Below the pieces are notes generated by a model, which saw nothing but the letters and a program-made list of their open reading frames with translations, was not told the DNA's origin and ran no database searches. Of a stretch of 32,953 bases of DNA, positions 1-32,953 are shown one piece after another; positions within the stretch are counted from its first letter, which is position 1; each line of letters starts with the position of its first letter. This DNA comes from Candidatus Goldiibacteriota bacterium (lineage in GTDB: Bacteria; Oederibacteriota; PGYV01; DSYL01), in the NCBI GenBank assembly GCA_026414685.1, contig JAOAIN010000061.1, positions 1 through 32,953 on the forward strand, in the 5' to 3' direction. The position numbers and the translations under genes are program-made.

Positions 1-1
1 T

Positions 2-964
2 TCATGGACTGTGAGTTTGACATCAAGTCCAACAGGAACGCAAACAGTAACAATTACTTTAACAAGAACTATAACACCAACCCACACTCGGACAGTGAGT
101 CCAACCCAGACAATAACAGACACGATATCATCAAATACACCAACCAGCACACTGACAAGAACAAACACATTAACATATACAGTGACTTTGAGTTATACAT
201 TTACTAGGACCCAGACACCAACGCACACAGAGACTATGACAAACACATCATCACCCACATGGACACGAACAATAACAGCGAGTTATACTGCAACGAATTC
301 AATAACACCAACCCACACTCGGACAGTGAGTCCAACCCAGACAATAACAGACACGATATCATCAAATACACCGACTGTTCCCTCTACTTTTACAGAAACA
401 TTTACTATAACCCGAACATTTACATCTACTCATTCATACACTGTAACGTTTACATCCACATTAACAAGAACATTTACAGTTGCATTAACACTGACATCTA
501 CATCAACTTATATATTGACTTATACAAATACTTTTACTTCTACTCGTACTTTAACATTGACAGCAACACAAACCAGAACACAGACAGTAACAGGCACCAT
601 ATCACCGACACCTACATTAACACCTACTTTTACAGTGACAATTAATATTCAAAGACCCACAATCAATGATGTAGTTATATATCCCAATCCATATAATCCC
701 AATAAGGATAATATGTATATTTCTTTTAATTCATTATATGGAATTAAAATTATAAAGATTAAAATTTATACTACTGGATACAGGAAAATAAAACAGTTTA
801 ATTTTTCTTCACATATTTATAATCCATATAATTCTGAAATTATAATTGAAAATAAATATTTGCATGACCTTGCAAATGGTGTATATCATATTATAATAAG
901 CATTAAAGATATGAAAAATGAAGAAATATGGTCAAAACCCAAGCAATTGATTATTCTGAGATAA
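2..964 (+). CDS. 5'-truncated Thr-rich (TxT) surface/secreted protein with C-terminal T9SS-CTD-like Ig domain
   Basis: Frame is open from the window edge. About 210 aa of alternating Thr-X are followed by VVIYPNPYNP...IKIYTTGYRKIK...LANGVYHIII...KQLIILR, resembling a type-A sorting/FlgD-like domain. Confidence 0.8.
   Translation, partial: SWTVSLTSSPTGTQTVTITLTRTITPTHTRTVSPTQTITDTISSNTPTSTLTRTNTLTYTVTLSYTFTRTQTPTHTETMTNTSSPTWTRTITASYTATNSITPTHTRTVSPTQTITDTISSNTPTVPSTFTETFTITRTFTSTHSYTVTFTSTLTRTFTVALTLTSTSTYILTYTNTFTSTRTLTLTATQTRTQTVTGTISPTPTLTPTFTVTINIQRPTINDVVIYPNPYNPNKDNMYISFNSLYGIKIIKIKIYTTGYRKIKQFNFSSHIYNPYNSEIIIENKYLHDLANGVYHIIISIKDMKNEEIWSKPKQLIILR
71..372 (+). repeat. Exact 71-bp intragenic direct repeat (71-141 and 302-372)
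   Basis: ATAACACCAACCCACACTCGG...ATCAAATACACC is identical in both copies; the offset is 231 nt (in frame). Confidence 0.95.
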
Positions 965-977
965 AAAATTATTAAAT

Positions 978-1481
978 ATGAATGTAAATAAATTTTTATT
1001 TTTTATTTTATTTTTATTAATAACTTCATGCGCGTCTATGTATGTTAAACCATCAATAGAAGCAACATTATTTAGACAAAAAATACCTGGTAATGCAGGG
1101 ATAATTTTCAAGACAGCACTTAAATTACTACCTTTAATAGGGTATAAGATAGAAGGAAGCAACCCAGATGCTGGGACCATAACTACCAATCCTGTTGATA
1201 TGAAAATAACACCACAGGATTGTGACTGTGGCACTGCTTTTGGATTGCCTGTTATAAAGAGTGAAGGTGTGAATGCAAAGGTGTATTTTATTTTAGGGAT
1301 ATCTGATAATGAAATGACAATAAAGGCAGAAATTCAACCAGAACTTAAAGATTTAATGGCAACACTTTCTGCTGCCGGTATGACTGTTACTTGTGTATCA
1401 AAAGGCAAATTAGAAGAAATGTTTGCAAAAAAATTTATGGATAATATTAAATCAAAAGCAATACAGATGATTTTTAAATAA
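978..1481 (+). CDS. Hypothetical lipoprotein
   Basis: Basic N-terminus, hydrophobic stretch and lipobox LITS-C; internal CDC motif. Confidence 0.75.
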   Translation: MNVNKFLFFILFLLITSCASMYVKPSIEATLFRQKIPGNAGIIFKTALKLLPLIGYKIEGSNPDAGTITTNPVDMKITPQDCDCGTAFGLPVIKSEGVNAKVYFILGISDNEMTIKAEIQPELKDLMATLSAAGMTVTCVSKGKLEEMFAKKFMDNIKSKAIQMIFK

Positions 1482-1525
1482 TTAATTTAATTTTTTATAA
1501 TGACTAAAAGATTTAAAATTTATTA

Positions 1526-1822
1526 TTATTTTCCCAATATTATTTTTATATCCTCAAAATCCTGTTGCTGATATGCTTTGAATTCAACATTATATTTTAA
1601 ATTTTTTGTCTGGATTTCAAATCTACCATTATATAAAGTTCCTGCTGGTTTTATAATTATTTTTTTTATATCAGATGGTTTGAATTCTGCTATTACATTT
1701 AATAAATTAGAAATTCCTTTGTTGCGGATTATAATTTTATCATTGTAAACATCTATTTGCTCATTTATTCCTATTGCAACTTTTATTGGTTTTGCATCTT
1801 CAAAATTATTATTAGGGTTCAT
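1526..1822 (-). CDS. Hypothetical protein, possible bacterial PH-like (DUF4429-like) domain
   Basis: 98-aa ORF lying 16 nt downstream of the 1839-2138 ORF; beta-rich pattern followed by a C-terminal helix. Confidence 0.65.
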   Translation of the reverse strand: MNPNNNFEDAKPIKVAIGINEQIDVYNDKIIIRNKGISNLLNVIAEFKPSDIKKIIIKPAGTLYNGRFEIQTKNLKYNVEFKAYQQQDFEDIKIILGK

Positions 1823-1838
1823 TTTTATTTAATGAGTA

Positions 1839-2138
1839 TTATTGTTTGGTTGTTTCGTTTACTTTTGTCCAGTCCCTTAATTCACCATTATATTGTCCAC
1901 CTGTCATTGGTGGCGACATTACAAAATTTATTTTACCTTTATACATTGTGCATATACCTTTTAACATCTTTAATATCAGATGCCATTTAGGCTCAATATC
2001 AATTTTAACAATAAAATATTTAGACAGCGGCTCAGCGACAAAAATTGCATGTTTTTTTAAAGTATCAAGCAATAAATTATGAATGCGTTTTTCAAGTTCG
2101 GGTTCTGCCTGTATATCCCATGAAATTGTAAAATGCAT
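1839..2138 (-). CDS. Small hypothetical protein, possible ferredoxin-like (Cas2/VapD-like) fold
   Basis: GGGAG RBS and a consensus promoter upstream; N-terminal FTISWDI strand followed by a helix. Confidence 0.7.
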   Translation of the reverse strand: MHFTISWDIQAEPELEKRIHNLLLDTLKKHAIFVAEPLSKYFIVKIDIEPKWHLILKMLKGICTMYKGKINFVMSPPMTGGQYNGELRDWTKVNETTKQ

Positions 2139-2168
2139 TCTTTTTTCTCCCTGTATTTATTTTAGTTT

Positions 2169-2197
2169 ATTATATTCAAATAATATATTTATGTCAA
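2169..2197 (-). promoter_or_regulatory. Sigma70-type promoter TTGACA-17-TATAAT
   Basis: The + strand reads TGTCAA at 2192-2197 and ATTATA at 2169-2174, a perfect consensus upstream of the ORF starting at 2138. Confidence 0.8.
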
Positions 2198-2210
2198 GAA
2201 AAGTATTAGT

Positions 2211-2240
2211 ATCTTCAAATCTTCACATCTTCGCATCTTT
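2211..2240. repeat. Four-unit 8-bp-period tandem repeat (ATCTTCnn)
   Basis: ATCTTCAA ATCTTCAC ATCTTCGC ATCTTT, located between two divergent -35 boxes. Confidence 0.8.
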
Positions 2241-2249
2241 AAATTTTTG

Positions 2250-2277
2250 TTTACAAAAAATGAAAATAATTTATAAT
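2250..2277 (+). promoter_or_regulatory. Sigma70-type promoter TTTACA-16-TATAAT
   Basis: -35 at 2250-2255 and -10 at 2272-2277; the ATG at 2285 follows after 7 nt. Confidence 0.6.
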
Positions 2278-2284
2278 TATATTC

Positions 2285-3757
2285 ATGATTGCAAATAAAT
2301 TTATAAAAGTCTATTATTATATAACGTCATTTATAATTGGTGCGGTTATTTTAATACTTGAGATTCTTGGGACAAGGATAATTGCACCTTATTATGGTTC
2401 ATCCATATTTGTATGGGCATCGTTAATTGGTATTACCCTTGTTTCTCTTGCAATCGGTTATTTTTTAGGTGGATTTTTTGCAGATAGATATAAAAAACCA
2501 GATTTAATGTATATTTTTATTTTTACTGGCGCTACATGGATGATTATATTGCCATATATTGCCAAACCAGTTATATCAATGACTGATTTTTTAGGGCTTA
2601 GATTAGGTACTTTTTTGTCATCTGTGATTTTATTTGTTATTCCACTATTATTATTTGGTACTGTTTCACCTTATCTTGTAAAATTATGTGCAAATGATAC
2701 TAATAATATTGGTATAACTGCCGGTATTTTATATAGCATTTCCACAATAGGAAGTTTTATTGGTGCTATTTTAACCGGATTTTTTCTAATTCCATTTTTA
2801 GGGATTAATTTAATTATTAATATTTCAGGTGGTATATTAATTTTACTGGTCATTGTCTGGTATATTTATATCAAAGAAAAAAAAATAATTTTGTTAATAT
2901 TATTGATGTTATTTATTAGATTTGTTGCTGCCACCACTCCACAACCAGAAAGTAGGGGTAAGTTGTTGTTTGAAAAAGACGGCCATTATGGAAAGATAAA
3001 AGTGGTAGATTATTCTAATTATCGTGCATTTTTTATTGATGGTGCTTTACAGTCAATGTATGACATTAATACTCAGCAACATTTTTTACAATATATTGAT
3101 GTTATGTTACAGGCAGTTGATTTTTTTGGTAGTCCACGTGATATCCTAGTAATTGGTCTTGGCGGAGGGTCTATTGATAATAGATTAAAAAAATTGAAAG
3201 CAAATGTTGATAATGTTGAGATTGATCCTGTAATAGAATATGTTGCAAGAAAGTATTTTAATTTTACCGGTAACTCAATAATTGCTGATGGTAGAGAATA
3301 TCTACGTAAGACATCAAAAAAATATGATGTAATTTTTACAGATGTTTATTCTGGGTATTCTCTTTGTCCTTATCTTTTCACAAAAGAAGCATTTTACCAG
3401 ATGAAGTCAACTTTAAACCCAAATGGAATATTGGCTGTTAATACTGTTAGCTATATTTCCAGCGATGAAAAAGGGCAGATAATTCATGACGATTTGTATG
3501 CTTTTATTTATTGGACTTTAAAATTAGTTTTTAAAAATGTTTATATGCAAGCGGATCAGTATGGTTTTACAAATATCATTTATTTTGCATCAGATAGAAG
3601 TTTAAATATAGGCAATAGGTATATAAATATACAACCAGAAAAAAAAGAAAAAATTTTTACAGATAATTATAATCCCATAGAATTTCTCGCTTCTGGTATA
3701 ATGGAAAAATGGAGAAATGAAAATGTAGTCAGAATAGGCAAGGACTATCAATTATAA
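2285..3757 (+). CDS. Fused membrane domain / spermidine synthase-like SAM-dependent transferase
   Basis: About 7 N-terminal TM helices (LEILGTRIIAPYYGSS, YSISTIGS); C-terminal LVIGLGGG, VEIDP, ADGR, DVIFTD and TDNYNP motifs. Confidence 0.88.
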   Translation: MIANKFIKVYYYITSFIIGAVILILEILGTRIIAPYYGSSIFVWASLIGITLVSLAIGYFLGGFFADRYKKPDLMYIFIFTGATWMIILPYIAKPVISMTDFLGLRLGTFLSSVILFVIPLLLFGTVSPYLVKLCANDTNNIGITAGILYSISTIGSFIGAILTGFFLIPFLGINLIINISGGILILLVIVWYIYIKEKKIILLILLMLFIRFVAATTPQPESRGKLLFEKDGHYGKIKVVDYSNYRAFFIDGALQSMYDINTQQHFLQYIDVMLQAVDFFGSPRDILVIGLGGGSIDNRLKKLKANVDNVEIDPVIEYVARKYFNFTGNSIIADGREYLRKTSKKYDVIFTDVYSGYSLCPYLFTKEAFYQMKSTLNPNGILAVNTVSYISSDEKGQIIHDDLYAFIYWTLKLVFKNVYMQADQYGFTNIIYFASDRSLNIGNRYINIQPEKKEKIFTDNYNPIEFLASGIMEKWRNENVVRIGKDYQL

Positions 3758-3842
3758 AAGTGTTGTGTAAATTGTAATTTGTCTATTGTATGTTTGAAAA
3801 AGCATGTCATATTAAAGAACATTTTTTATAGTGGAGGTTTTT

Positions 3843-4157
3843 ATGATACTTACAAATATTCCTATGGTTCCTGGTATGAAAATTGTAGAGCATTATGGAC
3901 TAGTTACTGGTAGCACTGTAAGGGCTAAGCATATAGGCAAAGATATAATGGCATCACTCAAAAACATAATAGGTGGTGAATTAAAGGGCTATACAGAACT
4001 TTTAAACGAAGCCCGAAAAGAAGCTTTAGAGCGTATGATAAAACAGGCAGAAAAACTTGGTGCCAATGCAGTAATTAATGTAAGATTTTCAACATCATCT
4101 ATTGCTCAAGGTGCAGCAGAACTTTATGTATATGGCACAGCAGTTAAGGTAGAATGA
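3843..4157 (+). CDS. YbjQ/UPF0145 family protein
   Basis: GLVTGSTVRAKHIGKDIMASLKNIIGGEL...GANAVINVRF...YGTAV; the GGAGG RBS favours ATG 3843. Confidence 0.93.
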   Translation: MILTNIPMVPGMKIVEHYGLVTGSTVRAKHIGKDIMASLKNIIGGELKGYTELLNEARKEALERMIKQAEKLGANAVINVRFSTSSIAQGAAELYVYGTAVKVE

Positions 4158-4657
4158 TGAACAGAGATAATTTAGCGTTTTTACAAATAATTTTAAATAA
4201 TCTTGATGTAATTTTTTTTATTTTTTTAGTATTTCTGGGTTTTACTTCAGGAACAATAGCTGAAAAGAGTCATTATAGATCTATAAAAAAAAGAGAAGAA
4301 AATTTAATGCATATACCTGTTGTAAATTCCGGTGATTTTATTGATAATTCAAAGGAAATAGAAAATGTTTATTTTATATCTGGTTCATGTGTAGTGGCTC
4401 TTGATTATTTTAAAATGGTTTTTGCTGCAATAAAACAGATTTTTGGTGGCCGTATTCAATCATATGAAACATTGATAGACCGGGGGAGAAGAGAAGCAAT
4501 ATTAAGATTAAAAGAAAAAGCTGCTAGTAAAAATGTTGATGTCATAATAAATTTAAGAATTGAGACATCATCAATCGGACAAAATGCAGGACAGAAAGGT
4601 GGTATAGGAAGTGTTGAGGTTTTTGCCTATGCCACCGCAATAACATATAAAAAATGA
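4154..4657 (+). CDS. YbjQ family protein with N-terminal TM helix
   Basis: IFGGRIQSYETLIDRGRREAILRLK...VEVFAYATAI; ATGA overlap with the previous gene. Confidence 0.88.
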   Translation: MMNRDNLAFLQIILNNLDVIFFIFLVFLGFTSGTIAEKSHYRSIKKREENLMHIPVVNSGDFIDNSKEIENVYFISGSCVVALDYFKMVFAAIKQIFGGRIQSYETLIDRGRREAILRLKEKAASKNVDVIINLRIETSSIGQNAGQKGGIGSVEVFAYATAITYKK

Positions 4658-5463
4658 AATATATACCAAAATTACCAGATGGTGATATAAATGCACCAAC
4701 AACAAATTTATTAAAGGATTTCATTTATTTTCTTGCAATACTTATTCTTGTAATAATCTTTATATATGTTTTTCTTGGTTTTCTTGTTGATATAGTTGCT
4801 GAAAAAATATCTCCAGAATTTGAAGAAAAACTTGCTTATAATTACATGATGATGTTTGAAAAAAAGCCTATAACAGTTAAAGAAAAGAAATTACAGAAAT
4901 TTTTAAATGATCTTGTTTCATACACAGATTTGAAAAACAGAAAATTTAATGCAAGAATACTTGAAACCAAACAGGTAAATGCTCTTGCCATGCCAGGAGG
5001 TAATATTATTGTTTTATCCGGATTATTAAAAACAGTAAAAACAGAAAATCAATTAGCATATGTTTTATATCATGAATTGGGACATTATGCCCATAAAGAC
5101 CATTTAAGAGGACTTGGTAGAGGTCTTGTTTTGTCATTAATTGCTACTGTTTTATTTGGTTCAGATACTTTTTTCAATAGAACACTCTCCAGTTCTATTT
5201 CCAACATTCAGCTAAAATATACAAGAAGCCAGGAAATAAAAGCAGATCTATATGCTATAGATTTACTTTATAAAAAATATAAAAATGTGGCAGGAGCAAC
5301 AGATTTACTGATAGTTTTTGGAAAAAATGAGCCTGCTTCCAAAGCATTTTCACTTTTTACTACTCATCCGCATTATTCAGATAGAATAAAAGCAATAGAT
5401 AATTACATTAAGAAAAAAAATTATAAGGTATTAATGAACAGTCAGATAAAATTAAATTTATAA
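4654..5463 (+). CDS. M48 family Zn metallopeptidase, membrane anchored
   Basis: NALAMPGG, HELGH (HExxH), EIKAD and THP motifs; N-terminal TM helix; ATGA overlap. Confidence 0.92.
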   Translation: MKYIPKLPDGDINAPTTNLLKDFIYFLAILILVIIFIYVFLGFLVDIVAEKISPEFEEKLAYNYMMMFEKKPITVKEKKLQKFLNDLVSYTDLKNRKFNARILETKQVNALAMPGGNIIVLSGLLKTVKTENQLAYVLYHELGHYAHKDHLRGLGRGLVLSLIATVLFGSDTFFNRTLSSSISNIQLKYTRSQEIKADLYAIDLLYKKYKNVAGATDLLIVFGKNEPASKAFSLFTTHPHYSDRIKAIDNYIKKKNYKVLMNSQIKLNL

Positions 5464-5470
5464 ATTATTA

Positions 5471-5499
5471 TTGACATAAAATAAAAATGAATAAATAAT
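5471..5499 (+). promoter_or_regulatory. Putative promoter of thyX
   Basis: TTGACA-17-AATAAT; AAGGTG RBS before ATG 5533. Confidence 0.5.
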
Positions 5500-5532
5500 A
5501 TAATTTTAAAATATTATTATATAAGGTGAAAA

Positions 5533-7032
5533 ATGTTAGAAGTAAAACTTGCTGGTTTTAATATAGATTATGATGCATTGGAGAAATTGAAAAAATTTGG
5601 CTGGGATGGAAAAGATAATTTAACCCCTGAGACAATTTCTGCTGCTTATGCCAGGATAAGCAGAGACCCAAGACCTGTGAATCAATTAAGAGAAGAAGCA
5701 AGGGAAGAAGTAGATAAAGCCAGAAAATCCAATGAAAATATTGTTTTTAAGATGGGACACCATTCTGTTGCTGAGCATGCTTATTTGAATTTTGATATTC
5801 TTGGTATTTCGCGTCTTGCTGTGGAATCACTTGAAGAGGCTCGGCTCTGTTCATATACAGAAAAATCACAACGTTATATAACTTTGGAGGGTGATTATGT
5901 TATTCCAGACGAATTTAATGAAAAAGAGAAAAATCTTTTCAGAAAAATAGTTGGGTTACAGGTTGATGCTTATAATAAGGTTTTACCTGTTTTACATGAA
6001 TATCAGAAGAAAATAAACATTGATAAATTAAATACTAAATCTGGTCAGAATATGGTTGAAGGATGGGCAAAAGAAGACGCACGATATATGGTATGTCTAG
6101 CCACTGAATGCCAGTTGGGATTTTCTACAAATGCACGTAATCTTGAATATATATTACGTAAATTAAAATATAACCCACTTTCTGAAGTGAGAAAACTATC
6201 CAAAATGCTCTATGACAGAGCAAAAAAGGTTGTTCCATCACTTATTATTTTATCTGATCCTGTTGCTTTTAAAAAGCAATTTGGTTGGGAAGTTTCAGAT
6301 GGATTTTTAAAGACTGGTTTAGAAAAGATTGAGATGCTTTCAAAAAATATAAAAATTTTTAGTAAAAAAACATCCCGAATAGAAAGGGAAGTAAATTTAT
6401 TTGACTGGACAGACAACATTGATGAGAAAATAATTGCTGGTTTACTTTATCAAAAAGGAAATATGGGATATTCACAATGCCTTTCAACAATTAAAAAATT
6501 TGACAAAAAGAAAAGAAAAAATATTTTCAAGATGTTTTTTGATGGTTTTACTGAATATGATTCCATGCCAAGGCAATTTGAATTTATAAATTTTTGTTTT
6601 GAATTGATAATAAGCGCCAGTGCCTTTGCACAATTAAAAAGACACAGAATGATGACTATATTAAAACAACCATATGATATAAATCTAGGGATAACCATAC
6701 CGCCATCATTCATTATAACTAACCAGGAAAAAATATTAAAAGATATTATTAGAAAAACAGAACATCTGTTTGAAAAATTATATAAAAAGAATAAACATGC
6801 GGCTGCGTATGTGTTAACAAATGCTCATAGGAGAAAAGTTTTAATAAATATAAATTTAAGAGAACTTTACCATCTTGCTCGTTTACGTATGGACAGTCAT
6901 GCTCAATGGGATATTCAAAACATAGTAACAGCCATGGTAGCAGCGGTTAAAAGGATAGCCCCGTTATCAGGTGCCCTCCTGTGTGGAAAAGATGAATTCA
7001 AAAAATGTTATGAAGAATTTATTAATAGTTAA
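5533..7032 (+). CDS. thyX: FAD-dependent thymidylate synthase, tandem-domain type
   Basis: GHHSVAEHA, SYTEKSQRY, EDARY and NARNLE in the N-terminal half; QLKRHR, NLRELYH and HAQWDI in the C-terminal half. Confidence 0.92.
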   Translation: MLEVKLAGFNIDYDALEKLKKFGWDGKDNLTPETISAAYARISRDPRPVNQLREEAREEVDKARKSNENIVFKMGHHSVAEHAYLNFDILGISRLAVESLEEARLCSYTEKSQRYITLEGDYVIPDEFNEKEKNLFRKIVGLQVDAYNKVLPVLHEYQKKINIDKLNTKSGQNMVEGWAKEDARYMVCLATECQLGFSTNARNLEYILRKLKYNPLSEVRKLSKMLYDRAKKVVPSLIILSDPVAFKKQFGWEVSDGFLKTGLEKIEMLSKNIKIFSKKTSRIEREVNLFDWTDNIDEKIIAGLLYQKGNMGYSQCLSTIKKFDKKKRKNIFKMFFDGFTEYDSMPRQFEFINFCFELIISASAFAQLKRHRMMTILKQPYDINLGITIPPSFIITNQEKILKDIIRKTEHLFEKLYKKNKHAAAYVLTNAHRRKVLININLRELYHLARLRMDSHAQWDIQNIVTAMVAAVKRIAPLSGALLCGKDEFKKCYEEFINS

Positions 7033-7801
7033 TATATTATTTTGTTTATTATTATTTAATTTTATATATTCAGAAAATATTGATTCAAAAATTAACACTT
7101 TCAATAATAAATCTGATATATCACATTCAATTTATTTTGGATTTTCTGCATTCATTCAATACGGAGAATCAAATGGCACAGCAATTGCTCCTGAGAATGG
7201 AGTTTATGATAATAAGGGCGCGCCATATGAAATGGGCTATGGGTTTTCTTGTCATATTTTTTATACTTTGAGTAATGAATGGAGAATTTTTCTTGAAACC
7301 GGATATTCTGATAGACGAATTTTATGTGCGAGAAAAAATGAATATGGGATTGGCTCATGGATTGCAGATATGACTGGTAACACTTTTAATAATTTTTATG
7401 GTCCATTTGATAGTGATATTTATTTTTATATGGACACATTTATAATAAAAACAGGAGGAAAATACTACATATTAAATGATGAAAATTTAAAACCATGGTT
7501 TGGTGTTGGATTAACTCTTTATCCCTGGAGTGCTTCTTATATGAATGCTGAAAGAAGTAAGATATGGGGGTCTTTAAATGGTATATGTTTTTACCTATCA
7601 TTTTTAAATTTCGGGATTGATATGAATATAGATTTAGGTGAAAAAGAAAAAATAATATTTTCCCTGTATGCAGATTTAGGTGCTCCTTCTGTACAATTAA
7701 AATTTAATAATCTCTTCCAAAATGGTTGGAACTATGTTGACGAGAGCGAAGATGTAATTGCGCCTTATAAATTCGGACTTATAATGATGTTTGAATTATA
7801 A
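7010..7801 (+). CDS. Exported protein, probable outer-membrane beta-barrel
   Basis: Signal peptide from ATG 7010 (MKNLLIV...); aromatic/Gly amphipathic strands such as LKPWFGVGL. Confidence 0.65.
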   Translation: MKNLLIVNILFCLLLFNFIYSENIDSKINTFNNKSDISHSIYFGFSAFIQYGESNGTAIAPENGVYDNKGAPYEMGYGFSCHIFYTLSNEWRIFLETGYSDRRILCARKNEYGIGSWIADMTGNTFNNFYGPFDSDIYFYMDTFIIKTGGKYYILNDENLKPWFGVGLTLYPWSASYMNAERSKIWGSLNGICFYLSFLNFGIDMNIDLGEKEKIIFSLYADLGAPSVQLKFNNLFQNGWNYVDESEDVIAPYKFGLIMMFEL

Positions 7802-7914
7802 TATAAAACAATTATTTTCCATCTAATTAACTGAAAATATTTTAATTGCTTCACAAAAAGTATGAAGTTGTATATGAACCTTATTTGAATCCATCAGAAA
7901 TTTTTATAATTTAT

Positions 7915-7943
7915 TTGACATAAAAAAAATATTCTATTAATAT
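7915..7943 (+). promoter_or_regulatory. Putative promoter of the ABC-uvrA operon
   Basis: TTGACA-17-TAATAT; GAGGTG RBS before ATG 7964. Confidence 0.5.
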
Positions 7944-7963
7944 ATTTATTTTGAGGTGAGAAA

Positions 7964-8695
7964 ATGGAAATAGTAATAGAAGTAAAAAATCTTACAAAGA
8001 TATATAAATCACTTGATTTCTGGAAAAAAGATACATATACAGGTATAAAAGATGTTAATTTATCCATTTACAAGGGAGAAATTTTTGGATTGCTCGGATT
8101 AAATGGTGCAGGCAAGACAACATTGATGAAAACCTTACTTGGATTATTACAACCAACTACTGGTAGTATAAAAATTTTGGGCAGTTCAATAAATAATACA
8201 GAAATAAGAAAATATATTGGATATATGCCAGAATTGCCATATTTTCCAAAATATCTTAAAGCATATGAAATATTAGAATATTTCGCTGATATTTTTAATA
8301 TACATAATAAAAGACAGAAAATATTACAAACACTTGAATTAGTTGGACTTAAGGGAAATGAATATAAGAAAATAAAAGGTTTTTCAAAGGGGATGCAATC
8401 ACGGCTTGGAATGGCTCAGGCGCTCATAAACGATCCTGAGATTCTTTTTCTTGATGAGCCGATGTCCGGTCTTGATCCACTCGGTTATAAAGAAATGAGA
8501 GATGTGCTTGTTGACCTTAATAAAAATGGTAAAACTATTTTTTTTAATTCTCATATATTAAGTGAGGTGGAAAAAATATGTGATAGAGTCGCCATTATGC
8601 ATCGGGGCCATTTAATTGAGCCTGTAAAGGTTTCATGGATAATAAAAAAATTTAAATCCGTAGAATCTTATTTTATTCACCATGTAAAGGAGTGA
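7964..8695 (+). CDS. ABC-2 type transporter ATP-binding protein (PilH/XapD-like)
   Basis: Walker A GLNGAGKT, signature FSKGM, Walker B LFLDEP, H-loop NSH. Confidence 0.93.
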   Translation: MEIVIEVKNLTKIYKSLDFWKKDTYTGIKDVNLSIYKGEIFGLLGLNGAGKTTLMKTLLGLLQPTTGSIKILGSSINNTEIRKYIGYMPELPYFPKYLKAYEILEYFADIFNIHNKRQKILQTLELVGLKGNEYKKIKGFSKGMQSRLGMAQALINDPEILFLDEPMSGLDPLGYKEMRDVLVDLNKNGKTIFFNSHILSEVEKICDRVAIMHRGHLIEPVKVSWIIKKFKSVESYFIHHVKE

Positions 8696-8702
8696 ATATC
8701 AA

Positions 8703-9479
8703 ATGAAAAGCGTTTTAGCAGTTATTGAATACATTGTAAAACAGAATATAAGAAACAAAATGTTAAATGTGCTCACAATATTTTCTATTTTTATTATAGG
8801 TTTTTCACTTGCAATAAGTGAACTTGCCCAGGAATCTGAGATAAGAATGTTAAAGGATTTTGGCTTATTTTCTATATCGTTATTATCATTTATAACATTA
8901 TTATTGTCAGTTACAATACAGATGTTTGAAGAGACAGAACTAAAAACAATGCATATTATAATGGTGAAACCAATAAAAAGAAGTGAATATTTAATTGGTA
9001 AATATTTTGGAATAATAACAACTTTATTTATAAATATTTTATTTATGTTTATTGTATTGATGCTGGTTATCAATATAAGAGGAAGCGATCCCTGGGAGTT
9101 AAAATTATTATTATCAGTGTTTTTTATATTTATAAGTATATGTATAATTTCTTCTGTAGCAGTTTTATTTTCAGTTATTGCTACATCTGTCCCGGGTTGT
9201 GTTTTGTTTCTTTTTTTTACTTATGTTTTGGGTCATTTAACCATACATTTAAAAAAACTTGTTGCTCATTCAGAAAATACAGTTATTAAAATTATAGTGG
9301 ATATTATTTATTATGTTGTTCCAAATCTTGAATTATTTAACTTGAAAAATAAACTTGAAACGACATATGGTTTAATTGAACCTTCTTTTTTCTTGTTTAT
9401 TATAATTTATGCAATTTCTTATATATCTATAATTTTACTAATATCAATAAAATACTTTGATAAAAAAGAATTCTTTTAA
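8703..9479 (+). CDS. ABC-2 type permease (PilI-like)
   Basis: About 6 TM helices; KPIKRSEYLIGKYFG and YVVPNL motifs. Confidence 0.88.
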   Translation: MKSVLAVIEYIVKQNIRNKMLNVLTIFSIFIIGFSLAISELAQESEIRMLKDFGLFSISLLSFITLLLSVTIQMFEETELKTMHIIMVKPIKRSEYLIGKYFGIITTLFINILFMFIVLMLVINIRGSDPWELKLLLSVFFIFISICIISSVAVLFSVIATSVPGCVLFLFFTYVLGHLTIHLKKLVAHSENTVIKIIVDIIYYVVPNLELFNLKNKLETTYGLIEPSFFLFIIIYAISYISIILLISIKYFDKKEFF

Positions 9480-9483
9480 AAAT

Positions 9484-10188
9484 ATGATAAAAAAAATTTT
9501 AAAATTTACATTTTTATTTTTTTTGATAATAGCTTGTTGTATTAGTAATTATATTGCTACCAAAGATTTATTCAAAAACCAACCTGAATGGTATTTTTTA
9601 AGAAAACATTCTTTTAAAAAATTCAATCATATTTTAAGTGCTGCAATGGGTTTCAGAGCAGTTATGGCTGATTTTGAATACATATATTTTCTGCAATATT
9701 ATGGAGATCCGGCTAATAAAAGAGAGAGATACATTAAATTATATTCAATTTTTGATTCCATAACAGATATTGATCCACATTTTATTTTTACTTATACATT
9801 TGGTAGTGCTATTTTGGCTTTTGATGTAAAAAGATATGATGAGGCCATTTCATTGATAAAAAAAGGATTGAAATATAATCCTACATTGTGGAGGTTGAGA
9901 TTATATCTTGGAGCCATTGTTTATAAAGAATTAGAAGATAAAGAAAAATATGTAAGTTATCTTGAAGAAGCACTCAAATACGATGATCATCCAGCAATGA
10001 TAGAAAGAATATTAGGACATATTTATGAACAATATAAAACTCCTGATGAGGTAGTTGCTTACTGGGTTAAAATTTATAAAATCACAAAAGATAAAGAAAC
10101 ACGGCAGCATGCCTACAAAAAAATAATTCATTATATTGAGAGTAAAAAAATAAAAAATCCTGAATCAATTTTAGAACAGATAAAATGA
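9484..10188 (+). CDS. Membrane-anchored TPR-like protein (PilG/XapA-like)
   Basis: N-terminal TM/signal; [27 protein letters not shown] and TPR-like helices. Confidence 0.65.
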
Positions 10189-13001
10189 CCAAATATATAG
10201 TAATAAACGGAGCACGTGAGCATAATCTAAAAAATATAAATTTAAAAATTCCACGTGATAAACTGGTTGTTATAACTGGTGTATCTGGTTCTGGAAAATC
10301 ATCACTTGCCTTTGACACCATATATGCAGAAGGTCAAAGAAGATATGTGGAGTCATTATCTGCTTATGCCAGGCAGTTCTTAGGACAGATGCAGAAACCA
10401 GATGTAGATTCAATAGAAGGTTTATCTCCTGCAATTGCAATAGAACAGCGTAGTGCTGGAGCAAATCCACGTTCAACTGTTGGAACAATAACAGAAATTT
10501 ATGATTATTTAAGATTATTATATGCAAGAATTGGTATTCCTCATTGTCCTAATTGTAAAATACCAATAAAGTCCCAGACAGTGCAGCAGATTGTGGATAG
10601 AATACTCAAAATACCTGAAAAAACAAAAATTATGATACTGGCACCTGTTGTAAGAGGTAGAAAAGGAGAATACAATAAATTATTTGAAAATATTAAAAAA
10701 GAAGGTTTTTTAAGAGTACGAGTAGATGGTGAAGTAAAATCTCTTGATGAAAAGATAATTCTTGATAAAAATAAAAAACATTCAATAGAAATAGTCATAG
10801 ATAGAATTGAAACTGGAAATATAAATAAAAAACGTATAACAGAATCTGTAGAACTTGCCTTAAAAATTGGAGAGGGAATAATAATAATAAATCAGATAAA
10901 AGATAATCAAGATATGCTTTTTTCAGATAAATTATCCTGCCCTAACTGTGATTTTTCAATGGCAAAACTGGAGCCACGGATATTTTCATTTAATAATCCT
11001 TATGGTGCATGTCCTGTATGTACTGGATTAGGAAGTCGTGTTGAAGTTGATCCCAAACTTGTTGTTGATGAGGAACTAAGCATTAATGAAGGTGCACTTA
11101 AACCATGGACAAATCAGGAAAGTTATTACTGGCATCTTGTAACGGGTCTTGCAAAGCATATGAATTTTTCTCTTGGAACTCCATTTAAAAAGTTACCAGC
11201 AAATGTTAAAAATGCACTTCTATATGGTCTAAGTGAGGATATCAAATTTCATTACAAGGGTTTTGCAAGCGAATGGAAGCATTACGGACAATTTGAAGGT
11301 TTAATTCCATTTCTTGAAAGAAGATATAAGGAAACAGAAACAGAAAGAATAAGAGAAGAGATATTTGAAAAATATATGGAAGAAAAAGAATGCAGTGCAT
11401 GCAATGGTAAAAGATTAAAGCCGGAATCTCTGTCTGTTTTAATTGAAAAGAAATCAATAATTGATATCACTGAAATGTCCATAGAGAATTGTTATGAATT
11501 TTTTAATAATTTAAAACTTTCTGAAAAAGAAGAAATAATAGCAAGACAGATTCTAAAAGAAATAAAAGGTAGATTACAATTTTTAATCAACGTTGGTCTA
11601 TCTTATCTTACATTGGATAGAAAAGCAGGGACATTATCGGGTGGTGAATTTCAAAGAATTCATCTTGCGACACAGATAGGAGTGGGGCTTGTAGGTGTTT
11701 TATATATTCTTGATGAGCCCTCCATTGGATTGCATCAGAGGGATAATCAAAAACTTTTAAATACTCTGAAAACATTAAGAGATTTAGGAAATACTGTTAT
11801 TGTTGTTGAACATGATGAAGAAACAATATTGAATGCTGATTATATAGTTGATATGGGACCTGGACCAGGTGTTCATGGCGGAGAAGTTGTTGTTGCTGGT
11901 GATATCAATCAACTTATTAAATCAAAAAATTCAATAACTGCAAAATATCTTTTAAATAAAGAGAAAATTAAAATAAAAACTAAAAGAAGACAATTCAGCG
12001 GTGTCTTGGAAATAACAGGAGTAAATAAAAATAATTTAAAAAATTTAAATGTAAAGTTTCCACTCGGTGCTTTTATATGCATCACAGGAGTATCCGGCTC
12101 CGGTAAATCATCACTAATTGCTGAAACATTATATCCTGCATTAACTTACGAAGTTTACAGGGGTATTCATAAACCATCAGGTTATAAGGAACTTAAAAAC
12201 TGGAATTTAATTGATAAAGTTATTGAAATAGATCAATCACCCATAGGTTGAACTCCAAGATCCAATCCAGCAACTTATACGGGTGTTTTTACTGAAATCA
12301 GAGAACTTTTTGCAAATACAAAGGAAGCACGTCTGCGTGGTTATGGCCCAGGTAGGTTTTCTTTTAATGTGCGTGGTGGTAGATGTGAAGCGTGTGCTGG
12401 TGATGGAATTATTAAAATTGAGATGCATTTTTTACCAGATGTCTATGTGCCTTGCGAGGAATGTAAGGGTAAGAGATATAACAGAGAAACACTTGAAATT
12501 TTATACAAAGATAAAAATATCGCAGAAGTTCTTGAAATGCGTGTGGAAGAGGCCCTGAAATTTTTTGAAAATATACCAGGTATAAAAAGAATTCTCGAAA
12601 CCCTTGATGAAGTCGGACTTGGATATATTCAGCTTGGTCAATCAGCCACAACATTATCGGGCGGTGAAGCGCAGAGAGTAAAACTAGCAACTGAATTATC
12701 CAGAAAATCAACTGGAAAAACATTATATATGCTTGATGAGCCAACAACAGGACTTCATTTTGCAGATATTGAAAAACTTTTAAATGTTTTAAACAAACTT
12801 GTTGATATGGGAAATACAGTGATAGTTGTTGAACATAATCTTGATATAATTAAAAATGCTGACTGGATAATTGATTTAGGACCAGAAGGTGGAGATAAAG
12901 GTGGTTTTATTGTTGCCGAAGGCACTCCTGAGGATATTATGAAAAATAAAAATTCATACACGGGACAGTATTTAAGTAAATATTTAAAAAGAAACCTTTG
13001 A
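10185..13001 (+). pseudogene. uvrA: Excinuclease ABC subunit A, full length (938 codons) but with one in-frame TGA at 12249-12251
   Basis: GAREHNLK, two GVSGSGKS Walker A motifs, Zn fingers and two LSGGE signatures. It reads [17 protein letters not shown] and continues in frame into the 12369-13001 ORF. Confidence 0.95.
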
Positions 13002-13165
13002 TAAAATTTTTGTAAAAAATGTTAAAAAGTATTGATAAATTATAGAGCTTATAATATTTTACTCTTTTTATAAATTTAATTTTTCATTTATAATAAATAA
13101 TTAATATGATTAAAAATTACAACACAATCCCATTCTTTAATGCACTTTTGGAAAAAAATATACAT

Positions 13166-13193
13166 TTGACATTGAATAAATTTATTATATAAT
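13166..13193 (+). promoter_or_regulatory. Sigma70-type promoter TTGACA-16-TATAAT
   Basis: Perfect hexamers; AAGGA RBS before ATG 13223. Confidence 0.75.
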
Positions 13194-13222
13194 TATATAA
13201 AATTAATTAATAAGGAACAAAT

Positions 13223-13840
13223 ATGAAGAAATTATTAATGATTATTTTTTTCTTATCAATAATTATAAATTCTAATTGTTTTACAATACAGAATTCCACT
13301 GGAAGATTTGATGTCGGGATTGGCTATGGTTTAACTTCTATTTACCTAAATATGAATTCTTTTGAATTACACGCATTATATAATACAAATGAAGTATTTT
13401 ACATAGGTGCGAGATTTTTATATTTTAACTCATACAGTTATGAATCTATAATCCCCACAACAGGCTATAATACATCCTTCAATGACATTTCTTTATTATT
13501 TGGAATGCAATTTGGTAATTTCAATGAAAGATTTCAATTTGTTTTAAATTTACTTGCAGGATTTGCTTTTGCAGAAAGACAATATGGTGATATATCTACA
13601 TTTGACCCTGTAATATTAAAAAATACATTAAATAATGAAAATCTTACATTTTTTTCACCTTCTTTTGAATTTGGATTAAATTGTTATTTAACTCAAAATT
13701 TTATAATAAATTCAACTTTATCAGTAAAACTTGTCAGAATTAAAGATATGGACTGGGAACATAGACCTTGGCTTATCCAGTTAGGCGAAGAGGATGCATT
13801 TTTATTATACATTCCTGTTCGTCTTGCCTGGAGATTTTAG
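13223..13840 (+). CDS. Small outer-membrane beta-barrel protein
   Basis: Signal peptide, about 8 amphipathic strands, C-terminal LAWRF. Confidence 0.7.
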   Translation: MKKLLMIIFFLSIIINSNCFTIQNSTGRFDVGIGYGLTSIYLNMNSFELHALYNTNEVFYIGARFLYFNSYSYESIIPTTGYNTSFNDISLLFGMQFGNFNERFQFVLNLLAGFAFAERQYGDISTFDPVILKNTLNNENLTFFSPSFEFGLNCYLTQNFIINSTLSVKLVRIKDMDWEHRPWLIQLGEEDAFLLYIPVRLAWRF

Positions 13841-13843
13841 TAT

Positions 13844-15367
13844 ATGAGAGTAATTATTTTTTTAATAATAGCATTATACATAGTGCCATATTTTAATTAT
13901 GCAGCTATTGTAAATCCAGATTCAAATACTATTGTAGTGCAATCAATTGAAAATAAAAACATAAATGAAATTAACAAATTAAAAAAAGAATTATATCAAA
14001 AAGCATTAACCTCATATAAACAAGGACTTGCTTATGAAAAAGAAGGGAATTATAAAAAAGCATTTCTTGAATATCAAAAGGTTTTACAAACAAAAATAAA
14101 ATATCCGCAAATTTATAAAAGGATAGGAATGTGTTATTATTATTTTGGAAATTATGAATATGCAATTAAATATTTTCAGGAATATCTAAAATATTTTCCA
14201 AATGATAATAACATAAAAAATTATATACCAAAATTACAACAGCAATTAAAATTTAAAGAAATAAAATATCTTGAATCAACTGCTCCTACCGCTGAATTTA
14301 AATCACCATTATCAGCAGTTTTATTTTCTCATATTGATTTGCTGCCGCCTGCAATATGTTATCAGGGTTATGGTAATTTTTACAGTAGAAACAGGGGACA
14401 GAGTTGGCTCCCTGTTTCATCTTCTATGTCCTTACTTGGCACTTTTGCTTTTGCAGGTGGAGTTGCACTTCAATTGAATTCTAAAAATTTAGATCCTTTA
14501 TTTTATTCTTTATATAGTTTTGGAGCTTATCTTATTTCTTCGGCTTTTATATTTGACCTTTTTTCCAGTCCATTCATTGCAACTGAATCAACCGAAAATT
14601 TCATTTATCATGCAAAAACAAATAATGTAAAATTACAAGAGCAAAAGGTTGATTATAAAGATCCAGCATTAACTGGACTAATATCAATAATTGGTGGTTC
14701 AATTATTCCTGGAGCGGGCCATTTTTTTGCAGGCGACAATGACACTGCAATAAAATTATTAGTCATCACCCCATTGATTGCTGGAACCACTTGCGGAGTA
14801 GGCCTTGTATTAAAAAATAATGAAGACCCTGATACTGCAAAAATTGGTGAATATGTTTTATGGGGTGGACTTGGAGTATATAGTATAATGCGTTTAATTG
14901 ATTTTTATGGTTCATTATTACATTGCGACAAAATATCAGAAGAATATTATAAACAACTTGTAAATCCAAATAGTAAATTTGTATTAAAAGAAAAAAAACA
15001 AGAAAAGGAACCCTGGATCGCATTTTTAATTTCATTATTACCCATCCCTGGTTCTGGCAATTTTTATGCTGAAAATTACTGGACAGCAGGAACTCTGGCA
15101 GGTACAGGTTTAGCAAGTGCAATAACTTATTTTTCCATTACAGAATCTAATGATACAACAAAAATTTTAAAATATACATTTCTTGGAATTACTTGTTTAA
15201 CAAAACTATATGATATTTTATCTGCCCCTGGCTATGCTACAATTTTCAATGCAGTATATACCGACAAATTAGAGAAAGAAAAGTCATTAAAAAAATCTGA
15301 TAATATTTTTATATATCCAACTTTATTTTCAAATAATTTGGGAATTTCAATTTCTTACAAATTTTAA
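13844..15367 (+). CDS. TPR protein with three TM2/DUF5683/P13-like hydrophobic repeats
   Basis: Signal peptide and TPR motifs, then KSPLSAVLFS..GYGNFY, KDPALTGLIS..PGAGHFF and KEPWIAFLIS..PGSGNFY; ends LGISISYKF. Confidence 0.75.
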   Translation: MRVIIFLIIALYIVPYFNYAAIVNPDSNTIVVQSIENKNINEINKLKKELYQKALTSYKQGLAYEKEGNYKKAFLEYQKVLQTKIKYPQIYKRIGMCYYYFGNYEYAIKYFQEYLKYFPNDNNIKNYIPKLQQQLKFKEIKYLESTAPTAEFKSPLSAVLFSHIDLLPPAICYQGYGNFYSRNRGQSWLPVSSSMSLLGTFAFAGGVALQLNSKNLDPLFYSLYSFGAYLISSAFIFDLFSSPFIATESTENFIYHAKTNNVKLQEQKVDYKDPALTGLISIIGGSIIPGAGHFFAGDNDTAIKLLVITPLIAGTTCGVGLVLKNNEDPDTAKIGEYVLWGGLGVYSIMRLIDFYGSLLHCDKISEEYYKQLVNPNSKFVLKEKKQEKEPWIAFLISLLPIPGSGNFYAENYWTAGTLAGTGLASAITYFSITESNDTTKILKYTFLGITCLTKLYDILSAPGYATIFNAVYTDKLEKEKSLKKSDNIFIYPTLFSNNLGISISYKF

Positions 15368-15460
15368 TTTTTCACTTTTTTCAAAAAAATATATTTTTTA
15401 ATTTTTATTATATTTATTAACGAAAATATAATAAAATTTTCGTAAAAAAATACAATAAAA

Positions 15461-15489
15461 TTGACAAATTTATAAAAAATTGATATAAT
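15461..15489 (+). promoter_or_regulatory. Sigma70-type promoter TTGACA-17-TATAAT with extended -10 TG
   Basis: TTGACA at 15461-15466, TG at 15481-15482, TATAAT at 15484-15489. Confidence 0.8.
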
Positions 15490-15545
15490 TTATATATGGG
15501 AGTAGAAGTTAATTGAAAATTCATAGAGAAAAGGAGGTGAGGAAG

Positions 15546-17426
15546 ATGAAAATAATTATGTTGATTTATTTATTATTTTTCCTTTTTATGGACTCATATG
15601 CTAACTATAATCAAGCCATTTATATAATGGATACAGGAAATAATAGGATTCAAAAATATTCTTTAAATAGTGAATTTATATTATTATGGGGACAATATGG
15701 CAAAGAACCAGGAATGTTTATATCACCATCATCAGTGGCAATATCAAGAGACGGTAATTATATTTATGTTGTTGATACAGCAAATAACAGAATACAAAAA
15801 TTCACATCATCTGGCGAGTTTCTAACATTATGGGGTGGCCCAAATTATGGCACAGTAAATGGTATGTTTGCCAGTCCATCATGTATTGCAGTTAATTTTG
15901 AAAATGGTCAGGATTTTATTTATGTTGCAGATACAGGAAATAACAGAATACAGAAGTTTGACAGTTATGGTAACTGGATAAGTAATATAACCGGATTTAA
16001 TAATCCTCAGGGAATAACAGCAGATTATAATTTTAATTATTTATATGTTGCTGATACAGGAAATAATAAAATTAAAAAATATGATATAAGGGGGAATTTA
16101 ATTCAGGAGTGGGGCGGCTATGGAATAACACCAGGTAAATTCAGGTATCCAAGAGATCTTGCTGTTGATAAAAACAATAAAATATATGTAGCTGATGGAT
16201 TGAATTACAGAATACAGAAATTCACTTCTGAGGGAGTGTTTGAATTACTATGGGGAAGTAAAGGAAGTAATAATGGTCAGTTTTTGGATCATTTTGGTGT
16301 TGCCGTGGATAATGATAATAATGTTTATGTTGCGGATGCAGGAAATAATAGGATTCAAAAATTCACTGAAAATGGGCAATGGATAAGCAGTATTGGAAAC
16401 ATCAATCAGGGTTTTAATCCAGGAGAATTTTATTATCCACAGGGAATAGAAGTTTATATAGAGAGACCTTTGATTTATCCTACGGAAATTATTAACACTC
16501 CTACACAAGAAGAAATTACTCCGACTTTGACTTTCACTTGGACAACTAATCCAACAGAAACATTTACAAGCACTGTTATTCCTACAAGGGAAGAACTAAT
16601 AAAAGAAAATCTAGAGGAAAGTGAAAATACTCCAACATTTACACCTACAGATATTATGCTGGAGATAGAAACCCCTGTTGCAATAGAAACAGAAATAACA
16701 CCTTTTATAACTCCAACATCAACAGATAAACAATGCGAACTGTATTATTCCATTGAATACAATAAAAAGAAATATTTTCATGGTAAATTCATAAAATACA
16801 AAAACTTTATGAAAAAATATAATAAGAATATATGGAATGAAAAAATATCAATATATGAAAATGAATGTGGGGGTTATATTTATGAATTTGAAATGTATAA
16901 CCTAAAAATTTATGTATATGATATTTCAGGATGTTATCTTGATGAAATTGAAGAATTGATAGCAATGAAAAATAAGTTCAGAAAAGGACATTTTTATAGC
17001 TGGTTTATAAAAAAATGTATGAAAAAAAGTTATTATGGAATTGATAAGATTGATGAGATGACTATAATCAGTGTTGTAAAAAATATTTTAAAAGATGCAA
17101 GTGTTGATTACATAAGCAAAACTACTGATACTTTTGAAGAACTTGATGAAACCAATACATTTAATTATCCCAATCCATTCAAAGACAGGACAACTATAAG
17201 ATTTTCTCTTGATAAACCCCAAAATGTAAAAATAATTATTTCAGATATTAATGGAAAAATTATATGGCAAAAATATCTTATGTCATATGAAACACGACAA
17301 GGTGTTAATTATCTTGAATGGACTGGTGTTAATGATTATAGAATGAGAATATCAAATGGAACGTATATTTACAGAATAATTACAGATGAAAAAATAGTAG
17401 TTAAAAAATTTGTTATACTCAAATAG
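15546..17426 (+). CDS. Secreted NHL-repeat beta-propeller protein with P/T/E linker and C-terminal FlgD-Ig/T9SS-CTD-like domain
   Basis: The AGGAGGTG RBS favours ATG 15546. Six IYVADTGNNRIQKF-type repeats; C-terminal NYPNPFKDRTTIRF...WTG...NGTYIYRI...KFVILK. Confidence 0.88.
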   Translation: MKIIMLIYLLFFLFMDSYANYNQAIYIMDTGNNRIQKYSLNSEFILLWGQYGKEPGMFISPSSVAISRDGNYIYVVDTANNRIQKFTSSGEFLTLWGGPNYGTVNGMFASPSCIAVNFENGQDFIYVADTGNNRIQKFDSYGNWISNITGFNNPQGITADYNFNYLYVADTGNNKIKKYDIRGNLIQEWGGYGITPGKFRYPRDLAVDKNNKIYVADGLNYRIQKFTSEGVFELLWGSKGSNNGQFLDHFGVAVDNDNNVYVADAGNNRIQKFTENGQWISSIGNINQGFNPGEFYYPQGIEVYIERPLIYPTEIINTPTQEEITPTLTFTWTTNPTETFTSTVIPTREELIKENLEESENTPTFTPTDIMLEIETPVAIETEITPFITPTSTDKQCELYYSIEYNKKKYFHGKFIKYKNFMKKYNKNIWNEKISIYENECGGYIYEFEMYNLKIYVYDISGCYLDEIEELIAMKNKFRKGHFYSWFIKKCMKKSYYGIDKIDEMTIISVVKNILKDASVDYISKTTDTFEELDETNTFNYPNPFKDRTTIRFSLDKPQNVKIIISDINGKIIWQKYLMSYETRQGVNYLEWTGVNDYRMRISNGTYIYRIITDEKIVVKKFVILK

Positions 17427-17443
17427 GAAACGAGGTGATATTT

Positions 17444-17821
17444 ATGAAAGTATCACTCGCAGAAAGGAGAAAAGCACCAAGAATTCCAGTTGATTTTGGA
17501 ATAAAATACCGTATTTTAAGGGGAAAAAATATACAAAAACTTGAAGAACAGAGTTATAGGATTGGAATTGCGAAAAATATGTCGCAATATGGGATATGTA
17601 TGTCTGCTCCTGATCCATTGGAAGAAGGTGATATAATACATATTAATTTTATTATAAAAGATAGAGAAATAGATGCATTTTGTTCAGTTATATGGTCTGA
17701 AAAAGAACCTATTGGAAATATGTATGAAGTTGGTTTTGAATTTGATTTTCTTGGACATTATGATTCTTTGTATTTAATCCAATATATGGCTGAGATGTTT
17801 GCAAAATACGGTATGATATAA
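17444..17821 (+). CDS. Stand-alone PilZ domain protein (c-di-GMP receptor)
   Basis: ERRKAPR (RxxxR), NMSQYG (NxSxxG), VIW and VGFEF motifs. Confidence 0.88.
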   Translation: MKVSLAERRKAPRIPVDFGIKYRILRGKNIQKLEEQSYRIGIAKNMSQYGICMSAPDPLEEGDIIHINFIIKDREIDAFCSVIWSEKEPIGNMYEVGFEFDFLGHYDSLYLIQYMAEMFAKYGMI

Positions 17822-18012
17822 TAAATAAAAACAATAAAAAATAAAAAATTTTAACACAAAGATATATAAAGAATAAGTTCAATGTTAAGTAATTTAATAA
17901 AAAATTATTAAGAATTCTGGATTTAAATGATAAAAAAGAGTTTGAATATATATATTTGGTAGTGACATTAAATATTAAACTTTAAACTCTGACTTTTAGA
18001 CGAGTTTTAACC

Positions 18013-18041
18013 TTGACTTAACCTTATAAAATTATTAAAAT
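18013..18041 (+). promoter_or_regulatory. Putative promoter TTGACT-17-TAAAAT
   Basis: Near-consensus hexamers upstream of sppA. Confidence 0.55.
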
Positions 18042-18081
18042 ATCTTATGTTTCATTAATTTTAAATTAAAAAGGTTAATAT

Positions 18082-19008
18082 ATGAATAAAAAGACTATTT
18101 TTTTTATTATTATTATTTTGTTTGCTATATTTATATCATATAAACTAATTCCTTTTCAATCAGGAAAAGATATTTCAAGTCTAAATATAGGTAAAAAGCA
18201 AATTGCCCTCATAAATATTGAAGGCGAAATTTCAAATGATTTACATATAATGGAACTTTTGAATCTTTATTCAAATATGAAATCTGTTAAGGCGATCATT
18301 TTACGTATTAACAGCCCTGGGGGGAGTGTTGGTTCTTCTCAGGAAATTTACAGACAGATTAAAAAGGTAAAAGAAAAGGGAAAGATTGTTATATCATCAT
18401 TGAGTGATGTTGGTGCATCAGGGGCTTATTATATCGCAATGGCCGCTGATAAAATATATTCTAATCCTGGAACTATAACCGGCTCAATAGGCGTTGTTAT
18501 AAATTATATAAATGCAGAAAAATTACTTGGAAAGATTGGAGTGGATTTTGTTACTGTAAAATCCGGTAAATATAAAGATGCTGGTTCATTTTCAAGACAA
18601 ACATCAGAAGAAGAGAAACGTTTATTTCAAAAGCTAATAAATGATGTTCATGAACAGTTTGTAAATGATATTGCAGAATCAAGGTTTGAACAGATTGCAG
18701 CAGCTGCAAAGATACAGGAGAAAGAAGAAAAGAAAAGAAAAGAACTTATCAAAAAATATATTATGAACAATATTGCAGACGGCAGAATAATTACAGGTAT
18801 TGAAGCAAAAAAACTTGGTTTAGTTGATGAAATAGGAAATATAGATGATGCAATAGAAGCAACTGCTGCAATGATTGGTATATCCGGTAGACCACTGGTA
18901 ATATCAGAAAAAAAGAAATCAGGTTTAGCATCATGGCTTAATTCAAAATTTGAAAATTTTACTTTTAAAAACGATTATAATATATTAAAATATTTAATGA
19001 TTAATTAA
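18082..19008 (+). CDS. sppA: Signal peptide peptidase SppA, 36K type (S49)
   Basis: RINSPGGS, GASGAYYIA, TGSIGV, KSGKYKD and GLVDEIG motifs. Confidence 0.95.
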   Translation: MNKKTIFFIIIILFAIFISYKLIPFQSGKDISSLNIGKKQIALINIEGEISNDLHIMELLNLYSNMKSVKAIILRINSPGGSVGSSQEIYRQIKKVKEKGKIVISSLSDVGASGAYYIAMAADKIYSNPGTITGSIGVVINYINAEKLLGKIGVDFVTVKSGKYKDAGSFSRQTSEEEKRLFQKLINDVHEQFVNDIAESRFEQIAAAAKIQEKEEKKRKELIKKYIMNNIADGRIITGIEAKKLGLVDEIGNIDDAIEATAAMIGISGRPLVISEKKKSGLASWLNSKFENFTFKNDYNILKYLMIN

Positions 19009-19032
19009 AATAAAGAATCCAAGGAGGATATA

Positions 19033-21402
19033 ATGGCTCAAAATCCTGATGCAGGGAAAACCAATCTTCCAAAAGATACAACTCCAAATCCAATGGATGC
19101 TGTTTCTGGAGAAACAAAACCTGTTGCTGCACCAGTATCTGCACCTGTAAAAGAAGCTCCACAGACCATTGCAGAGCAAGAAGAACAACCCAAAGATGCA
19201 AAATCTCTTTTAAAAGAAATATTAATTGAATCTCCATGGACAAATAGAATTTATCAATTTGTTATTTTATTACTTGGTTTATACGGTATTTATCTATCAA
19301 TAAAAGGCCAGATATTTTCACCATTACCTGCAATATTTGGGATGTTATTACTTAGTTTGGTTGCTTTAATTGATGTTTATCTTATAAAAAAATTCAGACA
19401 AAAATATGAAAAATTAGAAACTATAGTACGTTTTGTACTCGCAGGATTATTTGCTTTATTTATGATTGTATTTATAATAGAATTATTCAAACCATTTGAT
19501 ATCACAGTAAATAAAAATTTAATATTGGTGTGTTTTATTGCAGTTGTAGCTGTATTTATTGTTAATTTTTTATTATATATAAAAACAAATAGAGAAAAAA
19601 TTGTTGCTGATGTTTATATGTTTATTGCTATTTTATTTGCAGTTATTTCTGTCATTGTTTTTTATCAATATCAAGTAATTTTAAGTTTTTTTCTTATGTT
19701 AATTAGTGGGTCTTCAATAATAGCATCTATCAATAACGATCCCCTGAAAAAGGATGATCGTTTTCCAACTAGGATGTTAATTATTTTGCTGACAGGTATC
19801 ATGTTTACTGCTGTTTTTACTTATGCATCTTTGATTTTCACAAATCAACCATTAAAAGTTATAACCTTTGGAACCATATCCGATAACTTTTCAAAAAAAC
19901 CAGAAAATTTATCATGGTCAGGTGATTCCTGGTCTTTTGCATATAATGTTTTTAATAATAAAAAGAAAGAAAATAAGATAGGAATAATAAATGCCTTATC
20001 CCTTGGTCTTACTGAACTTCCTGCGGATAATTCTGATATTAAATTACCTAAATTTGTTGATAAACCAATATGGAATAACAATGGTTCAAAACTGATATTC
20101 ACCTGCTCTGATTCAAAAGATGGATATAAGAAAATCTGGGGAATTAATTTAAATCTTTCACTGGTAAAAGAGAAAAAGAAAAAAGGTAAAAAAGAAACAG
20201 AAAAAAAATTAAGAACAAAAGAAGATGATATTTTAAACAGACCTGTAGGTAAACCAAAAGTGCTTTTAAGTGACATGAACTTAATTGTTGATAAAGATTG
20301 TCAGCCAGTGATTCATAGAACTGCTTGGGCTCCTGATGGCTATCGTTTTGTATTTGCAGCCAAAGATGATGATTCAAATAATAATAATATTTGGGTAGCA
20401 GACACAAAAACACAGGAATATAATAAAATAACCAAAGGACAAAATAAAATAATGCCTTTGTGGTCACCAGCCGAAGATAAAATATTATATGTCACAAAAA
20501 CAGACAACTATACATATCTTAAAATTACAAATTATGATGGCTCCAATCCACATGAATTGAATATAAATAATAAATCAGATAGGATTTTATTCCCTTTATG
20601 GAATGCAAATGAATCAAAAGTTATTTATATAAAAAATAATAAACTTATAATAATGAATGCAAATGCAACAAATCAACAGGAATTAACAAAACAGACACTG
20701 GTTTATTCTGATTACTGGTTAACCGATGCCAAGAAAAAAGTAAAACTTGCCTTTACTGAATCAGGAACAATCTGGCGCATTTTTACCATAGATTCAGAAG
20801 GAAATAATCCAAAAGAAATATTCACAGAGGTTTGTGATTCTATGATACAGCCGAAATGGTCTTATGATGGTGAAGTGATATGTGCCGGAACCAATTATGT
20901 TAATTACAGTTCACTCTGGAGATTGAATAAAGATGGTGAAATGAAAATCAAACTGTTCACATCAAAACATAAAATAAAAAATATTGAATGGGATCCATCT
21001 TCAAAAAGAATAGCTTTTTTACTTGAGAAGGATATAAAAGATAACATTTGGTATAATGAACCACATGAAAAAATATATCAGATATGGGTTGTTGAACGCG
21101 ATGGCACAAATCCGAGATTTGTATATGAATCAATAGGTATAATTAATAATATAACTTGGGATGATATGGGAAAAAATATTGCATTTGATGAAACCTATTC
21201 TAGATGGTATTTTGCTCCAAAAATAACAACAGTAAAAGTTGCAAATGTAATTGATAATAAAGTAACAGATTTATTACCTTATGAATCATATGCAGAATAC
21301 CCTGCATGGTCTTATGATGGTCAAATCCTCGCCTATGTAAGCTGGGCAGAATTTTGGAGACCGACATTTTCAAAGAAAATATGGATTGCTCAGGTTAAAT
21401 AA
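19033..21402 (+). CDS. Polytopic (about 7 TM) membrane protein with TolB-like PD40 beta-propeller region
   Basis: Pro/Ala-rich N-terminal tail and 7 hydrophobic segments, then repeated WSGD/WAPDG/WSP/WSYDG/WDP blades. Confidence 0.8.
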   Translation: MAQNPDAGKTNLPKDTTPNPMDAVSGETKPVAAPVSAPVKEAPQTIAEQEEQPKDAKSLLKEILIESPWTNRIYQFVILLLGLYGIYLSIKGQIFSPLPAIFGMLLLSLVALIDVYLIKKFRQKYEKLETIVRFVLAGLFALFMIVFIIELFKPFDITVNKNLILVCFIAVVAVFIVNFLLYIKTNREKIVADVYMFIAILFAVISVIVFYQYQVILSFFLMLISGSSIIASINNDPLKKDDRFPTRMLIILLTGIMFTAVFTYASLIFTNQPLKVITFGTISDNFSKKPENLSWSGDSWSFAYNVFNNKKKENKIGIINALSLGLTELPADNSDIKLPKFVDKPIWNNNGSKLIFTCSDSKDGYKKIWGINLNLSLVKEKKKKGKKETEKKLRTKEDDILNRPVGKPKVLLSDMNLIVDKDCQPVIHRTAWAPDGYRFVFAAKDDDSNNNNIWVADTKTQEYNKITKGQNKIMPLWSPAEDKILYVTKTDNYTYLKITNYDGSNPHELNINNKSDRILFPLWNANESKVIYIKNNKLIIMNANATNQQELTKQTLVYSDYWLTDAKKKVKLAFTESGTIWRIFTIDSEGNNPKEIFTEVCDSMIQPKWSYDGEVICAGTNYVNYSSLWRLNKDGEMKIKLFTSKHKIKNIEWDPSSKRIAFLLEKDIKDNIWYNEPHEKIYQIWVVERDGTNPRFVYESIGIINNITWDDMGKNIAFDETYSRWYFAPKITTVKVANVIDNKVTDLLPYESYAEYPAWSYDGQILAYVSWAEFWRPTFSKKIWIAQVK

Positions 21403-21582
21403 CTATTAAAATAACCTATTATTAAATATTTATAACTTGTAAATTACATTATTATTACATAATCTAAAACATTCATAAAAATATATAAGTCACATATTAA
21501 ATCTTAAAATATTTAATCCATATTATGAAACTTTTCTAAAATAGTTTATCTGATAAAACATATTTTCACAAAATAAAAATAA

Positions 21583-21611
21583 TTGACAAAATCCTTTTAA
21601 AATGTCAAAAT
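21583..21611 (+). promoter_or_regulatory. Putative promoter overlapping a TTGACA-N14-TGTCAA palindrome
   Basis: TTGACA at 21583-21588, TGTCAA at 21603-21608, and CAAAAT at 17-bp spacing preceded by TGn. Confidence 0.45.
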
Positions 21612-21633
21612 ATTTACAAAAAAATAATTTCAT

Positions 21634-23592
21634 ATGGTGGAAATAATAATGCATGTAAGAAAAGTTTTTTTAATAATTTTTTTAAATATTTTATTGATAT
21701 ATAAAAATATTTACAGTGATGAAACTCTGATAGGAACAACATCAAATAATTTTTTAAAAATTCAATTACCTGCAAGACCTGCTGCTATAGGTGAATCATA
21801 TGTTGCCCTTGCAGATGATATTAATTCAATTTTTTATAATCCAGCAGGCATAGGTAAAAGTATGTTAACTGAATTGTCTTTCACACATGCCGAATGGTTT
21901 CAACAGATAAGATATGAAAATTTAAGTTTTCTTATTCCTTTTTCTTTTGGAAATATTGCAGGTGCTATTAATTTTTTAAATATATCAACCATGGATAAAA
22001 CTCTTTCTATTTCACCACTTACCTATACAAAAGAATATACTTTTACTCCATATAGTTTAAATGGTATCTTAACTTATGCAAAAGAGTTCACGGATAATCT
22101 TTTTGTTGGATTAAATTTAAAATTTGTAAATTATACAATTGATTCACAGGATGAAAATGGCTCTTCATTTTCTATTTTATCTGATATAGGGTTGATATAT
22201 GATATGCCATTTTTGAAAGGATTTTCAACTGGGCTTGTTTTTAAAAATTTGGGGCCTTCTTCAAAATTTATAAGTGAAAATTATATGCAACCCATAGATA
22301 TGAAAGTTGGTTTAGCATATGCAATGGATTTTTTAGCATTATCAGCGGATATTGCATATCCACTTGATAATAATTTAAATTTTTATCTTGGTGGAGAAAT
22401 TAATTTATTTGAAATTCTATCCATTCGTGCTGGATATAAAGGCGGGACCATTAATCAGCCAACATTTGGCGCCGGTATTAATTATGCCCGCTTTTTTGTT
22501 GATTATGCATTTGTCCCTTATTCAGAAGAGAATCTCGGGATAACACATAGAATAACTGCTTCATACAAATTCGGAGCACCAGAATCAAAAATAATTTTTA
22601 ATCCTAAAGTTTTTTCACCAAATAATGATAAATTTGTTGATTATTCTTTTATACAAAAAGATATTATGCAAAAAAATAAAGTTAAAAATTATATCTTGAC
22701 AATTTATAATGAATTGAATGAGCCTGTTATAAAGACATCAAAATTGCATCCTGATACAAAACTTTTCTGGAATGGTTTTGATTCATTTAAAAAGATTGTC
22801 CCTGACGGAACCTATTACGGTAAACTTGAAACAATTTATTTAAATGGAATTAAATCAGAATCAAATATAGCTTCCGTTACAGTTGATAATACACCGCCTG
22901 AGGTGAAGATAGATGCAAACCCCAAAATGGTAAAACCCGGACAGATAACTGCATTATATGCACCTGTTAAATTCTCACCAGCTGTATTTGATTTACATGG
23001 CATAAGTAAATGGAAATTGATTATTTACACAGCAGATAATAAAATATTTAAAACTTTTGAAGGAACAGGTGAGCCTAAGGAAATTACATGGGATGGTTCA
23101 GATAATACTGGTTTGAATTATGTAAATACAGGCACAACTTATTATTACATCATGTATGCTGCTGATAGTGTTGGTAACTGGGGTAAATCAATCTCTGATA
23201 AAGTAAAGGTTTTATTAAGAGAAATAGTAATAACCCTTTCTTCTGATACACTTTTTGATTTGGGAAAGGCAGATGTGAAAATAAGTGTTTATAATGACCT
23301 TAAAAAAGTTGCAAATAAAATCAAATCACTCAATAACCCAACCGTGGTTATTGAAGGCCATACTGATAATTTACCTCTTTATTCAAGTAAATATAAGGAT
23401 AATCAGGAATTATCAGAATACAGGGCAAAAGCGGTTGGACGTTTTTTAGTAGAATTATTCAATATAAAACCAGAAATAATTTCAACTGTTGGTCTAGGAG
23501 ACACTCAACCAGTTGCATCAAATGATACACCAGAAGGGAGGAAAAAGAATAGGCGGGTTACTATAAGAATAAAAACAAGCAAGTGGGAATAA
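21634..23592 (+). CDS. PorV/PorQ-like (UPF0164) barrel plus two FlgD/CHU-like Ig domains plus OmpA/MotB peptidoglycan-binding domain
   Basis: FLKIQLPARPAAIGESYVALADDINSIFYNPAG...THRITASYKF; FSPNND..WNG..VPDGTY; ITWDG; IEGHTDN..NQELSEYRA..NRRV. The start may be ATG 21649. Confidence 0.85.
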   Translation: MVEIIMHVRKVFLIIFLNILLIYKNIYSDETLIGTTSNNFLKIQLPARPAAIGESYVALADDINSIFYNPAGIGKSMLTELSFTHAEWFQQIRYENLSFLIPFSFGNIAGAINFLNISTMDKTLSISPLTYTKEYTFTPYSLNGILTYAKEFTDNLFVGLNLKFVNYTIDSQDENGSSFSILSDIGLIYDMPFLKGFSTGLVFKNLGPSSKFISENYMQPIDMKVGLAYAMDFLALSADIAYPLDNNLNFYLGGEINLFEILSIRAGYKGGTINQPTFGAGINYARFFVDYAFVPYSEENLGITHRITASYKFGAPESKIIFNPKVFSPNNDKFVDYSFIQKDIMQKNKVKNYILTIYNELNEPVIKTSKLHPDTKLFWNGFDSFKKIVPDGTYYGKLETIYLNGIKSESNIASVTVDNTPPEVKIDANPKMVKPGQITALYAPVKFSPAVFDLHGISKWKLIIYTADNKIFKTFEGTGEPKEITWDGSDNTGLNYVNTGTTYYYIMYAADSVGNWGKSISDKVKVLLREIVITLSSDTLFDLGKADVKISVYNDLKKVANKIKSLNNPTVVIEGHTDNLPLYSSKYKDNQELSEYRAKAVGRFLVELFNIKPEIISTVGLGDTQPVASNDTPEGRKKNRRVTIRIKTSKWE

Positions 23593-23602
23593 TATTATAA
23601 AG

Positions 23603-23718
23603 ATGTTTATTAGGAATGTTTTATACTGATGTTTTATAATAATGTTAAAGAAATATTTATAATACATTTTTATGAAACTTTATTATCAAACATTATTTTA
23701 AACATTTTTAATAAACAT
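23603..23718. repeat. Imperfect ~44-bp inverted repeat with 13-bp internal periodicity
   Basis: Arm 23603-23646 matches the reverse complement of 23676-23718 in blocks of 10, 7, 6, 7 and 3 nt; 29-nt loop. Confidence 0.75.
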
Positions 23719-23738
23719 AAAAAATATTGGAGGTAAAT

Positions 23739-24518
23739 ATGAGAAGAAAACAGTTTTATGATACAACGGTCCAATCGGTTCAACGAACTCTGGATATCAT
23801 TGAAACATTAAGCGAGTATAAAACTGGTGTTGGAGTAACCACATTAAGTAAAGAGTTAAAGCTGCATAAAAGCACTGTTCATCGTTTGCTTACAACTCTT
23901 ATGTTACGCAAGTATGTTGAGCAGGACCCAGAAACATCCAAATATAAACTTGGAATGCGTCTATTTGAAATAGGAAATGCAGTGCTTTCAAAACTTGATA
24001 TAAGGCAACATGCATCACCTTATTTAAGACAGTTATGGAAACAATGCGGTGAAACAGTGCAATTATCCATAGTTGATCAATATAAAGTCCTATATATTGA
24101 TGTCCTTGAATCTCTTGAAAAAGTAGGTGTTAAATCAAATGTTGGAGAAAGAGCACCACTTCATTGTTCAGCACCTGGTAAAATTTGGCTTGCAAATTTA
24201 CCAGAGGATCGTTTAAATGAAGTGATAAAAATGATTAAATTTGAACCTTATACTCCTTATACAATTGATAATGTTGAAAAATTAAAAGCATCTGTTCAGC
24301 AAGCAAGAGAACTTGGCTATGCAATTGATAATCAGGAATATTCTACAGATCTTATCTCTGTTTCTGCTGCAATTAAAAATTATAGAGGTAGGGTTATTGC
24401 ATGTGTTTCAATTACTGCACCTGCGTTGCGGACAAATGATGATAAAATAAAAGAAATGGGAAATAATGTTAAAACAACAGCAGAAAAAATTTCTCAATCA
24501 ATGGGGTTTAATAAATAA
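23739..24518 (+). CDS. IclR family transcriptional regulator
   Basis: VQSVQRTLDIIE...LHKSTVHRLLTTL HTH, PLHCSAPGK and GYAIDNQE; the GGAGG RBS favours ATG 23739. Confidence 0.95.
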   Translation: MRRKQFYDTTVQSVQRTLDIIETLSEYKTGVGVTTLSKELKLHKSTVHRLLTTLMLRKYVEQDPETSKYKLGMRLFEIGNAVLSKLDIRQHASPYLRQLWKQCGETVQLSIVDQYKVLYIDVLESLEKVGVKSNVGERAPLHCSAPGKIWLANLPEDRLNEVIKMIKFEPYTPYTIDNVEKLKASVQQARELGYAIDNQEYSTDLISVSAAIKNYRGRVIACVSITAPALRTNDDKIKEMGNNVKTTAEKISQSMGFNK

Positions 24519-24551
24519 CTAATTCATATCAATAAACATTAGGAGATTGCT

Positions 24552-26718
<2,167 letters not shown>

Positions 26719-26730
26719 AAGGAGGTTTTT

Positions 26731-27087
26731 ATGTTTGTCTCTTTATTATTTGCAGCTGAAAATGTACCGGCATCTACCCCAGCGGCAGCAGAAGGTCCTT
26801 CAATGCTTCAGGCTTTTTTACCACTTATTATCATTTTTGTTTTATTTTACTTTATGTTTATCATACCAAATAAAAAGGAACAGAAAAAACATCAAGAAAT
26901 GTTAAAATCGTTAAAAATTGGAGATAAGATTATCACCAGTGGGGGTATAATCGGTGTGATAGATAAAATCAATGATACAGAAGATATAATAAGAATAAAA
27001 AGCGGCGAAAATACTCTTATTAATATAAAGAGAAGTTATATTGCATCCAAATTAGAAAAACCATCAGAAGAACTGGAAAAAAAATAA
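26731..27087 (+). CDS. yajC: Preprotein translocase subunit YajC
   Basis: FYFMFIIP..K..K followed by LKIGDKIITSGGIIG; lies directly after tgt. Confidence 0.95.
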   Translation: MFVSLLFAAENVPASTPAAAEGPSMLQAFLPLIIIFVLFYFMFIIPNKKEQKKHQEMLKSLKIGDKIITSGGIIGVIDKINDTEDIIRIKSGENTLINIKRSYIASKLEKPSEELEKK

Positions 27088-28071
27088 ATGTCTGAAATTC
27101 GAAGAGATCCTATTACAAATAGATGGATAATAACACTTGATGATAAATATTTTAATCCTTCATCTGTTTCATCAATACCTATTGATTTACCACAGATTGA
27201 TAAGAATTGTCCTTTCTGTCCCGGTAATGATTCAAAAATCAGTAAAGTGATTTTTGAGTTAAAAGATAAAAATGATGGCTGGAAGATAAAAGTTATACCA
27301 AACAACAGACCATATTTAATGGTGGAGAAGCAATTGAAAAAACAGGGCAGGGGGATTTTTGATGTTATAAGTGGCACAGGTGCAAATGAGGTAATAATTG
27401 AAAATCCATTGCATAATATTGATATTGATAAACTTGATATACAATCAATATCTGACATTATAAAAACCTATATTAACAGGACGCTGGATTTGAAAAAGGA
27501 TATTCGTTTTGAATATATTTTCATTTTTAAAAATAGAGGCCCGGATGCCGGTGGAACACTTTTTCATCCATATTCTCAATTAATAGCTTTACCTGTTATT
27601 CCTAAAAGAATATCAGAGGAAATTGAATCATCATTAAAATACTTTGAATTAAAAAACAGATGTATTTTCTGTGATATTATTGATAACGAATTACTGAACA
27701 ATGAAAGAGTTGTAAAAGAGACTGAAAATTATGTTGTCATAACACCATTTGCATCACGGGTCGCTTTTGAATTATGCATACTTCCCAAATTTCATTCTAC
27801 ACATTTTTATAATTTAAACGAGCAACAGATATCAGAATTGAGCACTGTTTTAAAAGATGTAATTTACAGATTGAATAAATCTTTAAATAATCCATCATAT
27901 AATTATATGATACACACCGCCCCTGTAAAATCAGAAGAAATCCCATATTATCACTGGCATATTGAAATAATGCCACGTATAAAAAGAACAGAAGGATTTG
28001 AATGGGGAACAGGTTTTTACATAAATCCTACATTGCCGGAAGATGTAGCAGAATATTTAAGAAAAATTTAA
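27088..28071 (+). CDS. galT: GalT-like (HIT superfamily) protein with degenerate active site
   Basis: EIRRDPIT..W, CPFCPGN, EVIIE, FKN, CIFC, YHWHIEI.P and GFEWGTG; the HPH motif reads HPY. Confidence 0.82.
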   Translation: MSEIRRDPITNRWIITLDDKYFNPSSVSSIPIDLPQIDKNCPFCPGNDSKISKVIFELKDKNDGWKIKVIPNNRPYLMVEKQLKKQGRGIFDVISGTGANEVIIENPLHNIDIDKLDIQSISDIIKTYINRTLDLKKDIRFEYIFIFKNRGPDAGGTLFHPYSQLIALPVIPKRISEEIESSLKYFELKNRCIFCDIIDNELLNNERVVKETENYVVITPFASRVAFELCILPKFHSTHFYNLNEQQISELSTVLKDVIYRLNKSLNNPSYNYMIHTAPVKSEEIPYYHWHIEIMPRIKRTEGFEWGTGFYINPTLPEDVAEYLRKI

Positions 28072-28073
28072 TT

Positions 28074-29279
28074 ATGTCATATTTGAATGAAAAACCATTT
28101 ACAGTTACAGAGATAAATAATTTAATTAAAAATTTAGTTGAAGAAAATTTACAGAAAGTTTGGGTAAAAGGAGAGATATCCAATCTTTCAATACCATCAT
28201 CTGGTCATATTTATTTTACTTTAAAAGATGCTTTTAGCCAAATAAAAGTGGCATTTTTTAAATCCAGTAATAAATTGAATAATTTACAACTTAAGGATGG
28301 TAAAGAAGTTATTGTTTATGGAAAAATATCAATATATTCAAAACGGAGTGAATATCAGATAATAGCGGAAGAGATAAAAATATCAGGTGAAGGTGATTTA
28401 TTACTTGAATTTGAAAGACTCAAAAAGAAATTATCTGATGAAGGTTTATTTAATGAAAATAGAAAGCGTCCTATTCCACGTTTCCCGGAAAAAATAGGTA
28501 TTATTACCAGTCCCACTGGAGCAGTGATAAAAGATATCATAAAAATAATAAACAGAAGATACAAAGCGGTTGAAATTATAATTTATCCATCCATGGTTCA
28601 GGGGGATGAAGCGGCTCAACAGTTAATTGAAGGAATTAAATATTTTAATTCAAAAACAGATATTGATGTGATAATTCTTGCTCGTGGGGGTGGCTCAATA
28701 GAGGATTTATGGCCATTTAATGATGAAAATCTTGCACGTGAAATATATGCATCAAAAATTCCAGTGATATCAGCGGTGGGACATGAAGTTGATTTTACAA
28801 TTGCGGATTTTGTGGCTGATTTACGTGCTCCAACTCCATCTGCTGCAGCAGAACTTGTTGTGCCAGATACAGAAGAATTGTTAGATAAACTGGATAATTA
28901 TAAAAAAATTTTATATACTGTTATAAATAATTTATTGGAAAATTATAATGAAAAAATAAAAGGATATGAAACAAATAATGTTTTTAGAAAGATATTAAAT
29001 TTTTATGATGAATACAGTCAAATGCTTGATGATTATATTCTAGAAATAAAAAAAACAATAAAAAATTTTTTAGAAAAAAAAGAAGAAAAAGTTAAATTTA
29101 TTGCTGAAAAACTTATGTTACTTAATCCTTATGCGATTCTTAAAAAAGGATATTCTGTTGTTTTTGATAATACAGGTAAAATAATAAAGTCATATGAAAA
29201 TGTAAAAAAGGGTCAGGATATCAATATAAGATTACACAGAGGAAAATTAAAGGCTGATGTTACAAAAATTGAACCATGA
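28074..29279 (+). CDS. xseA: Exodeoxyribonuclease VII large subunit
   Basis: VWVKGEISN, SGHIYFTLKD, ARGGGSIEDLWPFN, AVGHEVD and APTPSAAAE; start at ATG 28074. Confidence 0.97.
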   Translation: MSYLNEKPFTVTEINNLIKNLVEENLQKVWVKGEISNLSIPSSGHIYFTLKDAFSQIKVAFFKSSNKLNNLQLKDGKEVIVYGKISIYSKRSEYQIIAEEIKISGEGDLLLEFERLKKKLSDEGLFNENRKRPIPRFPEKIGIITSPTGAVIKDIIKIINRRYKAVEIIIYPSMVQGDEAAQQLIEGIKYFNSKTDIDVIILARGGGSIEDLWPFNDENLAREIYASKIPVISAVGHEVDFTIADFVADLRAPTPSAAAELVVPDTEELLDKLDNYKKILYTVINNLLENYNEKIKGYETNNVFRKILNFYDEYSQMLDDYILEIKKTIKNFLEKKEEKVKFIAEKLMLLNPYAILKKGYSVVFDNTGKIIKSYENVKKGQDINIRLHRGKLKADVTKIEP

Positions 29280-29287
29280 GGTGTTCT

Positions 29288-29545
29288 ATGTCAAAAGACA
29301 AAAAAGAAAATATAGAAAATTTAATGAAACAGATTGAAAATATTATTGAAGAACTTGAAACCGGAGAACTTGACCTTGATGAATCAATAAAGAAATATGA
29401 AAATGGGATGATTTTAATAGATAAATGTAAAAAAATACTTAAAGAAGCCAAATTAAAAATTGAGACACTTAAGAAAAAGGGAAAGGACGAAGAAAAGGAC
29501 ACGGAAGAGGATGAGATGGAAAATGATGATGAAAAACTTTTTTAA
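29288..29545 (+). CDS. xseB: Exodeoxyribonuclease VII small subunit
   Basis: IEELETGELDLDESIKKYENG..C...L..A; GAGGTG RBS; follows xseA. Confidence 0.93.
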   Translation: MSKDKKENIENLMKQIENIIEELETGELDLDESIKKYENGMILIDKCKKILKEAKLKIETLKKKGKDEEKDTEEDEMENDDEKLF

Positions 29546-29556
29546 TTGGATATTTT

Positions 29557-30438
29557 ATGAAAAGATTAATAATCAACTTGATAAAAAAAATAAATAAAAA
29601 TTTATCTAATTATCTTAAATCAAAATTTGAATTTCCGCCTATTATTTATAAAGCGGTTAGATATAGTGTTTTTGCCGGCGGTAAAAGAATAAGACCTGTT
29701 TTATTATTGTTAACAGCAAAATCATGCGGTCTTTCTATTAAAAGTGTAATGCCAGTTGCATGTGGTATTGAAATGATACATACATATTCTTTAATACATG
29801 ATGATTTGCCAGCAATGGATAATGATGATTACAGAAGAGGTAAATTAACATCACATAAAAAATTCGGAGAGGCAATTGCTATTTTAGCGGGGGATGCTTT
29901 ACTTACAAAAGCATTTGAAACAATTTGTAATTGTAAAAGATTTTTTTCTTCAGATAAAATTATAAAAATTATTAAATTAATTGCAGATGCAGCCGGTATA
30001 AATGGTATGGTTGGAGGACAAGTGGCTGATATATTATTTGAAAATAAACCAATTTCAAAAAAAACACTTCAATTTATTCATTCACATAAAACAGGAGCAT
30101 TGATTAAAGCATCTATATTATCAGGTGCAATTTTATCTGATACGGTTGATAATAAAGAATTAAAATTATGGAATAAACTGGGTGAAATTGTAGGTATGAT
30201 TTTTCAGATAACAGATGATATACTGGATATTACATCAACAACAAAAAAACTGGGAAAAACCGCAGGCAAAGATATAAAACAAAAAAAAGCAACTTTTCCT
30301 GCTGTCTATGGGCTGAATAGATCGAGACAGATTGTATCAAATTTATTACTTGAAGCAAAAAAAATTTTATATAAAATAAAAAAGCCAACAGAAGATATTT
30401 TAAATCTGATTGAATATATATCAATCAGAGAAAAATAA
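29557..30438 (+). CDS. ispA: Farnesyl/geranylgeranyl diphosphate synthase
   Basis: GGKRIRP, HTYSLIHDDLPAMDNDDYRRG, KTGAL and FQITDDILD motifs. Confidence 0.93.
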   Translation: MKRLIINLIKKINKNLSNYLKSKFEFPPIIYKAVRYSVFAGGKRIRPVLLLLTAKSCGLSIKSVMPVACGIEMIHTYSLIHDDLPAMDNDDYRRGKLTSHKKFGEAIAILAGDALLTKAFETICNCKRFFSSDKIIKIIKLIADAAGINGMVGGQVADILFENKPISKKTLQFIHSHKTGALIKASILSGAILSDTVDNKELKLWNKLGEIVGMIFQITDDILDITSTTKKLGKTAGKDIKQKKATFPAVYGLNRSRQIVSNLLLEAKKILYKIKKPTEDILNLIEYISIREK

Positions 30439-30455
30439 ATTTTATAGGTGATTTT

Positions 30456-30932
30456 ATGGATGATTTTTTAATTGCATTAAATAATATATGGAATACAGTA
30501 GTAATCATTGTCACACATAAGATTTTTTATATTACATTTTTTACATGGTTAATAGCCCAGACATTAAAAGTTTTGATTTTCTTTATAACAAAGCATAAGT
30601 TTGATTTTAGATTGTTTGTAGGGACAGGTGGCATGCCATCATCTCATACAGCTGCTGTTTCTGCTATTACAACAACAATAGGGTTATATTCAGGTTGGGA
30701 CTCTCCTGTTTTCATGGTTTCTTTATGTTATGCAATAATAGTTATAAGCGATGCTATGGGAGTGAGAAGAGCTGCAGGTAAACAAGCGGTTGTACTTAAT
30801 AAAATGATGGATGAGATTGAGCATGGTAAATTCAAATACGAAAAAAGATTAAAAGAACTTCTTGGACATACTCCCTTAGAAGCCTTTGCGGGAATATTGA
30901 TAGGTATTGTTTTCCCGATACTGATGTTTTAA
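30456..30932 (+). CDS. Divergent PAP2 family protein (DUF212)
   Basis: AQTLK, GGMPSSH, DAMGVRRAAG.QA and LKELLGHTP motifs. Confidence 0.93.
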   Translation: MDDFLIALNNIWNTVVIIVTHKIFYITFFTWLIAQTLKVLIFFITKHKFDFRLFVGTGGMPSSHTAAVSAITTTIGLYSGWDSPVFMVSLCYAIIVISDAMGVRRAAGKQAVVLNKMMDEIEHGKFKYEKRLKELLGHTPLEAFAGILIGIVFPILMF

Positions 30933-30942
30933 TCATTTAATT

Positions 30943-32811
30943 ATGATTTATAAAATACTTACTAAAATAAACACACCCAATGATATAAAAAAATTATCAT
31001 TTGAGCAGCTTGAAGTACTTGTTACTGAAATTAGAGATTATATATTAAATGTGGTTTCAAAAACAGGTGGTCATCTTGCTTCATCGCTTGGAGCTGTTGA
31101 AATAACTCTTGCTCTTTATAAAGTATTTGATCCACCTTTTGATAAGATAATCTGGGATATAGGTCACCAAGCATATTGTCATAAAATAGTAACTGGTAGA
31201 ATGAAAAGATTTAAAACTTTAAGACAGAAAAATGGCATATCTGGTTTTTTAAAGCCTACTGAAAGTAAGTATGATATTTTTGGAGCAGGTCATTCTTCCA
31301 CATCCATATCCGCTGCGCTTGGTTTTGCCAAAGCACGGGATTTAAATAAAGAAAGATATGAAGTTGTTGCTGTAATTGGGGATGCATCTTTGGCAAATGG
31401 TATGGCTCTTGAAGCTATAAATCATCTAGGTCATGATAAAACCAAAATGTTAATAGTTGTTATTGATAATGAAATGTCAATTTCTCCAACTGTAGGAGCT
31501 CTTGCAGAATATTTTAATAGATTAATGAGTGGCGGCTTCATTAATAAATTGAGAAATACTATAAAAACTACATTACAAAAAATACCAGCTATAGGATATC
31601 CAACGACAAAAATTTTAATGAGTTTAGAAGAAGGTATTAAAGCTATATTTTCACCGGGAATTATTTTTGATGAACTTGGTATTCGTTATTTTGGACCTAT
31701 AAATGGACATAATATAAAATTACTTGTTGAAACATTAAAAAATATTAAAAACATAAATGGCCCTAAATTACTTCATATAGTGACAAAAAAGGGTAAAGGT
31801 TATAAGCCTGCAGAAGAAAATCCAACTATGTTCCATGGTATAGGTGCATTTGATCCTGCAACAGGCATTCCTGTATGCAAATCAAATATTCCTACATATT
31901 CAAAAGTTTTCTCCGATACATTAATAAAACAGGCGGTAAAGAATAAAAAAATTGTAGCAGTTGTTGCTGCCATGATAGAAGGCACAAATCTATCCGCTTT
32001 TAAAGAAAAATATCCTGATAGATTTTTTGATGTTGGTATTGCAGAAGAACATGCGGTTACTTTTGCAGCAGGACTTGCAAAAGCAGGTTTAAAACCTTTT
32101 GTCTGTGTTTATTCAACTTTTTTACAGCGTGGATTTGATCAGATAATACATGATGTAGGTATTCAAAAATTACCTGTTGTATTTATTATGGATAGGGCGG
32201 GGTTAGTTGGAGAAGATGGTGCAACTCACCATGGTGTTTTTGATATAGCATTTATGAAGATGATACCTAATATGGTTATAATGGCTCCTTCTGATGCTAA
32301 TGAATTGCAGAAGATGATTTCTTTTGCAGCGGATTACAAAGATGGACCAGTTTCTATACGTTTTCCAAGAGGAGAGAGTTACTATTATAATTCTAATTTA
32401 CAAATTAAACTCGGTAAAGCGCGTATTATTAAAAAAGGAAATTCATTGACAATATTAAATTTTGGTGCACTTTTGCCGAAAATAATGAAAGCCATTGAAA
32501 AAGTTGGGGATAAAAATAAAATAGAGATAATTGATGTTAGATTTTTAAAACCAATTGATGAAAAAACAATAATAAAATCTATAAAAAAGACAAAAAAAGT
32601 AATAACAATAGAAGAAGGAGTTATTCATGGTGGCTTTGGTGAGACAGTTTTGCGGATAATTTCAGAATATAATTTAAAAAATATAAAAGTAAAGCAACTG
32701 GGTATTCCAGATAAATTCATTGAACATGGAACAATTGAAGAATGTCGCGAAGAAGCTGGTCTAACTGAAAATAACTTTATTAAACATATAAAAGAATTTT
32801 TGAAATTATAA
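30943..32811 (+). CDS. dxs: 1-deoxy-D-xylulose-5-phosphate synthase
   Basis: GGHLASSLG, WDIGHQAY, GAGHSSTSIS, DNEMSIS, IAEEHA, YSTFLQR and DRAGLVGEDGATH motifs. Confidence 0.98.
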   Translation: MIYKILTKINTPNDIKKLSFEQLEVLVTEIRDYILNVVSKTGGHLASSLGAVEITLALYKVFDPPFDKIIWDIGHQAYCHKIVTGRMKRFKTLRQKNGISGFLKPTESKYDIFGAGHSSTSISAALGFAKARDLNKERYEVVAVIGDASLANGMALEAINHLGHDKTKMLIVVIDNEMSISPTVGALAEYFNRLMSGGFINKLRNTIKTTLQKIPAIGYPTTKILMSLEEGIKAIFSPGIIFDELGIRYFGPINGHNIKLLVETLKNIKNINGPKLLHIVTKKGKGYKPAEENPTMFHGIGAFDPATGIPVCKSNIPTYSKVFSDTLIKQAVKNKKIVAVVAAMIEGTNLSAFKEKYPDRFFDVGIAEEHAVTFAAGLAKAGLKPFVCVYSTFLQRGFDQIIHDVGIQKLPVVFIMDRAGLVGEDGATHHGVFDIAFMKMIPNMVIMAPSDANELQKMISFAADYKDGPVSIRFPRGESYYYNSNLQIKLGKARIIKKGNSLTILNFGALLPKIMKAIEKVGDKNKIEIIDVRFLKPIDEKTIIKSIKKTKKVITIEEGVIHGGFGETVLRIISEYNLKNIKVKQLGIPDKFIEHGTIEECREEAGLTENNFIKHIKEFLKL

Positions 32812-32819
32812 GATAAAAA

Positions 32820-32953
32820 ATGATTACAACATTAAAAATAAAAAATTATGCTTTAATACGAGATATAGAGATAAATTTTTCAAAAGGTTTAAATATTTTA
32901 ACTGGTGAAACTGGAGCAGGTAAATCAATAATAATTGGTGCATTAAATATTGC
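32820..32953 (+). CDS. recN: DNA repair protein RecN, 3'-truncated by the window edge
   Basis: Manual translation MITTLKIKNYALIRDIEINFSKGLNILTGETGAGKSIIIGALNI (Walker A); not in the supplied ORF track. Confidence 0.92.
   Translation, partial: MITTLKIKNYALIRDIEINFSKGLNILTGETGAGKSIIIGALNI

Follow-up and report, generated by a model that had tools for sequence, protein, structure and literature searches.

Type IX secretion is described, in the parts of the literature accessible to us, as a system of the Bacteroidota/FCB group with a GldLM/PorLM motor and a PorU sortase (PMC4793230; PMC11205867). Among the described systems closest to the locus reported here are the PorE–PorP–PG1035 complex of Porphyromonas gingivalis, which serves in type B CTD anchoring (PMC9143113, in excerpt), and the cognate PorV-like barrels that have been proposed, i.e. 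PorQ for PorZ and PorP for type B cargo (PMC10202324, in excerpt). In a literature search that did not extend to supplements, Goldbacteria with type IX secretion appeared only as a mention in a reference list. The papers found on PorV-like or PorQ-like proteins all concerned Bacteroidota; none was found on PorV expansions outside that phylum, on a wall-tethered PorV-like barrel or on cargo–barrel pairs.

The window (the whole stretch of DNA that was analysed, 32 953 nucleotides long) belongs to a MAG of an uncultured hot-spring member of Candidatus Goldiibacteriota (Goldbacteria), 93.8% complete. An earlier note on this DNA had listed a barrel fusion, SppA, a 7-TM propeller protein and two CTD genes, and had taken the genome to be non-Bacteroidota; all of these parts are present where the note placed them (Table 1), and the closest relative that has a name is a MAG of Candidatus Goldiibacteriota. 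The barrel fusion and the propeller protein are referred to below as P0001 and P0002 respectively.

Table 1. Features of the window, with the evidence on which each assignment is based.
Feature	Position	Strand	Evidence
3' portion of a gene, product with a divergent CTD at its end (~662-958)	2..964	+	own-genome CTD HMM
NHL-repeat protein with type A CTD (CTD 17166-17417)	15513..17426	+	TIGR04183 38.8 bits, cut-off 23
sppA (signal peptide peptidase), 308 aa	18082..19008	+	TIGR00706, Peptidase_S49
7-TM + beta-propeller protein P0002, 789 aa	19033..21402	+	profile matches, AF2 model, Foldseek
P0002, seven predicted TM helices, aa 68-270	19234..19842	+	AF2 model
P0002, PD40-type beta-propeller region, aa 278-787	19864..21393	+	PD40, Foldseek
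231-bp spacer, propeller gene to barrel gene	21403..21633	.	promoter-like site 21583-21611
PorV/PorQ-family barrel-Ig-Ig-OmpA_C fusion P0001, 652 aa	21634..23592	+	profile matches, AF2 model, Foldseek
P0001, predicted signal peptide, ~aa 1-28	21634..21717	+	hydrophobic N-terminus; putative cleavage site
P0001, PorV/PorQ-type beta-barrel, aa 35-314	21736..22575	+	NF033709; top structural matches 8gl6_F / 6h3i_F
P0001, periplasmic Ig-like domain 1, aa 318-417, CTD-like sequence	22585..22884	+	CHU_C, own-genome CTD HMM, model strands
P0001, periplasmic Ig-like domain 2, aa 423-525	22900..23208	+	FlgD_ig below cut-off; beta-sandwich strands in model
P0001, OmpA_C peptidoglycan-binding domain (predicted), aa 531-647	23224..23574	+	Pfam OmpA; PDB domain matches; motif residues

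The barrel of P0001 matched the NCBIfam PorV_fam model NF033709 over its entire length (aa 35–313 on model positions 1–326 of 326) with 132.5 bits (cut-off 90), and with 133.5 bits over the same span in the genome-wide search. It also matched Pfam UPF0164 (23.8 bits, cut-off 21.4), a family first defined in Treponema. The AF2 model (mean pLDDT 83.4) comprises a barrel, two β-sandwiches and an OmpA_C fold, and its top Foldseek match was the PorV of F. johnsoniae (8gl6_F, E 3.5e-15; 6h3i_F, E 1.2e-12; TMt 0.64). The more specific models were not reached: P0001 scored 81.3 bits against the PorQ equivalog NF033711 (cut-off 220), while the PorV equivalog NF033710 (cut-off 250) and the PorE model NF052230 (cut-off 600) lay outside the best 25 of 44 families, the last of which had E 5.3e-12 and 45.3 bits, NF033710 therefore being no better. 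The first Ig-like domain matched Pfam CHU_C (31.8 bits, cut-off 27, aa 324–399) and was also detected by the HMM of the genome's own CTDs (aa 323–400, E 8e-6); the second reached 23.6 bits with FlgD_ig, under the cut-off of 27 (aa 457–509). At the C-terminus, Pfam OmpA (PF00691) matched aa 540–640 with 75.2 bits (cut-off 27.2), and OmpA/MotB/OprF domains in the PDB gave E-values of 1e-17 to 1e-9. OmpA-like domains carry the motif GHTDN...LSxxRA with a conserved Asp and Arg. This motif is retained in P0001, N590, L593, S594 and R597 being invariant among 34 aligned sequences and T577, D578 and N579 being kept in at least 90% of them, and the domain probably binds peptidoglycan. P0001 would thus be an outer-membrane PorV/PorQ barrel followed at its C-terminus, on the periplasmic side, by two Ig spacers and OmpA_C, and such binding would fix the barrel to the wall, so that it could not diffuse as a shuttle. 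Full-length orthologs (49–72% identity) are encoded in all 11 other genomes of the order.

The protein encoded upstream, P0002, had been called TolB-like. Its PD40 propeller was confirmed (Pfam PD40, 31.2 bits), but the TolB model TIGR02800 gave only 69 bits (cut-off 343.15), through propeller blades alone, and in the AF2 model the N-terminus is a 7-TM domain as against the TolA-binding N-domain of TolB, a soluble periplasmic protein. Foldseek matched the propeller to generic propellers only (tricorn, DPP4, oligogalacturonate lyase). The TM domain matched no Pfam or NCBIfam family, Foldseek matches being confined to the propeller, and the ESM Atlas returned no usable feature match, with all structural matches at TM < 0.5. 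The positively charged loops lie on one side, which predicts a periplasmic propeller. Orthologs of P0002 are likewise present in all 11 other genomes of the order. Immediately upstream and separated by 24 bp lies sppA (TIGR00706, 205.5 bits, cut-off 155.45; Peptidase_S49, 145.7 bits).

Like PorP–PorE–PG1035, as far as the accessible parts of the source describe it, the locus combines a PorV-like outer-membrane barrel, a β-propeller and an OmpA_C domain, both being without PorU. The parts are distributed differently. PorE is a single lipoprotein of TPR, β-propeller, CRD and OmpA_C, whereas here the corresponding parts are split over two genes: barrel and OmpA_C share one polypeptide with two Ig domains between them, and the propeller belongs to a second protein with a predicted 7-TM inner-membrane anchor, in contrast to that of PorE, which the excerpts place in an outer-membrane lipoprotein. 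Unlike PorP, the P0001 barrel matched PorV/PorQ models and not PorP_SprF, and has no adjacent cargo gene; the host, moreover, lies outside the Bacteroidota and GldKLM were not found in it. With the attachment complex (PorQ–PorZ and PorV–PorU, again as known from excerpts) the locus may share, by analogy, the use of a PorV/PorQ barrel as outer-membrane holder of an uncleaved CTD protein, but this genome has about 27 paralogs, neither equivalog cut-off is reached, cargo and barrel genes are adjacent, and no PorU or PorZ context was found in the host. The PorV (LptO) shuttle of F. johnsoniae and P. gingivalis (6h3i, 8gl6) matches the barrel best in structure and falls in the same NCBIfam subfamily, yet sequence identity is 15–16%, and a wall-tethered barrel could not move between translocon and attachment complex. 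OmpA and OprF likewise join a barrel to a C-terminal OmpA_C wall anchor, although the barrel of P0001 is of the FadL/PorV type and not the 8-stranded OmpA type. TolB–Pal also places a periplasmic PD40 propeller beside an OmpA_C protein; P0002 differs from TolB in its poor match to the TolB model and in being membrane-anchored by seven helices.

The PorV family is greatly expanded in the host genome, with 29 PorV_fam matches in 27 ORFs (14 ORFs over the cut-off), many of the barrels carrying periplasmic TPR, Ig, fn3 or OmpA extensions. P0001 is one of four Ig–OmpA paralogs, and the barrel–Ig–Ig–OmpA fusion is hence not unique in this genome. The paralogs were nearer to PorQ (54–95 bits) than to PorV (25.9–51.6 bits, four paralogs), and for one Ig–OmpA paralog, C8, the match to the PorE model NF052230 (43.2 bits) was confined to the OmpA part. 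The tree computed from 22 of the 27 barrels, without the five fragmentary ORFs, was star-like, with 12 of 19 inner branches open and terminal branches of about 1.4 changes per site, so that it does not establish the Ig–OmpA members as a single clade.

As had been supposed, CTDs are common to many proteins of this genome: TIGR04183 gave 30 matches (28 over the cut-off), and the own-genome HMM detected CTDs in 58 ORFs. Cargo and barrel genes are frequently paired: of the 23 barrels with assembled upstream DNA, 13 (C144 included) directly follow a recognised CTD gene in the same orientation, at gaps of −4 to 183 bp. The same was seen in five genomes of five families, where a CTD gene was upstream of 49 of the 150 barrels listed (downstream control, 8/150). 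The P0001 gene itself has no adjoining CTD gene, and its upstream neighbour P0002 has no CTD by sequence and is absent from the matches of the own-genome CTD HMM; the P0001 barrel may nevertheless bind CTDs, for which the gene pairing of its paralogs is indirect evidence. The two CTD genes of the window had been considered as its partners. This did not hold: real pairs are directly adjacent, and the NHL–CTD gene was found near the sppA–barrel block in only one of eight related loci. Both genes were rejected as cognate cargo of P0001, lying 4–20 kb away with unrelated genes between. The product of 15513..17426 counts among the cargo of the system, but its gene is not conserved next to that of the barrel.

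The other components fit the expectation of a rearranged system. A SprA-like ORF in the host scored 190.8 bits (cut-off 200), being cut by a contig end after 1523 aa, and all five relatives contain SprA-like frames of 2065–2177 aa that match in collinear pieces, no single piece exceeding the cut-off; Pfam SprA_N did not match the SprA-like proteins. GldK/PorK gave no match in the host genome and none over the cut-off in 13 genomes of the order, the partial matches, nearly all of them in the C-terminal half of the model, reaching 63 bits at most (cut-off 350). GldL/PorL and GldM/PorM were each detected in 0/13 genomes, in a search that lacked a positive control and in which very divergent motors could have escaped. 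The PorU model NF033707 was matched in the host only through its CTD part (positions 962–1095), and Peptidase_C25 was absent from 12 genomes including the host and found in one other (G061), which served as internal positive.

Gene order around P0001 is conserved throughout the order. The propeller gene adjoins the barrel gene in 9 of the 11 other genomes and in 8/8 related loci examined (G032 has two genes inserted between them), and sppA adjoins the propeller gene in 8/8 related loci. The adjacency put forward in the earlier note thus stands, but as part of a longer collinear block (sppA, propeller, barrel, iclR, GH5 in 7/8 loci, tgt and yajC), so that it may be plain synteny and says little alone. 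A P0002 homolog was found in 17 of the 18 genomes with a near-complete P0001 match, compared with 2/43 others, these genomes being kin and not independent samples; outside the order, propeller homologs (25–27% identity) were never on the contig of the fusion. A second link between the two families comes from C8, which overlaps a TPR + propeller gene by 4 bp (translationally coupled). This pair recurs side by side in G006 and G050 (G054, G026 and G013 fell outside the check), where it forms one co-oriented cluster with the SprA-like gene, and in four of five relatives the distance between the TPR + propeller gene and the SprA-like gene is about 9 kb.

Co-folding of the barrel protein with the propeller, as the earlier note had proposed, gave a score of 0.46 for P0002 aa 272–789 with the periplasmic region of P0001 (aa 315–652; runs 0.44–0.53), the best of three controls scoring 0.00; the runs agreed in 100% of contacts and partner pLDDT was at least 83. 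In calibration the mark was reached by 116/157 solved complexes and 2/215 mismatches, and scores of 0.60 or less were those of 18/157 solved complexes and of both passing mismatches; the result weakly supports a possible binding of the P0002 propeller to P0001. Likeness to TolB–Pal could also yield such a pass from the model's memory.

We give a probability of roughly one half to the reading that P0001 serves a reduced, T9SS-like display system as a docking unit, anchored to the wall and comparable to PorP/PorE. Such a system in Goldbacteria would combine a SprA-like translocon with dozens of CTD proteins and with PorV/PorQ paralogs, about 27 in number, and would operate without the GldKLM motor/ring or the PorU sortase, neither of which was found. 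By analogy with PorZ–PorQ and type B cargo–PorP, the CTD proteins would probably be held at the surface non-covalently by PorV/PorQ-like barrels, the Ig–OmpA subclass and a propeller protein together taking the role of Porphyromonas PorP and PorE as a docking complex anchored to the wall. P0002, the inner-membrane 7-TM protein, would be the propeller partner encoded in the window.

A somewhat unlikely alternative, compatible with the docking unit, is that P0001 and the three other Ig–OmpA paralogs are abundant barrels equivalent to OmpA/OprF or Pal, which would tie the outer membrane to peptidoglycan with the propeller as TolB-like partner and no direct role in secretion. Other wall tethers are scarce in the host genome: only six OmpA-domain matches were obtained (the four PorV–Ig–OmpA fusions, one propeller–OmpA protein and one MotB), no stand-alone Pal-like protein being among them, no SLH domain was detected (four control genomes gave matches), and no TolB match exceeded the cut-off (best 192.8 bits vs 343). 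An order-wide ortholog and the lack of an adjoining cargo gene would also suit a structural tie. However, the search for tethers covered OmpA and SLH domains in a genome that is not quite complete, the barrel family otherwise goes together with CTD cargo genes in the host and its relatives, the first Ig domain of P0001 is CTD-like, and in G006 and G050 a paralogous Ig–OmpA/propeller pair and the SprA-like gene form one co-oriented cluster. Very improbable, by comparison, is the idea of a channel of FadL type that takes up hydrophobic compounds and carries its wall anchor incidentally, on which view the likeness to PorV would reflect the shared FadL fold only. PorV is itself a FadL homologue (PMC12578637, in excerpt), P0001 passes UPF0164, TodX (E 2.4e-7, TMt 0.47) and FadL (E 2.5e-7, TMt 0.52) were among the lower-ranked Foldseek matches, and some paralogs matched Toluene_X weakly (17–24 bits, all under the cut-off of 29.7). 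P0001 itself, though, gave no match to Toluene_X (PF03349, FadL/TodX) at E 0.01, the E-value of PorV is better by 5–8 orders of magnitude and its TM-score is higher, the NF033709 cut-off is exceeded by 42 bits, and the family expansion is linked with CTD cargo genes; the barrel is PorV-like and not merely FadL-like, as first proposed.

It is a real possibility, falling short of even odds, that sppA and the 7-TM propeller gene lie beside the barrel gene without any functional relation to it, the barrel working alone and the apparent module being an accident of gene order. This would fit the collinearity of the whole block from sppA to tgt/yajC, the insertion tolerated in G032, the absence of the adjacency outside the order and the 231-bp spacer with its promoter-like site, a spacer that also weighs against the docking unit. 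It accords less well with the co-occurrence of the P0001 and P0002 families across genomes, with the independent coupling of C8 to a propeller gene, adjacent again in G006 and G050, and, weakly, with the co-folding score. The promoter-like site (21583–21611, TTGACA-17-CAAAAT with TG, 10/12) is a consensus match only, such sites having been found at chance level in the scan (51 vs 50.9 expected), and no + strand terminator-like site was found in the spacers among the sppA, propeller and barrel genes. Of the sequencing runs listed, a single DNA run (X1) contains positions 18082–23592, and no RNA run does.

If P0001 is a docking unit, the fusion of barrel and wall anchor would be a covalent solution to a job done in Porphyromonas by separate PorP and PorE. 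The finding also suggests a way in which Pal, SLH porins and a small barrel of the OmpA type could be dispensed with in fastening the outer membrane of this lineage to the wall. An unrelated candidate phylum with a giant protein resembling the translocon, several dozen sorting domains and a large PorV/PorQ radiation, apparently without motor and sortase, also offers a natural test of which parts suffice for CTD-dependent export and surface retention. More speculatively, and in our view quite unlikely, Goldbacteria, outside the FCB group, might possess a motor-less, sortase-less relative of the T9SS in which a SprA-like pore exports CTD proteins, each retained by its own PorV/PorQ-like barrel, and in which the wall-fixed barrel–Ig–Ig–OmpA subclass, clamped by inner-membrane or TPR-linked propellers, forms a static trans-envelope scaffold replacing the PorKN ring and PorE. 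The CTD-like first Ig domain of P0001 might then dock the translocon from the periplasmic side. Were this true, the ancestral type IX core would have been SprA, PorV-like barrels and CTDs, with the GldKLMN motor a later addition in Bacteroidota.

The 2..964 product matched no Pfam or NCBIfam family, and its CTD was recognized by the HMM of the genome's other CTDs, which matched the last 99 residues (aa 221–319) with E 1.6e-7. The database record of P0001 (P0003) is 647 aa in length and begins at Met6 of the window ORF.

The product P0001 starts with a signal-peptide-like N-terminus, followed by a barrel that aligned with the full 326 positions of the PorV/PorQ subfamily model of NCBIfam (132.5 bits; cut-off 90), two beta-sandwich (Ig) domains and, at the C-terminal end, an OmpA_C domain (75.2 bits), confirming the barrel-Ig-OmpA fusion that an earlier note had described downstream of sppA and a 7-TM propeller gene (see table). 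The first Ig domain scored above the cut-off of Pfam CHU_C, the type B CTD family (31.8 vs. 27 bits), and weakly matched an HMM built from the genome's own T9SS C-terminal sorting domains (CTDs; E 8e-6); the second lay slightly under the FlgD_ig cut-off. In Foldseek searches with the AF2 model (mean pLDDT 83.4; alignment of 34 sequences), the structures nearest to the barrel were those of Flavobacterium johnsoniae PorV in SprA complexes (8gl6_F, E 3.5e-15; 6h3i_F, E 1.2e-12; TMt 0.64), with TodX and FadL well behind (E 2.4e-7 and 2.5e-7; TMt 0.47 and 0.52), so that the proposed PorV-like identity does not dissolve into FadL-type matches only. These profiles place P0001 in the PorV/PorQ subfamily; equivalog models ruled it out as PorV, PorQ or PorE. 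Its database relatives are named 'PorV/PorQ family protein' by NCBI and MotB or OmpA-like by JGI. The OmpA_C domain aligned residue by residue to MotB, and across the 34 aligned sequences N590, L593, S594 and R597 of its motif were invariant and T577, D578 and N579 were present in at least 90%; in structures of OmpA-like domains, residues of this motif contact peptidoglycan.

The MAG containing the window (2.17 Mb; 269 contigs; 93.8% complete; G+C about 28%) belongs to a candidate phylum, Candidatus Goldiibacteriota, that NCBI taxonomy places outside the FCB group. A protein 94% identical to P0001 occurs in a record of another MAG of this name, and the stretch was present in one DNA run labelled hot springs metagenome.

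Coordinates of the features discussed (window positions unless a contig is named)
Feature	Position	Strand	Details
CTD protein	2-964		own-genome CTD HMM, E 1.6e-7
Two YbjQ_1 genes, M48 peptidase gene	3831-5463		
thyX	5533-7032		499 aa
uvrA, both parts	10185-13001		
uvrA, first ORF	10185-12251		688 aa
uvrA, second ORF	12369-13001		210 aa
sppA	18082-19008	+	TIGR00706, 205.5 bits (cut-off 155.45); real ORF
P0002, 7-TM propeller protein	19033-21402	+	789 aa; real ORF
P0001, barrel-Ig-Ig-OmpA_C fusion	21634-23592	+	652 aa; real ORF
IclR-family regulator and GH5 cellulase genes	23727-25631		
Cluster with SprA-like gene (L078)	G006:C14:97500-117400		SprA-like protein, 2079 aa
Cluster with SprA-like gene (L079)	G050:C2:364500-384400		SprA-like protein, 2165 aa
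Peptidase_C25 protein, relative G061	C5:20854-22203		1676-aa frame
Peptidase_C25 protein, relative G061	C9:89683-91182		1230-aa frame

P0001 is one of a large set of related barrels. The PorV family model matched the genome at 29 places in 27 ORFs, 14 of them above the cut-off. A Pfam scan of 24 of these ORFs and P0001 distinguished nine bare barrels (about 300-333 aa), seven with C-terminal TPRs, two extended by just a FlgD_ig domain, one each carrying fn3 or an extension matching no family, and four with both Ig and OmpA domains, i.e. the window gene and those on contigs C8 (693 aa), C124 (754 aa) and C173 (partial, the gene being cut by the contig end); the other three ORFs are fragments, one of which was scanned and had no family. 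CTDs are likewise common to many proteins, as the earlier note had supposed, with 30 detected by TIGR04183 and 58 ORFs by the own-genome HMM, including the one at the start of the window.

Many barrels are paired with a cargo gene. A CTD gene lies immediately 5' of the barrel gene on the same strand in 12 of the 27 cases (gaps of -4 to 183 bp), and a thirteenth pair, on C144, was seen on scanning a small upstream ORF; because four barrel ORFs abut contig ends, the paired count is 13 of 23 assessable barrels. The C8 barrel has a CTD gene 592 bp upstream, and unpaired barrels are preceded by genes for RNase R, LacI, a GT2 and a RecF-like ATPase. Of the 150 PorV-family matches listed in five better-assembled genomes, each from a different family of this phylum-level group, at least 49 had a TIGR04183 match whose end lay under 700 bp upstream in the same orientation (at least 9/36 in G050, 8/25 in G006, 9/34 in G004, 19/39 in G012 and 4/16 in G015); 12 PorV and 41 CTD matches fell outside this tally, so that paired counts are lower bounds. 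A CTD match starting within 3 kb 3', our downstream control, occurred for 8 of the 150 among the matches listed.

Compared with the canonical T9SS, the Goldbacteria system failed our tests for GldK and PorU. The search for sprA and motor-ring genes had a mixed outcome: a SprA-like ORF, truncated to 1523 aa where contig C58 ends, scored 190.8 bits (cut-off 200) and had counterparts with frames of 2065-2177 aa in 5/5 relatives, and profile searches of the genome retrieved no GldK, GldL or GldM. Across the order, GldK was above the cut-off in 0/13 genomes, with nearly all of the weak partial matches falling in the model's C-terminal half and control genomes likewise below the cut-off; GldL and GldM were each found in 0/13 genomes, a result of unproven sensitivity because no control genome matched either. 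The PorU model matched the source genome solely via its CTD end, and Peptidase_C25 was absent from 12/13 genomes of the order, including this one, in a search able to detect the family since it found it twice in G061. The two large G061 proteins (see table) are possible PorU- or gingipain-like enzymes, a type otherwise missing from the lineage.

P0002 comprises a low-complexity N-terminus, seven predicted TM helices (residues 68-270) and about 510 residues of beta-propeller sheets (AF2 pLDDT 76; Pfam PD40, 31.2 bits). Because positively charged loops alternate, the propeller is predicted to be periplasmic. Its structural matches comprised only generic propellers (Foldseek), and it was rejected as TolB (69 bits; cut-off 343). 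The gene starts 24 bp after sppA, to which we assign no specific role; it may just be needed where Sec traffic is heavy.

All 11 other sampled genomes of the order encode a full-length ortholog of P0001 (49-72% identity) together with further full-length paralogs (33-41%). The same genomes encode P0002 orthologs, located immediately upstream in nine, 3.3 kb away with two inserted genes in G032, and on a different contig in G058, where the P0001 ortholog lies at a contig end. The order sppA, propeller, barrel, iclR and, later, tgt was present in 8/8 fetched loci, with GH5 between iclR and tgt in 7/8 and yajC after tgt wherever the locus extends that far. The adjacency noted earlier is thus conserved, although as part of a larger collinear block, so that taken alone it is indistinguishable from plain synteny. 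Among these loci, G050 alone has the NHL-CTD and PilZ genes close by. Outside the order, propeller homologs shared 25-27% identity over the propeller part only, and fusion and propeller homologs never occurred on one contig. The IclR-family and GH5 cellulase genes lie directly 3' of the barrel gene; the first characterisation of a Goldbacteria member reportedly described a cellulose degrader.

Three more lines of evidence favour a functional connection of Ig-OmpA barrels with propellers. The C8 barrel gene overlaps by 4 bp a TPR and propeller gene (363 aa), followed by a 624-aa TPR protein. Five relatives each encode a single clear ortholog of the TPR and propeller gene, which in G006 and G050 lies immediately 3' of a barrel-Ig-OmpA gene; there the pair starts a co-oriented cluster encoding a TPR protein, LacI, an O-antigen-ligase-like protein (Wzy_C), a heptosyltransferase (GT9), a 219-232-aa protein, the SprA-like giant and an Fn3 protein. 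Judged by coordinates, the distance of about 9 kb from this gene to SprA recurs in G026 and G013 and not in G054. The cluster also ties LPS-core genes to a translocon-like gene. On C124, the genome's fifth OmpA protein is a propeller-OmpA fusion (545 aa) encoded beside a 349-aa propeller protein and 2 kb from the Ig-OmpA barrel. Finally, co-folding residues 272-789 of P0002 with residues 315-652 of P0001 scored 0.46 (runs 0.46, 0.53 and 0.44; best of three controls 0.00), with 100% contact agreement and partner pLDDT of at least 83, lending weak support to a contact between the propeller and the periplasmic part of P0001. In calibration, the mark was reached by 116/157 solved complexes and 2/215 mismatches, scores up to 0.60 comprising 18/157 solved complexes and both passing mismatches, counts that apply only roughly here because we used our own alignments; the pass could also stem from model memory of a TolB-Pal likeness.

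Other wall tethers are scarce. The whole genome has six OmpA-domain matches (C8, C124, C173, C183 and the window): the four barrel fusions, the propeller-OmpA protein and MotB, whose gene adjoins MotA and FliL. No SLH domain was found in the genome (four control genomes matched), and no protein reached the TolB cut-off (best 192.8 bits vs. 343), leaving the PorV-Ig-OmpA proteins as the sole outer-membrane barrels with a peptidoglycan-binding domain among the tether types searched. This scarcity supports the view that they mainly tie the outer membrane to peptidoglycan, with no direct part in secretion, which we consider rather unlikely; it is also compatible with the reading we prefer, at a probability of roughly 0.5, that P0001 is a wall-anchored PorP/PorE-like docking unit in a reduced T9SS-like system.

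According to PMC10202324, PorU and PorZ of known systems retain their CTDs, with PorV holding the former and PorQ the latter; the holders of type B cargo are cognate PorP/SprF barrels, encoded in clusters with the cargo gene; and PorE is an outer-membrane protein binding peptidoglycan. For Goldbacteria, the fusion's domain make-up, the expansion of the barrel family, its pairing with cargo genes, the conserved gene order and the shortage of other tethers are observed, whereas the way the parts act together is proposed. Under the docking-unit reading, Goldbacteria CTD proteins would cross the SprA-like pore and remain bound to PorV/PorQ-like barrels, many private to a single cargo. The Ig-OmpA subclass would be fixed to the wall, its two Ig domains bridging the gap from the outer membrane, and touched by a propeller protein, inner-membrane-anchored in the window and TPR-bearing on C8, yielding a static PorP/PorE-like complex. 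With about 40 CTD proteins lacking a private barrel, P0001 might be a generalist holder. The earlier interpretation as a rearranged PorV/CTD export or display system is partly supported, the role of P0001 itself being a putative one.

Two reports describe the T9SS as restricted to Bacteroidetes (PMC4793230) or the FCB superphylum (PMC11205867), and our literature search found no paper reporting, outside Bacteroidota, a radiation of the PorV family, pairs of cargo and barrel genes or fusions of a barrel to OmpA. New here are the cargo-less Ig-OmpA barrel with its conserved 7-TM propeller neighbour, the near-monopoly of the fusion on wall tethering, and the paralogous barrel-propeller pair linked to a SprA-like gene. 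The finding is solid and bears on the question of how a type IX-like system can export proteins when motor and sortase are missing.

Elsewhere in the window, uvrA seems split into an ORF with UvrA interaction and DNA-binding domains and one with the last ABC_tran part, separated by about 117 bp and a frame change, with a frameshift, a misassembly and a genuine split as possible causes. The ThyX product has two matched Thy1 stretches, suggesting a flavin-dependent thymidylate synthase duplicated and fused in tandem. Two tandem YbjQ_1 (putative heavy-metal-binding) genes precede an M48 peptidase gene, with overlapping stop and start codons.
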